Made by a program: the position numbers and the translations under genes
Origin: a virus
Lineage: Duplodnaviria; Caudoviricetes
IMG/VR virus record: IMGVR_UViG_3300017700_000738
Coordinates: 6,466 to 70,465 of that record
Direction: 5' to 3' (one strand)
DNA length: 64,000 nucleotides
Shown: positions 1 to 64,000 of the stretch, one piece after another
Layout: each line of letters starts with the position of its first letter
How positions within the stretch are numbered: the first letter of the stretch is position 1
Notes under the pieces: generated by a model
Told to the model about the DNA's origin: nothing
Database searches by the model: none
What the model saw: only the letters and a program-made list of their open reading frames with translations

Positions 1-1
1 A

Positions 2-121
2 ACAGGTAATCGTCGGTCCGACTGTAGCGGGTTTGCTGGAACGCATTTCAATGACACCGGAATGGCCGCGTTGGCGACGGCGTCAGCAAACGCCATGCAT
101 GCGGCGGGGGCGCCGTTCTAG
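2..121 (+). CDS. 3' end of upstream gene (partial), possibly SGNH/GDSL esterase-containing tail protein
   Basis: Frame 2 is open to TAG at 119-121: TGNRRSDCSGFAGTHFNDTGMAALATASANAMHAAGAPF*; HFNDxG resembles SGNH block V; lies just before the adaptor gene. Confidence 0.45.
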   Translation, partial: TGNRRSDCSGFAGTHFNDTGMAALATASANAMHAAGAPF

Positions 122-136
122 CGGCGGGGGGATCGA

Positions 137-850
137 ATGGCGCTGACATACTCGACGTTCACGACTTCGCTGGCGAATATGATCGTCGTACCGGTCGATG
201 ATGGCGGCTACGTGCAGGCGTTGCCGAATATCATCGACGACGCCGAACAGCGCCTGTATCGAGAGCTGGACCTGCTCTCGACGCGAGTAAGAGCGACGGC
301 ACCGTTGATCGCCGGAAACAGAAACTTCACGCTGCCGACCGGCTCAGGCACCTTCGTGGTCGTCGAGCAGCTGAATGTGATCACTCCATCCAGTGTGACC
401 GCCCCAGATGAAGGTACCCGTGTTCCTATGCTGCCGGTGTCGAAGGAGTTTCTGGATGTCGCCTTCCCGAGCGCATCGCCGGCCGGGGTACCTACACGAT
501 TCGCACCGATCAGCCAGCAGGAATGGATCGTCGGTCTATGGCCGGATCAGTCCTACACCGTCGAGGTTGTCGGAACGATCCGCCCGGCACCGCTATCGGC
601 ATCCAATCAGACGACGTTCCTGACGCAATTCCTGCCGGACGTGTTCATGGCTGCCGCACTCGTGATGGCTGCCGGATACCAGCTGAACTTCTCTGCGGCA
701 GGCGATAATCCGCAGGCCGGTGTGACGTGGGAGACGCACGTCACGAAGCTGCTGACGTCCGCCAAGATTGAGGAGACCCGAAAGAAGTTCGGCTCCGAAG
801 GATGGTCGTCGAAGGAGCCGGACCCTCTCGCAACTCCACCGAGGACATAA
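137..850 (+). CDS. Putative head-tail adaptor/neck protein
   Basis: 237 aa; IDDAEQRLYRELDL and PDVFMAAALV motifs typical of podophage adaptor proteins; position in tail module. Confidence 0.65.
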   Translation: MALTYSTFTTSLANMIVVPVDDGGYVQALPNIIDDAEQRLYRELDLLSTRVRATAPLIAGNRNFTLPTGSGTFVVVEQLNVITPSSVTAPDEGTRVPMLPVSKEFLDVAFPSASPAGVPTRFAPISQQEWIVGLWPDQSYTVEVVGTIRPAPLSASNQTTFLTQFLPDVFMAAALVMAAGYQLNFSAAGDNPQAGVTWETHVTKLLTSAKIEETRKKFGSEGWSSKEPDPLATPPRT

Positions 851-853
851 GCC

Positions 854-1864
854 GTGCCGAATACAGTCAACACGGGACTCATCGTCCCGAACACCGGCGA
901 CCTCGTCGATACGTGGGGATCGGCCGCCCTGAACCCAGACTTCGTGGCTATCGATGGCATGCTCGCCGGTGTGGCGACGATTGGCGTCACCAATGCGCCG
1001 GTGACGCTCACGGCGCCTGCCGGTGCGATCACGCCGAGCCCGGGGCCGGTGCAGTCACAGAATAAGGTGCTGCGGTTCACGGGAACGCTTACGGGCGATG
1101 TGCGTGTCACGCTGCCGCTACCCGGTAGCTACATCATCGAGAACCTCACCTTCGGTGCTTTCGTGCTGTCGTTTCAGGGCGTCACCGCCACCGAGGTCAT
1201 CGCCACCGAGCAGGGTTCTCGCGTTGAGGTCTACAACGACGGCGCCAATGTGCGTTTCGTCAATCTCGGCCGCGTCGGCGCGCTGGAGTTCTGGGGCGGC
1301 GAGCAGGCGATTCCGGCATGGGTGACGGCCTGCACGGTCAAGCCATACCTGCTTGCCGATGGCGTCGTGTTCAACTGGTCCGACTATCCCTATCTGGGTC
1401 GGAAATATCTGGCCAAGTTCGGCGGAAACGGGACGACGACGTCGGCGACGCCTGACCTTCGCGGGCGCGTTCCGCTCGCATATGACGGCACCGGAACACG
1501 CATCACGGTGGCGGGTTCAGGCATCGACGGGCAGGTGGTGGGTGCGGCCGGCGGCCAGCAAAGCTATCTGTTTGCACAGAATCAATTGCCGAATGCGATC
1601 CTTCCGCTGGGCGGTATTGCGCCGGGCACACCAATCGCGCTGGATACAATCCCAGGCATTGATCTTCTTTACAATAACGGAAGTATAGGCGTTCAGGCCG
1701 GAGGCAATTTCATTATTGCGCCGGCAACTATTGCTATCACCCAACTTAAAGTTACGCTGCCAGCTCCAAGCGGTAACACGCGCCTCAACGGAAACGTGAC
1801 GCAAGTGGTGACACCTATCGTACAGCCGTCGCAGGTGACTGGCATCTGGGTCGTGAAGACGTAA
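854..1864 (+). CDS. Tail fibre protein with tail-collar domain
   Basis: 336 aa; TPDLRGRVPLA collar motif, Gly/Thr-rich. Confidence 0.7.
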   Translation: MPNTVNTGLIVPNTGDLVDTWGSAALNPDFVAIDGMLAGVATIGVTNAPVTLTAPAGAITPSPGPVQSQNKVLRFTGTLTGDVRVTLPLPGSYIIENLTFGAFVLSFQGVTATEVIATEQGSRVEVYNDGANVRFVNLGRVGALEFWGGEQAIPAWVTACTVKPYLLADGVVFNWSDYPYLGRKYLAKFGGNGTTTSATPDLRGRVPLAYDGTGTRITVAGSGIDGQVVGAAGGQQSYLFAQNQLPNAILPLGGIAPGTPIALDTIPGIDLLYNNGSIGVQAGGNFIIAPATIAITQLKVTLPAPSGNTRLNGNVTQVVTPIVQPSQVTGIWVVKT

Positions 1865-1872
1865 GGTGAGAA

Positions 1873-3921
1873 ATGCCCTTCAGCGCCGTTAAACTGATCC
1901 CGGGCGTCAATGTCGAGCGCACCCCGACATTGAACGAGGCCGGCTATTCGGCCAGCCAGTTGATCCGATTCCGGGATGGTCTGGCGCAGAAGTATGGTGG
2001 CTGGGATCAGTTCTATCCGCTGGCCGTTGGCGGGGTGCCGCGCGATCTCCATGCGTGGCAGGACCTCAATCAGACGAACCATCTGGCGGTCGGCACCACC
2101 TCGGAGCTGGGGGTTATCACCGAGGGCAGCTTCATCGACATCACGCCGCAGCAATTTCTGTCTGACTTCTCGCCTGACTTCTCGACAACCATCGGCAGTC
2201 CGCTTGTCGAGGTGAATGACCCCAACATCCTGAACGTAACCGCGTTCGACTCGGTCTATTTCAACACCCCGGTGTCGGTTGGCGGCATCATCCTGTCTGG
2301 CCTTTACCCTATTGAGACGATTGTCGGCGCTTCGTCGTACACGATCCGAGCTGTGATGGATGCAACCGCCACGGTGGCGAACGGCGGCGCGGTGCCGGAG
2401 TTCACGACGACGCTCGATAGCGCAAACGTGTCGGCGGCGCTGGATGACCATGGTCTGCTGGTGACGGCGCCGGACAACACAATCGTGTTTCCGATTCCGA
2501 CAACCGGGAACGGCATTACGATTGATGGACTGTACGTCGCTACGACCATCACGGACACGGATAATTTCTTCATTCAGGTGAACAGGCAGGCGACCGCCTC
2601 GGGCTCGTTCGACATGAACGGCGGCGATGCGCAGTTGGTCTATTACATCGCGCTCGGGCCTCCGGCGGGCGGCATAGGATATGGCCTCGGTGGTTATGGC
2701 CTTGGCGGCTACGGCACCGGCGTGGTGCAGCCTGTCCAGACCGGATCGCCGATCTCTGCCTCGGATTGGACGACCGACAATTGGGGGCAAATCCTTCTGG
2801 CGTGCCCGAAAGATGGCGGCATCTATTACTGGGACCCGACCGGTGGATTCCTCAACGCGTCGCTGATCTCCTCCGGGCCTCTATTCAACACCGGGATGTT
2901 CGTCTCGACGTCGGCGCAAATTCTGATCGCGTTCGGGTCGACGATCTCGGAAGTGATCGGGGTGCTGCAAGACCCCATGCTGGTGCAGTGGTCCGACAGT
3001 GGAAACTTTTTCGACTGGGTTCCAAGCGATACCAATTTGGCCCGCAACTTCCGCATCCCCATCGGGTCGCGGATTGTCGCCGGTATGGCGGTGTCGAACC
3101 AGAATCTGATCTGGACCGATCTCGACCTCTGGATCATGAATTTCATCGGATTCCCGAACGTCTACGGCTTCAACAAGATCGGCGCCGGTGCCGGCGCGGC
3201 CAGCCTGCATGCAGTTCAGCAGCTGCGCGGCGGCGTGCACTGGATGGGACAGTCGAACTTCTATCGTTATGCCGGCAGCGGTTGCGAGGTGGTGCCGTGC
3301 CCGGTCTGGGACTTCGTTTTCCAGAACCTCAACCTCGATTTCATCGATAATGTCCGTGCTATGCCGAACACGGCCTTCAATGAGGTCGGGTATCTTTTTC
3401 CGACGATGGCGAGCGCCAACGGCGAGAACGATGCTTATGTCAAATACAACATCTCCGAGCCGGGCTCGCCGTGGGACTACGGGTACCTGCCACGTTCGGC
3501 GTGGATTGATCAGAACGTGTTTGGGGCACCGCTGGCCTGCATCCCGGGCGGCGTGATCTATCAGCACGAGACCGGCTTCGACGCTGCCGGTCAGCCGATG
3601 TCGTGGTCTTACACGACCGGTTATTTCAAGATCGCGGAGGGCGAGGAATACCCGGCTATCGATCAGGTGCGGCCGGACTTCAAGTTCGGATTGTTCGGGC
3701 AGGCGCAGAACGCGCAAATCCAGATCACGTTCAACGTGGTGAAGTTTCCGGGTGACACCCCGATTCAGTACGGACCTTATGTGGTGACGCAGACCACCGA
3801 GTATATCTCGACGCGCTTCCGTGGCGGGCTGGTCAGCATCACGGTCTCGGGGAATGACATTGGCAGCTTCTCCCGTTTGGGCTATGTCAGGTTCAGGTAT
3901 TCCCCGACCGGGAGACGGTAA
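1873..3921 (+). CDS. Tail tube/nozzle (packaged-DNA stabilisation, P22 gp10-like) protein
   Basis: 682 aa; size, QWSD...W beta-propeller-like motifs and position before ejection genes. Confidence 0.65.
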   Translation: MPFSAVKLIPGVNVERTPTLNEAGYSASQLIRFRDGLAQKYGGWDQFYPLAVGGVPRDLHAWQDLNQTNHLAVGTTSELGVITEGSFIDITPQQFLSDFSPDFSTTIGSPLVEVNDPNILNVTAFDSVYFNTPVSVGGIILSGLYPIETIVGASSYTIRAVMDATATVANGGAVPEFTTTLDSANVSAALDDHGLLVTAPDNTIVFPIPTTGNGITIDGLYVATTITDTDNFFIQVNRQATASGSFDMNGGDAQLVYYIALGPPAGGIGYGLGGYGLGGYGTGVVQPVQTGSPISASDWTTDNWGQILLACPKDGGIYYWDPTGGFLNASLISSGPLFNTGMFVSTSAQILIAFGSTISEVIGVLQDPMLVQWSDSGNFFDWVPSDTNLARNFRIPIGSRIVAGMAVSNQNLIWTDLDLWIMNFIGFPNVYGFNKIGAGAGAASLHAVQQLRGGVHWMGQSNFYRYAGSGCEVVPCPVWDFVFQNLNLDFIDNVRAMPNTAFNEVGYLFPTMASANGENDAYVKYNISEPGSPWDYGYLPRSAWIDQNVFGAPLACIPGGVIYQHETGFDAAGQPMSWSYTTGYFKIAEGEEYPAIDQVRPDFKFGLFGQAQNAQIQITFNVVKFPGDTPIQYGPYVVTQTTEYISTRFRGGLVSITVSGNDIGSFSRLGYVRFRYSPTGRR

Positions 3922-4148
3922 TGGCCTCGGCAGACCTCGACACGATCAACACCACGCAGGCGCAGGGTGTTCAGTATCTCGGTCTGATCTATCAGGCGCT
4001 GCTCGCACAGCATTCGTTGAACTTGGTGCCGGTGCCGGCGACCTCCACCTCGCCCGGGACGGCGGGGCAGGTCGCGGCAGATGCGGGGTTCCTATACCTC
4101 TGCGTGGCGAGTGCTACTTGGCGTCGTGTAGCCGTGGCGGCGTTCTGA
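3921..4148 (+). CDS. Small virion protein
   Basis: 75 aa; coupled TAATG junction; PGTAGQVAADAGFLYLCVASATWRR motif common in phage tail proteins. Confidence 0.6.
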   Translation: MASADLDTINTTQAQGVQYLGLIYQALLAQHSLNLVPVPATSTSPGTAGQVAADAGFLYLCVASATWRRVAVAAF

Positions 4149-4597
4149 TGCCGATCAACTCATCCAGCATCCCAGCCCTCACCATCGCTCGCCAGCTGAA
4201 GCGTAAGAAGCGCGCTGCCGGCGGCAAGGTGCATGTGGGGCCGATCACTGGGCACACCGGCGGTCGCGCAGATAAGGTGCCGATGGAGGTGCCGGACGGC
4301 GCCTATGTGCTCACGGCGGACCACTGCAGCGGCATGGGAGAAGGCAACACCATGGCCGGCTTCCAGAAGCTGGCGAGGATGTTCCCCAAGAGCAAGCCGT
4401 CCTTGATGCGCCAGCTAAAGGCGAGTCCGGTACCGATCCACGCCGCCGATGGTGAGTTCGTGGTGAGCCCGGCCGACATCCTCGACCGCTGGGATAGCCT
4501 TGATGTCGGCCACAAGGTGTTGGACAACTGGCAGACCACCGAGCGAAAGAAGCTGATAGAAACTCTCAAGGGGCTCGCCCCTCCAGCACAGGATTAA
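4148..4597 (+). CDS. Putative virion protein (RAAGG motif; GGRADKVP...DGEFVV domain)
   Basis: True start is ATG 4148 (TGATG coupling) within the track ORF 3821-4597. Confidence 0.65.
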   Translation: MPINSSSIPALTIARQLKRKKRAAGGKVHVGPITGHTGGRADKVPMEVPDGAYVLTADHCSGMGEGNTMAGFQKLARMFPKSKPSLMRQLKASPVPIHAADGEFVVSPADILDRWDSLDVGHKVLDNWQTTERKKLIETLKGLAPPAQD

Positions 4598-4600
4598 CCC

Positions 4601-4873
4601 ATGTCCGATCTCACGCGTCCTCCGGTTATCTTCGTGACCGGCGTTGCCGTCCAAGGTTTTTTGAATGGCGTCGTCAACATCGCATTCACGACAGCGAACT
4701 TCCTGCCGGCCGCTCTCGTCGAGGGCGACCCCGAAAACGGCGGTGTCGTGATCGACGAGCAGTTGAGCGCCAACCTGCGCATGGACCTACACTGCGCCCA
4801 GCTGGTGCGCGATGCGCTCGATACCATCATCGAGCAGAACACCAAGGCGAAGCCTGCCTCAGAGGTGAACTGA
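4601..4873 (+). CDS. Hypothetical protein
   Basis: 90 aa, in operon, coupled to next gene. Confidence 0.6.
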   Translation: MSDLTRPPVIFVTGVAVQGFLNGVVNIAFTTANFLPAALVEGDPENGGVVIDEQLSANLRMDLHCAQLVRDALDTIIEQNTKAKPASEVN

Positions 4874-5343
4874 TGCTGACGACACTTCCCGTGCGCAAGG
4901 CCGTGCCGGCCGACAGGGCCACCATCCTTGAAGTCTGTCGCCAGAACCACGAGGAGAACGGCCAATTCTCTCTCGCGCCCAACAAGGTCGAGGCGATGGT
5001 GGACCGGGCGTTCAACCGGGACGGCGTGATCATCGGTGCTGTCGGCAATGGCCGGATCGAGGGCATCATCATGCTGCTGATCGCCCAGTTCTGGTACACG
5101 GACGACTGGTGCCTTGAAGAAATTTTGAATTTCGTGCGGCCGGATTATCGCCGGTCGACCCACGCCAAGGACCTGATCCGGTTTGCCGTACGCTGCTCGG
5201 ACGAGATCAAGATTCCGTTGTGCATCGGCGTGGTGGCCAACGAGCGCACCAAGGCCAAATTAGAGTTGTATCGCAGGCAGCTTGGTGAACCGGTCGGTGG
5301 GTACTTTTTGCATCAGCCAAAAACTCTAATGGTACCGGTGTGA
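4873..5343 (+). CDS. GNAT-family acetyltransferase-like protein
   Basis: 156 aa; FVRPDYRRSTHAKDLI resembles GNAT motif A. Confidence 0.65.
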   Translation: MLTTLPVRKAVPADRATILEVCRQNHEENGQFSLAPNKVEAMVDRAFNRDGVIIGAVGNGRIEGIIMLLIAQFWYTDDWCLEEILNFVRPDYRRSTHAKDLIRFAVRCSDEIKIPLCIGVVANERTKAKLELYRRQLGEPVGGYFLHQPKTLMVPV

Positions 5344-5843
5344 CGGCAACATGTTCTCTTACGCCGGAGAGGCTTCGCGAAGTTCTGCTGTATTGTCCCG
5401 CGACGGGCATCTTTACATGGCGCGCTCGTATGGGGCAACGTGGAGTTGTTGGCGCTCGGGCAGGAGGGGTAAGGCCAAAGGAATATCGATCTATTGGGAT
5501 CGATGGGGTGCTTTATCTGGAACACCGCCTAGCTTGGCTGTACGTTCATGGCGTGTGGCCTGAGGATGACTTGGATCATAAGAACCTGATTAAATCAGAC
5601 AATCGAATAGAGAATTTGAGGCCAGCGACGCGTTCTCAAAATAAGATGAACACCCCTGTCCGAGTCGACAACGTCTTAAAAACCAAGGGGGTGTCGTTCG
5701 ATGCGAAATGCGGGAAATATCGAGCCCGGATTTGCCGAGATGGTAAAACTGAGGTGCTGGGGTTTTTCGATGATCTGGCTGCCGCCGCTCTGGCGTATGA
5801 GACAGCGGCCAAACTGATGTTTGGTGATTTCGCCAGAACGTAG
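5340..5843 (+). CDS. HNH endonuclease with AP2 DNA-binding domain
   Basis: EHRLAW...DHKNLIKSDNRIENLR HNH; KGVSFD...YRARI...GFFDD AP2. Confidence 0.9.
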   Translation: MTATCSLTPERLREVLLYCPATGIFTWRARMGQRGVVGARAGGVRPKEYRSIGIDGVLYLEHRLAWLYVHGVWPEDDLDHKNLIKSDNRIENLRPATRSQNKMNTPVRVDNVLKTKGVSFDAKCGKYRARICRDGKTEVLGFFDDLAAAALAYETAAKLMFGDFART

Positions 5844-5919
5844 TAAGGGTGGCTCGGTAAACGTCCGAGCGCGCCGCTGGGTCTTAACATTTGGTCACGC
5901 TGATCGATGAAAGAGACCC

Positions 5920-8883
5920 ATGGGCAAAGGCTCCAACACCACTTCCACATCCAGTTCCACCTCGGCTGATCCGCAGGCCATGCAGGTCTATCGTGACTTG
6001 CTCTCCCGCGCGCAAGGCGTGGCATCGACGCCCTATCAGGCGTATTCCGGCGATCTGACGGCCGGCATCAATTCGCAGCAGCAGGCAGGAATCGGCGGCA
6101 TCAACGCTAATGCCGGCTATGCGTCGCCCTACATTCAGCAGGCGGCCGGTCAGGCTACCTCGTCCTCGGCGCCGATCACCGGCGGCCAAATCCAGAACTA
6201 CATGAACCCGTACCAGCAGTCCGTCATCGACGCGACGCTGGCGCAGATGGGTCACGAGAATCAGACCGCGCAGGCGTCGCTGACCGGAAACCAGATCGCG
6301 CAGGGTGCGCTGGGCGGCAATGCGACGGGCGTGGCGCGCGGCATTCTGGCCGGTCAGCAGGGCCGCACCATGGCCTCGACGGTCGCCGGCCTCAATCAGC
6401 AGAACTACCAGCAGGCACTGTCGGCCGCGCAGGCCCAGCAGCAGACCGGCATCGCGGGCGCAAACGCTCTGGCGAATTACGGCGTGGCCGGGCAGTCGGC
6501 CGCTCTGCAGGGGGCCGGCGCGCAACTCTCGGCCGGTACGCTGCAGCAGCAGACCGAGCAGGCGAACCTCAACGCGCTTTATGGGCAGTATCAGCAGCAG
6601 CAGGCCTACCCGTATCAGCAGGCCCAGTGGCTGGCCGGCATCGGTACCGGCGTCGGCGGAGCGCTCGGCGGGACCTCGTCTGGCAGCACGACGGCGCCGC
6701 CGCCCAATCAGGCCGCGCAGTGGGCGGGCCTCGGGCTCTCGGCAGCCGGCATGTTCCTGTCGGATCGCCGCGCCAAGGAAGACATCGAGCATATCGGCGA
6801 GACGAACGACGGCCAGAAAATCTACCGGTACCGCTACAAGGGATCGCCGCAGCTGCACATCGGCCTGATGGCGCAGGATGTCGAGAAGGATCAGCCCGAG
6901 CACGTCCAGCACGGCGTGGACGGCATGCGCTATATTGATCTTGAGGGCGCGACTGACGATTCGGTGCGCCGCGCATCGGGCGGCGGCGTGGCCGGGACGC
7001 CATGGGCCGGCGGTGTGGGCTGGATTCCCGAGATGGCGATCCATGCATCGGCGCCGCGCACCGGAAGTGCCCCCAGCGCTCCGCGCGATCAGGGCGCCAG
7101 CTTCGACCCCACCAAGATGGCGCAGGGTATCGTCGGCGTCGGCAAGGGGTTGATGGACCGATTCGGATCGACGCCGGATTACGGCCAGACCTCCAACATG
7201 GATATCGGCGGCTATTCGATGCCGCAGTTCGGCAACTCGGTAGGCGTGGGCAATTACCAGATGCCGACCATCGGCTTCGCGCGCGGCGGGGTGGTGCGCA
7301 ATTGGGACGAGCCGGTCGGTATGTTCGGCGAGGGCGAGGAGCAGCTGGCGCCCAGCGCCTCGTTCGAGGACCGGATCGCGCCGGCACGTTTCGCCGTACA
7401 GGACGGCACCTTCGACCCGCAGGGCTCCAATTACACGCCACTGGCCGCGACCGAGCAGATGGAGGCCTCAAACCGTGGCGTTGTGCCGCTTCCGATGGGG
7501 CGTCCAGAGGGCGCCGGGGCGCCTGTGGTGGCCGATGACGATGACGACGAGGCGCCGGCTCCCGTGGGCGTCGCTGGCCGCTCCAAGGGCGTTGCTGCGC
7601 CCGTCATGGCGTTCGCGCCAGAGGGTGAGGGGTCGTATCGCGATCTCCCGGACGCCATCACGCGTCCGAAGTCGTCCGGCCTTGGGCTGGGTCTCATCTC
7701 GCCGAATGCGCAGACTGGCCTGATCGCCGCCGGGCTCGGCATGCTGTCGTCGCGTTCCCCGAATCTCGGCAACGCGGTCGGTGACGGCGGGATCGCAGGC
7801 TTCAGCGCGTACGGCTCGGCCGAGGAGCGTGATCGCAAAATCGAGGCCGAGGCGGCGAAGCTGCAGCGCGAAGCGGCCGAGAAGTCGCAGAAGTTCGGGT
7901 TGGATATCCGCAAGCAGACCGAGACCGAGCGTCACAACAAGGCGAGCGAGAAGGACACGGCGGCGAATCGCGCCCCGATGGGGATGCGCTTCAACGCCAA
8001 GGGCGAGCTGGAAGACATCCCGGGTTGGCTGCCGACGCTGGAGAAGGCCGCCAAGGCCCGCAAGGGACCGGAAGGCGAGTTGATGGACGATCAGACCGCC
8101 CAGTTCATGGCGGACCGGATCATCGCGGGCGACACCAAGGTGCTGACAGGCCTCGGTCGCGGTGCTCAGGGCGCGGCCAACATCATGAAGGTGCAGAAGC
8201 TGGTGGCCGAGCGCGCCGCCAGTGGCCAGCCCGTCAGCCCGGCCGCTCGTGAACTACTCACCAACGCCGCACAGTTCGAGGGTCTCAAGACCGCCGAGCG
8301 TACGCAGGCTGCCATCATGGCGAAGCTGTCGGTCTATGGTCGTACGGCGTTCAACGCGACGGACATCGCCGAGAACCTGTCCAAGGAAGTGCCGCGCACG
8401 CAGTGGCAGCCGGTCAACCGCGTCCTGCTGGCGGCTCGCACCAATACCGGCGATCCGAAGGTCGTGGCTCTCGGTCAGGCGCTGATGACCCTGACGAACG
8501 AATACGCGCGCGCAATCGGCGGCGGCCACGGCACCGTCCACGACAAGGAGGCTGCCGAGAAGCGTCTCTCGGCCGCGCAATCGCCCGAGCAGCTGTCGGC
8601 GGTCATCAATGTCATGCGTCAGGAAATCCTCGCCGAGGAGCGTGCCATGCCGGCGGCTCGTCAGCACATCCGGGACATCTACAACCCGGACCCGAACAAG
8701 CCGCGCGGCAGGTCCATCGCGGGTGAGCACGGTGCCGAGCCTCCTGCGGGACCGGTGGCCGGCGCCAGCGGGTTTAGGCCGCCTGCAGATGCCATCTCGC
8801 GCGTCTACAACGGCAAGACCTATTATTACAATCCCAAGGCGCTGGACGCCAAGGGCAACCCAACGCCGTACCCGGGTCAGTGA
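5920..8883 (+). CDS. DNA ejection/internal virion protein with internal peptidase S74-like domain
   Basis: 987 aa, Gln/Ala/Gly-rich N-terminus; SDRRAKEDI...YRYRYK...GLMAQDVE. Confidence 0.7.
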   Translation: MGKGSNTTSTSSSTSADPQAMQVYRDLLSRAQGVASTPYQAYSGDLTAGINSQQQAGIGGINANAGYASPYIQQAAGQATSSSAPITGGQIQNYMNPYQQSVIDATLAQMGHENQTAQASLTGNQIAQGALGGNATGVARGILAGQQGRTMASTVAGLNQQNYQQALSAAQAQQQTGIAGANALANYGVAGQSAALQGAGAQLSAGTLQQQTEQANLNALYGQYQQQQAYPYQQAQWLAGIGTGVGGALGGTSSGSTTAPPPNQAAQWAGLGLSAAGMFLSDRRAKEDIEHIGETNDGQKIYRYRYKGSPQLHIGLMAQDVEKDQPEHVQHGVDGMRYIDLEGATDDSVRRASGGGVAGTPWAGGVGWIPEMAIHASAPRTGSAPSAPRDQGASFDPTKMAQGIVGVGKGLMDRFGSTPDYGQTSNMDIGGYSMPQFGNSVGVGNYQMPTIGFARGGVVRNWDEPVGMFGEGEEQLAPSASFEDRIAPARFAVQDGTFDPQGSNYTPLAATEQMEASNRGVVPLPMGRPEGAGAPVVADDDDDEAPAPVGVAGRSKGVAAPVMAFAPEGEGSYRDLPDAITRPKSSGLGLGLISPNAQTGLIAAGLGMLSSRSPNLGNAVGDGGIAGFSAYGSAEERDRKIEAEAAKLQREAAEKSQKFGLDIRKQTETERHNKASEKDTAANRAPMGMRFNAKGELEDIPGWLPTLEKAAKARKGPEGELMDDQTAQFMADRIIAGDTKVLTGLGRGAQGAANIMKVQKLVAERAASGQPVSPAARELLTNAAQFEGLKTAERTQAAIMAKLSVYGRTAFNATDIAENLSKEVPRTQWQPVNRVLLAARTNTGDPKVVALGQALMTLTNEYARAIGGGHGTVHDKEAAEKRLSAAQSPEQLSAVINVMRQEILAEERAMPAARQHIRDIYNPDPNKPRGRSIAGEHGAEPPAGPVAGASGFRPPADAISRVYNGKTYYYNPKALDAKGNPTPYPGQ

Positions 8884-11800
8884 TGAATCTCGCCGCGCAC
8901 ATCCACGAGCAGGCCCGCTCCGTCAACGTGAAACCCACGGACGGTCAGAAGGAGGCGGGCAACTACAAGAAGGGGCATGTGCGCGTGCAGGGGCTCGATA
9001 TCACCATCGAGAACCCGCGCGGCTCGTACCGTTCCGGCAAGGACGCAAGCGGCAAGCCGTGGCGCTCGCAGCTTCCCCACCACTATGGCTACATCAAGCG
9101 CACGGTCGGCGCCGATGACGATCACGTTGATGTCTATCTCGGGCCGCACCTCAAGAGCCCGCACGTCTTCGCTGTCGATCAGCACGACCTGCATGGCGGG
9201 ACGTTCGACGAGCACAAGATTTTCATCGGCTTCGGCAGCAAGAAGCAGGCGCGCGACGCCTACATCAAAGCATTCTCGGATGGGCGCGGTGCGGATCGCA
9301 TCGGCCATATGGACACGCTGACCGTCGACCAGTTCAAGGCATGGCTGCGTAGCGGCAAGACCAAGAAGCCGATCCGGCATCGCGCGGCCGGTGGTTCGGT
9401 GTCGGAAGTGCCGTCGTTTGATCAGACCTCCGAGGTGCCGGCGTTCGATCAGACCGAAGATGCAGCCAAGCCGAAGTCATGGACGGACCGTATCTCCAAT
9501 GCTTGGGACAAGGCGACGCCGGGCGGACCTCTCTGGATGGCCAAGCAGGTCGCGCAGGGCGTACGCGGTGCCGTCGAGGGCTCGGTGGCCTCGACAGAGC
9601 CTGACGCCGTGACCGAGGAGGATATGCACCTTCAGAACCTGCGCCGCGATCAGGGACCGGAGCGCGCCATGCAGGCGGCCCAGTTCCTGACCCCGGGGGC
9701 GCCGGGCGGCGGCATGCTGGCGGTGCCGCGCGTGGCGCCGAAGTCGGTACCGGTCGCGCCGGAGGTGATGGCCAACAAGGAGATCGCTGGCGAGTTCGGC
9801 ATTCCGCTTTCCAAGGGGCAAGCCACGCAGGACCTCGACGCCATCCGATACGAGGACCTGTCGGCGCGCGGCGCGTACGGCAAGCCGGCGCAGGATCGTG
9901 CCGCGACGTTCTTCGACGATCAGTACGGCGCCACCCAGCAGGCCGGGCGCGACATTTCCGGCGGCATGGCGGGCCAGCGCGGCCCCGTGGAGAGCCCGGG
10001 ACAGGCGGCCGAGGTTGTGGCTGGTGATGTCGGCGAGCGCGCCACGCTGGCCCGCAGCCTCATGGAGGCGGCACGGCTCCGCGCCGAGGCCGAGGCGACG
10101 GCACAGCGCGGTATGGTGCAGGACAGCGGCCGGGTGGTCGACGATGTCGTGCGTCAGGGCAACCCCGCCGTAGAGAACCCTCTCGATGTCGCGGCCGGCG
10201 TGCGAAATTCTGTGCAGGAAGCCGCTGCCGCCAACCGGCAGGACTTCAAGAGCAAGTACGACGAGTTCGGGCGCCTACCGGGCGAGTTCGACGCCAGTGC
10301 GGTGCGCGGCATGGGCAATCGCATCAAGAACGATCTGTCGTTCCGTGACGAACCGGTGGTGATCGACGACCAGCTCACGCCGCTTGCGTCGCGGGCGATT
10401 CAGGAGATCGACAATATGTCGGCTCCTCGTATCCAGAACAGGGCGGACCCGCGTGCTGCCCCTGATCCAGAGGAAATCACCTCGGTGTCCCTCAAGGGCG
10501 TCGACCAGATGCGAAAGAAGCTGGTCGCCTACTATCAGGGGGCACGCAACGCTGGACCGAATGGCGAGTCCGACCGGCGCGCGATGCAGGCCGTTATGGA
10601 GGCCTTCGACAACAATATCGAAAGGTCGATCACGGAAGACCTATTCTCCGGTGATCCGCGAGCGCTTCAGGCGCTGCAGGAGGCCCGTGCGTCGTATTCC
10701 CGGTACCGAAATACGTTCGGTCCGCAGCGGAAGGGCGATGACGTCGGTGATGCGATGCGTCGTATCGTCGAGCAGAATCGTACCCCGGAAGAAGTCGCGA
10801 ACTACATTATCGGTAGCGGCAAGCTGGGGAGTTCCGGTCTCCCGGTTCGTATCGCGGACCGCCTGCAGGAGGTGCTTCCTCCCGAGCAGTTCAACGCCGT
10901 GCGGCAGGCGATCTGGCAGCGGGCATCGCAGGTTCGCGGTCAGGATGGCGGCATTGATCCGATCAAGTCGGCGCGCAGCACTCTCGACTTCTTGGGCACT
11001 ACGTTGGCGCAGCGCCACTTCAACGCACAAGAGCGTGCGGCTATGCGCGAGCATGCGCAGGGCGTGATGGCGCTGGAGCGCGCTATCGAGACGCACCCGG
11101 CCACGCAGGCCTATCAGGCGGCCCAGCGCATCTTCAATGGCGCGTTCGGCGGCGAGGGCATCGGCGGCGCGCAGCAGGCGGTGTTCCGGCGCATCATCGA
11201 CGGTACCGCGCTCCCCGAGGAGGCGGCCGGCGCGATCTTCAACGCCATCGGCAGCGGCAATCCCGGCAACGTGTCGCGCATGATCGGCGCTATCGAGCGC
11301 ATCACCGGCAACAAGAGCGAGACCATGGCGGCAATCCGTCAGGGCGTGTGGCAGAAGGTGACGCAGAACGCTGATGGTCGTTCGCAGCCCGGCATGCAGA
11401 AGATCGTCAACAACATCAGCGACCTCCTGAACGGCAAGGGCGCCAGCATCGCGAAGGCGCTCTACACCGAGGAGCAGCGCCAGATGATGGAGCGGTACGC
11501 GCATGCGCTGCGGCTGACGATCATCCCGAAATATGCGCGGACGAACTCGGATACGGCGCCGGCCATGATGGGTGCGTTGCGCAAGTACGGTTCGGCTATT
11601 CTCGGCAGCATCGGCGCGATCTTCACCGGCGGCGCCGAGGGCGGCCTCGCAGGTGTTGGCGTCAAGCATCTGCTGGAGAAGGGCGGAACGAAGTTCACCG
11701 AGTCGCGTGCGGCGTCTAAGGTCGGAAAGTCACTCGATAACCTCGAAGATGCGCCGCGTCCGTTACTGCCGCCAAAGAAGCCCCTGCCGGCGTACCTCAT

Positions 11801-11885
11801 GAGGCAACCCACCATCGGCGGGCAACTCTCGCGCCTTCAGGGGCCGTCGATAGGTCGCGCCGAAGATGAAAAGCGCAAGCCCTAA
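8880..11885 (+). CDS. Large internal virion/ejection protein with N-terminal inorganic pyrophosphatase-like (InPase) domain
   Basis: 1001 aa; QKEAGNYKKGH...IENPRGS...HYGYI...GADDDHVDVY. Confidence 0.75.
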   Translation: MMNLAAHIHEQARSVNVKPTDGQKEAGNYKKGHVRVQGLDITIENPRGSYRSGKDASGKPWRSQLPHHYGYIKRTVGADDDHVDVYLGPHLKSPHVFAVDQHDLHGGTFDEHKIFIGFGSKKQARDAYIKAFSDGRGADRIGHMDTLTVDQFKAWLRSGKTKKPIRHRAAGGSVSEVPSFDQTSEVPAFDQTEDAAKPKSWTDRISNAWDKATPGGPLWMAKQVAQGVRGAVEGSVASTEPDAVTEEDMHLQNLRRDQGPERAMQAAQFLTPGAPGGGMLAVPRVAPKSVPVAPEVMANKEIAGEFGIPLSKGQATQDLDAIRYEDLSARGAYGKPAQDRAATFFDDQYGATQQAGRDISGGMAGQRGPVESPGQAAEVVAGDVGERATLARSLMEAARLRAEAEATAQRGMVQDSGRVVDDVVRQGNPAVENPLDVAAGVRNSVQEAAAANRQDFKSKYDEFGRLPGEFDASAVRGMGNRIKNDLSFRDEPVVIDDQLTPLASRAIQEIDNMSAPRIQNRADPRAAPDPEEITSVSLKGVDQMRKKLVAYYQGARNAGPNGESDRRAMQAVMEAFDNNIERSITEDLFSGDPRALQALQEARASYSRYRNTFGPQRKGDDVGDAMRRIVEQNRTPEEVANYIIGSGKLGSSGLPVRIADRLQEVLPPEQFNAVRQAIWQRASQVRGQDGGIDPIKSARSTLDFLGTTLAQRHFNAQERAAMREHAQGVMALERAIETHPATQAYQAAQRIFNGAFGGEGIGGAQQAVFRRIIDGTALPEEAAGAIFNAIGSGNPGNVSRMIGAIERITGNKSETMAAIRQGVWQKVTQNADGRSQPGMQKIVNNISDLLNGKGASIAKALYTEEQRQMMERYAHALRLTIIPKYARTNSDTAPAMMGALRKYGSAILGSIGAIFTGGAEGGLAGVGVKHLLEKGGTKFTESRAASKVGKSLDNLEDAPRPLLPPKKPLPAYLMRQPTIGGQLSRLQGPSIGRAEDEKRKP

Positions 11886-11931
11886 CGGGCCGGAGATGCA
11901 CATCCACACGAAAACGAGATAGGTCAGTCTG

Positions 11932-12810
11932 ATGATCAAATTATCCGCCGCAGATGTTCGAGCAATTCTCCCCCGTGCACCACAGGTGGTGGTGGATGCG
12001 TTCGCCTCCAAACAAAATGTGCTGGTCAAGGCCGATATTCTGGAGACGAAGGTGCGCGCCGGATATTTCTTCGCCAATATCGAGCACGAGAGCGGCGGCT
12101 TCTCGATCCCGGGCCTCACCGAGAATATCAACTACACGGCGGCGCGCATGGCGCAGGTGTGGCCGTCTCGATTCCCCGGCGGCGCCGCGCAGGTGCGCGC
12201 CAAGTACGGAACCTCCAAGGGCTGGCAGCTGCTCGCGTTCGATGACATCTACGGCAACCGCATGGGGAATCGCCCCGGCACCAGCGACGGCTCCATGTTT
12301 ATCGGGCGCGGGGGTCCGCAGTGGACCGGGCGTGACGGTTATGAGGCACTTCAGAAATTGACCGGCCTCCCGGTCGTGGCCGATCCAGAGTTGGCTTCCC
12401 GGCTCGATCTGCAGCCGGAAATCTGCGCCGCGTTCTGGACGTGGAAAGGCCTGAACCGATTCGCTGACGCCGGCAACTTCATCGGCTGCGTGACAGCATG
12501 GAACGGCGGTACCAATGGGCTCGCGGATCGCAAGGCGCTGATGGCCGGCAATGATCCGATCATCAAGCGACTGGAGAGCGTCTCGACCGTGATGCCGACA
12601 ATTCCGGCGGCACCGCTCGGCGCGCGCGTCGGCGTGACGATCTCGAACCTGAATGTTCGCGCCGGTACCGGCACCAATTACCCGGTGCTGCGTATCGTCC
12701 CAAAGGGCACCAAGGTCAACGCGCTGGAGCAGCTCCGCGTCGGTTCCGTTACTTGGCTCCGTATCGATGACGGATTTGTCTCTGCCCCTTACGTGAAGCT
12801 GGCCGCGTAG
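11932..12810 (+). CDS. Endolysin, glycoside hydrolase family 19 plus C-terminal SH3b
   Basis: HESGG, ENINY, FIGRGGPQWTGRDGY, NGGTNGLADR; LNVRAGTGTNYPV SH3b. Confidence 0.85.
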   Translation: MIKLSAADVRAILPRAPQVVVDAFASKQNVLVKADILETKVRAGYFFANIEHESGGFSIPGLTENINYTAARMAQVWPSRFPGGAAQVRAKYGTSKGWQLLAFDDIYGNRMGNRPGTSDGSMFIGRGGPQWTGRDGYEALQKLTGLPVVADPELASRLDLQPEICAAFWTWKGLNRFADAGNFIGCVTAWNGGTNGLADRKALMAGNDPIIKRLESVSTVMPTIPAAPLGARVGVTISNLNVRAGTGTNYPVLRIVPKGTKVNALEQLRVGSVTWLRIDDGFVSAPYVKLAA

Positions 12811-12857
12811 CCCACTCTGTGGTACCGCAATGGTATCAAGTCAACTGGATGTAGATC

Positions 12858-13202
12858 ATGAACCTTAATGGCAAGCAGATCATCTCCATTTCCATCGCGG
12901 TTCTCGGCGTGTTGATGGTCTCCACCACCCAGCTGACGGACCTGTTCGGAGCCGGCGTCGCACAGAAGATCGTGTCTCTCGCCGCGCTGCTGAATACGGG
13001 TCTCGGCTCCGTCATGGCCGTGATTTCCAGCACGTCCCAGCAGTTCAAGGACGTCAGCAACACTACCGGTGTGGAACCGCTCCGCGTGAACGCGCAGGCC
13101 AGCCCGCAGCTGGCCGCACTCGCCGTCGATCCAAAGGTCGACAACATCGCCCCGACGCGCGCCGATATGGAAGCGGTCGAGGCCATCGCAAAAGGAGTTT
13201 GA
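12858..13202 (+). CDS. Putative holin
   Basis: 114 aa, two hydrophobic segments, follows endolysin. Confidence 0.5.
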   Translation: MNLNGKQIISISIAVLGVLMVSTTQLTDLFGAGVAQKIVSLAALLNTGLGSVMAVISSTSQQFKDVSNTTGVEPLRVNAQASPQLAALAVDPKVDNIAPTRADMEAVEAIAKGV

Positions 13203-13203
13203 C

Positions 13204-13620
13204 GTGAAGAAGTTTAGCGTTCTCGTCGCCACCGTCGTTGTCTCGCTCTCACTTGGCGCATGCCAAGGGTTCAAAGCCCTTGAGACCCTCACCCAGCTCG
13301 GTACCGCCTCGATCTCGAACCCGGTGACGCCCGAGCGCCTTCTCACCATGGAGCGTGCGACCACCGTGGTATTTAAGGGCCTCAACGCATGGCGTGATAG
13401 CTGCGAGCAGGGCCTGATTAACACGGGCTGCAAGGAACAAATCCGCGCAGTGCAGGTCTATACTGTGCAAATCCCGCCGTATCTCACACAGCTGCGCAAG
13501 TTCGTCCGTTCCAATGATCAGGTGAACGCTGGTGTCGTGTGGGGGCAGCTCTCGGACCTGATCTCAATCGTCAAGGGTAAGGCCGCCGAGGGCGGCGTGA
13601 CTATCGGAGGTGCATCGTGA
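13204..13620 (+). CDS. Lipoprotein (lysis region)
   Basis: Signal peptide with lipobox LGAC. Confidence 0.6.
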   Translation: MKKFSVLVATVVVSLSLGACQGFKALETLTQLGTASISNPVTPERLLTMERATTVVFKGLNAWRDSCEQGLINTGCKEQIRAVQVYTVQIPPYLTQLRKFVRSNDQVNAGVVWGQLSDLISIVKGKAAEGGVTIGGAS

Positions 13621-13832
13621 GCCTGAACTACACAGAAGTCCTGAGTGTCCTCAATCGAGGACTCGAATATCTGCCGAAGGCGATCCAGTTGGGCAAGAAC
13701 GTGCTCCCGGTGATCACCGCCATGACCACCCTTGCGACGAGCGCGGCAAACGGTACCGCGACGCAGTCGGAGGCTGATGCCGTTGATCAGGAACTCGACG
13801 ACGAAATCGCCAAGTTCAACCGTCCGATCTGA
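13617..13832 (+). CDS. Hypothetical protein
   Basis: 71 aa; GTGA overlap, GGAGG SD. Confidence 0.6.
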   Translation: MSLNYTEVLSVLNRGLEYLPKAIQLGKNVLPVITAMTTLATSAANGTATQSEADAVDQELDDEIAKFNRPI

Positions 13833-13856
13833 CGGTTTTGAGAATGGAGCAGATGC

Positions 13857-14066
13857 GTGGGGCCAGAATATTGGTTCAGTCTGGCCAAGGAGGGCGGAGC
13901 GTATATGGCTCCCCTTCTTCTCGCCGGATTGCTCTGGATGAATACAGAGCGGAAGCGCCTGCTGATTATCTTGGAAGACAAGGACGAGAAGCTGTACGCG
14001 TTGGCAGTTCAGACGTCGGCCCTCGTGGCCGAGCTGAAGTCAATCGTTTTCGGAAGGGCTGCATGA
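13857..14066 (+). CDS. Small membrane protein
   Basis: 69 aa, one TM segment then coiled coil. Confidence 0.55.
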   Translation: MGPEYWFSLAKEGGAYMAPLLLAGLLWMNTERKRLLIILEDKDEKLYALAVQTSALVAELKSIVFGRAA

Positions 14067-14317
14067 GGATCATGAATATGATTCGAGGCGCATTCCAAAC
14101 TCGTCGTGCGACACCCGCCGACCGGGCCTATAACCACGCCATGGCGGTCAGCACTGACCTGATCGAGAAGATGCGTGAGCGTTCATCCGATCCCAGCCCG
14201 ATGCGCGCCATGATGGCCGATATCTGGGCGCAGAACCACAACGTCCCTTATGTGACTTCGGTGTTCGAAACCGTTCAAGAATTGAATGCCGCCATCGGTG
14301 ATCGAGACCGCAAGTGA
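14063..14317 (+). CDS. Hypothetical protein
   Basis: ATGA overlap at 14063; 3' part of track ORF 13838-14317. Confidence 0.55.
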   Translation: MRIMNMIRGAFQTRRATPADRAYNHAMAVSTDLIEKMRERSSDPSPMRAMMADIWAQNHNVPYVTSVFETVQELNAAIGDRDRK

Positions 14318-14745
14318 TAACGGCCTTCACTTCAAGCTTCTGGCTGGAGATGTCGAACGGCGCCAGCGGGCTCGTCGAGATGATGTTTATGGCCTTGATG
14401 GTCAGGTATCTTTATCTGGAGGCCAAGCGCCGCCGCCTGCGCCGCCGAGATTGGTTTTTCCGCATGCCGCCCAGCATGCACCTCGCCATAGCTATTCTTG
14501 TGTTCGATCTTGGAGTGTGGATGCGCTCGGCGCTGATCTGGGTATGGCGCAAGTTTTACGGAGCCGGTGAGTTCAGCACGATGCAGCTGATGGTGCTCGG
14601 CGTCGGAAGCCTCATCATCATTATCGGTTCGCTGTGCAAGATACGCGCAGTAACCAAGCCCGATCTCGGTAATTCCCCATGGCTCATCGCTCTCGGGGTC
14701 GTGGTTGTGTTTTGCGCCCTATCCGCCGCCATCGGGAACATCTGA
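14314..14745 (+). CDS. Multi-pass membrane protein
   Basis: 143 aa, about four hydrophobic segments. Confidence 0.65.
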   Translation: MITAFTSSFWLEMSNGASGLVEMMFMALMVRYLYLEAKRRRLRRRDWFFRMPPSMHLAIAILVFDLGVWMRSALIWVWRKFYGAGEFSTMQLMVLGVGSLIIIIGSLCKIRAVTKPDLGNSPWLIALGVVVVFCALSAAIGNI

Positions 14746-14782
14746 CGACCTGCCACGTTGCCGCCACACACAGGAGGCTGCC

Positions 14783-14956
14783 ATGCTGATAACCGTGTTG
14801 GTCGTGTTACTCGTTCTCATGCTGATCGGTGGCCTCACGCCCTTCGGCGCGCGTGCCGGCGGCGCTCCATATTGGGGTGCTGGCTACTACGGCGGCGGCG
14901 GAATCGGACTGATCCTCGTGATCCTGCTCGTGCTGTTGCTGGTCGGCCGCATCTGA
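14783..14956 (+). CDS. DUF3309-like small membrane protein
   Basis: AGGAGG SD; MLITVLVVLLVLMLIGG...YYGGGGIGLILVILLVLLLVGRI. Confidence 0.7.
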   Translation: MLITVLVVLLVLMLIGGLTPFGARAGGAPYWGAGYYGGGGIGLILVILLVLLLVGRI

Positions 14957-14973
14957 TATTTCTGGAATAGGTG

Positions 14974-15001
14974 TTGACGGCCCGCAAAATCGGGCGTACG
15001 T
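14974..15001 (+). promoter_or_regulatory. Probable sigma70 promoter for the tRNA array
   Basis: TTGACG...GCGTA; same architecture as 47140 and 58241. Confidence 0.6.
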
Positions 15002-15346
15002 GCCTATCCCACATTCTGGAGCTACACTCGTGCAATCCATACGGTCATATCGCAGACACGCCGGCCAGCCGCTATTTCAGCGCTGCTGGACGATTGCGTC
15101 TGTCGTCATGACAGCACCAGAAGCGAATAGCCCCAAGGGGCGCAAAGACTAAACCGGCAGCGAGCCTCCGCTCTCTGCCACCCCGGCAGAGAAAACCTCG
15201 CACACCTTCCCACTCGACGTGCACCCTCTGCCAGAAGACCCGACGACCGTCACCGCGTACGCGCGTTCCGGCGTCTAGGACCGAGCTGTAGGAGTGGCGC
15301 CATCGCGCGCTGCAAACTGGTTTCGGCGGTCCGAACTGTTCTTCGT

Positions 15347-15419
15347 GCTGGCTTAGGTCAGTGGGAGACCGCCGTCCTTGTAAGACGGATGTCGGGGGTT
15401 CGATTCCGCCCAGCCAGCA
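15347..15419 (+). tRNA. trnT: tRNA-Thr(UGU), no encoded CCA
   Basis: GCTGGCT/AGCCAGC acceptor; CCGTC-CTTGTAA-GACGG. Confidence 0.85.
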
Positions 15420-15432
15420 CAAAGCACAGATT

Positions 15433-15506
15433 GCCCTTGAAGCATTGAGGTGATGCACCGCTCTCGTAAAGCGGAGAGCCGGTTTCGATTCCCGGCATGG
15501 GCGCCA
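15433..15506 (+). tRNA. trnT: tRNA-Thr(CGU), imperfect T-stem
   Basis: CCGCT-CTCGTAA-AGCGG; ends GCCA. Confidence 0.75.
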
Positions 15507-15507
15507 A

Positions 15508-15588
15508 GTAGGGGGAAACATGGGTTCGAATCCCATCTGGAGCCACCGGTGCACCGGTCCAGTCGTCTAGTGGTTGGGACGCTCCCGC
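15508..15588 (+). ncRNA. Circularly permuted tRNA-like RNA 1 (YrlA-like core, no anticodon loop)
   Basis: Order T-arm (ATGGG-TTCGAAT-CCCAT), acceptor strands joined by linker, D-arm (GTCT-AGTGGTTG-GGAC); ends pair GGGGG/CTCCC. Confidence 0.7.
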
Positions 15589-15595
15589 AATTCAC

Positions 15596-15669
15596 GCTGC
15601 ATTCGTCCAGTGGTAGGGCACTGCTTTGGTAAGGCAGGAACCGGAGTTCGATCCTCCGATGTAGCACCA
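15596..15669 (+). tRNA. trnT: tRNA-Thr(GGU)
   Basis: CTGCT-TTGGTAA-GGCAG; ACCA end. Confidence 0.9.
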
Positions 15670-15670
15670 T

Positions 15671-15746
15671 GCGTGACTAGCCCAACGGTAGAGGCAGCGG
15701 TTTCAGAAGCCGTCCAGTCGGGGTTCGAATCTCCGGTCACGCACCA
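15671..15746 (+). tRNA. trnL: tRNA-Leu(CAG), short variable loop
   Basis: GCGGT-TTCAGAA-GCCGT; 5-nt variable loop. Confidence 0.85.
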
Positions 15747-15751
15747 TTCAC

Positions 15752-15828
15752 GCCCGTGTAGCCAAACGGTAAAGGCCGCTCGTTCAAAGCGAGTTCATCT
15801 GCGGGTTCGAATCCTGCCACGGGCACCA
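15752..15828 (+). tRNA. trnL: tRNA-Leu(CAA), short variable loop
   Basis: GCTCG-TTCAAAG-CGAGT. Confidence 0.85.
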
Positions 15829-15834
15829 CTTCAT

Positions 15835-15909
15835 GATCCGCGAGCCAGATGGGACGGCACCGGGCCTACACCCCGGCAAGACTGCGTTCGATTCGTAGGC
15901 GGGTTACCA
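15835..15909 (+). tRNA. trnV: tRNA-Val(UAC)
   Basis: CCGGG-CCTACAC-CCCGG. Confidence 0.85.
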
Positions 15910-15913
15910 TCAT

Positions 15914-15987
15914 GGTCCTATAGCTCAAAGGTAGAGCACGCGGCTGATAACCGCGCGACGTCGGATCGTTACCGGCTAGGACTACCA
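15914..15987 (+). tRNA. trnI: tRNA-Ile(GAU)
   Basis: CGCGG-CTGATAA-CCGCG; T-loop ATCGTTA. Confidence 0.9.
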
Positions 15988-16016
15988 ATTCACCGGCCTA
16001 ACTTAGGGAGCCGAAA

Positions 16017-16142
16017 ATGAAGTGCATTCACTGCCAGTTCGGGCTCGACCCGGTTCGGCTGAAGCGCCAGTGGGTCCACCACTTCCGCGACACCGGTCAG
16101 ATCGTCGTGTGCGAAGACAAGAACCTGAAACCGGCGTCCTAA
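16017..16142 (+). CDS. Small Cys/His protein inside the tRNA array
   Basis: AGGGAG SD; MKCIHCQFGLDPVRLKRQWVHHFRDTGQIVVCEDKNLKPAS*; below ORF-track size cut-off. Confidence 0.65.
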   Translation: MKCIHCQFGLDPVRLKRQWVHHFRDTGQIVVCEDKNLKPAS

Positions 16143-16144
16143 TT

Positions 16145-16219
16145 GGACCCGGAGTAGGAAAGTAGCACGCTGGCCTTTTAACCCATGCGAACTCGGGGCA
16201 GTACCGAGCGGGTTCACCA
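16145..16219 (+). tRNA. trnK: tRNA-Lys(UUU), divergent
   Basis: GGACCCG/CGGGTTC acceptor; loop CTTTTAA; T-loop GGCAGTA. Confidence 0.7.
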
Positions 16220-16224
16220 ATCAT

Positions 16225-16298
16225 CGACCGCAAGCATTAAGGTGATGCACGGGCCTCTTAACCCCGGGAACACGGATCGTTACCGTGGCGGTTGACCA
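16225..16298 (+). tRNA. trnK: tRNA-Lys(CUU)
   Basis: CGGGC-CTCTTAA-CCCCG. Confidence 0.85.
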
Positions 16299-16303
16299 AT
16301 CAT

Positions 16304-16379
16304 GTGTTCGTACCCCAACGGCAGAGGGACGGCGTTGAGAACGCCCTCAGTGGGAGTTCAAATCTCCCCGGACACACCA
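16304..16379 (+). tRNA. trnL: tRNA-Leu(GAG), short variable loop
   Basis: GGCG-TTGAGAA-CGCC. Confidence 0.85.
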
Positions 16380-16380
16380 T

Positions 16381-16454
16381 GCTGCTATAGCTCAAAGGCA
16401 GAGCGCCCGGTTGTCAACCGGAGGACCGGGGATCGATACCCCGTAGCAGCGCCA
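16381..16454 (+). tRNA. trnD: tRNA-Asp(GUC)
   Basis: CCGG-TTGTCAA-CCGG; G73. Confidence 0.9.
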
Positions 16455-16460
16455 TTTCAT

Positions 16461-16534
16461 CTGGGTGAAAGATTACGGTAGTCGGTGGGCTTTGGAAGCT
16501 CGCAGCGCGTGTTCGACTCACGCCACCCAGACCA
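16461..16534 (+). tRNA. trnP: tRNA-Pro(UGG)
   Basis: C1:G72, A73; TGGGC-TTTGGAA-GCTCG. Confidence 0.85.
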
Positions 16535-16686
16535 TTTCGAGAGCCGGTGGGGTCTCGCAAGAGCTTGGAGATGGGCGGTTCGATTCCCCCTCGCGCGGTG
16601 TAAAAGCCAAGCGGTCGTCTAACGGCTAGGATACCAAGATGCACACCGGACTAGAACGAGGCGTCATGACCCACGCCTACTCGAAA
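16535..16686 (+). ncRNA. Circularly permuted tRNA-like RNA 2 with extended closing helices (YrlA/Y-RNA-like)
   Basis: TTTCGAG/CTCGAAA, CCGGTG/CACCGG and CTTGG/CCAAG enclose T-arm, looped acceptor stem and D-arm. Confidence 0.7.
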
Positions 16687-16692
16687 CACTTA

Positions 16693-16768
16693 GCGCGTTG
16701 AGCCAGATGGGACGGCCCGCCGCTCATAACGGTAAGAGGACGGGGTTCGATCCCCCGAGCGCGCACCA
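16693..16768 (+). tRNA. tRNA-Met or Ile2 (CAU)
   Basis: GCCG-CTCATAA-CGGT; GCGCGTT/AGCGCGC. Confidence 0.85.
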
Positions 16769-17115
16769 TGAAGATCATCGCGAAGTATCTGCCGATGAAG
16801 GAGCCGCAGACGCCGTTGCTGCAGCTTTACATCCACGACGCGCCGCATCGGCGCATGCACATCAAGGTGATCCAGCAATACCGGGTCTTCCTGCATACGG
16901 CGATAGCGAAGGTCGGCGTCGCGCTGCCGATACAGCATGAAATCGATCTGGATGTCCTGTTCGTCAATCCGTCCACTCCCGACCTTGGCAATGCCTATCT
17001 GGCATTGGAGCAGGCGCTGGACGACAAGACGTTGACCAAGCCGGGCATCGTGCTCGACGACAGTCTTATCCAGAAGGTCACCATGTCGAAGTTCTTCCCG
17101 AACCCGAAAAAGTAA
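16768..17115 (+). CDS. RusA-like protein inside the tRNA array
   Basis: 115 aa; PDLGNAYLALEQALDD...GIVLDDSLI resembles RusA PDxDN...DD. Confidence 0.6.
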   Translation: MKIIAKYLPMKEPQTPLLQLYIHDAPHRRMHIKVIQQYRVFLHTAIAKVGVALPIQHEIDLDVLFVNPSTPDLGNAYLALEQALDDKTLTKPGIVLDDSLIQKVTMSKFFPNPKK

Positions 17116-17116
17116 C

Positions 17117-17192
17117 GGTCCCCGAGCCGGATGGACAAGGCACCGCCCTCCGAAGGCGGAGATACGGCGTTCGAATCGCCGGGGGATCACCA
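17117..17192 (+). tRNA. trnR: tRNA-Arg(CCG)
   Basis: CCGCC-CTCCGAA-GGCGG. Confidence 0.9.
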
Positions 17193-17196
17193 ATAC

Positions 17197-17287
17197 GGAG
17201 GAGAGAAGCGGTCGGGGTACCGTCGCGGTCTCGAAAACCGAGGGTGGGCGCAAGTCCATGGAGTTCGAATCTACCCCTCCTCCGCCA
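17197..17287 (+). tRNA. trnS: tRNA-Ser(CGA), long variable arm
   Basis: CGGT-CTCGAAA-ACCG; G73. Confidence 0.85.
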
Positions 17288-17289
17288 CC

Positions 17290-17318
17290 TTGGCAGCCGG
17301 CTCCCGGTTTGCTATATG
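17290..17318 (+). promoter_or_regulatory. Possible internal promoter in the tRNA array
   Basis: TTGGCA-N17-TATATG preceded by GC (alphaproteobacterial-type -10). Confidence 0.35.
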
Positions 17319-17457
17319 CACGAATGTCGCGTCGGGGCTACGCTTTAGCCAAGCCTATGGTCCGGTGCAGGCTGGCTTCCTGTCGGCGCGGCGCTCACTT
17401 CTCTATCGATCACGGATGTACTGACGATACGCGCACGAGTTCAAGCGGCGCACCAAT

Positions 17458-17534
17458 TGCGGGATGGAGCAGTGGTCAGCTCGGCAGTCTCATAAACTGC
17501 AGGTCGTCGGTTCGAATCCGGCTCTCCGCAACCA
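17458..17534 (+). tRNA. Initiator-like tRNA-Met(CAU), atypical
   Basis: fMet-like D-arm GAGC-AGTGGTCA-GCTC (A11:U24); GCAGT-CTCATAA-ACTGC. Confidence 0.8.
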
Positions 17535-17610
17535 TGTCACCGAAAAGTCGCCGCCCTTTAAGGCGTGTGGCCTGCGAACGGGCTCGCGAGATCGAGAGAT
17601 AGGGGCACCA
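17535..17610 (+). pseudogene. Degenerate type II tRNA-like element
   Basis: CGCC-CTTTAA-GGCG, GCCTG-CGAA-CGGGC variable arm, ends GCACCA; D- and T-arms do not fold. Confidence 0.45.
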
Positions 17611-17617
17611 TTTTTTT

Positions 17618-17703
17618 CCCTCAGTATCCCGCTAAGGACGCGGAGCCGACTGTAAATCGGAGGCCTGCGGGCTGGCGAGGATCGTTACCTCGATGGGGGA
17701 CCA
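17618..17703 (+). tRNA. trnY: tRNA-Tyr(GUA)
   Basis: CCGA-CTGTAAA-TCGG, variable arm, A73. Confidence 0.8.
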
Positions 17704-17704
17704 T

Positions 17705-17778
17705 GCGGACATAGGTTAATGGTAGACTTGGAGTGTGCCACACTTCGTGCGGGAGTTCGATTCTCCCTGTCCGCGCCA
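17705..17778 (+). tRNA. trnG: tRNA-Gly(GCC), G73
   Basis: GGAGT-GTGCCAC-ACTTC; GCGGACA/TGTCCGC. Confidence 0.8.
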
Positions 17779-17796
17779 ATTAAGAGGTTTGATCGC

Positions 17797-17943
17797 ATGA
17801 GATGCTTTTATGGCCCCGGAAACGATGATGATCGTACTTGCGGTCCTTGCGAGGCATGCGGCCGAGAGGCCGTCTTGGATCAATCCTATTCCGGTAAGAA
17901 TCGCGGGAAATTTGTCTGCGATGAATGCCGTGACGCCCAGTAA
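17797..17943 (+). CDS. Small zinc-finger-like protein
   Basis: AAGAGGT SD; MRCFYGPGNDDDRTCGPCEACGREAVLDQSYSGKNRGKFVCDECRDAQ (two CxxC). Confidence 0.7.
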   Translation: MRCFYGPGNDDDRTCGPCEACGREAVLDQSYSGKNRGKFVCDECRDAQ

Positions 17944-18010
17944 GCTAATCTATTGAAAGCGCCGAGCTGAAGCCTCGGAGAGCGTGGGGAGGAACCACGA
18001 CTGGGCACCA
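17935..18010 (+). tRNA. trnF: tRNA-Phe(GAA), divergent loops
   Basis: GCCCAGT/ACTGGGC; CCGAG-CTGAAGC-CTCGG; CGTGG-GGAGGAA-CCACG. Confidence 0.75.
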
Positions 18011-18081
18011 TTTTCGGAGGTTCTATGGAAAAGGGGACCTTCAGCGATCACCGGTGCTATTGCTGCGCACCGGAGCCAATT

Positions 18082-18153
18082 GGGGAGCGCGCCGGGGCGC
18101 TGCCGAACCTTGCAAGTTTGGCCGGGAGGGATCAACACCCTCGCTCTCCACCA
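18082..18153 (+). tRNA. trnA: tRNA-Ala(UGC), reduced D-arm
   Basis: G3:U70; GCCGAAC-CTTGCAA-GTTTGGC. Confidence 0.75.
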
Positions 18154-18155
18154 AG

Positions 18156-18234
18156 TTCGGTCAAGCCAAGCAAGGTGCAAGGACCCGCCTGTTAAGCGGT
18201 GATTAGCCCGGTTCGATTCCGGGGACCGGAGCCA
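18156..18234 (+). tRNA. trnN: tRNA-Asn(GUU)
   Basis: CCGC-CTGTTAA-GCGG; U1, G73. Confidence 0.9.
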
Positions 18235-18238
18235 ATAT

Positions 18239-18313
18239 GCTGTCGTCGTCTACTGGCTAGGATGCTGGGTTCTCAACCCGGTGAAGCGGGATCGAAACCC
18301 GCCGACAGCGCCA
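18239..18313 (+). tRNA. trnE: tRNA-Glu(CUC)
   Basis: CTGGG-TTCTCAA-CCCGG. Confidence 0.9.
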
Positions 18314-18314
18314 T

Positions 18315-18396
18315 GCACGCGTATCCCCCCTGATTACGAATCAGGACAAAGGTAACCGGAAGGCAGATGCGGGTTCGAATCCTGCCGCGTGCTCCA
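18315..18396 (+). tRNA. trnR: tRNA-Arg(ACG) with non-canonical topology
   Basis: Perfect acceptor, CCTGA-TTACGAA-TCAGG and T-arm; only 7 nt between acceptor and anticodon arm. Confidence 0.7.
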
Positions 18397-18401
18397 ATCA
18401 T

Positions 18402-18479
18402 CTGCGTGTAGCTCAGTCTGGTCAGAGTACGTCGTTCGGAACGACGGGGTCGCAGGATCGAAGCCTGCCACGCAGACCA
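18402..18479 (+). tRNA. trnP: tRNA-Pro(CGG)
   Basis: CGTCG-TTCGGAA-CGACG; C1:G72. Confidence 0.9.
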
Positions 18480-18483
18480 TTAC

Positions 18484-18557
18484 GCCCGCTTCGTATAACG
18501 GCAGTACACCGCTCTCTGAAAGCGGTAGCGTTGGATCGACACCAGCAGCGGGTGCCA
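18484..18557 (+). tRNA. trnQ: tRNA-Gln(CUG)
   Basis: CCGCT-CTCTGAA-AGCGG. Confidence 0.9.
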
Positions 18558-18562
18558 TTTAC

Positions 18563-18636
18563 CACGGTGTGGCCGAGTGACTAGGCAGCGGATTGCAACC
18601 CCGCGTAGGCCAGTTAAAATCTGGCCACCGTGTCCA
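18563..18636 (+). tRNA. trnC: tRNA-Cys(GCA)
   Basis: Loop TTGCAAC; U73. Confidence 0.85.
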
Positions 18637-18637
18637 T

Positions 18638-18714
18638 GCTTCCGTAGCTCAGTGGACAGAGCGCCGGTCTTCTACACCGGGTCGTCGGGTGTTCGAATCA
18701 TCCCGGAAGCGCCA
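18638..18714 (+). tRNA. trnR: tRNA-Arg(UCU)
   Basis: CCGGT-CTTCTAC-ACCGG. Confidence 0.9.
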
Positions 18715-18717
18715 TTT

Positions 18718-18794
18718 CTCGCCGTAGCTCAACTGGACAGAGCCACCGCCTCCTAAGCGGTTGCGTGGGCGTTCGAGTCGTCCCGGTGAGGCCA
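18718..18794 (+). tRNA. trnR: tRNA-Arg(CCU)
   Basis: ACCGC-CTCCTAA-GCGGT. Confidence 0.9.
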
Positions 18795-18799
18795 ACCAT

Positions 18800-18887
18800 G
18801 GAAGGTCAACCAGCAAGGCGCTGGCGGCCCCTGCTAAGGGCATGGCGCCGGCAACGGCGTGGTGATCGTGTCTCCGGCCTTCCGCCA
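18800..18887 (+). tRNA. trnS: tRNA-Ser(GCU), long variable arm
   Basis: GCCC-CTGCTAA-GGGC; GCGCCG-GCAA-CGGCGT. Confidence 0.85.
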
Positions 18888-18891
18888 TTTC

Positions 18892-18965
18892 GCGTGCTTA
18901 GTTTAGAGGTAAAATTCTGCGCTTCCAACGCAGCGTCCCGGGTTCGATTCCCGGAGCCCGCGCCA
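18892..18965 (+). tRNA. trnG: tRNA-Gly(UCC), G73
   Basis: CTGCG-CTTCCAA-CGCAG. Confidence 0.85.
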
Positions 18966-18966
18966 T

Positions 18967-19041
18967 CCTGTGTTCGTCTACTGGCTAGGATCACGCTCTT
19001 TCACAGCGTAGAAGCGGGATCGATACCCGCACACAGGGCCA
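18967..19041 (+). tRNA. trnE: tRNA-Glu(UUC)
   Basis: ACGCT-CTTTCAC-AGCGT. Confidence 0.9.
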
Positions 19042-19046
19042 ATTGA

Positions 19047-19117
19047 TGCGGCACCTCCGGTGAGGGGTGGGGCCTTTGAAGCCCTGCAGCTCGGTTCGAC
19101 ACCGAGTGCCGCTGCCA
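19047..19117 (+). tRNA. trnQ: tRNA-Gln(UUG)
   Basis: GGGGC-CTTTGAA-GCCCT; 1-72 mismatch. Confidence 0.8.
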
Positions 19118-19137
19118 GCATCTCCGCTGGTACGCGA

Positions 19138-19208
19138 CCCGATGCCTCCGGCGAGGACACCGCTCTCATAAGGCGGTCAGGGTGCGTCGGCAGCACCCTT
19201 CGGGACCA
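19138..19208 (+). tRNA. tRNA-Met or Ile2 (CAU), divergent T-loop
   Basis: CCGCT-CTCATAA-GGCGG; T-loop GTCGGCA. Confidence 0.75.
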
Positions 19209-19213
19209 TTCAT

Positions 19214-19289
19214 GCCAACTAGGCCGATCAGGTGATGGCGCGGGTTTGTGGAGCCCGAGAGGCTGGATCGATACCAGCAGTTGGTACCA
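19214..19289 (+). tRNA. trnH: tRNA-His(GUG), A73, no G-1
   Basis: CGGGT-TTGTGGA-GCCCG. Confidence 0.9.
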
Positions 19290-19293
19290 ATAT

Positions 19294-19368
19294 GCGAGCG
19301 AGGTGTTACGGCAGCATCCCGGTCTCCAAAACCGTGGGGAGCAAGTTCAATTCTTGCCGCTCGTGCCA
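19294..19368 (+). tRNA. trnW: tRNA-Trp(CCA)
   Basis: CGGT-CTCCAAA-ACCG; G73. Confidence 0.9.
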
Positions 19369-19369
19369 A

Positions 19370-19609
19370 TCAGTCGAAGCCGTACATGATCTTGCGCGCG
19401 TCTTGCATCGTTGTGGCCTCAAAATCGGTTCCGTCATCGAACGCGAATCCGAATACGATGTTTTCTTTGCCGTCCGCGATCCGATTGCTGACGCGATGTC
19501 TTTGGTGGGCGCTCATGCCGTCAAATGCGGCCTTGATCGCATCCATGTGGCGAGGGCTCCCCACATAGACCTTCCTTCTGAACAAAACAGCAGGCTGCTT
19601 GGCCATCAC
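19370..19609 (-). CDS. Hypothetical protein
   Basis: 79 aa, last gene of the leftward operon. Confidence 0.55.
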   Translation of the reverse strand: MMAKQPAVLFRRKVYVGSPRHMDAIKAAFDGMSAHQRHRVSNRIADGKENIVFGFAFDDGTDFEATTMQDARKIMYGFD

Positions 19610-19785
19610 AGGCGCGACGGCTTGACCGACTCGACTTCCCAGTCCACGACCTCGCCGCCGGTCTCGTCGTCCTGCACATCGTCGGTGAACTCAGTCAGCT
19701 TCTGGCGTGCCTCCTCGGCATCCTTGGCCTCGACAGACCAAGTCTCCATGTGGACGACGCGCACAAGGGCATCAAACATCGGCAT
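19606..19785 (-). CDS. Small acidic hypothetical protein
   Basis: MPMFDALV... with AGAGGAGA SD; 3' part of track ORF 19606-20076. Confidence 0.65.
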   Translation of the reverse strand: MPMFDALVRVVHMETWSVEAKDAEEARQKLTEFTDDVQDDETGGEVVDWEVESVKPSRL

Positions 19786-19801
19786 ATCGATCTCCTCTAT
19801 G

Positions 19802-19831
19802 AGCCGCCCGGCATCCCCGGGCGGCTTTTTT
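19802..19831 (+). terminator. Rho-independent terminator (plus strand)
   Basis: AGCCGCCCGG-CATCC-CCGGGCGGCT followed by T-run. Confidence 0.75.
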
Positions 19832-19835
19832 CGTT

Positions 19836-20057
19836 TCAGGACCTCTGCCGGATGAACTCTTGGGCAGCGGAGACATATTCGCGCCAGTGTCGATCCACGT
19901 ACCGGTCGACCTCGTGCGCCCATCCGGTGCGATTCCCCCGGGAGTTGGCGACGGTGATCAGGTTGCCGCCCGGTTCCCGATAGAGCGGCTGCTGGCCGTG
20001 CCAGAACGCGAGGAGCCGCGCGAAGTGCTCCTCGGCGATTGTGGGGTCGTCCATCAC
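19836..20057 (-). CDS. Hypothetical protein
   Basis: 73 aa, coupled to upstream gene. Confidence 0.55.
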   Translation of the reverse strand: MMDDPTIAEEHFARLLAFWHGQQPLYREPGGNLITVANSRGNRTGWAHEVDRYVDRHWREYVSAAQEFIRQRS

Positions 20058-20545
20058 CGGGTGACGATGTTGCCACGGTGCGGATCGCGTCCCCAGTCCA
20101 CAGCGGGGGGCACCTGAGAGCCTATCCCGGCCCCGGAGCCTCCGGTGCCCAGAACCGGTTCGACGCGCTGTAGGATGTCCTGCGCGGCCTCTCCGGCGGC
20201 TTCCAGCTCCTGACGCTCCTCGGCCTTGTCCGCCGGCTCGACCGCGCGGGTGGCCTCTATGCCGTTCTGGATCGACTGTTTGACGGCGCCGGCAATCACA
20301 TCGTTGATCGAGAGCAACCGTCCGAGGAGCGTGGAGGCAATGGAACTGAGGCGCACGCGCTCGGCCTCGGATCGCTCCAGTGCCTCACGAAGCATCCCGG
20401 CCTCGGCCGTGAGGCCGGCGTTCTGGGCACGGAGAACTTCACCCTCCACCCGGGAGAGGCGAACGACCTCCTCCATGCGCTGGTAATCAGCAAATGCTTT
20501 CTGGAGCGGATTCTGCTCCATGGACGGAACTGGGGTATTGCTCAT
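20054..20545 (-). CDS. Coiled-coil hypothetical protein
   Basis: Start MSNTP at 20545 after GAAGG. Confidence 0.65.
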   Translation of the reverse strand: MSNTPVPSMEQNPLQKAFADYQRMEEVVRLSRVEGEVLRAQNAGLTAEAGMLREALERSEAERVRLSSIASTLLGRLLSINDVIAGAVKQSIQNGIEATRAVEPADKAEERQELEAAGEAAQDILQRVEPVLGTGGSGAGIGSQVPPAVDWGRDPHRGNIVTR

Positions 20546-20835
20546 TTGGTCATCACCTTCTTGAATGCTGAGTGGAGTTCGAGCATCACCGTCGTCGACC
20601 ACTCATCGAGCGGGGTGATGTTGGTATAGACCACCGAGGCCGTGGCCAAGCGGACGTAGAGGGGGCGCGTCGCGTCGCCGCATTTGCGAACGAAGCCGCG
20701 TTCACATAGCCACTTCAGCGCATCCTCGATGTTCTTCTGGGAGAACTTGTGCACCATGGAGTGCAGCAGGTCGCGCTCATAGCGACCGTTGCGCGGGATG
20801 TTTTCGAATACGGCTTTGGTGGCCTGTTGATTCAC
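20542..20835 (-). CDS. Hypothetical winged-helix-like protein
   Basis: 97 aa; IEDALKWLCERGFVRK. Confidence 0.55.
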   Translation of the reverse strand: MNQQATKAVFENIPRNGRYERDLLHSMVHKFSQKNIEDALKWLCERGFVRKCGDATRPLYVRLATASVVYTNITPLDEWSTTVMLELHSAFKKVMTK

Positions 20836-21422
20836 TTGAACTTCTCCAATGCCTCGTCTCGGGCTCGCACGAGAGCACCCATATCTGTCGGCATGCCGCG
20901 ATGGTCTAGCAGTTCGGCCGCGCGTGCCTTGAAATGGCGTCTAATGACCTCGACTGTCACAGTCTCGCGTCGGCCATCTACGCCGAGGACCGTCCAGCAA
21001 TCGTCCGGTGCTGGAAGTGCCGTGAAGCCGTCGAACGCGCGCTCCAGCATGGTGGCGCCGCCATGGCGTTCCATCTGGCGCAGACCCTCGATAGCCATGG
21101 TGAGGGAGCGCATGTTGCCTAGCACCGTCCAGAACCGATCCTGCGCCATCACCAGCGACTTGCCGTTGCGGGTGAAGTAGACCGCCACCCCGACGTCCGG
21201 GATCGACCGCTCCTGTGCGTACGGATAACCGTCCTTGCGCACCGGCTGATTGGTCGAGACCACGATGTTTTTGGCCCCGATTCGGCGCAGCTCGTCGACC
21301 AGTCCGCCGAACACGCGATCCCACCGATAGGTCGGCCCCTTGAATCGGGTGTCGCTGTCGCGTTCGCCCTTGTGGCGGGGCCACCCGGGAGGCCAGTTAA
21401 GTGGATATGCGTCGGCCGACAT
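20832..21422 (-). CDS. Phage J-domain-associated protein (degenerate J domain)
   Basis: YPLNWPPGWPR N-terminus, AFDGFTALPAP, CWTVLGV C-terminal J-like helices without HPD. Confidence 0.65.
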   Translation of the reverse strand: MSADAYPLNWPPGWPRHKGERDSDTRFKGPTYRWDRVFGGLVDELRRIGAKNIVVSTNQPVRKDGYPYAQERSIPDVGVAVYFTRNGKSLVMAQDRFWTVLGNMRSLTMAIEGLRQMERHGGATMLERAFDGFTALPAPDDCWTVLGVDGRRETVTVEVIRRHFKARAAELLDHRGMPTDMGALVRARDEALEKFK

Positions 21423-22033
21423 CAGTCTTTTCCTCGCTCATAGGGGTCCTTCACGGCCGGAAACTCGTCGGCGTCGCGCAGTCGCCGCAGAATCTCCAGA
21501 GCGCTGCGGGCATCGCCGATGGCGGTATGTCCATCACCACCCTGCTCGATGCCGTAATAGGCGCACGCCTCGGCCAGCTTCGGGGCCTTCTTCTTCCCGG
21601 CCTCGGTGCGGGCGTCGACCGTCTTCCGGCACCCCTGCATGCAGCAGATATAGCGGGACTGCATGTAGCGATCCGGGAGACCGGCGTGGCGCAGTTCGGC
21701 GCGCAGGCTCTTGAGATCGTGGAGCACATTGAAGCCGACGATAATGCGCCGGTCGTCGATGGCGCCGCCATAGATGCGCAGTGCTTCCTCGATACCGACA
21801 CCCTCGTCCATCAGGCGCTCGTGCGTGAGGCCATTGACCTTGGCTGCGTCCGAGTTGTTGTCGAACGTCCAGCCGTTCGGCTTGATCAGGAAGCTGTGCT
21901 CCTGCTGGACCTCCAGATTGCCGTCCGTCAGGATCAGGCCGACCGCCGCGACGCGGGGTTGTCCCGGCGCATCGGCTGGCTTGGTGTAATCAAAAAGGCC
22001 ACTGCCCTCGGTGTCTGCGATGATGTAGTTCAT
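21422..22033 (-). CDS. DEDDh 3'-5' exonuclease (Pol III epsilon-like)
   Basis: ADTEGSG, GFNVLHD, HTAIGDA motifs. Confidence 0.85.
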   Translation of the reverse strand: MNYIIADTEGSGLFDYTKPADAPGQPRVAAVGLILTDGNLEVQQEHSFLIKPNGWTFDNNSDAAKVNGLTHERLMDEGVGIEEALRIYGGAIDDRRIIVGFNVLHDLKSLRAELRHAGLPDRYMQSRYICCMQGCRKTVDARTEAGKKKAPKLAEACAYYGIEQGGDGHTAIGDARSALEILRRLRDADEFPAVKDPYERGKD

Positions 22034-22548
22034 GATGCCCTCCCGGCATTTTGCTCAAGTCGTTTACGGGTCACCGCCAATAATTCGGCGATGGTATCGA
22101 GGACGTCGGTCTTCGACCGCTGGAAGTCGTCCTTGCCCATAGCTTTCACGGACTGGGACTTCGCCGTGTACTTCTTTATGACGTTCTCCTTGACCACGAT
22201 GATCGTGCCCTCGGAGTTTCCCATAAACGCCGCGATGGTGCGGGCCTGCTCTGGGCTATCGCAGACGACGTGGTTCTCGGTGTGCCACCCGGATCGGATC
22301 AGCGCCCAATGGCGCAGCGCCTCGGGTGTCTGGAAACGGGTTTCCCCCTCCGGCAGATTGTCGAAGGCGGTCTTAATGGCCGCGAAATAGTGGCGGTGGC
22401 TGGCGTCCGAGCGCTCCTCGTGACGCTCGAACGTGACGATCTCACCCTCACCGAACGTCTCGTGGCAATACGGCACGATTCGGTTGTGAGGGAGGAACAC
22501 GCCTTCACGCCACTGCATCTGGAAGTGTTTCGGGGCCGGATGGGTCAT
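22030..22548 (-). CDS. NinB/DUF1367-like recombination accessory protein
   Basis: RSDASHRHYFA...EALRHWALIRSG. Confidence 0.5.
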   Translation of the reverse strand: MTHPAPKHFQMQWREGVFLPHNRIVPYCHETFGEGEIVTFERHEERSDASHRHYFAAIKTAFDNLPEGETRFQTPEALRHWALIRSGWHTENHVVCDSPEQARTIAAFMGNSEGTIIVVKENVIKKYTAKSQSVKAMGKDDFQRSKTDVLDTIAELLAVTRKRLEQNAGRAS

Positions 22549-22964
22549 CGGGGATCGCTCGTTGTCGCGCGAGCGTTGCGCTCATACTCGGCCTTCATCC
22601 GATTCTCTTGCTCATTGAACAAGCGGGAGCGCTCATTCCCAGCCTTGACGTCCGCAAGGCGGTAATTCTTGTCTCCACATTGATTATCGCGGTATCGCGT
22701 GGAAACCGAGCGGTTGCTTTCGCATATTTCCCGCTTCTCCAACGTCCACGCGATGCAATGTTCAAGCCCCCCGCTGAACAGTTGGAAGGTCTTTAGGCCG
22801 TCCGGCCTATCCCGCCCAAAAGGCATCTGGCAAATCTCGGTTGCCTCTGATTCGCCGCTGATGTTCATCATCAACGATGAACCGGCTTGAAGAGACAGGC
22901 ACAGAATTAACACCCCTGCTGCCATTAAGGCGGCGCCCGCAATCATGTCCCGATTGGCCTTCAT
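22545..22964 (-). CDS. Hypothetical membrane-anchored protein
   Basis: N-terminal TM, Cys-containing; ATGA overlaps. Confidence 0.55.
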   Translation of the reverse strand: MKANRDMIAGAALMAAGVLILCLSLQAGSSLMMNISGESEATEICQMPFGRDRPDGLKTFQLFSGGLEHCIAWTLEKREICESNRSVSTRYRDNQCGDKNYRLADVKAGNERSRLFNEQENRMKAEYERNARATTSDPR

Positions 22965-23200
22965 TATTCCATCACCTTCTTCATCGCTGCATCATTGGCT
23001 TCGAGCCACTCCCGCACATGCTTCGACCGACCGGATAGGAAATTCAGGATGTCCTGTGCATCATAGTGGCAGTCACCCAGAACATCCGCGAGAGCATCCC
23101 GCAGGTCGTTGTTGAGGACGTACGCGTTGGCCGCCTCTTGCGAGGGGTGCTTCTCGCCGTCGCTGGTCTCCCAGACCGTGATCATTCTGACCGTCATCAT
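22964..23200 (-). CDS. Hypothetical protein
   Basis: 78 aa; VWETSDGEKH motif, coupled. Confidence 0.65.
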   Translation of the reverse strand: MMTVRMITVWETSDGEKHPSQEAANAYVLNNDLRDALADVLGDCHYDAQDILNFLSGRSKHVREWLEANDAAMKKVME

Positions 23201-23442
23201 TTCTTTCGAGTCTCCAGCATAGCGTCGGCGAGCGCGTAGCTCGCTCCCACCACGAACTTCCCACCCTTAATCCCAACCGCAAGCTCGGTGATTTCTTGTG
23301 GAGAAAGGGTTGTGGCGATGCCAGCGAGCGCCTGCCCGGCGAAGTAGTCCCGGAGGGTCATCCCGGGACAGCTTAATGTGCTCCCATCCGAGTGCTCGAA
23401 TGTGAATGGGAATGCGGATTCCGGCATATCTGAAAATGTCAC
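23197..23442 (-). CDS. Hypothetical phage protein
   Basis: GMTLRDYFAGQALAG...AYALADAML widespread phage motif. Confidence 0.75.
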   Translation of the reverse strand: MTFSDMPESAFPFTFEHSDGSTLSCPGMTLRDYFAGQALAGIATTLSPQEITELAVGIKGGKFVVGASYALADAMLETRKK

Positions 23443-24101
23443 GACATCGCCTCCACCTTGGCCACCAGTTCGCGTAGCTCGGCATTGAAGGCCGAGACCT
23501 CGCGCGCCATCGCTGCTATGTAGGGTTCATCGCGATAGATACGCTCTCGATAGAGCGGCATCGGGCGCCCGCCTTCCTTGCGCCAGCCGACGCAGATATC
23601 GATCCACTCGCGCTCGGCCACCCAGAGGGCGCCCTGACACTGTGGCTTGTGCTCCGGCGGGTAGCGTCCGGCCATCAGGATATCGATCAGGATATCGGGC
23701 AGGGCCGACTTGATCTCCAACATCCCGGCATTACCCAGCAGCGAGTCCGGGCTGACGCCCTTGTTGCCGTTCTTGATGAAGCCGACGCGCTTGATCTCGA
23801 ACTCGTCGTGCTCGAACGCATATTGCGCGCGGATCGCGTCCTCCATCACCTTGCCGCGCTCCATGTGGGCGTTGGTATAGCTCTCCATGGGCTGGCCGGT
23901 GATGATCTCGCCGGCCAGCTCGCGCATATACTTCGCCCGGGTCTTGCTCTCGCCGCCGCCACGGCCCGTCGCCATGACGGTGCCGAACTTCGAAGCGGTT
24001 ACGAGTCCGCGACGCACCTCGAACCACTCGGGTGTGCCCTGCTCGATATCTTCGAAGACCTCGATCTTCGACGCCTTCGGTTTTACTGCGGCCTTAGCCA
24101 T
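23439..24101 (-). CDS. YqaJ/lambda-exonuclease family recombination nuclease
   Basis: EQGTPEWFEVRRGLVTASKF, SPDSL, LEIK, QCQGALW. Confidence 0.9.
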   Translation of the reverse strand: MAKAAVKPKASKIEVFEDIEQGTPEWFEVRRGLVTASKFGTVMATGRGGGESKTRAKYMRELAGEIITGQPMESYTNAHMERGKVMEDAIRAQYAFEHDEFEIKRVGFIKNGNKGVSPDSLLGNAGMLEIKSALPDILIDILMAGRYPPEHKPQCQGALWVAEREWIDICVGWRKEGGRPMPLYRERIYRDEPYIAAMAREVSAFNAELRELVAKVEAMS

Positions 24102-24940
24102 TATCGATCTCCCGGAAAGTCGGATTGTGCGGCCTTCTTAGCCTTCGCCTTCAGCTTGCGCTCCAGCTGGGTCTTGGCCTCGGCGAATCGAGTGGCGGGG
24201 ATTGCAGCCATGCTCTCGACGCTCATCAAGGCGCAGAACTTGGCCTTATCGGCCCCGGAATCGTCGGCCAGCTTGATCAGCGCCTTCAGCTGATCGGCGC
24301 TGACATTGGTGCCAACCTCGACGCCGTTCGTGTCGGCATCTTCCTTCGCCTCACTGATCAGGTTCAACAGCGCGATGGTGCAATACCGCTTGCCGTAGGA
24401 CATCGACGATCCCCAGCCTTGCACGTTGTTCTTGGACCCGGACGTCTCCGCCGGCAGCGGAAAAGCGGTGGTGCGCTGGTGGCCGTGGCCATCGAGAAAC
24501 CCACGCACCATGATGCGTTCCCCGGCGGGCTCGGTGGCAAATGAAAGCGAGAACCCGTGCCGCGTCAGCAGCGGCTGGATCGTCTTCATGATGTTGTTGA
24601 ACGTCGCGTACGGCGTCGCCTGCCCGGCGCGCCCCTCCTTCGCCGGGATGACGATCTTGCCGTCCTGCCGAATCGTCGGGAGAACCTCCTGCAGCGCGAT
24701 GAAGTTGCGGTTAAACTCCTTCACCGCGTCCCGGTCCTCGATCTGGCGCTGCATGTCGAGCAGGGCCTGCATCTTACCGACGTCGCACGCCGGGTTCAGT
24801 GTCGCCTCTGCGATCACCGCCAGCAGGTTACGTGGTGCCGGTGGCGCCGGCTGGTGGACGACCGTCGACACGGCCTTGGACGGCTTCTTCGGCTTGGGTT
24901 TTACCGTCTTCTTCTTCACGGCAGTGCTGGTCTGTTCCAC
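24101..24940 (-). CDS. erf: ERF-family ssDNA annealing protein
   Basis: YATFNNIMKTIQPLL...QGWGSSMSYGKRY. Confidence 0.85.
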   Translation of the reverse strand: MEQTSTAVKKKTVKPKPKKPSKAVSTVVHQPAPPAPRNLLAVIAEATLNPACDVGKMQALLDMQRQIEDRDAVKEFNRNFIALQEVLPTIRQDGKIVIPAKEGRAGQATPYATFNNIMKTIQPLLTRHGFSLSFATEPAGERIMVRGFLDGHGHQRTTAFPLPAETSGSKNNVQGWGSSMSYGKRYCTIALLNLISEAKEDADTNGVEVGTNVSADQLKALIKLADDSGADKAKFCALMSVESMAAIPATRFAEAKTQLERKLKAKAKKAAQSDFPGDR

Positions 24941-24952
24941 GGGAACCTCCTG

Positions 24953-25774
24953 TTAAATGACGACGCTTTCCTCGCACTCGCCAACCGAAACGCCCGGCAT
25001 GGTGGCGCCGTAGCTGGTGAACTTGGCCCATGCCTTCACGGCAGCCTCGATATGCTCGGGCTTCATGTACGGGCGCAGCTTATCCAGTGGGATCGCGTCG
25101 ATGTCGACGATATCCGCATACTTGATCGTCTTCATCGTCACCATGGAGCCGCTGTCGAAGCGCTGGCGCGTCATGCCGGCGGCATTGACCTTGGTGGCCT
25201 CGGCCGCGTCCTCGGCTCGCTTGGCAGCCAGTGCGGCGGCCTCTGCGGCGGCCTCTGCGGCGGCTTCCGTGGCGGCCTTGGTGTTCTCCGACCGAGCCCG
25301 CGCAGCCTTACGGGCGGCCTCCTCTGCGGCTTCGCGAGCTATCCGCTCCTCATCGGCGCGCAGCTTCTCCTGACGTGCCCGCTCGGCCCGCTCGGCGATC
25401 AGCTTGGCCTGCTGGAAGTCGTTGATGCGGCGCCCAAGGATGTCGGCGGTCTTGGACAGCTTGCCCAACACCTTCTCCTTGAAGAATCCATCCACAGCGC
25501 GCCCCGCGACAAGATACGGAGCCTTCTCGCCCTCACGGTGCGATTCGGTGGTCTTCTCCAGCTTGCGGATGTCGCTCGCCACCGTGGCGTATTCGCCGAG
25601 GCCGGCGTCATCGGCCACCGCGTCCGGGAGCGCTCGGGCACGTTCGAGCAGCTGACTGGTGGAGGTCAGCAGGTCCGCGTAGCGCATCGAGAGCGAATCG
25701 TTGATCTGCTGCGGCGTCGCCACCTCGCTGTTGTGGCCGATGCCGGGTTCGGCGGTCTTTGCTGATTTAGCCAT
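24953..25774 (-). CDS. Coiled-coil phage protein of the recombination operon
   Basis: Start MAKSAK at 25774; GIGHNS motif. Confidence 0.7.
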   Translation of the reverse strand: MAKSAKTAEPGIGHNSEVATPQQINDSLSMRYADLLTSTSQLLERARALPDAVADDAGLGEYATVASDIRKLEKTTESHREGEKAPYLVAGRAVDGFFKEKVLGKLSKTADILGRRINDFQQAKLIAERAERARQEKLRADEERIAREAAEEAARKAARARSENTKAATEAAAEAAAEAAALAAKRAEDAAEATKVNAAGMTRQRFDSGSMVTMKTIKYADIVDIDAIPLDKLRPYMKPEHIEAAVKAWAKFTSYGATMPGVSVGECEESVVI

Positions 25775-26175
25775 TACTTGATCTTCCTCTGCTTCTTGGG
25801 GAAACCCCGGTTTGCGATCTTGGCCTTGGGGCCGGTCTTTGTGCGTCCCTCCAGCCGGTCGAACTTCTTCTTGAGCCAGACGTCTGACCCCTTGGTGGTG
25901 ACGGTCTTCTCGGCGCCGGGCTGGCGGCCGACCGTGCGTTTCAGGTGACAAGGCGTCTTGTGGACAGCCTCGATGAAATTCGGGTCGTTCTGCGGCGGAT
26001 CGTAATCGGTGCCGGCAGCGTTCACTGGGCGCATGATCAGCGCAGGCCGGTGGTCGAACTCGACCTTGTCGCCCACGATGAAGATCACGCGGCATTCGTC
26101 GCAGTGGTGAATCTGCCGGTCGAGGACCTGCCGCTTCACGGCGGCAGGTATGGCTTTGCGCTTCGGCCGAATCAT
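25774..26175 (-). CDS. HNH-type endonuclease (NinG-like)
   Basis: CDEC...EFDHRPAL...N...CHLKRT. Confidence 0.75.
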   Translation of the reverse strand: MIRPKRKAIPAAVKRQVLDRQIHHCDECRVIFIVGDKVEFDHRPALIMRPVNAAGTDYDPPQNDPNFIEAVHKTPCHLKRTVGRQPGAEKTVTTKGSDVWLKKKFDRLEGRTKTGPKAKIANRGFPKKQRKIK

Positions 26176-26297
26176 GCCGGCACCACGAACCATGCGGCGA
26201 CCATGACGGCGATGAAGAAGACGAACCCAACGCCCTCCAGAATGGTGACGAGTGTCTCGCGTTGGGCGTCGAGTTCGGTATAGGAATGATCGTTCAT
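26172..26297 (-). CDS. Small membrane peptide
   Basis: MNDHSYTELDAQRETLVTILEGVGFVFFIAVMVAAWFVVPA; GGAGG SD; ATGA overlap. Confidence 0.55.
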   Translation of the reverse strand: MNDHSYTELDAQRETLVTILEGVGFVFFIAVMVAAWFVVPA

Positions 26298-26300
26298 GGC

Positions 26301-26570
26301 TTATGCCTCCCCGCCATCGTAGCTGCCAAGCGAGCAATAGACCTTGCGGCCGTAGTATTCGCCGACCGAGTTCCAATCGAAGGTCTCCCCTTGGGCTGGA
26401 AGTTTCTGCCGTTCGGTGGGGCAGCAATAATAATCGTCCCCCCAGCTATAAACGTACGGGTTGCGGTATCGCGTCGGCTGGTAGACGCCGTCGCGAACCT
26501 CGGAAATGTCGGAGGAAAAATGAAAAGCAATCAGTTCAGCGCCTGATCTGCGAATTGTCTTTGTGGTCAT
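26301..26570 (-). CDS. Hypothetical protein, first gene of the leftward operon
   Basis: 89 aa; GGAGGA SD. Confidence 0.65.
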   Translation of the reverse strand: MTTKTIRRSGAELIAFHFSSDISEVRDGVYQPTRYRNPYVYSWGDDYYCCPTERQKLPAQGETFDWNSVGEYYGRKVYCSLGSYDGGEA

Positions 26571-26583
26571 CCAATCCTCCAGC

Positions 26584-26598
26584 GAGCCCCAATGGCTC
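26584..26598 (-). repeat. Leader hairpin GAGCCATTGGGGCTC, copy 1
   Basis: Exact 15-mer on the minus strand between promoter and first gene. Confidence 0.9.
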
Positions 26599-26606
26599 GG
26601 TTGCGG

Positions 26607-26623
26607 GTAAACATGGCGTAGAC
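26607..26623. promoter_or_regulatory. 17-bp operator-like site, copy 1
   Basis: GTAAACATGGCGTAGAC. Confidence 0.55.
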
Positions 26624-26643
26624 GATTTCCGATGCCGGTGCAA
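26615..26643 (-). promoter_or_regulatory. Probable leftward promoter
   Basis: TTGCAC-N17-TACGCC on the minus strand upstream of the leader hairpin. Confidence 0.5.
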
Positions 26644-26650
26644 GCGCAAA

Positions 26651-26667
26651 ATAAACATCATGTTGAC
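26651..26667. promoter_or_regulatory. 17-bp operator-like site, copy 2, overlapping -35 (TTGACT) of the cro-like promoter
   Basis: ATAAACATCATGTTGAC. Confidence 0.65.
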
Positions 26668-26697
26668 TATTCGCCAAGTCGCGCATATTTTCCCCAA

Positions 26698-26895
26698 ATG
26701 GCAAAAATCAAAACAGACGAGGACGGCTTCGCGCTGGTCCTCACCAAGACCACCCGGGCCGAGATCGCCCGGCACCTTGGCATCGCGAAGCAAAATCTGT
26801 CCCGGTGGAAAAAGGTCCCTCCCCACCACGTCAAGCGCGTGGCGGAGTTGACCGGGCTCTCCCGAGAGCAGATTCTGCCGTCACAGTTTTCGTAA
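26698..26895 (+). CDS. Cro/YdaS-like HTH transcriptional regulator
   Basis: TRAEIARHLGIAKQNLSRWKKVP...LTGLSREQILP. Confidence 0.85.
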   Translation: MAKIKTDEDGFALVLTKTTRAEIARHLGIAKQNLSRWKKVPPHHVKRVAELTGLSREQILPSQFS

Positions 26896-27002
26896 GAGAT
26901 CGGCCGCCCTTCGTCCCAACCCGGGGCGGCTGTATGGTGCCGGGAGCGTTTGGTGATGCGTCGCTCCCGGCATTTCCTTTTCCCATAACCATTGGAGCCG
27001 AT

Positions 27003-27800
27003 ATGGCCAAGAAACCAGCCGCAGAGAAGAAGCCGCGCGAGCCAAAGGCCGCGAAGCCAAAGACCACCAAGGATAAGGCCGCGAAGCCGGCTGGGAAGAA
27101 GTTCAACAGCCCGGTGAACGAGACCGACAAGGCGCTGTTCCTGCAGACCCTGCCGAAGATCGCGAAGGCACGCGACGATATCGCCAAGGCCACCAACCAC
27201 CTCCGCACCCTCTACAAGGTCGCCAAGAAGGACGGCTTCCTCAAGAGCGACTTCGACACCGCATTCGCCATTCAGGGCGCCGAGGGTGAGAAAAACAAGA
27301 AGGCAGCGATTGCGCGCGATCTCACGATTGCGAAGTGGCTGGGCTGCGATCTGGGCTCCCAGCTCGACCTGTTCGTGCAGGACGAGCGCGTGCCGGCGGC
27401 TGATCGTGCGTGGGAGGAAGGTCAGGCGGCGTCCATGAAGGGCGAGACGGCCAAGCCGAACTATGCGCCCTCGACCGAGCAGTACCGCAAGTACATGGAG
27501 GGTTACCACCACGATCAGGAAAACCGGATCAAGAAGGGCATCAAGCCGACGCCAGAAGGTGAAACCACTTCGCCCGGCCTGATCACCAAGGCGCAGAAGG
27601 ATGCGGCAGCGAAGGCCGAGGCCGAGAAGAAGGCCAGTGCCGGTGCTGGACGTGGTCCGGGGCCTCGCCCTGACGCTCCCACGTCGGGCGTCTCCATGAG
27701 CCGTGCGGACTTCAAGAAACAGCAGGCGGACGCTGCAGCCAAGGCCAAGGCGGATGCCGAGAAGCTGTTCGACAAGACTGGCGCCGGCAAACCGAACTGA
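27003..27800 (+). CDS. Lys/Ala-rich DNA-binding protein with GapR (DUF2312)-like segment
   Basis: ATG 27003 after GGAG; LRTLYKVAKKDGFLKSDF. Confidence 0.6.
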   Translation: MAKKPAAEKKPREPKAAKPKTTKDKAAKPAGKKFNSPVNETDKALFLQTLPKIAKARDDIAKATNHLRTLYKVAKKDGFLKSDFDTAFAIQGAEGEKNKKAAIARDLTIAKWLGCDLGSQLDLFVQDERVPAADRAWEEGQAASMKGETAKPNYAPSTEQYRKYMEGYHHDQENRIKKGIKPTPEGETTSPGLITKAQKDAAAKAEAEKKASAGAGRGPGPRPDAPTSGVSMSRADFKKQQADAAAKAKADAEKLFDKTGAGKPN

Positions 27801-28300
27801 TGTCGGCGCTGTTGCCTGAAGGTGAGGGCTCCGTTTCGGCGGAGCCCTTTGTCGTGATCCAGCTGATGGGTGTTCCGCGCGGAAAGGGTCGCCCGCGCTT
27901 CGGTACCATCGGCGGTTTCGTGCGCGTGTTCACCGACAAGGAAACGGTGAAATACGAGAAGGCGCTGAAGGCCGCCGGCATTGAGGCCATGGAGGGCCGA
28001 GAGGTCCTCGACGAGGCCGTGAGTGTGATCATCCGCGCCTATATGCCGATCCCGGAAAGCTGGTCGAAGAAGAAAAAACAGATGGCGCTGGAGGGCGATC
28101 TTGCGCCGACCACGATGCCCGACCTCGACAACATCACGAAGATGATCGACGGGCTGAATTATCATCCGCCACGGTTCAAGGGCGACAAGGAAAAGCGGCC
28201 AATTGTGTGGAAGAACGATTCGTTGATCGTCAGTATGCAGGCGATGAAACTCTATGATGCGGAGCCGCGTCTGGAGATCGTGGTGTTCCGATGGGGCTGA
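27800..28300 (+). CDS. rusA: RusA Holliday junction resolvase
   Basis: PRGKGRPRF; MPDLDNITKMIDGLN; WKNDSLIV. Confidence 0.9.
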   Translation: MSALLPEGEGSVSAEPFVVIQLMGVPRGKGRPRFGTIGGFVRVFTDKETVKYEKALKAAGIEAMEGREVLDEAVSVIIRAYMPIPESWSKKKKQMALEGDLAPTTMPDLDNITKMIDGLNYHPPRFKGDKEKRPIVWKNDSLIVSMQAMKLYDAEPRLEIVVFRWG

Positions 28301-28902
28301 AGCGTCCCGGGCTGCTGGATGGCCTGCCGTACCGACACTTCGCGGTCGTGCACGCCGATGTGCCGTGGTCCTATGAGACCTATTCCGAGAACGGGCACGA
28401 GCGCTCGGCGGAGAACCACTACAAGACGATGACGGTGCAGGACATCGCGCGCTTCAACGTCGAGGCCCACATGAAGGAAGACAGCTATTGCTTCTTCTGG
28501 ACGACCGGGCCGCACCTCGCAATCGGGTCGCATATCCCGATCATGAAGGCGTGGGGGTTCGAGCCGGTCGCGATGGCATTCGTCTGGTTGAAGCTGAACC
28601 AGAAGTGGCATCCGCGCTGGCTCTGCTACATGGAGGACGCGATGTTCTTCATGGGGATGGGGCACACGACTCGACAAAACGCCGAATACGTCATCATCGG
28701 CCGCAAGGGTAATCCACCGGAAAGGCTGTCGAAGTCGATCCGGCAAATAATTCTGGCGCCGCTGCGCGAGCACTCGCGAAAACCAGATGAAGTATATCGG
28801 CGCGTCGAACAATACGCGCACGGCCCATATCTTGATTTGTTCGGACGTGAGCAGCGACCCGGCTGGGTGGTGCGCGGAAACGAGAGCACAAAATTCGGCT
28901 AG
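28291..28902 (+). CDS. MT-A70 family N6-adenine methyltransferase
   Basis: ADVPWSY, HYKTMT, EHSRKPDEVY, DLFGRE. Confidence 0.9.
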   Translation: MGLKRPGLLDGLPYRHFAVVHADVPWSYETYSENGHERSAENHYKTMTVQDIARFNVEAHMKEDSYCFFWTTGPHLAIGSHIPIMKAWGFEPVAMAFVWLKLNQKWHPRWLCYMEDAMFFMGMGHTTRQNAEYVIIGRKGNPPERLSKSIRQIILAPLREHSRKPDEVYRRVEQYAHGPYLDLFGREQRPGWVVRGNESTKFG

Positions 28903-29065
28903 ACTCCGGCGCGAGCCCGGACGTAGAAAAGGAAAGGCCCCGGCGGCGGCAAACCGTCCGGGGCCATAAAACCAATCGTGTGCGCGATTGGGGCGTTCTC
29001 ACGCGATTAAAATAGGGTTTACCCCTGATCGCGTCAACCGTCCCGATCCAAATTAGGAGAAGGAC

Positions 29066-30502
29066 GTGAACGAACAAATTCCCCCGTGGGATCAACCAGT
29101 TCCTTGGCAGGTTCATAACATCGAGGCCGAGCAGGCGCTATTGGGCGCCGTAATGGTGAACAACGACGCCTATGAGGTCGCCACCAAGTTCGTTCAGGCC
29201 GAGCATTTCTTCGAAGGAATCCATCAAGCGATCTTCGGAATGATGGGCCAGCTGATCGAGCAGGGGAAGCGCGCCGATCCGATCATCCTGAAGTCGTTTC
29301 TGTCAAACGACATGCTCGCCCCAGGCATGACGGTGTCGGTTTATCTCGCCCGGCTGATGGCCGAGGCCACCACGGTCATCAATGCGCGTGATTACGCGAT
29401 CACGATCCGGGAGCTGGCGGACCGCCGAGCCCTTGCGGAGGTCGCCAATGGCCTTGTGACCTCCGGCGCGGCGCATCCCGCCTCCGTGGCGTCCGAGGCT
29501 ATCAGCGCCCTCGACATGATCGTGGCGGCCAATACTGAGAGCGGCGCCCCATCGCTGACTATGGCGCAGGCGATGACGCGCGCGCTGGAGGCCAGCGCCA
29601 CCGCGTACCAGAACGATGGCGCCATCGTCGGTATCCCGACCACCCTGCACGATCTCGACCACAAGACCGGCGGCATGAGCCGGGGCGATCTCGTGGTGCT
29701 GGGCGGGCGCCCCGGCATGGGCAAGTCGGCGATGATCCTGACCATGCTGCGGCGCGAGGCCAAAATGGGGTATCGCTCCATGCTGGTCTCGCTGGAGATG
29801 TCGGACGTCCCGATGTCGCACCGCATGATCAGCGACCACATTTTCGATCTGCCGGGCGACAACGTCCCCTATGTGAACCTGCGCAACGGCCGATTCCACG
29901 AGCGCATGTTCGAGATCATCAAGTTCGCGGCCGAGCAGCTGTCGACCCTGCCGATCAAGATCGAGCAGCAGCCGGGCCTGACGGTGTCGCAGATCGGCGC
30001 CCGCGCGCGCCAGATGAAGCGCAAGGAGGGGCTCGATGTTCTGGCTATCGATCACCTCGACCTGATCAAGGCCTCGGGCCGCTATGCCGGCAACAAGGTC
30101 TATGAGCTGGGCGAGATCACGGCATCGCTCAAGGCCCTCGCCAAAGAACTCGACATCGTCGTGGTGTTGCTCGCGCAGCTGTCCCGGAATGTCGAGAGCC
30201 GGGACGACAAGCGGCCGATGCTGGCCGACCTGCGCAGCTCCGGCAGCATCGAGCAGGACGCCGACACGGTCATCTTCCTCTATCGCGAGGCCTATTACCT
30301 GTCGAGCCGGGAGCCGCCTGCAGGCACGCCGGAGCACGAGCTGTGGCAGAACGCGATGGCTGCCGCTCACAACGTCCTGCACGCCATCGTGGCCAAGCAG
30401 CGCATGGGGCCGACCGGGACCGTCGAGCTGTTCTGCGATATCGGCTCCAACGCCGTGCGCAACGCCAATCATGACAACGGAATGCCGGGAAGGGGTAACT
30501 AA
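29066..30502 (+). CDS. dnaB: DnaB-family replicative helicase
   Basis: EAEQALLGA; GGRPGMGKS; LAQLSR; DLRSSGSIEQDAD. Confidence 0.95.
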   Translation: MNEQIPPWDQPVPWQVHNIEAEQALLGAVMVNNDAYEVATKFVQAEHFFEGIHQAIFGMMGQLIEQGKRADPIILKSFLSNDMLAPGMTVSVYLARLMAEATTVINARDYAITIRELADRRALAEVANGLVTSGAAHPASVASEAISALDMIVAANTESGAPSLTMAQAMTRALEASATAYQNDGAIVGIPTTLHDLDHKTGGMSRGDLVVLGGRPGMGKSAMILTMLRREAKMGYRSMLVSLEMSDVPMSHRMISDHIFDLPGDNVPYVNLRNGRFHERMFEIIKFAAEQLSTLPIKIEQQPGLTVSQIGARARQMKRKEGLDVLAIDHLDLIKASGRYAGNKVYELGEITASLKALAKELDIVVVLLAQLSRNVESRDDKRPMLADLRSSGSIEQDADTVIFLYREAYYLSSREPPAGTPEHELWQNAMAAAHNVLHAIVAKQRMGPTGTVELFCDIGSNAVRNANHDNGMPGRGN

Positions 30503-30503
30503 G

Positions 30504-30821
30504 ATGGGTTTCAGGGAATTTATGTGGGCGTGGAATCTAAACGGATTAGCTCCATCTGACCGCCTCGTCGCTATGTGGATCGGTGACGGATACACGGTAT
30601 ATCCGACGCCGGCTGAATGTGAGCCGCTCCGACTCGATCTCGCGAAGTGCGCGCAGTGGGCAAATATCACTAAGGCCGACGTCGCGGAATCTCTACGGCG
30701 TATCCCTGATCTCGTATGGAAGCTCGATGAGAATGGCGAACTCCTTATCCACTATCTACCGCGACCGTGCTGGCATTTTGGTTTTGGGCGCGGCGGTGTG
30801 TTCCCGGGAGATGACCGATGA
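30504..30821 (+). CDS. Hypothetical HTH-like protein
   Basis: ATG 30504; LAPSDRLVAMWIGD. Confidence 0.55.
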   Translation: MGFREFMWAWNLNGLAPSDRLVAMWIGDGYTVYPTPAECEPLRLDLAKCAQWANITKADVAESLRRIPDLVWKLDENGELLIHYLPRPCWHFGFGRGGVFPGDDR

Positions 30822-31684
30822 CCGTGATTCGTAGGGTTCACTCGAATAACTTCACAATCATTGGGAACGACTGCCTGAAGGATAAATCGCTCGGCGCCGA
30901 AGCGCTGGGTGTGATCTGCTATCTTATCGGGTGTCCGCACGATTGGATCGTGCGCCCAAGTCAGCTGGCGGACAGGTTCGGGTGCGGTCGCGATAAGGTA
31001 CAGCGCATCCTTAACGACCTGATAGAGCTTGGTTATATTCGGCGCAGTCGGCTTCGAAACGCAGAGACAGGGTCATGGGAAGGTGTCGAGTATGTAGTGC
31101 TAGATACCAAGGACGAGCCGCAACCGGAAAATCAGGTTGTGGGTGCGGATTCACCGCAGCCGGAAAACCCGGCGCCGGAAAATCCAAAACTACTAAAGAC
31201 AGATTCTACAAAAAAGGATTCTACAAAACGTCCTGCCAAGCAGGACATCCCGTATTCCGAGGAGTTCGAGAACGAGGTGTGGAAGCCCTACCCTCGCAAA
31301 GCCAATACCTCGAAAAAGAAAGCGCACGACCTGTGGCGCATGCTGAACGTCGAGAATCAGGCGCGGGTGAAGGTGGCAATCCCGCTGTACGCGGCTGCGA
31401 TGGTCAGGGAAGGCCGCACAGAGGATAAAATCAAACACCTGCAGTTCTTCCTCAGTGAGCGCGTTTACGAGACCGTTGGGGCTCCGGCCGGGCCGGCGAA
31501 GCCTGCCGGCGGCGCGGCTCCTGCCGACCCAAACTGGTACAAGACCGCGACCCGGGACCAATGGGCGCGGTTGCTGCCGATCTGGCGCGGCGATATGAAC
31601 TGGCGGATCGCGTGGGGGCCGGCGCCGGGCAAGCCCGGATGCGCGGTGCCGCCCGATATGCTGACCGACGACGATCTTCGGTAA
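30818..31684 (+). CDS. Replication initiator protein (lambda O-like, N-terminal HTH)
   Basis: NFTIIGN...LADRFGCGRDKVQRILNDLIELGYI; FENEVWKPYPRK. Confidence 0.8.
   Translation: MTVIRRVHSNNFTIIGNDCLKDKSLGAEALGVICYLIGCPHDWIVRPSQLADRFGCGRDKVQRILNDLIELGYIRRSRLRNAETGSWEGVEYVVLDTKDEPQPENQVVGADSPQPENPAPENPKLLKTDSTKKDSTKRPAKQDIPYSEEFENEVWKPYPRKANTSKKKAHDLWRMLNVENQARVKVAIPLYAAAMVREGRTEDKIKHLQFFLSERVYETVGAPAGPAKPAGGAAPADPNWYKTATRDQWARLLPIWRGDMNWRIAWGPAPGKPGCAVPPDMLTDDDLR
31117..31229 (+). repeat. Putative replication origin iterons
   Basis: Three CCGGAAAA(T/C)C repeats followed by two GATTCTACAAAA inside the initiator gene. Confidence 0.6.
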
Positions 31685-31697
31685 ACATCCAGTTGAC
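31681..31697. promoter_or_regulatory. 17-bp operator-like site, copy 3, overlapping TTGACA promoter
   Basis: GTAAACATCCAGTTGAC. Confidence 0.7.
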
Positions 31698-31734
31698 ACG
31701 GGTTTCGGCCCGTGCTCTAACGATCCCACTGGCC

Positions 31735-31749
31735 GAGCCATTGGGGCTC
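31735..31749 (+). repeat. Leader hairpin GAGCCATTGGGGCTC, copy 2
   Basis: Exact 15-mer. Confidence 0.9.
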
Positions 31750-31774
31750 ACGGCAGTAACCAAGGAAAATCACC

Positions 31775-32872
31775 ATGAAGTCCGGCAAAACCCTTATTGA
31801 ACTCGCCACCGAAATTCAGCGCCGCTCCAACCACAAGTCCGACCTGATCGTCGGCACGCAGAACCTGCGATTTGACATCACGGGCAGCAGCGGCGGCGTC
31901 GCGCTCATCGCCGGTGGGGATCGCGAATTTGATGTGAACTCCATCGCCCACAGCCAGATCGGCCAGCACCTCGAAATCCCGACCAAGTATTACGACAAGA
32001 TGCTGCAGAACGCGCCGCAGCTTCTGGCCACCAACGTCAACGAGTGGTTCAACAAGTACCCGGTGCCCCGCATGGTCCGAACCCTCGACGGTACCGCCCG
32101 CGCGTTCCTGTCGGACAAGTTCTCGCCCGACATGGAGAACGAGGACCTCGCCGAGGCGGTGTTGCCGGTTCTGCTCGACATGGACCTCGCGATCATGTCC
32201 TGCGAAGTGACCGACCGCCGGCTCTACATCAAGGCGGTGGACAAGAAGGTCGAGCGCGAGCTGGCCAAGACCGGTGCCCGTTTCGGTGACGGCGGCCACA
32301 CCATCGTGCGCGTCAACTCTCCGGCGATCACGATCTCGAACAGCGAAGTCGGCATGGGCGCCCTATCCATTCAGGGTGGCGTATACGATCAGTTCTGCTC
32401 GAACCTAGCCTCGTTCGGTGAACGCTCGATGCGCCGCGCCCATGTCGGTCAGAAGCAGACCATCGCTGAGGGCGATCTGTACGCGATGCTGTCCGACAAG
32501 TCGAAGCGCCTGAACAATGCGGCTCTGTGGTCGACCGTCCGTGACGTCGTCCGCGCCGTGTTCGACCGCGCCAAGTTCGATAGCCTTTGCGACAAGATCG
32601 AGGGCAGCCACGCCGACAAGATCGAGGGCGACGTCGTCAAGGTCGTCGAACTGTCGACCCGCAAGCTGGGTCTGCTGGAGGCCGAGGGCAAGTCGGTCCT
32701 GAAGCACCTGATCGAGGGCTCTGATCTGTCGCGCTTCGGGCTCTACAACGCCATCACCCGCATGTCGCAGGATGTCGAATCCTACGACCGCGCCACCGAG
32801 CTGGAGCGTATCGGCGGGCAGGTGATCGAGCTGCCGAAGGCGGAATGGAAGGTCCTCGCCGAAGCAGCGTAA
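31775..32872 (+). CDS. DUF932-family protein
   Basis: 365 aa; ARAFLSDKF, ISNSEVGMGAL, CSNLA, RRAHVG. Confidence 0.75.
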   Translation: MKSGKTLIELATEIQRRSNHKSDLIVGTQNLRFDITGSSGGVALIAGGDREFDVNSIAHSQIGQHLEIPTKYYDKMLQNAPQLLATNVNEWFNKYPVPRMVRTLDGTARAFLSDKFSPDMENEDLAEAVLPVLLDMDLAIMSCEVTDRRLYIKAVDKKVERELAKTGARFGDGGHTIVRVNSPAITISNSEVGMGALSIQGGVYDQFCSNLASFGERSMRRAHVGQKQTIAEGDLYAMLSDKSKRLNNAALWSTVRDVVRAVFDRAKFDSLCDKIEGSHADKIEGDVVKVVELSTRKLGLLEAEGKSVLKHLIEGSDLSRFGLYNAITRMSQDVESYDRATELERIGGQVIELPKAEWKVLAEAA

Positions 32873-32911
32873 CCAAACCCCCGGCGGTTATGTTGTTGGC
32901 CGACCGGCAAC

Positions 32912-32947
32912 TCGGAGGGAGGGCGCAAATGCCTCCCTCCGCCTTTT
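32912..32947 (+). terminator. Rho-independent terminator
   Basis: CGGAGGGAGGGC-GCAA-ATGCCTCCCTCCG then CCTTTT. Confidence 0.6.
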
Positions 32948-33102
32948 CGAGGTTTGCTAGGCAAACGCACAACCCATAGATCGGCGAAACGGATCGCGCG
33001 GTCTGCGTCGCAAGAGATGGGGTCGCGTTGGGCTAGACCGGGAGATAGCTACCCGGCGCCGGGATCGTTCCCCGGAGCATTCCCCGAAAGGGCGTTAACC
33101 AA

Positions 33103-33849
33103 ATGGAGCATCACATGAAAATCCCATCAGAAGTTCTGGCCGTGCTGGCCGCCTGCACCATCAAGGGCAACTATGTCGTGCTCAATGGTCAGTTGGATCG
33201 TGCGCTCTACACCGCCGTCAACAAGGTGCTGGACGCTGCCGGCGGCAAGTGGGACCGGAAGGCCAAGGCGCATCTGTTTTCCGGTGACGCCGCCGAGGCG
33301 CTGGAGCCCATCATCCTGACTGGCGAGTACCGGCGCGAGAAGCAGGACTTTGGCGTGTTCTATACGCCCGCCCCGCTGGCTGCGCAGGCCGTGGAGGCGC
33401 TCGGGCCGATCAACCACGAGCACACCTTCCTTGAACCCAGCGCTGGCGCTGGAGCGCTCGCTATGGCGCTGCGCGGAGCAGGTGCCATCGACATCACCTG
33501 CGTCGAAATTCTGCCGCGCCATGTAGCGATCTTGAAGGACCTTGGCTTTGGTGTGTGGGAGATGGATTTTCTATCGGCATCCCCTCTGCCGAGGACCGAC
33601 CGCATCCTGATGAACCCGCCATTCGCCAAGATGGACGACGCGAAGCACTTCCTGCACGCGCTCGGCTTCCTGAAGCCCGGTGGGCGCATCGTCGCGATCA
33701 TGTCGGCGGCGGTGACGTTCCGGGATGCGGCGCCATATCGCCAAATCCGCGATCTTCCGGGCATCCAGATCGACCTGCTGCCCGAAAACTCATTCAAGGA
33801 ATCCGGCACCAGCGTGAACACCGCGCTCGTGATCTACGACAAACCGTAA
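33103..33849 (+). CDS. N6-adenine DNA methyltransferase (NPPF type)
   Basis: FYTP, LEPSAGAG, MNPPF, FKESGTSV. Confidence 0.9.
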   Translation: MEHHMKIPSEVLAVLAACTIKGNYVVLNGQLDRALYTAVNKVLDAAGGKWDRKAKAHLFSGDAAEALEPIILTGEYRREKQDFGVFYTPAPLAAQAVEALGPINHEHTFLEPSAGAGALAMALRGAGAIDITCVEILPRHVAILKDLGFGVWEMDFLSASPLPRTDRILMNPPFAKMDDAKHFLHALGFLKPGGRIVAIMSAAVTFRDAAPYRQIRDLPGIQIDLLPENSFKESGTSVNTALVIYDKP

Positions 33850-33862
33850 ACTCGGTGTTGAC
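33846..33862. promoter_or_regulatory. 17-bp operator-like site, copy 4, overlapping TTGACA promoter
   Basis: GTAAACTCGGTGTTGAC. Confidence 0.7.
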
Positions 33863-33893
33863 ACCCGGCCCCGGCCGTGAGACAACACGGTCA

Positions 33894-33908
33894 GAGCCAT
33901 TGGGGCTC
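33894..33908 (+). repeat. Leader hairpin GAGCCATTGGGGCTC, copy 3
   Basis: Exact 15-mer. Confidence 0.9.
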
Positions 33909-33923
33909 TTGGAGATCAGCGCC

Positions 33924-34313
33924 ATGACAAAATTCGTAAACCAGCTTCACGGCAGCTTCGACGACAAGTCCAACGAATATGCTACCGTGTGGTTCGATGG
34001 AGAGAGAGTGGCCGGATTCAAATTTCATTGCGTCATGGTCAACTCCGGGCGCGGCGACAAGCCGATTATGCACTCCATCCATGACGTGAGCGTTGGTGCC
34101 CGCCATGTTTGGCAATTCACCCGGGCGCATCACTGTGTAAGCAACGTCGAGGCAGTTAGGCCCGATGGCTCTACCTTTTACGTGACGTGGGTGGGCTTTC
34201 CGAATGGCGATCAGGAGTTCCGCGCGGGTGACAAGTGGGGGCGTCCGGTCGCTCGGTTTACGAAGCAGGCTGAATACGTTCAGGGCCTCTCCAGCAGTCT
34301 TGTGGAGGCCTGA
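33924..34313 (+). CDS. Hypothetical protein
   Basis: ATG 33924 after GGAG; 3' part of track ORF 33555-34313. Confidence 0.65.
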   Translation: MTKFVNQLHGSFDDKSNEYATVWFDGERVAGFKFHCVMVNSGRGDKPIMHSIHDVSVGARHVWQFTRAHHCVSNVEAVRPDGSTFYVTWVGFPNGDQEFRAGDKWGRPVARFTKQAEYVQGLSSSLVEA

Positions 34314-34316
34314 GTC

Positions 34317-34574
34317 ATGGCACTCGGATGGGACGACCTGATTGACGAGAACTCCGAGGTAAAACTCTGGGTTCTCAAGTCTCTGAGCCGACGCCGCTGC
34401 ATGCTGCGCGACGGCTGCATCACCCCGGCGGGCCTGCGTGAGGCCCTCCAGTTTCACAACGACCGCATCCCGATGCTGATCGACCGCAAGCGCCGTGAAC
34501 TCGGGATGCCGCGCGACATCGGTGCGCCGGTCAGCGGTCTTGTCATCGCCGATGGCTTCGGAAGGGAGGCGTAA
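34317..34574 (+). CDS. Hypothetical protein
   Basis: 85 aa, in operon. Confidence 0.65.
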   Translation: MALGWDDLIDENSEVKLWVLKSLSRRRCMLRDGCITPAGLREALQFHNDRIPMLIDRKRRELGMPRDIGAPVSGLVIADGFGREA

Positions 34575-34793
34575 ATGCCCACTCAGATAGCTGACCTGTA
34601 CGCTGACGCCATTGCGGCGGATCGTGCGTTCGATGCGGCTCTCAAGTCTGCCGGGTATCAGTCCCGGTGGGCTTGGAGCATCCCCAGCGGGCCTGCGCGC
34701 CTCACCGAGGCGTATAACGCCAAGATAGCCGCCGACGAGGCCCTGCACCGCGCTTATGTCGCGAAACGCGATCTGGTGAAGCCATGGCTGTAG
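34575..34793 (+). CDS. Hypothetical protein
   Basis: 72 aa; GGAGG SD. Confidence 0.65.
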   Translation: MPTQIADLYADAIAADRAFDAALKSAGYQSRWAWSIPSGPARLTEAYNAKIAADEALHRAYVAKRDLVKPWL

Positions 34794-35020
34794 GCAACCT
34801 GTCCCCGCTTTACCAGCAGCGCAACCATCGCATCGCGATCCTGCGCAGGCGCTACCGCGCGTGCCAGATCGACGAAGCCTCATTCAGAGCTGGGCTCTAT
34901 GGGCTCGGCTACGCGCCCGGCGAGGTGCAGCTGGAGGTCAACGAGAATCGCCCCGAGCCACGGCCCGTGAAACCGGACCTACCGGCGCACATCAGGAAAG
35001 CGGCAGGTCTCGATGATTGA
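34784..35020 (+). CDS. Hypothetical protein
   Basis: 78 aa, overlapping neighbours. Confidence 0.6.
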   Translation: MAVGNLSPLYQQRNHRIAILRRRYRACQIDEASFRAGLYGLGYAPGEVQLEVNENRPEPRPVKPDLPAHIRKAAGLDD

Positions 35021-35246
35021 GGTCAGCGCAACCCATGTCGGGCCTCTGCGGCTTCGGTTGATCGAGAAGCCGTCGCCGCTGCATCCCGACTTCTTCGCGC
35101 CGAGCTATTATCTCGGCATCGACCATGAGCGCGCTCCGGTGCTCTCGTGCATCAGCTATCTGGGCCATGACCTTGGCCACGCCAAGCGTAAGTTCGAGCG
35201 TCACGTTGATCTCGAAACCGCGAAAATGAAGGAATGCGAGTCGTGA
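35013..35246 (+). CDS. Hypothetical protein
   Basis: 77 aa. Confidence 0.55.
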   Translation: MIEVSATHVGPLRLRLIEKPSPLHPDFFAPSYYLGIDHERAPVLSCISYLGHDLGHAKRKFERHVDLETAKMKECES

Positions 35247-35530
35247 CTGGTGCAGAAATGAAAGCGCTGCGGCTGCGGCTCGGTCTGGGGCGGTTGGAGT
35301 TCGCCCGGCTTATCGGCTACACGGGCACCGACCGCAACGACGAGATGCGCGTCAAGCGCTATGAGGACGGCGAACTTGTGCCGCTCTATCTGGCCCGGTT
35401 GTTCTGGCTGATCGAGGAGTTCGTCCGCGCCCACGCGCGCCTTCCGGTCTTCCCGGAGTGGGGCGGATATGAGTTCGAACACTCGCCGGACCCGCAGCAC
35501 CGGCAGCAGGAAGACCATAAATTCTACTGA
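35234..35530 (+). CDS. XRE-type HTH protein
   Basis: MKALRLRLGLGRLEFARLIG...VKRYEDGE. Confidence 0.75.
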   Translation: MRVVTGAEMKALRLRLGLGRLEFARLIGYTGTDRNDEMRVKRYEDGELVPLYLARLFWLIEEFVRAHARLPVFPEWGGYEFEHSPDPQHRQQEDHKFY

Positions 35531-35578
35531 CGTGGTCAACGTAATGTTGTATCCCGTAGAGCCCACCGGAGTAGCGAA

Positions 35579-35854
35579 ATGGCCATCGATAACCCTGTTT
35601 CAGATACGGATCGCGCCATCCAGCATGACCCTGATCAGTCGTGGCCGCGCACACTCAAAATCCAGCTGATGTGGGAGGTCGACGGAAAGCCGGTGGTGCG
35701 CACCGAGACCATCACCGCTGACCAGTTCTTCGGCCGCGCGTCGTTCGGTGCTCCGATGGATGGCTCGGCCGTGATCGGCATGATCGAGAATATGCGTCGC
35801 GCCGGGCCGCCTCCGGTGGAGCGCCCGAGGAAGATTACGGGGAAGCAAAAATGA
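35579..35854 (+). CDS. Hypothetical protein
   Basis: 91 aa; ATGA overlap with next gene. Confidence 0.6.
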   Translation: MAIDNPVSDTDRAIQHDPDQSWPRTLKIQLMWEVDGKPVVRTETITADQFFGRASFGAPMDGSAVIGMIENMRRAGPPPVERPRKITGKQK

Positions 35855-36399
35855 AGAAGCCAGCCCTCAAGATCGAGCAGTGGGATATCGAGCGCGTGCT
35901 GCCATATGCGGCCAACGCCAAGGTGCACCCGGGGTCGCAGGTGCTGGAGCTGGCGGCCTCGATCACGCAGTTCGGATTCGTGAACCCCATCCTCGTCGAC
36001 ATCAACGGCGTGGTGGTCGCCGGCCATGGACGTCTGCTGGCCGCCGATCAGCTCGGCATGGAGAAGGTCCCGGTGATCAAGCTGGGCCACCTCACCGAGG
36101 TGCAGGCCAAGGCACTACGGCTGGCCGATAACACACTGCCGATGTCCGGGACGTCATGGAACACCGATCTGCTGGATGCCGAGCTGGCATCGCTCCGGGC
36201 CGTCAGTTTCGACCTTGCCTCCATCGGCCTCGACAACATCGATTTGCCCGAGATCGAGGATCAGGTGGCGGAGCCGCCGCCGCGCGCCCAACGCTCCAAG
36301 ACCACGATATTTCTCGCGGTCAAAAACGAGGACGCGGTGAAGGCTCGCAAGGCCGTGATCGCCGCGCTCGACAAGGTGAAAATAAGTCACAACCTTTAA
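35851..36399 (+). CDS. ParB/Srx N-terminal domain protein
   Basis: PYAANAKVH...SITQFGFVNPILVD...AGHGRLLAA...LRLADN. Confidence 0.85.
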   Translation: MKKPALKIEQWDIERVLPYAANAKVHPGSQVLELAASITQFGFVNPILVDINGVVVAGHGRLLAADQLGMEKVPVIKLGHLTEVQAKALRLADNTLPMSGTSWNTDLLDAELASLRAVSFDLASIGLDNIDLPEIEDQVAEPPPRAQRSKTTIFLAVKNEDAVKARKAVIAALDKVKISHNL

Positions 36400-36926
36400 A
36401 GTTTGAGAGAAAGCTGGATGCCCCCAAATTTCCTTCTCATCGCGTGCCCGCGTCTTATATTGGCAATATGGTCGGGACTTAGTGGACCGCGCTTGACCCC
36501 CTTCTGGAAGGCGCTCAGTTTTGCGCAATGTTCAGGGGAGAATACGCGGCGTGTACCTATCTTGGCCTTAGCCATTTTTGCTTTTGCTTCGGCACTCATT
36601 TTAAAGCCGAGTTGGCTCCCGGCCTTTGGTGTCATGTTATATCCACTGGGTCCAAATGAACATAAGCGGTCGATCCAATATTGCTCTCGGAAGATCAAAT
36701 TCTCCCGTTGCGCGACAATCTCGGTGACAGCAAAGAAGAAGCTGTCCTCGCCGTATTTGTTCCATGCGGATTGTAGGGCTTTGGTGGGGTGCACTCCGCG
36801 ACGAAGCATATTTATATGGTTATTCCAGCGCTTCTCGATGCGAACCGCTGATCCCACGTACACTCGACCATTTTCGGCATTTAGGATGACATATATGCCA
36901 GAACTTGTGAGGTCGCTCGAATCCAT
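36396..36926 (-). CDS. GIY-YIG homing endonuclease with NUMOD3-like repeats
   Basis: GIYVILN...VYVGSA; REQYWID; YNM; MSAEAKAKMA; opposite strand, AT-richer. Confidence 0.9.
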   Translation of the reverse strand: MDSSDLTSSGIYVILNAENGRVYVGSAVRIEKRWNNHINMLRRGVHPTKALQSAWNKYGEDSFFFAVTEIVAQRENLIFREQYWIDRLCSFGPSGYNMTPKAGSQLGFKMSAEAKAKMAKAKIGTRRVFSPEHCAKLSAFQKGVKRGPLSPDHIANIRRGHAMRRKFGGIQLSLKL

Positions 36927-37033
36927 GCTCGTTGGTCCAAAACGTGTGTGGCTAGGGGCGGGGTCGTGTTGAAGCGCGACCTCGTCCTGTTCACCTTATC
37001 GCAACGAACCTAAAAATCCAGAAGGGACGGACA

Positions 37034-37288
37034 ATGAAGGTTATCAAGAGAGATTCCCCAGAGATGGTGGGTTTCCTGTTCCAGCATATTATGGGCTCAT
37101 TGTGCGAAGTGCCGTTCACCTACACGCACGGTGATGCCATGAACGCGGCGCTCTATGCGGTGGCGGAGATCGAGGACCTCCGCAATCGTGCCAAGGCCAT
37201 GGAGCAGAACGCGGGCGCGCTGCGACGCGAGTCTGCCCGCAAATGGTTGGAGCGCCAGAACCTGATCCACGCGCAGGTGAAGTCATGA
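37034..37288 (+). CDS. Hypothetical protein
   Basis: 84 aa. Confidence 0.6.
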   Translation: MKVIKRDSPEMVGFLFQHIMGSLCEVPFTYTHGDAMNAALYAVAEIEDLRNRAKAMEQNAGALRRESARKWLERQNLIHAQVKS

Positions 37289-37560
37289 GTTTTATGGATT
37301 GGAAACGTCCATGGAAGGAGAGGCTGGCGCGCATCCGTGTGTATCCGCAGGCCTTCCTTGGAACGACCGAGATGGCGCTCGTTTACGGCATCACCAAAGC
37401 CGGCATCACCAACCGCATGAAGGCCGGAAGCTTGCCGGTGCCAACCCAGTTGGCGATGGGGCCGGTGTGGTCGAAGGAAGCCGTCGAGGCATATCTGGGC
37501 GTGAAGGCCGAGATGGAGCGCCTGAATACGGCGATCCATCAGCCAAGGGAGGACGCATGA
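37285..37560 (+). CDS. AlpA/excisionase-like HTH protein
   Basis: LGTTEMALVYGITKAGITNRMKAGSLPVPTQLAMGPVW. Confidence 0.7.
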   Translation: MSFMDWKRPWKERLARIRVYPQAFLGTTEMALVYGITKAGITNRMKAGSLPVPTQLAMGPVWSKEAVEAYLGVKAEMERLNTAIHQPREDA

Positions 37561-37721
37561 TCCGTCGCCTCGCCATCGAGCGCCTGTACTGGCACCACGC
37601 CCGGGAACGGTGGGACAGTTTCCAGATCAATCACCTGCGCCGAGTTGTGCCACATCCGTTTCCACGTCCCTATCCGATGTTCGGAGAGGGTTGGCTTTTT
37701 CCCTATTCGAGGCTGTCATGA
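37557..37721 (+). CDS. Hypothetical protein
   Basis: ATGA overlaps at both ends. Confidence 0.5.
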   Translation: MIRRLAIERLYWHHARERWDSFQINHLRRVVPHPFPRPYPMFGEGWLFPYSRLS

Positions 37722-38005
37722 AGGGTATCGAGAAAGCTCGGGCTGATCTGGATGCCGCAAATGCGCGCGGCGATGACGACGACTTCATGAAGCACTTCGG
37801 TCAGGTGCTCGATGCCGGCGTCAAGATGAAGAAGCTGATGGTCGACGGCAACAAGACCGCTGTCCGCGCGAGATGCCCCAAGTGCGAGAAGGAGACCTTG
37901 CACGGTCGCCTGATCACCGGGCAGGCCGCTGGCCGCCATCGTAAATCAGGCGGTGCCTTTCGCATGTGGTGCGACACCTGCCCGGACGTGAGGATGATGG
38001 AATGA
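37718..38005 (+). CDS. Zinc-ribbon hypothetical protein
   Basis: CPKC...CDTC. Confidence 0.65.
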   Translation: MKGIEKARADLDAANARGDDDDFMKHFGQVLDAGVKMKKLMVDGNKTAVRARCPKCEKETLHGRLITGQAAGRHRKSGGAFRMWCDTCPDVRMME

Positions 38006-38166
38006 CCGCCGATGAAGCACGCGCAAAGCTGGAGGTCGATCTGGTGGAGGGCCTAATCAAGAAAGGTGCCGCTCCGGCGCAGGCCCAGATCATCGCCGAG
38101 AAGGTCGCGGCCTCTCTTTCGGAGGGGATCGAGGAAATGCTGCAGGATGGAGCCTTCGATTCGTGA
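38002..38166 (+). CDS. Hypothetical protein
   Basis: ATGA overlap. Confidence 0.55.
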   Translation: MTADEARAKLEVDLVEGLIKKGAAPAQAQIIAEKVAASLSEGIEEMLQDGAFDS

Positions 38167-38435
38167 GCGACCGTATTCCCTGCGAGATCATCGGATGCCG
38201 GCGCACCGCCAACGCGGCCAAGTTCGCGCCGCATACCCGCATCATATGCGGGAAGTGCTTCCGGCAGGGAGACCCACGGGACGTGCTGCTCTATCGCCGT
38301 GCCCACCGCAAGATGAAGCGCCTGATGGCTCCCGAGGGTGCAGACGCAGGACGCAAAGCCCAGCTGGAATGGGTTGCGCACAAAGCATGGGATCGCATCC
38401 GCGTCACCGTCACAGAACTGAAGGTTGGAATATAG
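38163..38435 (+). CDS. Hypothetical Cys-containing protein
   Basis: CEIIGCRRT...ICGKC. Confidence 0.65.
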   Translation: MSDRIPCEIIGCRRTANAAKFAPHTRIICGKCFRQGDPRDVLLYRRAHRKMKRLMAPEGADAGRKAQLEWVAHKAWDRIRVTVTELKVGI

Positions 38436-38438
38436 ACC

Positions 38439-38663
38439 ATGGCTCTCATGAACCGCCCCATGACTGACGACGAAGCAGAGAACTTTCTCCGGTCCTGCCT
38501 CACCCAGTATTACCCGGCGCCATCGTTCAGCTCATTCTTCGAACCGGTTCCCCAGTACGTCAGGTACGATGCCAACAAGGACAGGATCGTGTACGAGAGA
38601 GCCGACACGCTTTACCTGTCCGACCCATCTCCCAGTGACTGCCGATGGATCGTGCCAGAATGA
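38439..38663 (+). CDS. Hypothetical protein
   Basis: 74 aa. Confidence 0.55.
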   Translation: MALMNRPMTDDEAENFLRSCLTQYYPAPSFSSFFEPVPQYVRYDANKDRIVYERADTLYLSDPSPSDCRWIVPE

Positions 38664-38827
38664 AGCCCAACGCGCCCTACCGAGACGAAGACGTCGCCTC
38701 CATGTCCAGATGGCTGGTAAAGCACGGCATGCGCGCCGCCACCTCGATCAAGGGAGACTTCACGATGTGGCGTAAATTGGCCCCAGAATCATTCCTGCCT
38801 GAACTCCAACCCGAAAGGAACGTCTAA
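38660..38827 (+). CDS. Hypothetical protein
   Basis: ATGA overlap. Confidence 0.5.
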   Translation: MKPNAPYRDEDVASMSRWLVKHGMRAATSIKGDFTMWRKLAPESFLPELQPERNV

Positions 38828-39102
38828 TGACCCTCCGAGACCTCGGCCTCACCTATGAGCAGGCAGCCCACGGCGTGCAGACCGCCATCGCGCACGGAAT
38901 TACCAAGGGAGATAGCGCGACCGTGCCCAAGCATATGCGTACCGCCATCGACATGAGCAAAGCCGATATGCTCGGCCTCGCCACCCTCCTGATCTCCAAA
39001 GGCCTGATAACCCAAGAGGAGTACATCGAGCACATGCGCCTCGGGGCCAATGAGGAACTAGCACGCCGTCAGGACGAAAACCCCGGCCTGACATACCGCT
39101 GA
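38827..39102 (+). CDS. Hypothetical protein
   Basis: 91 aa; TAATG coupling. Confidence 0.65.
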   Translation: MTLRDLGLTYEQAAHGVQTAIAHGITKGDSATVPKHMRTAIDMSKADMLGLATLLISKGLITQEEYIEHMRLGANEELARRQDENPGLTYR

Positions 39103-39133
39103 TCTCTACCCATAAGGAGCCCACCAGAAAGCC

Positions 39134-39697
39134 ATGCCTACTCTGAGTAATCCGAAATGGGAGATTTGCGCGCTGGCACGGGCTGGCGGCAACACGGTGC
39201 TGGAGAGCTACCGGGCCGGCGGATACGTGTCCTCGGACGTCAGTACGGCGGCGAAGCTGTTCAAGAAGCCGGCGGTAGCGGCTCGTGTGCTGGAGATACA
39301 GAACGAGCGGATTGCGACCGAGCGTACGGTGGCTGCCAAGGCCGCCGAGGAGGCCGGCGTGGATCGGGCGTGGGTTATCCGCCACCTGAAGCACAACGCG
39401 CTGGCGGCCATGCGTGGGTCTCCCATGTATAACAACAAGGGGGTGCCTCTGAAGGATGAGCACGGCAATCCCCGATTCGGGAAGCCGGACCATGCGGCAG
39501 CGGCGAAGTCGCTGGAGCTGATCGGCAGGGATCAGGGCATGTTCATCAATCGCCACGAGGTGGGTGGCCCGGGCGAGTTCGAGCGGATGTCCGACAAGGA
39601 GCTGAACAAGGAGCTGATCGAGCAGGCCATGAAGGTCGGCTTGACGCAGGAGGCCATCAAGCTGCTGACCTATCAACCGGAAGCCGAGGAGGAATAG
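39134..39697 (+). CDS. terS: Terminase small subunit
   Basis: LSNPKWEICA...AYRAGGY...KLFKKPAVAARV; AAAKSLELIGRDQGMF. Confidence 0.75.
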   Translation: MPTLSNPKWEICALARAGGNTVLESYRAGGYVSSDVSTAAKLFKKPAVAARVLEIQNERIATERTVAAKAAEEAGVDRAWVIRHLKHNALAAMRGSPMYNNKGVPLKDEHGNPRFGKPDHAAAAKSLELIGRDQGMFINRHEVGGPGEFERMSDKELNKELIEQAMKVGLTQEAIKLLTYQPEAEEE

Positions 39698-39699
39698 CC

Positions 39700-39816
39700 G
39701 TGGTGGTATTTGGCTGGATCGTGATCGGGTGCGTGGCGATGTTTCTGGCCGTGATCGTGTTGGGGTTGCGGGAGATGACCCGGGCGGATCGCCTCGTCGA
39801 GGACGATTACGAGTAA
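39700..39816 (+). CDS. Small membrane peptide
   Basis: GAGGAGG SD; MVVFGWIVIGCVAMFLAVIVLGLREMTRADRLVEDDYE. Confidence 0.5.
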   Translation: MVVFGWIVIGCVAMFLAVIVLGLREMTRADRLVEDDYE

Positions 39817-39829
39817 ACATCCCATTGAC
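39813..39829. promoter_or_regulatory. 17-bp operator-like site, copy 5, overlapping TTGACA promoter
   Basis: GTAAACATCCCATTGAC. Confidence 0.7.
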
Positions 39830-39860
39830 AGCGACGTAGCGCCGTGAGACAAGGATGCCA

Positions 39861-39875
39861 GAGCCATTGGGGCTC
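39861..39875 (+). repeat. Leader hairpin GAGCCATTGGGGCTC, copy 4
   Basis: Exact 15-mer. Confidence 0.9.
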
Positions 39876-39889
39876 GGGAGACCCGATCA

Positions 39890-40120
39890 ATGTCCGACGC
39901 AGCATTCAAGCAAGCCGCATATCCGGCTTACACCAAAGCCCAGTTGATCATCATGCTGGCGGGTAAGCCTTACAGTCTAAGCAACCCGCGCGGTCTGACC
40001 GGAGATCAGCGCCGCAAGATGGAGGCCGAAGTGTTGCGCCGCGACGCCGTCGAGGCTGGTGATCTGTCGGTTATGACGCCCGGCGAGCGCCTGCGCTACG
40101 CCCGCTCACAGGAGGCCTAA
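39890..40120 (+). CDS. Hypothetical protein
   Basis: 76 aa; GGGAG SD. Confidence 0.65.
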   Translation: MSDAAFKQAAYPAYTKAQLIIMLAGKPYSLSNPRGLTGDQRRKMEAEVLRRDAVEAGDLSVMTPGERLRYARSQEA

Positions 40121-40348
40121 ATGTCCGAACGTAAGGAATACGAGCTGACCCCCGAACAGTTCGAGAAGCTGCTGGAGGCGTGCCGCCCGGTGGCCGCCAT
40201 CATGCTCCAGTGCGGTCCGGTCGCCTCTCCGCAGGAGAACGCGAATCGTGCGTGGTGCGCGCTGGGTGATGAACTCGGATTCGATGGGATGAGCGTCGAG
40301 CCGTCGAGTAGAGGGCAGCGCTTCTTCACGGCGGTACCCAATGCCTAA
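40121..40348 (+). CDS. Hypothetical protein
   Basis: 75 aa; GGAGG SD. Confidence 0.7.
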   Translation: MSERKEYELTPEQFEKLLEACRPVAAIMLQCGPVASPQENANRAWCALGDELGFDGMSVEPSSRGQRFFTAVPNA

Positions 40349-40526
40349 GTTCTACGCCACTCTCTGTGGCACCATCGAGGTGGTGGTCGAGATCGATGCC
40401 TCGACCGTCAAGGACGCCCGGGCTCTGCTCAACGAGCACGGTCACGAGAGATCGATTCGCCAGTTCAAGGCCGTCAGGGAGACGATCACTGGTGCGAGCT
40501 TGCAGAAACTGGAGAAACGGCCATGA
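40341..40526 (+). CDS. Hypothetical protein
   Basis: 61 aa, overlapping neighbours. Confidence 0.55.
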   Translation: MPKFYATLCGTIEVVVEIDASTVKDARALLNEHGHERSIRQFKAVRETITGASLQKLEKRP

Positions 40527-40999
40527 ATGCGACCCCGTCAGATCAATTGGTCAAGGAGCTGGAATACTGGCTTCGCGTCATCGGAGACCGCCTCGGCGCC
40601 GACCGTCGTTTCAATGAGACGATCAACGACGTCATAGCGATAGTCAGCGCTCCTGCTCAAGGAGCGCCACGGCAGCTCTATGAACTGCCCGACGATGATT
40701 ATGAGAAGTTTGTAGAGGCGCTTGGAGGCAATAAGCCGCCGACGCAAGCGCTGATCGATCTGATGCGTGGCTACCGTGATAACCAGGCTCGCGCCGCTCA
40801 ATGTGCGCCGCAGCCAAGCGGGGAGCAATTGGCGAGCGAGGCCTCAAGCCTGTTGGACAAAATGAACGTGGTTTGCGCCTATGCGGATGCCTCGTATATC
40901 GCCGCTATCCACGCGCATCATGCACTATGGAACGGGCTGGTCGAATATGGGTGGGATGAGAAAACAGAAAAATTTGGGCTATCCGGCATCCGAGGTTGA
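40523..40999 (+). CDS. Hypothetical protein
   Basis: 158 aa; contains LPDDDYEKFVEAL...PTQALIDLM (DUF1778-like) segment. Confidence 0.55.
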   Translation: MNATPSDQLVKELEYWLRVIGDRLGADRRFNETINDVIAIVSAPAQGAPRQLYELPDDDYEKFVEALGGNKPPTQALIDLMRGYRDNQARAAQCAPQPSGEQLASEASSLLDKMNVVCAYADASYIAAIHAHHALWNGLVEYGWDEKTEKFGLSGIRG

Positions 41000-41002
41000 A
41001 GT

Positions 41003-42373
41003 TCACCAAAATGACTCCGTCCTCAAATCACGCACAAAGGTTGACAGGTCCACGCCATGACCAACCGTAGTCTTCAGAATGATATCGGTCTCCGGATCGT
41101 CGAGGCACAACGCGAAGTCGCGTTTGTCGATCAGCGGCGTGACCCGGCCATACTTCAACAGGGCTTTCGCGCGCAGCGTTTCGAGGTCGTAGCCCCGACC
41201 GGCACGGCTGATCTCGTCCAGCAGACCGTTGGCGGCTTCGATGTAACCGTTCGTGAAGCGGTGATCGAAGAAGTTGAAGATGAACTTCCGCCAGCGTTTC
41301 GTCCGCATGAAGGACAGGATCGGCTTGAAGTGCCGTTCCATCTCCGGCGGGACCAGCTCCAGCCAGGCGTCGAAAGCCTTCTCGGCCTCCGCACGGGTCT
41401 GGCATTCGTACAGGTCGTAGAACCATTCCTTGAGGGTGACAGCCTGCTCGATGGCAGGATGTTGCTTGAACAGGCGGTTCAGCTCCCATTTGCCGCTGTC
41501 GTTCAGCCGGTCTGGCCGAGCCTGCAGCAACGGAATCTTGTGCTTCATGGCAACCCGGTCCTCGTTGGTCATCTTGGACTGGAGAGCCTTCCGGACGGAC
41601 ATCACCGCCCAATCGGCGTATCGGGTGACGTGGAAGCGATCTACCACGATGGTAGCGCGCGGGAAGCACTCTTCGTTCAGCGTCTTATAGCCCCAGAACA
41701 TATCCTGGGTGACGACCTCGACGTGCTGTCGGCCAGACATGGCCTTGAAGTAAGGGATCAGGTCCGATTGCTTCCGGGACAGCAGGATGTCCAACAGGCA
41801 GCGCTGCTCAACGTCGCCAATGACAAAGCGCGCCGTGCCGCCCAGCACCTTCTCATCCATGCCGAGAACGCGTGGAAGTTCAAAGGTGTAATTGGACAGC
41901 CGCTCCTTGGCGTACTCCTTGAACACGCGCCGGACCATCGTTTCGTTGATGCCGTTGATGTTCGCCGCCGCGACGAACTTCATTTCGATGCCGTCTTTCT
42001 CGATCTGACGGCGGAAGCGGACGGTCATCACACGGTCGGCGTCGAGGCAGTCCAATTCCTGCAGCAGCACCGAGCTGCAAGCCCGGCATCGATAGCGTTG
42101 GCGCTTGATCCGGATGAACGTTTTCTGTCGCTGGAGCGGCAAGTCTCGGAAGTCGACGGTTCGTTTACCGTGTTTCACGACATCGGGCGCATCGCACCTG
42201 CAGGTCGGCGCTTCCGGATCGGTGAGATTGGCGTGGACGTAGACGACACCGTCTTCCTCCTCAATCCCTTCGGACCAAAGGCCCTCCAGCCGCAGCAAAT
42301 CCAGCTCGGTGATCACGCGCAGTTCCCCAACCCCAAACGCCGAGAACGTGCACCGACCCCGGTTAACGGTCAA
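41003..42373 (-). mobile_element. ISL3-family transposase (probable start GTG 42316)
   Basis: CRC...KRTVDFRDLP...RYRCRAC zinc finger; LGMDEK, VTQDM, VDRFHV, TNGYIEAANG, GRGYDLETLRAK. Confidence 0.9.
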
Positions 42374-42387
42374 TTGCGGGTGGCGGC

Positions 42388-43125
42388 ATGAACGTCTTGG
42401 ACCTGTTTAGCGGCATCGGCGGGTTCAGTCTCGGGCTTGAAAGAGCTGGAATGCGGACGGCGGCATTCTGCGAGATCGACCCGTTCAGACGGCGCGTCCT
42501 CGCCAAGCATTGGCCGGACGTGCCGTGCTTCGAGGACATCCAACATCTGTCTTCTCAACACCTTACACAGCGAGGAATTGCCGTTGACGTCATTGCCGGA
42601 GGATTTCCATGCCAAGACGTCAGCGTCTCAGGGAAACGAGCAGGAATTGAAGGCGCAAGGAGCGGTCTATGGCGGGAATACGCCCGTCTTATTGGCGAGC
42701 TTCGACCACGATACGTCATCGTGGAGAACGCAGCCGCCCTCAAAGCCAAAGGACACGGTTTCGGACGAGTTCTCGGAGACCTGGCCGCGCTCGGGTACGA
42801 TGCGTGGTGGGATTGCATACCAGCATCCGCCGTTGGTGCCGCTCACCCGCGCGATCGTATCTGGATTGTTGCCTACCCCTCAGAAGCACGACCAGATCAA
42901 GGGCTATCAGCACCGGGTCAACCGCTACGGTACGAAGCATGGCGGTCGGAATTTGAACGATACCGTTGCGAGCCTCGAAGGTTTGGACGGCTATCTGAAT
43001 CCGGAATTCCTCGAATTGCTGATGAACTATCCAAGGACGTGGACCGAGTTGCGGCCCTTGGAGACAGCGTCTTCGTGAAGATCCCGGAAGCGATAGGCAG
43101 GGCAATCATGGGGTCCGCGCCATGA
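42388..43125 (+). CDS. dcm: C5-cytosine DNA methyltransferase, alpha subunit
   Basis: LDLFSGIGG, AGGFPCQDVS, ENAAAL, WIVAY, RVAALGDSV; motif IX absent. Confidence 0.9.
   Translation: MNVLDLFSGIGGFSLGLERAGMRTAAFCEIDPFRRRVLAKHWPDVPCFEDIQHLSSQHLTQRGIAVDVIAGGFPCQDVSVSGKRAGIEGARSGLWREYARLIGELRPRYVIVENAAALKAKGHGFGRVLGDLAALGYDAWWDCIPASAVGAAHPRDRIWIVAYPSEARPDQGLSAPGQPLRYEAWRSEFERYRCEPRRFGRLSESGIPRIADELSKDVDRVAALGDSVFVKIPEAIGRAIMGSAP
42584..43078 (+). CDS. Nested out-of-frame C5-methyltransferase beta subunit (motif IX)
   Basis: GAGGA SD then TTG; FSETWPRSGTM, GLLPTP, YLNPEFLELLMNYPRTWTEL. Confidence 0.75.
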   Translation: MTSLPEDFHAKTSASQGNEQELKAQGAVYGGNTPVLLASFDHDTSSWRTQPPSKPKDTVSDEFSETWPRSGTMRGGIAYQHPPLVPLTRAIVSGLLPTPQKHDQIKGYQHRVNRYGTKHGGRNLNDTVASLEGLDGYLNPEFLELLMNYPRTWTELRPLETASS

Positions 43126-43501
43126 CAGGGCCTGCTTGCTTGCAATGTGGGCTAGCCGCTGCGCAGGCCCTGTCTTCCGTTTCTACAGAAATCAACCTCG
43201 GGTGTCGAAATGCAGATGGAGCCCTCGAATGCGAGTTCAACCCTCAAAGCCGGAAAGCCAAAATTTGGAATGGCTCTTGCCGACCGGATCAGCAAGGAAA
43301 TTGCTGCAAAGGCCAAGAAAATAGGCGTCACTTCTAGCCCGCTTCCTCCCGCCGTCTCATGCGCAGCGAGAGAGGCGCTGGCGGAAATGTCTGTACGCCT
43401 TCGTAATTATCGAAGTTGGAGCAGCCGTAGGCAAAACTTTGATCCGGTTCCTATTTGCGTTGAAGCAGCCGATTTAATCGACGCCCTCCCCGCAGATCGA
43501 C

Positions 43502-43723
43502 ATGATCGAGATCGATGATCTGGAGGAAGAGGTCGGCAAGCCTATGTTCCGGCCACACCGTCACATGGGAGCAAAAGGCATTCGAGAAGTGCTTAGGTGG
43601 GCACACAGCGACCGCGGCAAATACGAGGCACCGGAAGAACAGCAGGCGGCCTGCGACGCAGCGTGGTGCATCGTGGATGGCCGGCGGCGGCTGGGATGGC
43701 TTCGAATATTCGGAGAACGCTGA
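43502..43723 (+). CDS. Hypothetical protein
   Basis: 73 aa; phage-like FRPHRHMGAKGIREV segment. Confidence 0.5.
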   Translation: MIEIDDLEEEVGKPMFRPHRHMGAKGIREVLRWAHSDRGKYEAPEEQQAACDAAWCIVDGRRRLGWLRIFGER

Positions 43724-43753
43724 CCCCTCTCAATCACTGTCAGGAGACGCAAC

Positions 43754-44137
43754 GTGATCGACGTTCGCAATGCAATCATCGAGTCCGCCAGCATCACGAA
43801 CGATGACCATGGCCTGTTGTCGGCATGGCTTCACCTTGATTACGGCGGTAGCGGGCAAGGATTTGGAGGCTATGCACTTTACCTGCCGAAACCTTTCACA
43901 CATCACAAGCCCGAGGGGCCGAACTATGCCGGCCATTTTATCTGGCGGTGCATGGAGGTCGCGGGCGTTTCCAAGTGGGAGCAATTGAAGGGCCGAACGA
44001 TCCGTGTCCGCTGCGAACATTCAAAGGTCCACGCAATCGGCCACATCGTCAAAGATGACTGGTTTAGCCCGTCCGACGACTTCAAGCGCATGGAGGCTCT
44101 TGCGCTCGCCCCTCCTGACGGAAAGGTCGCGCCGTGA
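43754..44137 (+). CDS. Hypothetical phage protein
   Basis: 127 aa; AGGAG SD; DHGLLSAWLHLDYGGSGQGFGG. Confidence 0.75.
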   Translation: MIDVRNAIIESASITNDDHGLLSAWLHLDYGGSGQGFGGYALYLPKPFTHHKPEGPNYAGHFIWRCMEVAGVSKWEQLKGRTIRVRCEHSKVHAIGHIVKDDWFSPSDDFKRMEALALAPPDGKVAP

Positions 44138-44194
44138 TGGCAACGGTAGCGGATGACGTCTTGGAACTTTCATCGACTTGGTGTATTGAGCGCC

Positions 44195-44896
44195 ATGCGC
44201 CTTGACATTCACATTCACGACGAGCGATCTGCAGCGGACGCAAGGCGCGCCCATCTCGCCCTCGGCGACATCATGCAGACTTTGGAGAGAATCATGCACA
44301 CTCTGGAAGAAACCCTCGCGCTCGTCGAACGCCAGCGCACCTCGGAAGCATCCCTGATCGCGCTCATGACCAGCATCAAGCAGCGCCTCGACGCTGCGCT
44401 CGGTGGCGAGCTGACGCCATCCCAGCAGATGCGCGTGGACGCGATCTTCAACGGCGTCAACGCCAACATCGGCGATGTCGATGCTGCCGTGAAGGCCAAC
44501 ACCGAGGAAGCGCCGCCGGCTGAAGGCGATGGAACCTCGCAGGGCGGTGGCCAGCCGGCTGCCGACCTCGTCGAAACCCGCACCACGGTAACCTCCTCGC
44601 TCAATCCCATCGAGCCGGGCCAGACCATCACCCTGAGCGGTGGTGTCGAGGGCCGTCCCGGCGGCAGCGACAAGGCGCTCACCGGCTCCATCACGTTCAA
44701 GGACGGTGAAACGGTGCTGGGCACGGCCAACCTCGATTCGACCGGCGTTGCGGCGCTGTCCTCGACCGAGTTTGCCGGCGGCAACCTCGCGGCCGGAAAC
44801 CACAGCCTGACGGCGGAATACTCGGGTGATGCCGTCTACGCGGCCAGCACCTCCGATCCGCTCGATCAGACTGTTGCGGGACCGAACGCAGGCTGA
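44195..44896 (+). CDS. Coiled-coil plus bacterial Ig-like (group 3) domain protein
   Basis: TTVTSSLNP...GSITFKDGETVLGTANLD...GNHSLTAEYSGDAVYAASTS. Confidence 0.85.
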   Translation: MRLDIHIHDERSAADARRAHLALGDIMQTLERIMHTLEETLALVERQRTSEASLIALMTSIKQRLDAALGGELTPSQQMRVDAIFNGVNANIGDVDAAVKANTEEAPPAEGDGTSQGGGQPAADLVETRTTVTSSLNPIEPGQTITLSGGVEGRPGGSDKALTGSITFKDGETVLGTANLDSTGVAALSSTEFAGGNLAAGNHSLTAEYSGDAVYAASTSDPLDQTVAGPNAG

Positions 44897-44927
44897 TACA
44901 AACGCGCGATACCACGGACTGCCAAGG

Positions 44928-44959
44928 AAGACCTCGGGAAACCGGGGTCTTTTCTTTTT
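44928..44959 (+). terminator. Rho-independent terminator
   Basis: AAGACCTCGG-GAAA-CCGGGGTCTT then T-rich tail. Confidence 0.8.
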
Positions 44960-45212
44960 CCCGAACCGCATGTACGTTCCGGCCATACCCTGAGAGAGAG
45001 GGAGTGGGTACGGCCCGCAAGGCCCCCCGTGTTCGGTTATAGGGCCGGACCTTTCGAGAGATCAGTCGTTGGCTGTGGCGTTTCTAGGCCGCCATAGATT
45101 CTAGCGATGTTGGCTTGGTGCGCACCTTGTTGACGATCTCAGAGAGAAGCCATTGGCGCTCCCAAATTTCAGGATCGACGACCGCAGCCCGCCGCTGCTT
45201 TGGAGAAGTGCG

Positions 45213-45404
45213 ATGCCCGCAGATAACTACGCGCCCCGAGCTGGGGTGATGATGCAAGATGCGAGTTCCGAGACTAAGACCCCAGAGCTTCGCTGGTTTG
45301 ATGGGCGCCTTCAGCAATACGTCGCGATCACTACCTATCGGGGAGGTACGATCTCCGGTCAGCATGGCGAATGGCGTGAAATCCCGATAGTCGACGCCGA
45401 GTGA
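45213..45404 (+). CDS. Hypothetical protein
   Basis: GGAG SD, ATG 45213; GTGA overlap with terL. Confidence 0.55.
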   Translation: MPADNYAPRAGVMMQDASSETKTPELRWFDGRLQQYVAITTYRGGTISGQHGEWREIPIVDAE

Positions 45405-47131
45405 ACCAGCAAATCCCGAGAGCCGAGTTCGAGCGCTTTGCCGCGCTTGTCGCCGAGAAGAACCGGCGGCGAGCCAAGATCGAGCATTGCACACGAGGCT
45501 ACCGGGATGAGAACGGCGTCTGGCAGGGAGGCCTCCTAAGCTTCGTTCGGTTCTTCTGGCATGTTCTGGAGCCCGGGACGAAATTTCGCACTGGGTGGGC
45601 TCTGGAGGCGATGTGCGAGCATCTGGAGGCGGTCACCTTCGGTGAGATCACCAAGCTGCTGATCAACGTGCCGCCCGGCTTCATGAAATCCCTGCTGACG
45701 GACGTGTTCTGGCCGGCGTGGGAGTGGGGGCCGATGAAGATGCCCCATGTCCGATATGTGGCGTTCAGCTACTCGTCCAGCCTCACCGAGCGCGACAATC
45801 TGAAGTTCAAGGACCTGATCACCTCCAAGGATTACCAGTCGATGTACGGCGCCGCCGCGCACGACAAGGATGATCGGCAGGTCCTCCCCCGCAAGGTCGG
45901 CGAGAAGAAGGTTTCGAACTCCAAGCACGGCTGGAAGCTGGCCACCTCGGTCGGCGGTGTCGGTACCGGTGAGCGCGGTGATCGCATCATTCTCGACGAT
46001 CCGCACAACGTGAAGGAGTCCGAATCGCCCACGGTCCGCAAGGAGACGATCCGTTGGTTCCGGGAATCGATGTCGTCGCGTCTGAACGACATGCAGAACG
46101 GCGCCAAGGTCGTGATCATGCAGCGTGTCAACGAGGAGGACGTCTCCGGCACCATCATCGGGTTCGGCGATTGGTGTCACCTGCTGATCCCGATGGAATA
46201 CGTCTGGTCGGCGGACGAGAATGGCGATCCGTACGAGACTGATATCGGCTGGATCGACCCGCGCTGGCGCGAGACACCGCAGGAATGCGAAGGCGAGCTG
46301 GCATGGACCGAGCACTTCCCCGAGAGCGTCATCCCTAGCATGAAGAAGGACGCCGGCCCGTTCGCTTGGTCGTCCCAGTACCAGCAGACCCCCAAGATGC
46401 GCGGCAACGCGATATTCGAGGAGGATATGTGGCAGCCATGGGAGCCGGCGGACGGCAAATTCCCGATCTGCAGCTACATCGTGGCATCGCTGGACGGCGC
46501 CTATACGGAGGACGAGCAGAACGATCCCTCGGCCTTGGTGGTCGTGGGCGTGTTCGAGAACGAGTTCGGGCGCAACCGCGCCATCGTGATGCACGGCTGG
46601 CGCCGCCGGCTGCAGTTCTCGGGCCGCAAGTTGGTGCCGCATCCCGGCGAGGGCTCGATAGCGTTCCGACAGCGATCCCAGAAGGAATGGGGACTCGTCG
46701 AGTGGGTGGCGGACACCTGCAACCGCTTCCGCATCGACCGGCTCCTGATCGAGGCCAAGGCCACCGGCATATCGGCGGCCCAGAGCCTCGGCAATTCGCA
46801 CCCGGACGCCGGCTGGAGCATTCAGCTCTGCCCCGTGAAGGGCGACAAGGTCGCGCGCGCTATCGCGGTGCAACCGTCGTTCTCGCAGGAGATGATCTAC
46901 ATGCCGTACCCGCTGCGGCAATGGGGCGAGGATATGATCGACGAAATGTCCTACTTCCCCAAGGGCAAGCATGACGACTACACGGACGCGATGACGCAAT
47001 GCATCAAGCATCTGCGCGACATGGGGCTGCTGCGCAACGATGACGAGGTCAGGGTCTCGGAGACGGAGGCCGCCAAGCTGAAGCCGAAGCGCAAGAAGCT
47101 GTATCCCGGCACGCACGCCACCGGCGCGTAA
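45401..47131 (+). CDS. terL: Terminase large subunit
   Basis: NVPPGFMKS, ILDDPHN, QYQQTP, SLDGAY, IEAKATG, KHDDYTDAMTQ. Confidence 0.95.
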   Translation: MNQQIPRAEFERFAALVAEKNRRRAKIEHCTRGYRDENGVWQGGLLSFVRFFWHVLEPGTKFRTGWALEAMCEHLEAVTFGEITKLLINVPPGFMKSLLTDVFWPAWEWGPMKMPHVRYVAFSYSSSLTERDNLKFKDLITSKDYQSMYGAAAHDKDDRQVLPRKVGEKKVSNSKHGWKLATSVGGVGTGERGDRIILDDPHNVKESESPTVRKETIRWFRESMSSRLNDMQNGAKVVIMQRVNEEDVSGTIIGFGDWCHLLIPMEYVWSADENGDPYETDIGWIDPRWRETPQECEGELAWTEHFPESVIPSMKKDAGPFAWSSQYQQTPKMRGNAIFEEDMWQPWEPADGKFPICSYIVASLDGAYTEDEQNDPSALVVVGVFENEFGRNRAIVMHGWRRRLQFSGRKLVPHPGEGSIAFRQRSQKEWGLVEWVADTCNRFRIDRLLIEAKATGISAAQSLGNSHPDAGWSIQLCPVKGDKVARAIAVQPSFSQEMIYMPYPLRQWGEDMIDEMSYFPKGKHDDYTDAMTQCIKHLRDMGLLRNDDEVRVSETEAAKLKPKRKKLYPGTHATGA

Positions 47132-47144
47132 ACACTAGGTTGAC
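47128..47144. promoter_or_regulatory. 17-bp operator-like site, copy 6, overlapping TTGACA promoter
   Basis: GTAAACACTAGGTTGAC. Confidence 0.7.
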
Positions 47145-47241
47145 ATCTCACGAATTGCGGGCGTAGGCTGCCGGCACACGGAAAGCGACTTCCCGCCCCA
47201 CAAAGAGGAGGCTACCATGTGACCGCACTGGGGGATTCTAG

Positions 47242-47571
47242 ATGACGATCAAGGAGCCGATTCGTGTCACCGACCATGCTGTCCTCAGATTTATCGAACG
47301 CTTCATGGATTTCGACGTCGAGGTTGTTCGAGCCCATATCGCCTCAGTCTGTGCCGTTCCTGCGGCGATTGGGGCCGTTTGCGTCAGAGCGGACGGCGTC
47401 AAGTACGAGGTCCGAAACAACACTGTCATCACCGTCACGGCTGACGGGACCGAGCCCAGCCGAACCACCAAGCAACTGAACCAATCCATCATCGCAAGGA
47501 CGAAATCCAATGAAGGCTATGATTATTCTGACGACCGCGCTGCTGCTCGGCGCAAGCGTATGTCGCGCTGA
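47242..47571 (+). CDS. Hypothetical protein
   Basis: 109 aa; VTDHAVLRFIERF motif. Confidence 0.65.
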   Translation: MTIKEPIRVTDHAVLRFIERFMDFDVEVVRAHIASVCAVPAAIGAVCVRADGVKYEVRNNTVITVTADGTEPSRTTKQLNQSIIARTKSNEGYDYSDDRAAARRKRMSR

Positions 47572-47818
47572 AGATGCTCCGGCGACCCCGGCGCCGCAGG
47601 TAGAGGCAACGCCCGCCGCCGTACCGCCGGCCTCTCCGGCGAAGTTCTATCTGGAGGTCGATCAGGCCGACCTGCAGGCCATCAGCGCCGGCATCAATGA
47701 GCTGCCCAAGCGCGTCGCCGATCCCCTCGTCCTGAAGCTGAACGCCCAGTTGCAGGCACAGCAGACCATCGTGGCCGCCAAGGAGGCGGTCGAGAAGGCC
47801 AAGAAGGGCAAAAAGTAA
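47510..47818 (+). CDS. Secreted/periplasmic hypothetical protein
   Basis: Signal peptide MKAMIILTTALLLGASVCRA. Confidence 0.7.
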   Translation: MKAMIILTTALLLGASVCRAEDAPATPAPQVEATPAAVPPASPAKFYLEVDQADLQAISAGINELPKRVADPLVLKLNAQLQAQQTIVAAKEAVEKAKKGKK

Positions 47819-48240
47819 TGGCCTTCACGATGGAGATGCCGCGCTACCGCAGCCACAAGCTGGTCAGCGCGCTGGAGATCACGGCGGTGATCCTTCACGA
47901 GCATGTCGTGCATCTGAAGGGGCGGCAGGTGCCCTATCAGCTGGAGCCCGAGATGTTCTCGCGCTACAAGCCGTTCCCCGGCGACTATCTCGTCCAGTAC
48001 GAGAGCGGCTATCGCTCGTTCAGCCCCCGCAAGGAGTTCGTGGACGGCTACACGCCGGAAGGCGCACCCCCGCCCCCTGACGCGCGTGACACCGAGATCG
48101 AGCGGCTGCGCTTTATCCTGAAGATGTGCCAGCCGGGCGCCAGCGGCGTCGATCTCGGAAATGGCGAGACCATCGCGCTGTTCCTGAAGGTGGACGGTCA
48201 GTCGTTCGACGACATCAAGAAGGCGCTCAAGAATGGCTGA
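47818..48240 (+). CDS. Hypothetical phage protein
   Basis: MPRYRSHKLVSALEI...GDYLVQYESGYRSFSPRKEFVDGY. Confidence 0.8.
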   Translation: MAFTMEMPRYRSHKLVSALEITAVILHEHVVHLKGRQVPYQLEPEMFSRYKPFPGDYLVQYESGYRSFSPRKEFVDGYTPEGAPPPPDARDTEIERLRFILKMCQPGASGVDLGNGETIALFLKVDGQSFDDIKKALKNG

Positions 48241-49063
48241 TTATCGCAAGATCGCCGCGATGCACATGCCGGACATAACGCCCGGCGGCGCCGATATGGC
48301 GGAGCCGAGGTTCGAGCGTGCCAACCCGGCCGATCTGATGGTGGACGAGACCTATCAGCGCAATCTGTCGGAGCGGTCCGTCAAGCTGATCCGCAAGATC
48401 GTTGCCCAGTGGGACTGGCGTACCTTCATGCCTCCTGTCGTGGTCCGAGTGGGCGCCAGAATGCATGTGATCGACGGCCAGCACACCGCCATTGCGGCAG
48501 CCACCCATCCGTTGATCAAGACAATCCCGGTGATGGTGGTCGATGCCGCAGCGGTCTCGGACCGGGCCAAGACGTTCCTCGGGCGCAACCGGGATCGTAT
48601 TTCAGTCACGACGAATCAGCTGCATGTCGCCGCTGTGGCGGCCGGTGACGATGAAGCGATGACGATCCATCAGGTCTGCGAGCGCGCAGGCGTGACCATC
48701 CTGAAGCAGCCACCGAGCGCGTCCGGCTTCCGGGAGGGTGAGACGATGGCGGTCTCGACCATCTCGGGGCTCGTCAATCGGCGCGGTGCACTGCGCGCCC
48801 GTCAGGTGCTGGAGGTCATCACCAAGGCTAAGATCGCGCCGGTGCCGGCCGGCCTGATCAAGGCCGTCGAGGCGCTGATGACCAACAGCGAGTTCGCCGC
48901 GCATGTCGATCCTGCGGACATCACCACGGCCATCCGTGGCGATCTGGCGGACATCGAGAGCGAGGCCAAGATATTCGCCGCCACCCACAGCGTCCCAGTG
49001 TGGAAGGCCACCGCGTCCGTGATGTTCAAGAGGTGCAAACGTGGACGTCGACGCGCGGCTTGA
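48233..49063 (+). CDS. DUF6551/ParB-like protein
   Basis: LMVDETYQR...FMPPVV...VIDGQHTAIAA. Confidence 0.75.
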   Translation: MADYRKIAAMHMPDITPGGADMAEPRFERANPADLMVDETYQRNLSERSVKLIRKIVAQWDWRTFMPPVVVRVGARMHVIDGQHTAIAAATHPLIKTIPVMVVDAAAVSDRAKTFLGRNRDRISVTTNQLHVAAVAAGDDEAMTIHQVCERAGVTILKQPPSASGFREGETMAVSTISGLVNRRGALRARQVLEVITKAKIAPVPAGLIKAVEALMTNSEFAAHVDPADITTAIRGDLADIESEAKIFAATHSVPVWKATASVMFKRCKRGRRRAA

Positions 49064-49400
49064 GGCGGTGGAGAACGAGAACGAGATTCTCCGTTCTCGC
49101 ATCAGGGAGCTGGAGGCACAGCTGAACAAGGTCGACGTCGTCCCGATGTCGTTTGGCCTTACAGCTCACGAGGCGAAGGTGTTTATCACGCTGTTCAACA
49201 GCGGGATTTGCTCCAAAGAGTTCCTGCTGAATAGCGTCTATGAGGGCGCGTACGATCAACCTCAACTCAAGATCATCGACGTCTTCATCTGCAAGATGCG
49301 TAAGAAGATGAAGGCCTTCGGCGTCGAGATTCAAACCGTGTGGGGGCGCGGGTACCGGATGACCCCCGAAATGAAAGAAGCCGCGACCAAGTTCGCATAA
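49041..49400 (+). CDS. CtrA-like winged-helix DNA-binding protein lacking a receiver domain
   Basis: KIIDVFICKMRKK...IQTVWGRGY. Confidence 0.85.
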   Translation: MDVDARLEAVENENEILRSRIRELEAQLNKVDVVPMSFGLTAHEAKVFITLFNSGICSKEFLLNSVYEGAYDQPQLKIIDVFICKMRKKMKAFGVEIQTVWGRGYRMTPEMKEAATKFA

Positions 49401-49409
49401 GGAGCATTT

Positions 49410-49670
49410 ATGGCTAGACCCACCATCATCCGCCCCGGAGCCGCCGAGGGCCTTAATCCTACCCAGCGCGAGTGCGTGAAGCTGCTGGAGGACGCGCTGG
49501 AAAGCGCCAAGAAGGGCGAGGTGTGGTCGTGCATTCTGGTCGCCTGCGGCCCGAATGACTTCGGTACCGCGATGGCGGGCTCGGATGCGCCCCGGCTGAA
49601 CCTCGGGCTCGACGTCGCCAAGGCCTCGATCCTGAACCGCGTCACCGGCAAGACGGCGTTGCACCGGTGA
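49410..49670 (+). CDS. Hypothetical protein
   Basis: 86 aa; AAGGAG SD. Confidence 0.7.
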   Translation: MARPTIIRPGAAEGLNPTQRECVKLLEDALESAKKGEVWSCILVACGPNDFGTAMAGSDAPRLNLGLDVAKASILNRVTGKTALHR

Positions 49671-49903
49671 GTGACAGCGCCGTCAAAGGTCTCGATCTCG
49701 GCCGGCGCTGCCATTGCTGCGGAGACATCGGCTTGATGCCGATGGTTACGGACGAGATGTGGGCGCGTGTGATGGGGCCAGCCGAGTATTCCTGCATCGA
49801 GTGTTTCGAGGCCCGACTTGGGTGCAGGCTGACCATGGCGGACCTACTGCCTTGCGCTTGGACCGACACCATCATCGATATGGTCGAAAGGTCTAAGGTA
49901 TGA
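49667..49903 (+). CDS. Cys-containing hypothetical protein
   Basis: CHCC...MVTDEMW...CIECFEARLG. Confidence 0.7.
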   Translation: MSDSAVKGLDLGRRCHCCGDIGLMPMVTDEMWARVMGPAEYSCIECFEARLGCRLTMADLLPCAWTDTIIDMVERSKV

Positions 49904-50115
49904 ACGTCCGCACGCGTCTCACCGACAAGCGCACGCGAGCCATCCTCTCGCGTGAGGCGATTATCGAGCAATGCGCCCGGTCGGTGCCGACACACTGGCG
50001 GGATTCTCTGCTCTCGGACCCGGATGCGCCAAAGGTGCCGATGGACAATCGCGGTGTCGAGAAACTGTTGCTCGGAATACGGAACCGGATCAGGGCGCTG
50101 AAGGCGTCGCCATAA
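49900..50115 (+). CDS. Hypothetical protein
   Basis: 71 aa; ATGA overlap. Confidence 0.55.
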   Translation: MNVRTRLTDKRTRAILSREAIIEQCARSVPTHWRDSLLSDPDAPKVPMDNRGVEKLLLGIRNRIRALKASP

Positions 50116-50132
50116 CCAAGGAAATCTTCGTC

Positions 50133-50336
50133 ATGTGGTCATTCGCAGCTCAGAACCCCGGCACGTTCTTCTTCGTCGCCCTCGTCGCCGGATGGACGGT
50201 GACGCGCCCATTCCATTACGCGTTCATGGCGTATAACCGCACCCTGCGTTCCCGCAATATCGTCGCCCACGGATGGCCTACGGCCCCCGTCGACGCCGAT
50301 GGTGATGTTGTGTATCCAGAGAGCGACGACGAGTGA
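50133..50336 (+). CDS. Small membrane protein
   Basis: AAGGA SD; MWSFAAQNPGTFFFVALVAGW. Confidence 0.6.
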   Translation: MWSFAAQNPGTFFFVALVAGWTVTRPFHYAFMAYNRTLRSRNIVAHGWPTAPVDADGDVVYPESDDE

Positions 50337-50466
50337 AATGCGGAATTTCGGTATCGCGCGGGCGCGGCCTCCCCAGCCGCCGCGCTCTGATCGCTGGCTC
50401 TACTGGGTTATTGCCGCCGCTGTTTTTGTGATATGGCTGCTGTCGTTCCACCCATAGGGGGCGACT

Positions 50467-52803
50467 TTGGCCGACGCAGCACTCAATCAAGATATCCATG
50501 TCATCGTCGAGGACGACAATGATGCCGTCCAGACCCTCCCGGATGGGTCCATCGCGATAGACAGCGAGGACGGCGGCGTCGTCATCAAGCTGAACCCTCA
50601 GAACGAGGATGCGGTCAAGGACGCGAACGATCCGGCCAAGTTTTACGCCAACGTGGCGGACGCCATCGACGCCGGTCTTCTGGCGGTCATCTCCAACGAG
50701 CTGTTCGAGGCCGTCTCGGCCGACGATATGTCCCGCTCCGAATGGCTGGCGAATCGCGCCGCCGGCATGGCGCTGCTGGGCCTCAAGATGGAGGACCCGC
50801 GCTCCGGCGACGGCAACGCCGCTATTGACGGTCAGTCGGTCGTCACCAATCCGCTGCTGCTGGATGCCATCCTGAAGGGCTGGGCAAACGCACAGGCGGA
50901 GCTGTTGCCGGCCGAGGGACCATGCAAGGTCGTCAACTTCGCGGACCGCGCCGTAGAGGGGCAGGACGAGCTGGGGGAGGCATTCCAGCGGGACATGAAC
51001 TACTTCCTGACCAGCATCGCGACCGAATATGCGCCAGAGACATCGCACATGCTGCTGTGGGGCTGCTATTTCGGCGGCTCCGGCTTCAAGAAGGTCTACA
51101 CCCACCCGCTGAAGAACCGCCCGGCATCCGAGGCAGTGTCGCCCGAGCATCTGATCGTCTCGGACGCCACCAAGGATTTGGCCTCCTGCGAACGCATCAC
51201 CCACGTCATCACGATGCGCACTTCGGTGATGAAGCGGTATCAGGCCAAGAACATCTATCGCGATGTCGTGCTGCAGCCCCCGAACCCGTCGAATGACGCG
51301 GTCAGCGAGGAAATCGCCGCAACGCAGGGTATCGCGCCCAATAAATCCCGGCCCGAGGACACCCCGTACACGCTGTGGGAAATCCAGTGCGAGCTGGACC
51401 TCGAACAGTTCACGCCCACGCAGTTCAAGGGCAAGGGCGTCCCGCTTCCCTATCTTGTGACGATGGATAAGGATTCGCGCGAAATCCTGTCGGTGCGCCG
51501 CGACTGGAAGCCGGAGGACGAGGACTGCAATCGCAAGAAGATGTACGTCAAATATCCGTACGTCCCCGGCCCGGGCTTCTACGGCACCGGCCTGCTGAAC
51601 ATCCTCGGCAACTCGACTTCGGCGATGACGGCGGCGTGGCGCATCAGTCTCGATGCCGGCATGTATGCGAACTTCCCATCGTTCCTGACCGACAAGCTGG
51701 GCGGTCGCCAGATGTCGTCGGACTTCCGGCTCTCGCCCGGTACCGGCCAGCAGATCGAGACCAACAACCGGCCGATCAGCGACGTCGTGATGGCGCTGCC
51801 CTACAAGGACGTCACGGCCGGCTTCATGGCGCTGATCGACAAGATCACCCAGCAGGCCAAGGACGTCGGCGGATCGCCCGATATTCCGGTCGGCGAGGGG
51901 ATGCAGAACATCCCGGTCGGCACCATGATCGCCCACATCGAGCAGGCCACCAAGGTGATGGCGGCGGCTCACAAGGGCCAGCACACCGCGCAGGACGAGG
52001 AGCTGCAGCTGATCGCCGACCTATTCCGGGAGAACCCGGAATCGTTCTGGAAGGGCAACAAGAACGCGCAGGGATACTGGACGACACAGAACCTGATCGA
52101 GGCACTGGAAACCAAGACGCTGGTGCCGAAATCGGACCCGAACGTCCCGAGCCACATCCACCGCGTCATGAAGGCCGTCGCGCTGGTCGAGCTGCTGAAT
52201 GGGCCGCTGGGGCCGTTGCTTGAAAAGGAGGAGGTGCTGCGGCGCGTCCTCACCGCGATGCGCGAGGATATCAACGGCTTGCTGAAGAAGCCGGACCCGA
52301 ACGCCCCGCCGAGCCCGGAGATGATCGAGGCACAGGCCAAGGCCAAGGAGGCCGACAACAAGGCCAAGAAGATCGAGGTGGATGCCGCCGTCGCCGCGCA
52401 GAAGCCGGGACTGGAGCAGCTCAAGATCGACGGCTCCAACAAGGGCAAGACCATCGACCTCGCCAAGACGCTTATCGCGCACGGCGGCGAGCGCGAAGAC
52501 GCCGAGCACCAGCGCGCCAAGGATACGGCGGATCACGCCCGCAACCTCAACAAGGATGCGGCCGAGATCGGTCAGATGTCGCATGAGGCGCTGATGAACG
52601 AGGAGAAGCTGAAGCTGGAGCACCGCCAGACCGATCTGGCCGAGAATCAGCACGCGCATCAACGCGGCGTCGATAGCGGCAAGCTGGGGCTTGAAGGTCA
52701 GAAGATTGGCATCTCGCAGCAGCAGGCCGACACCCAGACCCACTCGGCGCTCAATCCACCTAAGCCGGCGGGCGCCGCGAAGAAGAAGCCGAAGAAGAAG
52801 TGA
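50467..52803 (+). CDS. Portal protein (P22-like, C-terminal coiled coil)
   Basis: 778 aa; RSEWL, PLLLDAI, GSGFKKVY, PGFYGTGL. Confidence 0.9.
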   Translation: MADAALNQDIHVIVEDDNDAVQTLPDGSIAIDSEDGGVVIKLNPQNEDAVKDANDPAKFYANVADAIDAGLLAVISNELFEAVSADDMSRSEWLANRAAGMALLGLKMEDPRSGDGNAAIDGQSVVTNPLLLDAILKGWANAQAELLPAEGPCKVVNFADRAVEGQDELGEAFQRDMNYFLTSIATEYAPETSHMLLWGCYFGGSGFKKVYTHPLKNRPASEAVSPEHLIVSDATKDLASCERITHVITMRTSVMKRYQAKNIYRDVVLQPPNPSNDAVSEEIAATQGIAPNKSRPEDTPYTLWEIQCELDLEQFTPTQFKGKGVPLPYLVTMDKDSREILSVRRDWKPEDEDCNRKKMYVKYPYVPGPGFYGTGLLNILGNSTSAMTAAWRISLDAGMYANFPSFLTDKLGGRQMSSDFRLSPGTGQQIETNNRPISDVVMALPYKDVTAGFMALIDKITQQAKDVGGSPDIPVGEGMQNIPVGTMIAHIEQATKVMAAAHKGQHTAQDEELQLIADLFRENPESFWKGNKNAQGYWTTQNLIEALETKTLVPKSDPNVPSHIHRVMKAVALVELLNGPLGPLLEKEEVLRRVLTAMREDINGLLKKPDPNAPPSPEMIEAQAKAKEADNKAKKIEVDAAVAAQKPGLEQLKIDGSNKGKTIDLAKTLIAHGGEREDAEHQRAKDTADHARNLNKDAAEIGQMSHEALMNEEKLKLEHRQTDLAENQHAHQRGVDSGKLGLEGQKIGISQQQADTQTHSALNPPKPAGAAKKKPKKK

Positions 52804-52879
52804 TATTGCTGAAAACCCAAATAGCGGGCATATAGGGGCATCGCACCCCCTGCCCGCGCCGGGCCATCGAGGACATCCT

Positions 52880-53542
52880 ATGTCTCACCCCTACAACAAA
52901 TTCCGGCAGAGCGCTGTAGAGCGCGCGCGCGTCAAGGGTCTCACTTCCGATTACGCCAAGGGCGGCGGAGTGCATGCCGACAAGCAACTGATGAAGGTGA
53001 AGGCGAAGAAGACCGCCATGCACCACATGGACGAGGACGAGCCGGCCAAGCGTAGGGCAGATCGCCCGCACCGCGCTCGGGGTGGCAGCGTGAAGAAGCC
53101 GAGCACCGTGGTCAACGTGATCACCGGCGGCCAGCAGCCACCGGCGCCTCCGCCGATGCCCCCAATGATGCCGCCCGGCCCGCCCCCGATGCCGCCGGGG
53201 CCTCCTCCGGGTCCGCCGCCGAGCGCCGGCCCGATGATGCCTCCTCCGGGCGCCGGAGGCCCTCCGATGCCGATGCGTGCCCGTGGCGGCAGTGTCAACA
53301 AGGGCACGGCGGTATTCAACAAGAGCCGGGCCGAGACCCCGGTGACCCACGACAAGGGCAAGAACGACCTTGACGAACTCAACCGGCCCCGTGTGGTGAC
53401 GTTCGCGGCCGGAGGCGGCGTTGTGTCGTTCAAGACCGGCGGACGCATCAGCAGCCCCGCCAAGGGCGGCATGGGGCCAAAGCTGCCCGGTGGGGCCGGC
53501 GGCGGGGAAGCGCGCCTCGCCAAGGCCGCAAGAGCCAAATAG
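52880..53542 (+). CDS. Basic Pro-rich virion protein with five xAxGG motifs
   Basis: GAGGA SD, ATG 52880. Confidence 0.7.
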   Translation: MSHPYNKFRQSAVERARVKGLTSDYAKGGGVHADKQLMKVKAKKTAMHHMDEDEPAKRRADRPHRARGGSVKKPSTVVNVITGGQQPPAPPPMPPMMPPGPPPMPPGPPPGPPPSAGPMMPPPGAGGPPMPMRARGGSVNKGTAVFNKSRAETPVTHDKGKNDLDELNRPRVVTFAAGGGVVSFKTGGRISSPAKGGMGPKLPGGAGGGEARLAKAARAK

Positions 53543-53769
53543 TGGCCATCCACGAACAAGAGCCCGTCAGAACGCTGCGCGAGGATGATCGTCGTCTTCC
53601 TCGCGCACTGTTGCAGCAGCTGAAAGATGCGCGCGCAACGCAGGCCGAGGCCATGGTGGCCGGCGCCTCCCAGACATTCGATCATTACCGCAATGCAGTC
53701 GGGGTCATACAGGGCCTCGACCTCGCTATCGCGCTCTGTGTGGCCGCGCAGGCCAAGCTGGACGCCTAG
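53542..53769 (+). CDS. Conserved head-module small protein
   Basis: FDHYRNAVGVIQGLDLA; typical gene preceding phage GroES. Confidence 0.65.
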   Translation: MAIHEQEPVRTLREDDRRLPRALLQQLKDARATQAEAMVAGASQTFDHYRNAVGVIQGLDLAIALCVAAQAKLDA

Positions 53770-53820
53770 AACGACCGAACCGCCCCATGCCGGGGCAGGA
53801 CTACGCAAGGGACGCCCCTA

Positions 53821-54171
53821 ATGATCGCCGTGCAGGCAATGGAATTAATCGCAAATCTCAAGGGATATTGCGAGGCCCGGTTTAAGGTGGGAGAACCCAC
53901 GTCTCATCGTCTTTCGGTGACCGGTGAGCCTTACGTTGAATTTACCCCAAGTTTGCAGCCGAGCGAAGTAGGCTCCCCCGGTCAGGTGTTCGAGACTCCT
54001 GACGCGGCTATCGACGCCGCGAAAGTAGCGTTTGATGCCTATGCGTCTGGCAGGTCTGGGGCGATCTATTGGCGTATAGAGCCAGAGTTGGCTCGCCATA
54101 AAAAGGGGTATGCGCTTTACATGCGTCTCCTCGTTTCAAACAAAGACCCCCTCCCCTCACAGGAAAAATAA
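53821..54171 (+). CDS. Hypothetical protein (AT-richer insert)
   Basis: 116 aa. Confidence 0.55.
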   Translation: MIAVQAMELIANLKGYCEARFKVGEPTSHRLSVTGEPYVEFTPSLQPSEVGSPGQVFETPDAAIDAAKVAFDAYASGRSGAIYWRIEPELARHKKGYALYMRLLVSNKDPLPSQEK

Positions 54172-54639
54172 ATGGCCCGCTCCAACGCTATCGGCAAAAT
54201 GCGCGAAATCTCCGAGGACAAGGTCAATGTGACCGATCCACGGTTGGCTCACCTGCGGGCTATCGCCCGGGAACCCAAGAAGTCCCTTGTTTGGCTCACC
54301 AAGAACGTCCTGAAGGACGAGATCAAGGTGCTGCACTCGCAGGTGCTGGTGATGGGCTACGTGGCCCCGGCGCGCACCAAGGGCGGCCTGTTCATGCCCG
54401 ACAAGGTGGTCGAGGAAGATCGCTTTCAGGGCAACGTCGGCATTGTGGTGGCGCTCGGCGCCGGTGCCTTCCGGGACGACCACATCGCCAAGTTCAACGG
54501 CGACAGTCTGGCGGTGGGCGATTGGGTGATGTATGTGGCCGCCGATGGCGTGTCGCTGTTCATCAACGAGATTCCGTGCCGCCTGTTCTCTGACACGCGC
54601 ATCCTGATGAAGGTGCAGGACCCGGGGATTTATTACTGA
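54172..54639 (+). CDS. GroES-like co-chaperonin
   Basis: QVLV...RTKGGLFMP...GIVVALG...GDWV. Confidence 0.85.
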   Translation: MARSNAIGKMREISEDKVNVTDPRLAHLRAIAREPKKSLVWLTKNVLKDEIKVLHSQVLVMGYVAPARTKGGLFMPDKVVEEDRFQGNVGIVVALGAGAFRDDHIAKFNGDSLAVGDWVMYVAADGVSLFINEIPCRLFSDTRILMKVQDPGIYY

Positions 54640-54941
54640 TGCGGTCGCTGGCCCTAATCATTAAGGATGCCGAGCGCGGCATTGCAACTGAGGAGGCTGG
54701 GTATCTCGCCGAGACCTTCTCCGAGGTTCTGCCGTTCCTCCGATTTCTGGCACGGCAAGATACAACGTCCGCTCAAAAGGTTCTCGATGTCATGTTCGAA
54801 GTATTGAGCCGCTGTCATGCTCGGCAGCATGTCCCGGAGGATCGTAGCGAATTGATGGAGTTCGCCCGCGACCAACTCCGTAAGAACGGGGTCAATGTTA
54901 TCCAAATGGGATCGTCCCACGCTGTAATTAAGGAAGACTGA
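54639..54941 (+). CDS. Hypothetical protein
   Basis: 100 aa; TGATG coupling. Confidence 0.55.
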   Translation: MRSLALIIKDAERGIATEEAGYLAETFSEVLPFLRFLARQDTTSAQKVLDVMFEVLSRCHARQHVPEDRSELMEFARDQLRKNGVNVIQMGSSHAVIKED

Positions 54942-54942
54942 C

Positions 54943-55917
54943 ATGGCTGACGACAACGACGAAATCATCGTATCCCTCCCGGGCTCAACCGATGGCGTGA
55001 CCATCACCGACCCCAAGGACGTCAAAGTGGCGAAGACGGCGGCCCACGCCGACGACGACCCGCTCAACGACCTGAAGGGCCAGTTTGCCAACATGCAGAG
55101 CCGTCTGACGGCCACGCAGGCGACCGCAGGCCAGACCGCCCGAGAGCTGGCGGATACGAAGCAGCGCCTTGCAGCCGCCGAGGAGCAGGTGATCGGCAGC
55201 CAGATGGATACGGTCGAGACCGGTCTGTCGGCGGCCAAGGCCGAGGCCGATTCCGCAGAGGCCGCCTATGTGACCGCCACGGAGGCGGGAGACTTCCTCG
55301 CTGCCGCACGGGCACAGCGCCGTATGGCGAGCGCAGAGGCCCGCGTCCTGCGCTTCACGGAGGCCAAGGACGATCTGGAGGACGCCACCAAGCGGCGCCC
55401 CGCCGCAGACAAGACACCGCACCAGCGGGCTGCCCCGACCCACACTGACCCCGTGGAGGAGTTCACCAAGCAGATGTCCCCGCGAAGTGCCGCGTGGATC
55501 AAGGCTCACCCGGATTGCGTCACTGATCCGAAGAAGAACGCCCGCATGCTGGCAGCCCACAACCTCGCCATGGCCGATGATATCCCGGTCGACACCGACG
55601 AGTATTTCCAGCGGATCGAGGCCGGCATCGGCGCTGCGCCGGCTGCCAAGGTCGAGAAGAAGACAGGGGACGGTACCCGGCCCAGTTCTGCGGCTGCTTC
55701 GGCGGCTGGTGCGCAGGGTCCTCTCAACGGCGGTATCGACGTTCGCCTGACGCGCGGAGAGGCCACGTCGGCGACGGACGGAACCCTCGTCTGGAACTAC
55801 GACGATCCGAGCGGCAAGAACCTGTTCAAGAAGGGTGACCCCATCGGTCTCGCCGAAATGGCGCGTCGCAAGCATGAGGGCATGAAGGCCGGTCTGTACG
55901 ACCGCGCTGTGACCTAA
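54943..55917 (+). CDS. Capsid scaffolding protein
   Basis: 324 aa, acidic coiled coil, before capsid genes. Confidence 0.7.
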   Translation: MADDNDEIIVSLPGSTDGVTITDPKDVKVAKTAAHADDDPLNDLKGQFANMQSRLTATQATAGQTARELADTKQRLAAAEEQVIGSQMDTVETGLSAAKAEADSAEAAYVTATEAGDFLAAARAQRRMASAEARVLRFTEAKDDLEDATKRRPAADKTPHQRAAPTHTDPVEEFTKQMSPRSAAWIKAHPDCVTDPKKNARMLAAHNLAMADDIPVDTDEYFQRIEAGIGAAPAAKVEKKTGDGTRPSSAAASAAGAQGPLNGGIDVRLTRGEATSATDGTLVWNYDDPSGKNLFKKGDPIGLAEMARRKHEGMKAGLYDRAVT

Positions 55918-56639
55918 TGGCGTCCGTCCGCGATTACCTCTCCGCTCAGTCGATTGATGATCTCTGGGCGGCCGGGTTCACGGTAGTGGCGCGGCAGCGC
56001 GGCGCCGATCCATTCGAGGTTGACCCGCGCATCATCCCGCAGGGCCGTGGATATCAGTGGATGCACCTCGTGCATGATCGCGCAATGTTCGAAAACGGGA
56101 GTGGTGGCTGGGCTCCGGTGCCGGCATCTCGTCACGATGGACTGTTCATGCCGGCCGGTCATGTCGGTGACATCGAGGTCAGCGGACTCGGGCTATTCGA
56201 GAAGCCGAAGCACGAGATTGACGCCGAGCGCGCCTCCCAAGTCTCTGCCGCTCACAAGATGGTCGACGACTGGAAGGAAAAGGTGTCCGGCGGTGGTTTC
56301 ACGGGCCATGTCGTCGAGGCCACGCAGACCTCGATCGGCAAGCTGGATACCGCCAAGGTCACCGAGTTCGGTCACAACAAGACCATCGAGAACACGTCTT
56401 CTGTCCCGATGGATATGCTGCACCTCATGTCGGATGTTTTCGCCGAGCGCGACAGGCTGAAGGACGCCGTGGTGTTGCCGGATCGGACATTGGTCCCCGG
56501 TGAGATCGCGGATGAGCTGTACCGGAAGATGCAGGAGCCCGGCCGGGAGTGGTGGCCGACGCTAAACGCCATCCTGCTCCCCATCGCTGTCAGGAACGTA
56601 CGTTCCAAGAACCTGTCCACAGGAGAGAAAAATGACTGA
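55917..56639 (+). CDS. Head-module protein, paralog A
   Basis: IPQGRGYQW...GWAPVPASRH. Confidence 0.7.
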   Translation: MASVRDYLSAQSIDDLWAAGFTVVARQRGADPFEVDPRIIPQGRGYQWMHLVHDRAMFENGSGGWAPVPASRHDGLFMPAGHVGDIEVSGLGLFEKPKHEIDAERASQVSAAHKMVDDWKEKVSGGGFTGHVVEATQTSIGKLDTAKVTEFGHNKTIENTSSVPMDMLHLMSDVFAERDRLKDAVVLPDRTLVPGEIADELYRKMQEPGREWWPTLNAILLPIAVRNVRSKNLSTGEKND

Positions 56640-57348
56640 CCACGACGACGCGCCGGAAATCCGCCGTTCCACCCCTCGGGGTGCCGCTGCCGCGAAACCG
56701 AAGCCGAAGCCGAAAAATGCACCGGGGCGCCGCCCGCCTATCGTGCCGCGCCCGGCCGAAGCGCAGGTGATGCGCACCAACCCGCGCCCGGCGCCGCCGC
56801 GCGCCGAGGGCGTTCGTGAGGCCGCCCGTGAACCGACACGAGAGGCGGCACGTCGCGGTGCTGCGGTCGCGCAGGGACACGGCGGCGAGGTGCTGACGCG
56901 TCGTCGCACCACGCAGGGCGACAACTTTGCCGTCCCGCCGAATGAAATCCCGATGGGCTGGGATTACCAGTGGAACACCGTCACGGTGCTCAATCAGGAC
57001 GTCGAGCGCGGGGACCTCCAGATGCACGAGAACGGGTGGCGCCCAGTGCCGGCATCGCGTCACGCGGGCCGCTGGACGCCTCATGGTTTCGAGGGCTCGA
57101 TCATCATCGAGGGCATGCGGCTGGAGGAACGTCCGTCGAGCCTGTCCAAGGAGGCCCGCGAGGAGGATACGGCGCGCGCTCGTGCGCAGGTTCGTGATCG
57201 CACCGACGCACTCCGCATGACCCAGAAGCAGCTGCCGGGCGCCGATGTCGCCAGCCAGCGCAAGGTTGCGGGCGGATTCCGCGTGAGTATGGACGAAGGT
57301 GCCGATATTCCGCGTCCGCAGCATCAGGTCGAAGGCGAGGACTTCTGA
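56632..57348 (+). CDS. Head-module protein, paralog B
   Basis: IPMGWDYQW...GWRPVPASRH. Confidence 0.75.
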   Translation: MTDHDDAPEIRRSTPRGAAAAKPKPKPKNAPGRRPPIVPRPAEAQVMRTNPRPAPPRAEGVREAAREPTREAARRGAAVAQGHGGEVLTRRRTTQGDNFAVPPNEIPMGWDYQWNTVTVLNQDVERGDLQMHENGWRPVPASRHAGRWTPHGFEGSIIIEGMRLEERPSSLSKEAREEDTARARAQVRDRTDALRMTQKQLPGADVASQRKVAGGFRVSMDEGADIPRPQHQVEGEDF

Positions 57349-58067
57349 TGACGAACGTCTTTGTGTTCATGCCCTCATTCCGGGGGCAAATCACCGCGAC
57401 GGCGTTCGAATCCAGTCACGCGCTGATGTCGGCATTTATGTCCAAGGGCATCCATGCCGGCATCTCGACCTATTCGTGGCCCGACATCGCGGAAATCCGC
57501 AATGTGGTGCTGTCGATCTGGTACGACACCATGCCGAACTCGACGCATCTGCTGATGTTGGACGACGACATGGGATATTCGCCCCAGATGGTCCTCGACA
57601 TGCTGGCCTTCGGCGAGCCCATGGTCGGCGCCGCCTATCCGAAGCGCACGCTTCCCATCGTCTGGGCTGGCAGCGGCCTTGGCGGACCGGACAAGGCGCA
57701 GGTGCGCGGCGGCTTCATGGAGGTCGAGGCCCTCGGGATGGGCTGCTTCCTGATCCGCCGGGATGCCGTGACGGCCATGATCGAGAAATTCCCCGAGCTG
57801 ATCGCCGATCACATTCTGCTGGAGGATTTCAAGCAGCACGGCGCCCATCGCACCCTGTGCTTCTTCGACGAGATGCGCGCGGAGAAGGGGAAGGTCTCGG
57901 AGGACATCTCGTTCTGCCGGCGCTACCGCCAGACCGGCGGCAACGTGTGGGCGTCCATCGCGTATGAGATGACGCATGTGGGCGCATATGCCTATCAGGC
58001 TTGTTTTGCGAAGTGGAGCGAGCAGGCCCAGAAGGACTTCGACGCTAGTGGCAAAAGCGCCGCCTGA
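57348..58067 (+). CDS. GT-A fold glycosyltransferase-like protein
   Basis: VFMPS, IAEIRN, HLLMLDDDM, VGAAYPKR, GMGCFLIRR, SEDISFCRR. Confidence 0.85.
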   Translation: MTNVFVFMPSFRGQITATAFESSHALMSAFMSKGIHAGISTYSWPDIAEIRNVVLSIWYDTMPNSTHLLMLDDDMGYSPQMVLDMLAFGEPMVGAAYPKRTLPIVWAGSGLGGPDKAQVRGGFMEVEALGMGCFLIRRDAVTAMIEKFPELIADHILLEDFKQHGAHRTLCFFDEMRAEKGKVSEDISFCRRYRQTGGNVWASIAYEMTHVGAYAYQACFAKWSEQAQKDFDASGKSAA

Positions 58068-58240
58068 TACCCCCGCTGTCGGCGACATCGTCAGGCAGCG
58101 CGGGAGGGATAACGCCGGCTCGCTATACTTCGTCCGAGAGATGGAGATAGCGGGCCGGAAATCGTTCTGGGCACTGGTGCGCTGGGAGCACGGCGACGGA
58201 CCACGGGTGTGCCATCTATTCGAGTTAGAGCGCGTTTCTC

Positions 58241-58270
58241 TTGACGGTCACAGAAAAGTCTGCGTATAGA
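58241..58270 (+). promoter_or_regulatory. Probable promoter for capsid genes
   Basis: TTGACG-N17-GTATAG. Confidence 0.65.
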
Positions 58271-58435
58271 CAATTCCAGCGCTGATTAATTTCAGCATCC
58301 CGGCTCCAAGCAGGAGCTGAAGCGCCGCCAGAAGCTCTGGCATCTACCGCAAACGCGCAGGTTGCGGATCACAAATTCCCAAGGCGATGTCCCCGGCCAC
58401 GCGAGCTAGGAAGCCCCGAGCACCGGAGCACTTCT

Positions 58436-59032
58436 GTGGCTAACACCCAAGCGACTTTCGGCTTCCGCCACATCGGATACACCTCCGGTGGTGCGCCAGA
58501 CTTCCAGATGGCGACCGGAACGATCCTGTCGTCCAACACCACCAAGATTTTCCGTGGCGACCCGGTCAAGTTCGACCCGACCACAGGCTTCATCCAGCAG
58601 GGCGCCGATAACGTCTCGACCCTGCAGGGTGTGTTCGACGGCTGCATGTATACGCCAGTCGGCGGTACGCCTCAGTGGTCGCCCTTCTGGCCCGGCGCGG
58701 CCGGCCAGAACGCAACCGCCTACATCATCAACGCCCCGAACGCGCTTTTCCTCGCGGCGGCTCTCAACACCTCGCTCGTGACCGCCAATATCGGCGAGAA
58801 CGTCGGCTATGCCATCGGCACCGGCAACACCGCGACGGGTTATTCGGGTGCGACTGTCGATCAGTCGAGCCTCAACACCACCAACACGCTGCCGTTCCGC
58901 GTCGTGGCGGTCTGCACCACGGCTGGCAACTTCGGTGTTGTCGGTAACGGGGCTGACCCGACCACGCCATACGGCTGGGCCGTCGTGACATTCAACAACG
59001 TCGGCTACAAGCAGCTGACTGGCTTGGCATAA
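58436..59032 (+). CDS. Head decoration/minor capsid protein
   Basis: MANTQATFGFR...IFRGDPV...GVFDGCMY; directly upstream of MCP. Confidence 0.75.
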   Translation: MANTQATFGFRHIGYTSGGAPDFQMATGTILSSNTTKIFRGDPVKFDPTTGFIQQGADNVSTLQGVFDGCMYTPVGGTPQWSPFWPGAAGQNATAYIINAPNALFLAAALNTSLVTANIGENVGYAIGTGNTATGYSGATVDQSSLNTTNTLPFRVVAVCTTAGNFGVVGNGADPTTPYGWAVVTFNNVGYKQLTGLA

Positions 59033-59047
59033 GGGGAGTTCTGACAG

Positions 59048-59962
59048 ATGCCTATTGCACTCGCGAGCATCCGCTCCGAACTCCTCCCGGGACTGTTTGA
59101 CGTCCGGGGCTCCTATGAGATGATCCCGCGCCAGTGGGACAAGGTCTTCAAGACCCACAAGTCCGCGATGGCGGTTGAGCGTTCGACGCAGATGGCGTTC
59201 GTGGCTCTGCCGTTCCTGAAGGACGAAGGCGCGGCGACGCAGTTCGACAACAACGCAGGTGAGCGTTTCACTTGGGCGTTCGTGCACATCGAGGTCGCCC
59301 TCGGTTATGCGATCACCCGCAAGGCCATCGACGACAATCTCTACAAGGCCCAGTTCAACCCGACGAACCTGAAGCTGCAGGAAGCCTTCGCGCAGTTCAA
59401 GGAAATCCAAGGCGCGAACGTCCTGAACCTCGGCAACGTCTACAACCCCACCCAGATCGGTGACGGTCAGCCGCTGTTCTCCACGGCCCACCCGTGGGAT
59501 CAGGGAACGTGGGCGAATACCTCGGCGGTGCCGAAGTCGCTGAACGAATCGTCGCTGCTCGCCAATATGGCCAACGTCCGCAGCCAGTTCGTCAACGAGC
59601 GTGGTCTGAAGATTTTGGCCCGTGCGCGGCGCCTGATCGTCCCGGTCGCGCTGGAGCCCACCGCAATCCGTCTGATGAAGACTGAGCTGCGCCCGGGCAC
59701 TGCCAACAACGACGTGAACGCCATCCTGACGACGTCCGGCGGTCTGCCGGAAGGTCACATCGTGATGGACTTCCTCACCTCGAACTTTGCGTGGTTCCTG
59801 ACCACCAACATCGAGGGTCTGATCCACATGCTCCGTATACCGTACGAGAGCGATATGTGGGTTGACAACATCACGGACAACCTGCTGGTCAAGGCGTACG
59901 AGCGTTACAGCTTCGGCTACAACGATCCGCGCGCGGCTTGGGGCGAGTTTCCGACCTCATAG
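59048..59962 (+). CDS. Major capsid protein
   Basis: 304 aa; ELLPGL, EGAATQFD, ALGYAITRKAIDDNLY, KAYERYSFGYNDPRA. Confidence 0.9.
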   Translation: MPIALASIRSELLPGLFDVRGSYEMIPRQWDKVFKTHKSAMAVERSTQMAFVALPFLKDEGAATQFDNNAGERFTWAFVHIEVALGYAITRKAIDDNLYKAQFNPTNLKLQEAFAQFKEIQGANVLNLGNVYNPTQIGDGQPLFSTAHPWDQGTWANTSAVPKSLNESSLLANMANVRSQFVNERGLKILARARRLIVPVALEPTAIRLMKTELRPGTANNDVNAILTTSGGLPEGHIVMDFLTSNFAWFLTTNIEGLIHMLRIPYESDMWVDNITDNLLVKAYERYSFGYNDPRAAWGEFPTS

Positions 59963-60028
59963 GCTTGTATTTACAATTGTTATTCTCCCCGATAATCTGC
60001 ATGTGCGCAAGGTTACGGGGAGAAGTAG

Positions 60029-60553
60029 ATGCTCAAAGATTTAACCTATGATGATGTGAATGCGCTTTTCACATACGACAAAAGCGAAGGTCTTTTGCGG
60101 TGGAGAAATCCATCGGGGCGCTTCGGAAGAATACCAGCGGGTTCGATTGCTGGTGGGACGACGAACAAGGAAGGATACAGATACGTCACGATCAACGGCA
60201 AGCTGTACCGAGGATCGAGAATTATCTGGCTTCTGGTAACTGGAGAATGGCCGCCCTCTCAGGTGGATCATGCTGACACGGACACCGGTAACGACAAGTG
60301 GGATAATCTGCGGCTTGCCACCGGTTCTCAGAACAAGGCGAACTGCGGAAAGTATCGCAAGAGTGGTAATGCGTCTGCGCTTCCGAAGGGAGTTCAGGCA
60401 GTCCAAAAACGAAGGTCCATTCGCTACCGGGCCATCGCGACAAAAGACGGGGTGCGCGAGCACTTGGGATACTTCGATACTCCAGAACTGGCGCATGCCG
60501 CCTATCTGAGGCGTTCGGAGGAACTACACGGTGAGTTCGCTCGCAGCGGATAA
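60029..60553 (+). CDS. HNH endonuclease with AP2 domain
   Basis: VDHADTDTGNDKWDNLR; PKGV...YRA...LGYFDTPELAHAAY. Confidence 0.9.
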   Translation: MLKDLTYDDVNALFTYDKSEGLLRWRNPSGRFGRIPAGSIAGGTTNKEGYRYVTINGKLYRGSRIIWLLVTGEWPPSQVDHADTDTGNDKWDNLRLATGSQNKANCGKYRKSGNASALPKGVQAVQKRRSIRYRAIATKDGVREHLGYFDTPELAHAAYLRRSEELHGEFARSG

Positions 60554-60564
60554 AGGATAAGACG

Positions 60565-61248
60565 ATGGTCGCGACCAATTTCCCCGATGGCGTTACGAAT
60601 GCGGCGACCCCGGGTCCGTTGCAGACCTTCATCGATATGGACCCTTCGGCGGTCCATCAGTATTTCAACGATTTCGACGTCTACACGGCCGGTGACTTCA
60701 CAGTCTCCGCGACCGGCTCGCCGACCAACTCGATTGTCGCCGGCAATGGCGGCATCTTGTCGATGGTCAACACCGCCGGCAATGCCGATCTCGACGCGCT
60801 GCAGCTCAAGGCCGCTACCTTCAATCTCGTGGCTGGCAAGCAGCTGTGGATGAAGGCTCGCTTCAACATCTCGAACGCGACGCTATCGGCACTTCTGATC
60901 GGCCTGATCCAGACCACCGCGACCCCGCTGACGGTCGTGGACGGCGTCTACTTCCGCAAGGATTCGGCCTCGGCAGTCCTCACCGCCAAGGCCACCAAGG
61001 CGTCGACCACCAGCAGCTCGAACGTACTGACCATGGTGGCGGCGACTTATGTCGAGGTAGGTCTGCACTATGACGGCAGCGACACCATCATCGTGTATTC
61101 GGGCAGCGCCATTGTGGCGCGACTGCCGATCACCAATCTGCCGCTGGCGGCTACCGGCCTCAATATGACCATCGCGCTCACCAACGGTGCGAGCGGTGGA
61201 GCCCAGACCCTGCTGGTCGACTATGTGATGGTCGCGGCCCAGCGCTAA
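60565..61248 (+). CDS. Virion structural protein
   Basis: 227 aa; TNFPDGV N-terminus; lectin-like beta-rich. Confidence 0.65.
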   Translation: MVATNFPDGVTNAATPGPLQTFIDMDPSAVHQYFNDFDVYTAGDFTVSATGSPTNSIVAGNGGILSMVNTAGNADLDALQLKAATFNLVAGKQLWMKARFNISNATLSALLIGLIQTTATPLTVVDGVYFRKDSASAVLTAKATKASTTSSSNVLTMVAATYVEVGLHYDGSDTIIVYSGSAIVARLPITNLPLAATGLNMTIALTNGASGGAQTLLVDYVMVAAQR

Positions 61249-61312
61249 ACGAACTGATCGCGGTAGGCCGCGCCGAGCCCACGGACCCGGGTGCAAAGTA
61301 GAGGATGACGAC

Positions 61313-61573
61313 ATGAGCCGCGCACGCCATGAAATGAAGAAGACCTGCAAGGCATCCGGCGGCGGCATCGCGCCCGTTCAGGCCGGCGGCAACCCCCGCG
61401 TCTTTGAAGAAGCCAAGGCCCGCAAGAAGGGCGGTAAGGTCGTCGAGATGGGCGCAGAGCCGATGGCCAAGCGCCGTGCCGACAAGCCGCACCGTGCATC
61501 AGGTGGCCGTGTGGGCGCCGACAAGAACCCGTTCTCGTCGGCTCGTGCGACCACGTCAGCGCCGAAGCGCTAA
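61313..61573 (+). CDS. Small basic protein with three xAxGG motifs
   Basis: 86 aa; KRRADKPHRASGGRV. Confidence 0.7.
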   Translation: MSRARHEMKKTCKASGGGIAPVQAGGNPRVFEEAKARKKGGKVVEMGAEPMAKRRADKPHRASGGRVGADKNPFSSARATTSAPKR

Positions 61574-61575
61574 CA

Positions 61576-61776
61576 ATGGCGCGGCTGACGTCAAAGGAGC
61601 GTAACGATCTCCCCGGCAAGGACTTCGCCGGGCCGGATCGTTCATATCCGGTCAATGACATCAGCCACGCTCGCAATGCGTTATCCCGGGTGAGCCAAAA
61701 GGGTCTTCCCGATCTGAAGCGCAAAGTCAGGGAAGCAGTTTACCGCAAGTACCCAAGCATTGGCGAAGGCGACTAG
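61576..61776 (+). CDS. DUF6582-like small protein
   Basis: RNDLPGKDFAGPDRSYPVNDISHARNALSR. Confidence 0.7.
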   Translation: MARLTSKERNDLPGKDFAGPDRSYPVNDISHARNALSRVSQKGLPDLKRKVREAVYRKYPSIGEGD

Positions 61777-61796
61777 CGGTCTGAAACGAGGATCGC

Positions 61797-62135
61797 ATGC
61801 CGTACCAGCGCGCAGAAACCTACACCACGACCGGCACCAAGGCTTCGCTGGACCTCGACCCCTCAATTGCGCCATTCAACGCATCGGTGTCGGTTGCTCT
61901 TAACGGGGCGGCGGTTGCGAGCTACAGCCTCCAATACACATTCGACGATTTCTCCAGTCCAACGATGACTGACGCTGCGGCGACGTGGTTCACAAGCAGT
62001 GATATTCCTCTTGCAACAGCGGCCAGTGCGAACGCGGCATTTATCACCCCAGTCACGCGTGTTCGCTTGGTTATCGCCTCTCTCTCGGGCGGCTCGATGA
62101 CAATGCGGACAGTGCAGGGCATGTCCACCAACTGA
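61797..62135 (+). CDS. Putative virion protein
   Basis: 112 aa beta-rich. Confidence 0.65.
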   Translation: MPYQRAETYTTTGTKASLDLDPSIAPFNASVSVALNGAAVASYSLQYTFDDFSSPTMTDAAATWFTSSDIPLATAASANAAFITPVTRVRLVIASLSGGSMTMRTVQGMSTN

Positions 62136-62145
62136 CGAGGCGATT

Positions 62146-63312
62146 ATGCGCGTGCTGCAATCGATTATCGGCGGCCTGTTCGGCGCCATTCTATTTGGAG
62201 CGGCAGCTGTCGCCCAGAATCCTCCGACCTATAAACTGTGCGATGGCACGGTTGCCGGATGTCCATTGATCGGAGCCAATAATCCGTTGGCTACTACCGC
62301 AGGCGGAGGCGGTGGGGGAGGTCCTATCACGGCGGCCTTGGGCTCGTACGCAGCCGGCGCACTGTCGGCCGGCGCATTTGCGGCCGGCGCCGGCACCAAC
62401 GGTTGGGATATCGCGCAAGGAAATACCGCCGACGCGGCCTATGCTGGCTCGGGATCGGCTTCGGTAATCTCGCTGCTGAAGGGCGTCTATGCCAGCGTCA
62501 ATGGAGCGATTCCAGCCGGCACCAACACCATCGGGGCGGTGAACAGCGTCAACGTGGTGTCGACGACGAACTCATCCGCCGTTGCCCTCGGTGCCGCTGG
62601 CGTCTTCACCGGTACCGCCTATGACGGCCTGAATGCCTCGTCCTACAGCGTCAGCGTGATCTCAAACGTCGCATCGGCGACGGACGGTCTTTCCATTCAA
62701 CAGTCGAGCGATGGCACCAATTGGGATATCACCGACGTCTATACCGTCCCGGCAGCCACCGGCAAAGTCTTCGTCGTTCAGAAGGCCGCGCGCTATATGC
62801 GCGTCGTTTACACGAACGGGGGCACCCTGCAGACCAGCTTTCGCCTACAGGTGATCGCCAATGGTGTGATGCAGGTTTCGACGTCGCAGCGGCCGAGCGA
62901 CACGATCTCGAATGACAACGACTTCGCCATGACCATGGCGGCCAACATCCTTTGGGATGGCACGACGAATTGGGTGCGTCAGCGCGGCGATGTGACCAAC
63001 GGTGCCTTCGTGCAGATCAAGGCGATGCCTAATGGTGCTGGGACCATCACCACACCTGCAGTGACCCCCGGTACATTCGCTACGCTGCTCGCGGCCAACA
63101 CCGCTCGGAAGAGCTGTCTGATTCAGAACAACAGCACGACCATCGGATATGTTTACCCTGGCACGCTCGGATCGGCGACAACGTCGAACTCGTTTCAGGT
63201 CCAGCCGGGCGGCACATTCGGGTGCGCTGATTCTGTGTCTGTAGAAACCGGCGCTATCAATGCGACCTGTGGCACAGGCGGTACGTGCGCTTTTGTCGTC
63301 TCAACCAAGTAA
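62146..63312 (+). CDS. Putative virion/tail-associated protein with N-terminal signal peptide
   Basis: 388 aa, Gly/Ala/Thr-rich. Confidence 0.7.
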   Translation: MRVLQSIIGGLFGAILFGAAAVAQNPPTYKLCDGTVAGCPLIGANNPLATTAGGGGGGGPITAALGSYAAGALSAGAFAAGAGTNGWDIAQGNTADAAYAGSGSASVISLLKGVYASVNGAIPAGTNTIGAVNSVNVVSTTNSSAVALGAAGVFTGTAYDGLNASSYSVSVISNVASATDGLSIQQSSDGTNWDITDVYTVPAATGKVFVVQKAARYMRVVYTNGGTLQTSFRLQVIANGVMQVSTSQRPSDTISNDNDFAMTMAANILWDGTTNWVRQRGDVTNGAFVQIKAMPNGAGTITTPAVTPGTFATLLAANTARKSCLIQNNSTTIGYVYPGTLGSATTSNSFQVQPGGTFGCADSVSVETGAINATCGTGGTCAFVVSTK

Positions 63313-63326
63313 CACGGGGATCACCA

Positions 63327-64000
63327 GTGAAAATCTTCAGCCTGACCGGCGCCATCGTCGCCGCATTGTTGACAGCCTGCGTCAGCCCCATCGCGGCGCA
63401 GACTGTGACGAGCCCCGTCTTTCGCGCGCCGATCATGGTTCGCTTCACCACGGTCGGCGCGAACAACTTCGTTGTTCCGGCAGGCGTTACAGCCATCAAC
63501 GTTAACAAGGTTTGTGGCGGCGGCGGCGGTGGGGGCGGCGGCCAAGCATCGGCAGCGACCGCAGGCGGTGGCGGTGGTGGTGGCGCCGCCTGTGCATCTT
63601 CTGGATTCGTGCTTGCGGTTACGCCCGGAGCCACGCTTGTCGTGACTATTGGGGACGGTGGCGCGGGCGGCGCGCCGGGTGTCGTAGGCACTACTGGCGG
63701 TATTACTTCCATCACCGGCGGCCTCACCGCTGTTCTTCAAGGAACGCCGGGGCAAGGGGGAGCTGCGGGCGCTGCAGGCGTCGGCGGCACTGGCGGTACC
63801 AATGGTGCCAACACTACCGGCGGAACAGCCGGAAACCTCGGCGGATTTTGCGTCGGGACGGCACCCTATTATCTGGCTAGCGGTGGCGCGGGCGGCGGCG
63901 GCGGCAACACAGCCGGTGCGTCGGGCAACGGCGGCGGTTGCGGCATCTTCAGCTTCCTCGGCTCAACCGGCAACGGCGGCGGCGGCGGTGGCGGCGGCAC
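63327..64000 (+). CDS. Glycine-rich tail-fibre-like protein (partial)
   Basis: GTG 63327: MKIFSLTGAIVAALLTACVSPIAAQ...VPAGV...CGGGGGGGGG; open to window end; absent from ORF track. Confidence 0.75.
   Translation, partial: MKIFSLTGAIVAALLTACVSPIAAQTVTSPVFRAPIMVRFTTVGANNFVVPAGVTAINVNKVCGGGGGGGGGQASAATAGGGGGGGAACASSGFVLAVTPGATLVVTIGDGGAGGAPGVVGTTGGITSITGGLTAVLQGTPGQGGAAGAAGVGGTGGTNGANTTGGTAGNLGGFCVGTAPYYLASGGAGGGGGNTAGASGNGGGCGIFSFLGSTGNGGGGGGGG

What the first reader, a model, noticed from the sequence alone, without database searches (positions are those of the whole stretch)
18315..18396. tRNA-Arg(ACG) with the anticodon arm apparently nested inside the D-arm
Seen: acceptor 5' strand, TA, TCC, CC, then directly the anticodon arm, then ACAAAGGTAACC (a D-loop-like string with GG), GGA, AGGCAGAT, T-arm. 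TCC(18324)/GGA(18358) equals the D-stem of the neighbouring Tyr. So the D-stem would enclose both the anticodon hairpin and the D-loop. Acceptor, anticodon and T stems are perfect, arguing against decay. Inference: a rearranged cloverleaf that could still form an L-shape; it is the only CGU/CGC/CGA reader in the array.
Basis: partly seen in the sequence, partly recalled or inferred. Interest (0 to 1): 0.8.

Follow-up and report, generated by a model that had tools for sequence, protein, structure and literature searches.

The report
Rewired phage arginine tRNA (ACG)
This 79-base phage gene is very probably a working arginine tRNA whose D-arm pieces lie in a different order from the textbook cloverleaf; it belongs to a large phage family that tRNA finders miss and that I found described in no paper.

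Summary
The element at 18315-18393 (CCA at 18394-18396) is real. It has perfect acceptor, anticodon (ACG) and T arms, but ARAGORN and Rfam's tRNA model both miss it.

It is not a one-off. Pattern scans of viral contigs gave about 190 distinct sequences with the same layout. A covariance model built from 24 other members scores the window's copy at 89.7 bits (E 2e-25).

C18325 and C18326 pair with G18352 and G18351 (126/126 and 125/126 paired across the family). T18324 pairs with A18361. The stretch 18353-18360 is an eight-base bulge that matches D-loop positions 13-20, with G18, G19 and A20.

Position 20 follows the anticodon: A20 in all arginine members, U20 plus A73 in nearly all isoleucine members. 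These are the known ArgRS and IleRS determinants.

Members sit inside phage tRNA arrays and usually supply an anticodon that the array otherwise lacks. Here that covers CGU/CGC/CGA, 68% of the phage's arginine codons.

Eight earlier notes of this scan report the same family on other genomes. Seven literature searches and one review found no published description. Expression, charging and the three-dimensional fold are untested.

The parts
18315..18321 (+). Acceptor stem, 5' strand (pairs with 18386-18392)
   Evidence: 7/7 pairs in the window. All seven pairs show compensatory changes in relatives.
18322..18323 (+). U8 A9 equivalents (TA)
   Evidence: TA in 84/84 members where it was not imposed.
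18324..18326 (+). D-helix strand running towards the anticodon (equivalent to positions 22-24): T18324 pairs with A18361, C18325 with G18352, C18326 with G18351
   Evidence: Inner pairs 126/126 and 125/126 paired, four pair types each. Outer pair 22/26 paired in the window's length class (UA, AU, CG). 0 of 20000 shuffles reach these values.
18327..18328 (+). Two C bases between the D-helix and the anticodon stem (positions 25-26 equivalents; C18327 faces A18350)
   Evidence: This third pair forms in only 5/53 of the window's subfamily, but in 100% of subfamily A.
18329..18345 (+). Anticodon arm: 5-bp stem, 7-base loop, anticodon ACG at 18336-18338
   Evidence: All five pairs covary.
18346..18350 (+). 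Purine-rich connector from the anticodon stem to the D-helix return strand
   Evidence: 4-5 bases in all members. No pairing found.
18351..18352 (+). D-helix return strand (positions 11-12 equivalents), pairs with C18326 and C18325
18353..18360 (+). D-loop-like 8-base bulge TAACCGGA: U13, A14, A15, C16, C17, G18, G19, A20
   Evidence: GGA was present in 9/9 members found without imposing it and in isolates found by BLAST. A20 goes with Arg anticodons and U20 with Ile anticodons. The base at 15 is linked to the base before the T stem.
18361..18361 (+). Outer D-helix base, pairs with T18324
18362..18368 (+). Variable-loop-like connector ending in AT; T18368 is the position-48 equivalent
   Evidence: AT ends this segment in 84/84 and 123/126. 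The exceptions have G at position 15.
18369..18385 (+). T arm: 5-bp stem with loop TTCGAAT
18386..18396 (+). Acceptor 3' strand (18386-18392), discriminator U73 (18393), encoded CCA (18394-18396)
   Evidence: CCA is encoded in 95/126 members.

Best explanation
A functional phage elongator tRNA-Arg with anticodon ACG, presumably edited to ICG by host TadA. It would read CGU, CGC and CGA. Its acceptor, T and anticodon arms are ordinary, but the core is wired in a different order. The segment that normally lies between positions 9 and 22 (5' strand of the D stem plus the D loop) sits after the anticodon arm instead. The result is a three-way junction. U8-A9 lead straight into a strand (18324-18328) that runs down into the anticodon stem. 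After the anticodon hairpin the chain climbs back, pairs with that strand (G18351, G18352, then A18361), and throws out an 8-base bulge (18353-18360) carrying A14, A15, G18, G19 and A20. A 7-base connector ending in U48 then leads to the T stem.

Shown here: the gene, its family, the base pairs (by covariation), the link between position 20 and the anticodon, and the array context.

Inferred: the bulge makes the usual elbow contacts (G18/G19 with the T loop, A15 with U48, U8 with A14) so that an L shape forms; ArgRS charges the RNA through A20 and C35; the RNA works on the ribosome.
For: 1. Family. About 190 distinct members were collected in all. The nearest relative is only 85% identical.
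2. Membership. Model R1, built without the window's copy, scores it 89.7 bits, E 2e-25. The next best hit in the window scores 31 bits.
3. Pairs., as listed under parts. These pairs rank just behind the anticodon-stem and T-stem pairs in a mutual-information scan, though that set had been pre-selected for them.
4. Strand length. The strand from the first linker base to the end of the anticodon 5' strand is 10 bases, as for positions 22-31 of a normal tRNA (105 of 126 members).
5. Identity. With A forced at position 20, the well-formed hits were 94 Arg anticodons and one GAT. With non-A forced, no Arg anticodon appeared; the hits were Ile-type plus one Val-type TAC. With position 20 left free, Ile(GAT) members had U20 in 26/28 and A73 in 28/28. 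Bacterial Arg determinants are A20, C35 and U/G36; Ile determinants include U20, U21, U12-A23 and A73 (PMC9976931).
6. Tertiary link. A15 goes with U48 in 123/123. Seven distinct G15 variants have C48 (3), G48 (2) or U48 (2).
7. Context. Median 11 ARAGORN tRNAs in the same locus and median 23 bases to the nearest tRNA. A canonical Arg tRNA with the same anticodon occurs in the same locus in only 4 of 126 cases.
8. In this window there is 1 base after the CCA of tRNA-Glu and 5 bases before tRNA-Pro. The array has no other CGU/CGC/CGA reader, and those codons make up 68% of Arg codons in 50 long ORFs.
Against: There are no expression, charging, editing or decoding data for any member. The D-like helix is only three pairs here, and C18327 faces A18350. 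Thermodynamic folding alone does not predict the helix (z-score only -1.77). The discriminator is U73, whereas E. coli ArgRS prefers A/G73 (U73 is also listed for bacteria in PMC9976931). The D-loop motif was part of most search patterns, so its conservation is partly by construction; the unbiased samples are small (9 sequences, a few isolates). Four loci, including Microbacterium phage Zooman, also carry a canonical copy with the same anticodon, so the rewired copy may do something beyond filling a gap. The three-dimensional fold is inference only.
Confidence: 0.8

Rival explanations
1. One reading: a D stem TCC(18324-26)/GGA(18358-60) that encloses both the anticodon hairpin and a D loop containing G18351-G18352.
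For: The three pairs can be drawn in this one sequence. In 53 relatives they are possible in 36, 48 and 42 sequences, because the linker is mostly TCC.
Against: There is no compensatory change. GGA is invariant, and every linker change breaks this pairing while being compensated at the two bases 5' of the loop motif. The last base of GGA switches to U in the isoleucine branch along with the anticodon, not with the linker.
Confidence: 0.04
2. A decayed or rearranged tRNA pseudogene with no function.
For: Standard finders reject it. The fold z-score is weak.
Against: About 190 distinct relatives in phages of Actinobacteria and Alphaproteobacteria and in many metagenomes keep every stem through compensatory changes. 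CCA is encoded, the spacing matches that of neighbouring tRNAs, and the anticodon is otherwise missing from the array.
Confidence: 0.03
3. A tRNA-like RNA that is made and perhaps charged, but whose main role is not decoding. Examples: a decoy for a host tRNA-cutting defence enzyme, or a sponge or primer.
For: The unusual core could change recognition by enzymes that read the D arm. Four loci also carry a canonical copy with the same anticodon. Phage tRNAs are known to counter anticodon nucleases (my own knowledge; not tested here).
Against: Position 20 and the discriminator track the anticodon exactly as synthetase identity rules require. In 122 of 126 cases the same locus holds no canonical Arg tRNA with that anticodon. 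A decoy would need neither property.
Confidence: 0.1
4. A simple D-armless tRNA of the mitochondrial kind: the 23 bases after the anticodon arm are an unstructured long connector.
For: There is no hairpin in 18346-18368. The layout acceptor, short linker, anticodon arm resembles D-arm-lacking mitochondrial tRNAs.
Against: Covarying pairs link the 5' linker to this region. An invariant D-loop-like motif carries G18, G19 and an identity base at position 20. There is a 15-48 association.
Confidence: 0.03

Closest known systems
Canonical bacterial and phage tRNA-Arg(ACG/ICG), Rfam RF00005; for example the ordinary copy in Microbacterium phage Zooman
   Same: 7-bp acceptor stem, 5-bp T stem with a TTCGAAT loop, 5-bp anticodon stem with a YUACGAA loop, U8, A14, R15, G18, G19, A20, Y48, encoded CCA, and a place in a tRNA array.
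   Different: The 5' D-stem strand and the D loop lie after the anticodon arm, not before it. The junction is three-way, not four-way, and the D loop is a bulge. RF00005 and ARAGORN do not call it.
D-arm-lacking mitochondrial tRNAs (nematode tRNAs, mammalian mt-tRNA-Ser(AGY); review PMC7609411)
   Same: The anticodon arm follows the acceptor stem after a short linker. They work without a D hairpin.
   Different: Those tRNAs have lost the D loop and the G18/G19 elbow contacts and are shorter. This family keeps a D-loop motif and a D-like helix in a new position and has normal length. That review mentions no viral or rearranged case.
Circularly permuted tRNA genes of the red alga Cyanidioschyzon merolae (from my own knowledge)
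   Same: The order of tRNA segments in the gene differs from the cloverleaf order.
   Different: There the transcript is circularised and recut to give an ordinary tRNA. Here no cut-and-join can restore the normal order without losing the anticodon, and the 5' and 3' ends are the normal ones.
tRNAs with 8/4 or 9/3 acceptor/T branches (allo-tRNAs; PMC5389517)
   Same: Non-standard tRNAs found in metagenomes and phages by searching outside the standard model.
   Different: Those keep the cloverleaf order of arms. Only stem lengths change.
Viral tRNA-like structures of plant RNA viruses, such as the turnip yellow mosaic virus TLS (from my own knowledge)
   Same: An L shape that synthetases accept, built with different strand connectivity.
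   Different: Those are 3' ends of viral genomes with a pseudoknotted acceptor stem, and they are not decoders. This is a free-standing gene with a normal acceptor stem and an anticodon.

Membership tests
Canonical cloverleaf tRNA (Rfam RF00005) | 7-bp acceptor stem, discriminator, 5-bp T stem with a 7-base T loop | tested here: met
Canonical cloverleaf tRNA (Rfam RF00005) | 5-bp anticodon stem, 7-base loop with U33 and purine 37 | tested here: met
   loop at 18334-18340
Canonical cloverleaf tRNA (Rfam RF00005) | D hairpin between positions 9 and 26 | tested here: not met
   Only 5 bases separate A9 from the anticodon stem
Canonical cloverleaf tRNA (Rfam RF00005) | Score at or above the gathering score (29 bits); called by ARAGORN | tested here: not met
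   No plus-strand tRNA hit at E up to 10. ARAGORN gives no call and of 84 relatives. RF00005 reaches threshold for 3 of 14 relatives, at 32-39 bits.
Rewired-core phage tRNA-Arg/Ile family (unnamed; seen repeatedly in this scan) | Layout: acceptor, UA, 5-6 base linker, anticodon arm, 6-8 bases, UAAYYGGN motif, 4-10 bases ending AU, T arm | tested here: met
Rewired-core phage tRNA-Arg/Ile family (unnamed; seen repeatedly in this scan) | Linker bases 2 and 3 pair with the two bases 5' of the loop motif; linker base 1 pairs with the base after the motif in this length class | tested here: met
   C18325-G18352, C18326-G18351, T18324-A18361
Rewired-core phage tRNA-Arg/Ile family (unnamed; seen repeatedly in this scan) | Significant score against a covariance model built from other members only | tested here: met
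   R1: 89.7 bits, E 2e-25, model positions 1-79
Rewired-core phage tRNA-Arg/Ile family (unnamed; seen repeatedly in this scan) | Lies in a phage tRNA array | tested here: met
Substrate of bacterial ArgRS (arginine identity set) | A20, C35, G36 or U36; A/G73 or U73 | tested here: met
   A18360, C18337, G18338, U18393. Identity set from PMC9976931. This shows sequence only.
Substrate of bacterial ArgRS (arginine identity set) | Actual aminoacylation with arginine | not testable with these tools
   Needs an in vitro charging assay or a charged-tRNA assay
Substrate of TadA (A34 to I34) | Anticodon stem-loop with U33-A34-C35-G36 | tested here: met
   Loop at 18334-18340. The editing itself cannot be tested here.
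D-arm-lacking mitochondrial-type tRNA | No D-loop motif and no D-like helix | tested here: not met

The most novel reading that the evidence does not exclude
The transposed D segment is an adaptation, not a frozen accident. It would make these arginine and isoleucine tRNAs invisible or resistant to a host (or phage) factor that reads the ordinary D arm and core, such as a tRNA-cutting defence nuclease or a tRNA decay or modification pathway. The phage could then keep decoding while ordinary tRNAs are attacked. This would also explain why some phages carry a rewired and a canonical copy of the same anticodon side by side.
Probability: 0.2. Interest if true: 0.9.

Novelty: new variant of a known kind. 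Interest (0 to 1): 0.8.

Why it matters
The cloverleaf order of arms is treated as universal for cytoplasmic-type tRNAs. A large family kept by selection, in which half of the D arm sits after the anticodon arm yet every tertiary and identity base is retained, would be a second natural way to build the L-shaped adaptor.

It makes several questions testable. Which core contacts do ArgRS, IleRS, EF-Tu, RNase P, TadA and the ribosome really need? It offers a new scaffold for orthogonal tRNA design.

In practice, phage tRNA inventories are incomplete or wrong. The element is unannotated in 26 CbK-like Caulobacter phages, in Zooman and in Cp1R7A-A1, and is annotated as tRNA-Phe in Mildred21. Codon-coverage arguments for phages therefore need a model for this family.

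Tried and rejected
1. Close relatives of the array in published phages: blastn of 17600-19400 found only scattered single-tRNA hits and nothing over the element.
2. Related loci through the neighbouring 1001-aa protein: no relative found.
3. Single-sequence folding predicts acceptor, anticodon and T arms but no D-like helix, with z-score -1.77. It cannot decide between the folds.
4. A MAFFT alignment of all 85 sequences (A1) put two subfamilies out of register by one column around the loop motif. I did not use it for pair counts. Length-matched gapless alignments A2-A6 were used instead.
5. A third inner pair (18327 with 18350): formed in only 5/53 of the window's subfamily, so it is not claimed here. 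It is real in subfamily A.
6. The idea that the scaffold is arginine-only: rejected. An isoleucine branch exists.
7. A cellular origin: in one genome per species of bacteria and archaea, only 7 of 119 pattern hits were well formed. Six of those lie in dense arrays of 12-18 tRNAs on metagenome-assembled contigs.
8. ARAGORN's tRNA-Arg(gcg) at 13057-13140 as a second CGN reader: rejected.
9. Seven literature searches plus one review found no description. The library lacks most subscription journals, so this shows absence of evidence only.

Full report
**What is in the window.** Bases 18315-18396 read, in order:
- a 7-base acceptor strand;
- TA;
- five bases (TCCCC);
- a perfect 5-bp hairpin with a 7-base loop holding ACG;
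- 23 bases;
- a perfect T arm with a TTCGAAT loop;
- the complementary acceptor strand, U73 and CCA.

The element starts one base after the CCA of tRNA-Glu (18239-18313) and ends five bases before tRNA-Pro (18402-18479). It lies in an array of 28 plus-strand tRNAs called by ARAGORN. ARAGORN does not call it. Rfam's tRNA model gives no plus-strand hit even at E up to 10. Folding the single sequence gives the three perfect arms and nothing else. The window comes from a 70,465-base IMG/VR virus record rated complete. No published phage is close to it.

**It is one of a large family.**
- A first scan asked only for the ACG loop at an abnormal distance from the T loop. It found the same layout in a 203-kb viral contig and in CbK-like Caulobacter phages. 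There the element is present in 26 GenBank records and annotated in none of those inspected.
- A looser scan without any D-loop motif gave nine members, all with GGA preceded by TAA (eight) or TAG (one).
Of 90 distinct matches, 84 had a 6-7-pair acceptor stem (all but three 7/7) and intact anticodon and T stems. ARAGORN called 1 of these 84.
- Rfam's tRNA model reached threshold for 3 of 14 members tested, at 32-39 bits, against about 30-74 (mostly above 40) for their ordinary neighbours.
- BLAST found further members in cultured phages. These are Streptomyces phages Mildred21 (annotated tRNA-Phe(gaa), although the loop reads as Arg UCG), Braelyn and others; Microbacterium phage Zooman (unannotated, about 70 bases after an ordinary tRNA-Arg(ACG)); and Mesorhizobium phage Cp1R7A-A1 (unannotated).
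- In one genome per prokaryotic species, the same pattern gave 7 well-formed members among 119 hits. Six of them sit in arrays of 12-18 tRNAs on metagenome-assembled contigs. The family is therefore essentially phage-borne.
- A covariance model built from 24 members without the window's copy scores the window's element at 89.7 bits (E 2e-25) over all 79 positions. The next hit in the window, an ordinary tRNA, scores 31 bits. The nearest relative is 85% identical.

**The fold, from covariation.** None of the search patterns constrained the linker, the bases before the loop motif, or the bases after it.
- In 126 members the second linker base pairs with the base just 5' of the motif in 126/126 (CG, AU, GC, UA). 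The third linker base pairs with the next base in 125/126. Shuffling gives 75 and 67, and 0 of 20000 shuffles reach the observed values.
- On the 53-sequence alignment that includes the window, these are columns 11-38 (53/53) and 12-37 (52/53), with 9 and 10 double changes.
- In the window's length class the first linker base pairs with the base after the motif: UA 12, AU 7, CG 2, unpaired 4. The wider count is 22/26 against 12.4 expected.
- In a subfamily with six-base linkers this outer helix has three pairs, including A9. The D loop is then clearly a bulge in a continuous five-pair helix.
- In another subfamily the inner helix has three fully compensated pairs.

For the window the pairs are T18324-A18361, C18325-G18352 and C18326-G18351, with 18353-18360 as the bulge.

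**Reading this against an ordinary tRNA.** The strand from the first linker base to the end of the anticodon 5' strand is 10 bases in 105 of 126 members, like positions 22-31. The return strand is followed by U, A, A, Y, Y, G, G, A, which matches positions 13-20. In effect, positions 10-21 have moved from between 9 and 22 to a place after position 43.

Two features fit the usual tertiary pairs:
- U8 and A9 are invariant where not imposed (84/84).
- The base before the T stem is U whenever position 15 is A (123/123). Of seven distinct G15 variants, three from different subfamilies have C there, two have G and two have U. This is the pattern of the 15-48 Levitt pair.

That the bulge reaches the T loop and an L shape forms is my inference. 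No tool here models RNA in three dimensions.

**Identity.** A scan without an anticodon but with A at position 20 gave ACG, UCU, UCG and CCU, all arginine, plus one GAU. Prompted by that exception and by earlier notes of this scan, I searched for isoleucine loops with position 20 left free. The 28 members found had U20 in 26 and A73 in 28. With non-A forced at position 20, the well-formed hits were UAU, GAU and CAU plus one UAC, and none had an arginine anticodon. The pooled counts are:

| Anticodon type | Position 20 | Discriminator (73) |
|---|---|---|
| Arginine (ACG 94, UCU 23, UCG 7, CCU 4) | A in all 128 | mixed (U, G, A) |
| Isoleucine (UAU 38, GAU 22, CAU 2) | U in 60 of 62 | A in all |

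A20 with C35 is the main bacterial arginine identity set. U20, U21, U12-A23 and A73 belong to the isoleucine set (PMC9976931). An RNA that was not charged would have no reason to obey these rules.

**Use in the array.** Members have a median of 11 ARAGORN tRNAs in the same locus and lie a median 23 bases from the nearest one. A canonical arginine tRNA with the same anticodon is present in the same locus in only 4 of 126 cases. In this window the other arginine tRNAs are CCG, UCU and CCU. The minus-strand 'Arg(gcg)' call at 13057-13140 has no Rfam support and looks like a false positive. CGU, CGC and CGA make up 68% of arginine codons in 50 long ORFs. This ORF set is rough, because spurious ORFs are likely at 61% G+C.

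**Known or new.** Rfam 15 has no family for it. Seven full-text searches and a 2020 review of non-canonical tRNAs gave no description. Subscription journals are mostly outside that library. This scan has met the family before: eight earlier notes on other genomes describe a phage arginine (and isoleucine) tRNA with a rearranged D arm, and one was re-checked with 'what was seen stands'. I reached the same reading before opening those notes, and I tested their isoleucine claim here.

New in this report are:
- the assignment of the window's own pairs;
- the finding that the D loop is a bulge closed by an outer pair or helix;
- the 15-48 association;
- the test with position 20 forced or left free;
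- the rejection of the TCC/GGA stem.

**Verdict.** The element is most likely a working tRNA-Arg(ACG) with a non-cloverleaf core (confidence 0.8). What remains untested is expression, charging, editing, decoding and the fold itself. Why phages keep this wiring is open. An adaptive reading, escape from a factor that recognises the ordinary D arm, is possible but unsupported (about 0.2).

Noticed in passing
window 15507-15595: Between tRNA-Thr(cgt) and tRNA-Thr(ggt) lies a stretch that reads as a tRNA 3' half (anticodon-stem strand, T arm, acceptor strand), then a short palindromic linker, then a 5' half (acceptor strand, D arm, anticodon-stem strand). The two halves are complementary. Model R1 gives a weak hit at 15460-15544 (24.6 bits).
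   Followed up: no
window 17613-17702: A tRNA-Tyr(GTA)-like gene with a long variable arm and a TCC/GGA D stem is called by neither ARAGORN nor Rfam. Other gaps in the array (16145-16224, 16535-16692, 17535-17612, 18795-18891, 19042-19213) also hold tRNA-like sequence that the finders miss.
   Followed up: no
window 13057-13140 (minus strand): ARAGORN's 84-base tRNA-Arg(gcg) lies inside overlapping ORFs, has no T-loop consensus and gets no Rfam tRNA hit at E up to 10. It is probably a false positive.
   Followed up: yes
L191:5521-5849 (minus strand; viral contig IMGVR_UViG_3300035661_000143, 40.9 kb): A bacterial class A RNase P RNA (146.8 bits, gathering score 100) lies inside a viral contig, next to a tRNA array that carries four rewired arginine tRNAs. 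A phage-borne RNase P RNA beside unusual tRNAs deserves a look.
   Followed up: no
L360:395-470 (Streptomyces phage Mildred21, MF155946.1 91367-91442): GenBank annotates this as tRNA-Phe(gaa). Read with the family's layout, the loop gives anticodon TCG (Arg), with A20. This is a likely misannotation caused by a shifted loop.
   Followed up: partly
L361:393-470 (Microbacterium phage Zooman, OK040793.1): An unannotated rewired tRNA-Arg(ACG) lies about 70 bases downstream of an annotated ordinary tRNA-Arg(acg). Both versions of one anticodon sit side by side. The same holds in L178 and L213 (ACG) and, for anticodon UCU, in L304.
   Followed up: partly
L012:7193-7277 (Caulobacter phage CcrRogue): A tRNA-Arg(CCG) with a 3-bp D stem and a 17-base D loop. 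ARAGORN misses it and it is unannotated in CcrRogue, but it is annotated in CcrBL10.
   Followed up: no
Loci L511-L730 (viral contigs): An isoleucine branch of the same rewired scaffold, with anticodons UAU (38), GAU (22) and CAU (2), plus one UAC (valine-type). It has U20 and A73 throughout, and many members lack an encoded CCA.
   Followed up: partly
Alignment A5 (subfamily A), columns 15 and 31: In this subfamily the first anticodon-stem pair (27-43 equivalent) is a U-U mismatch in 21 of 24 sequences, so the stem has four Watson-Crick pairs.
   Followed up: no
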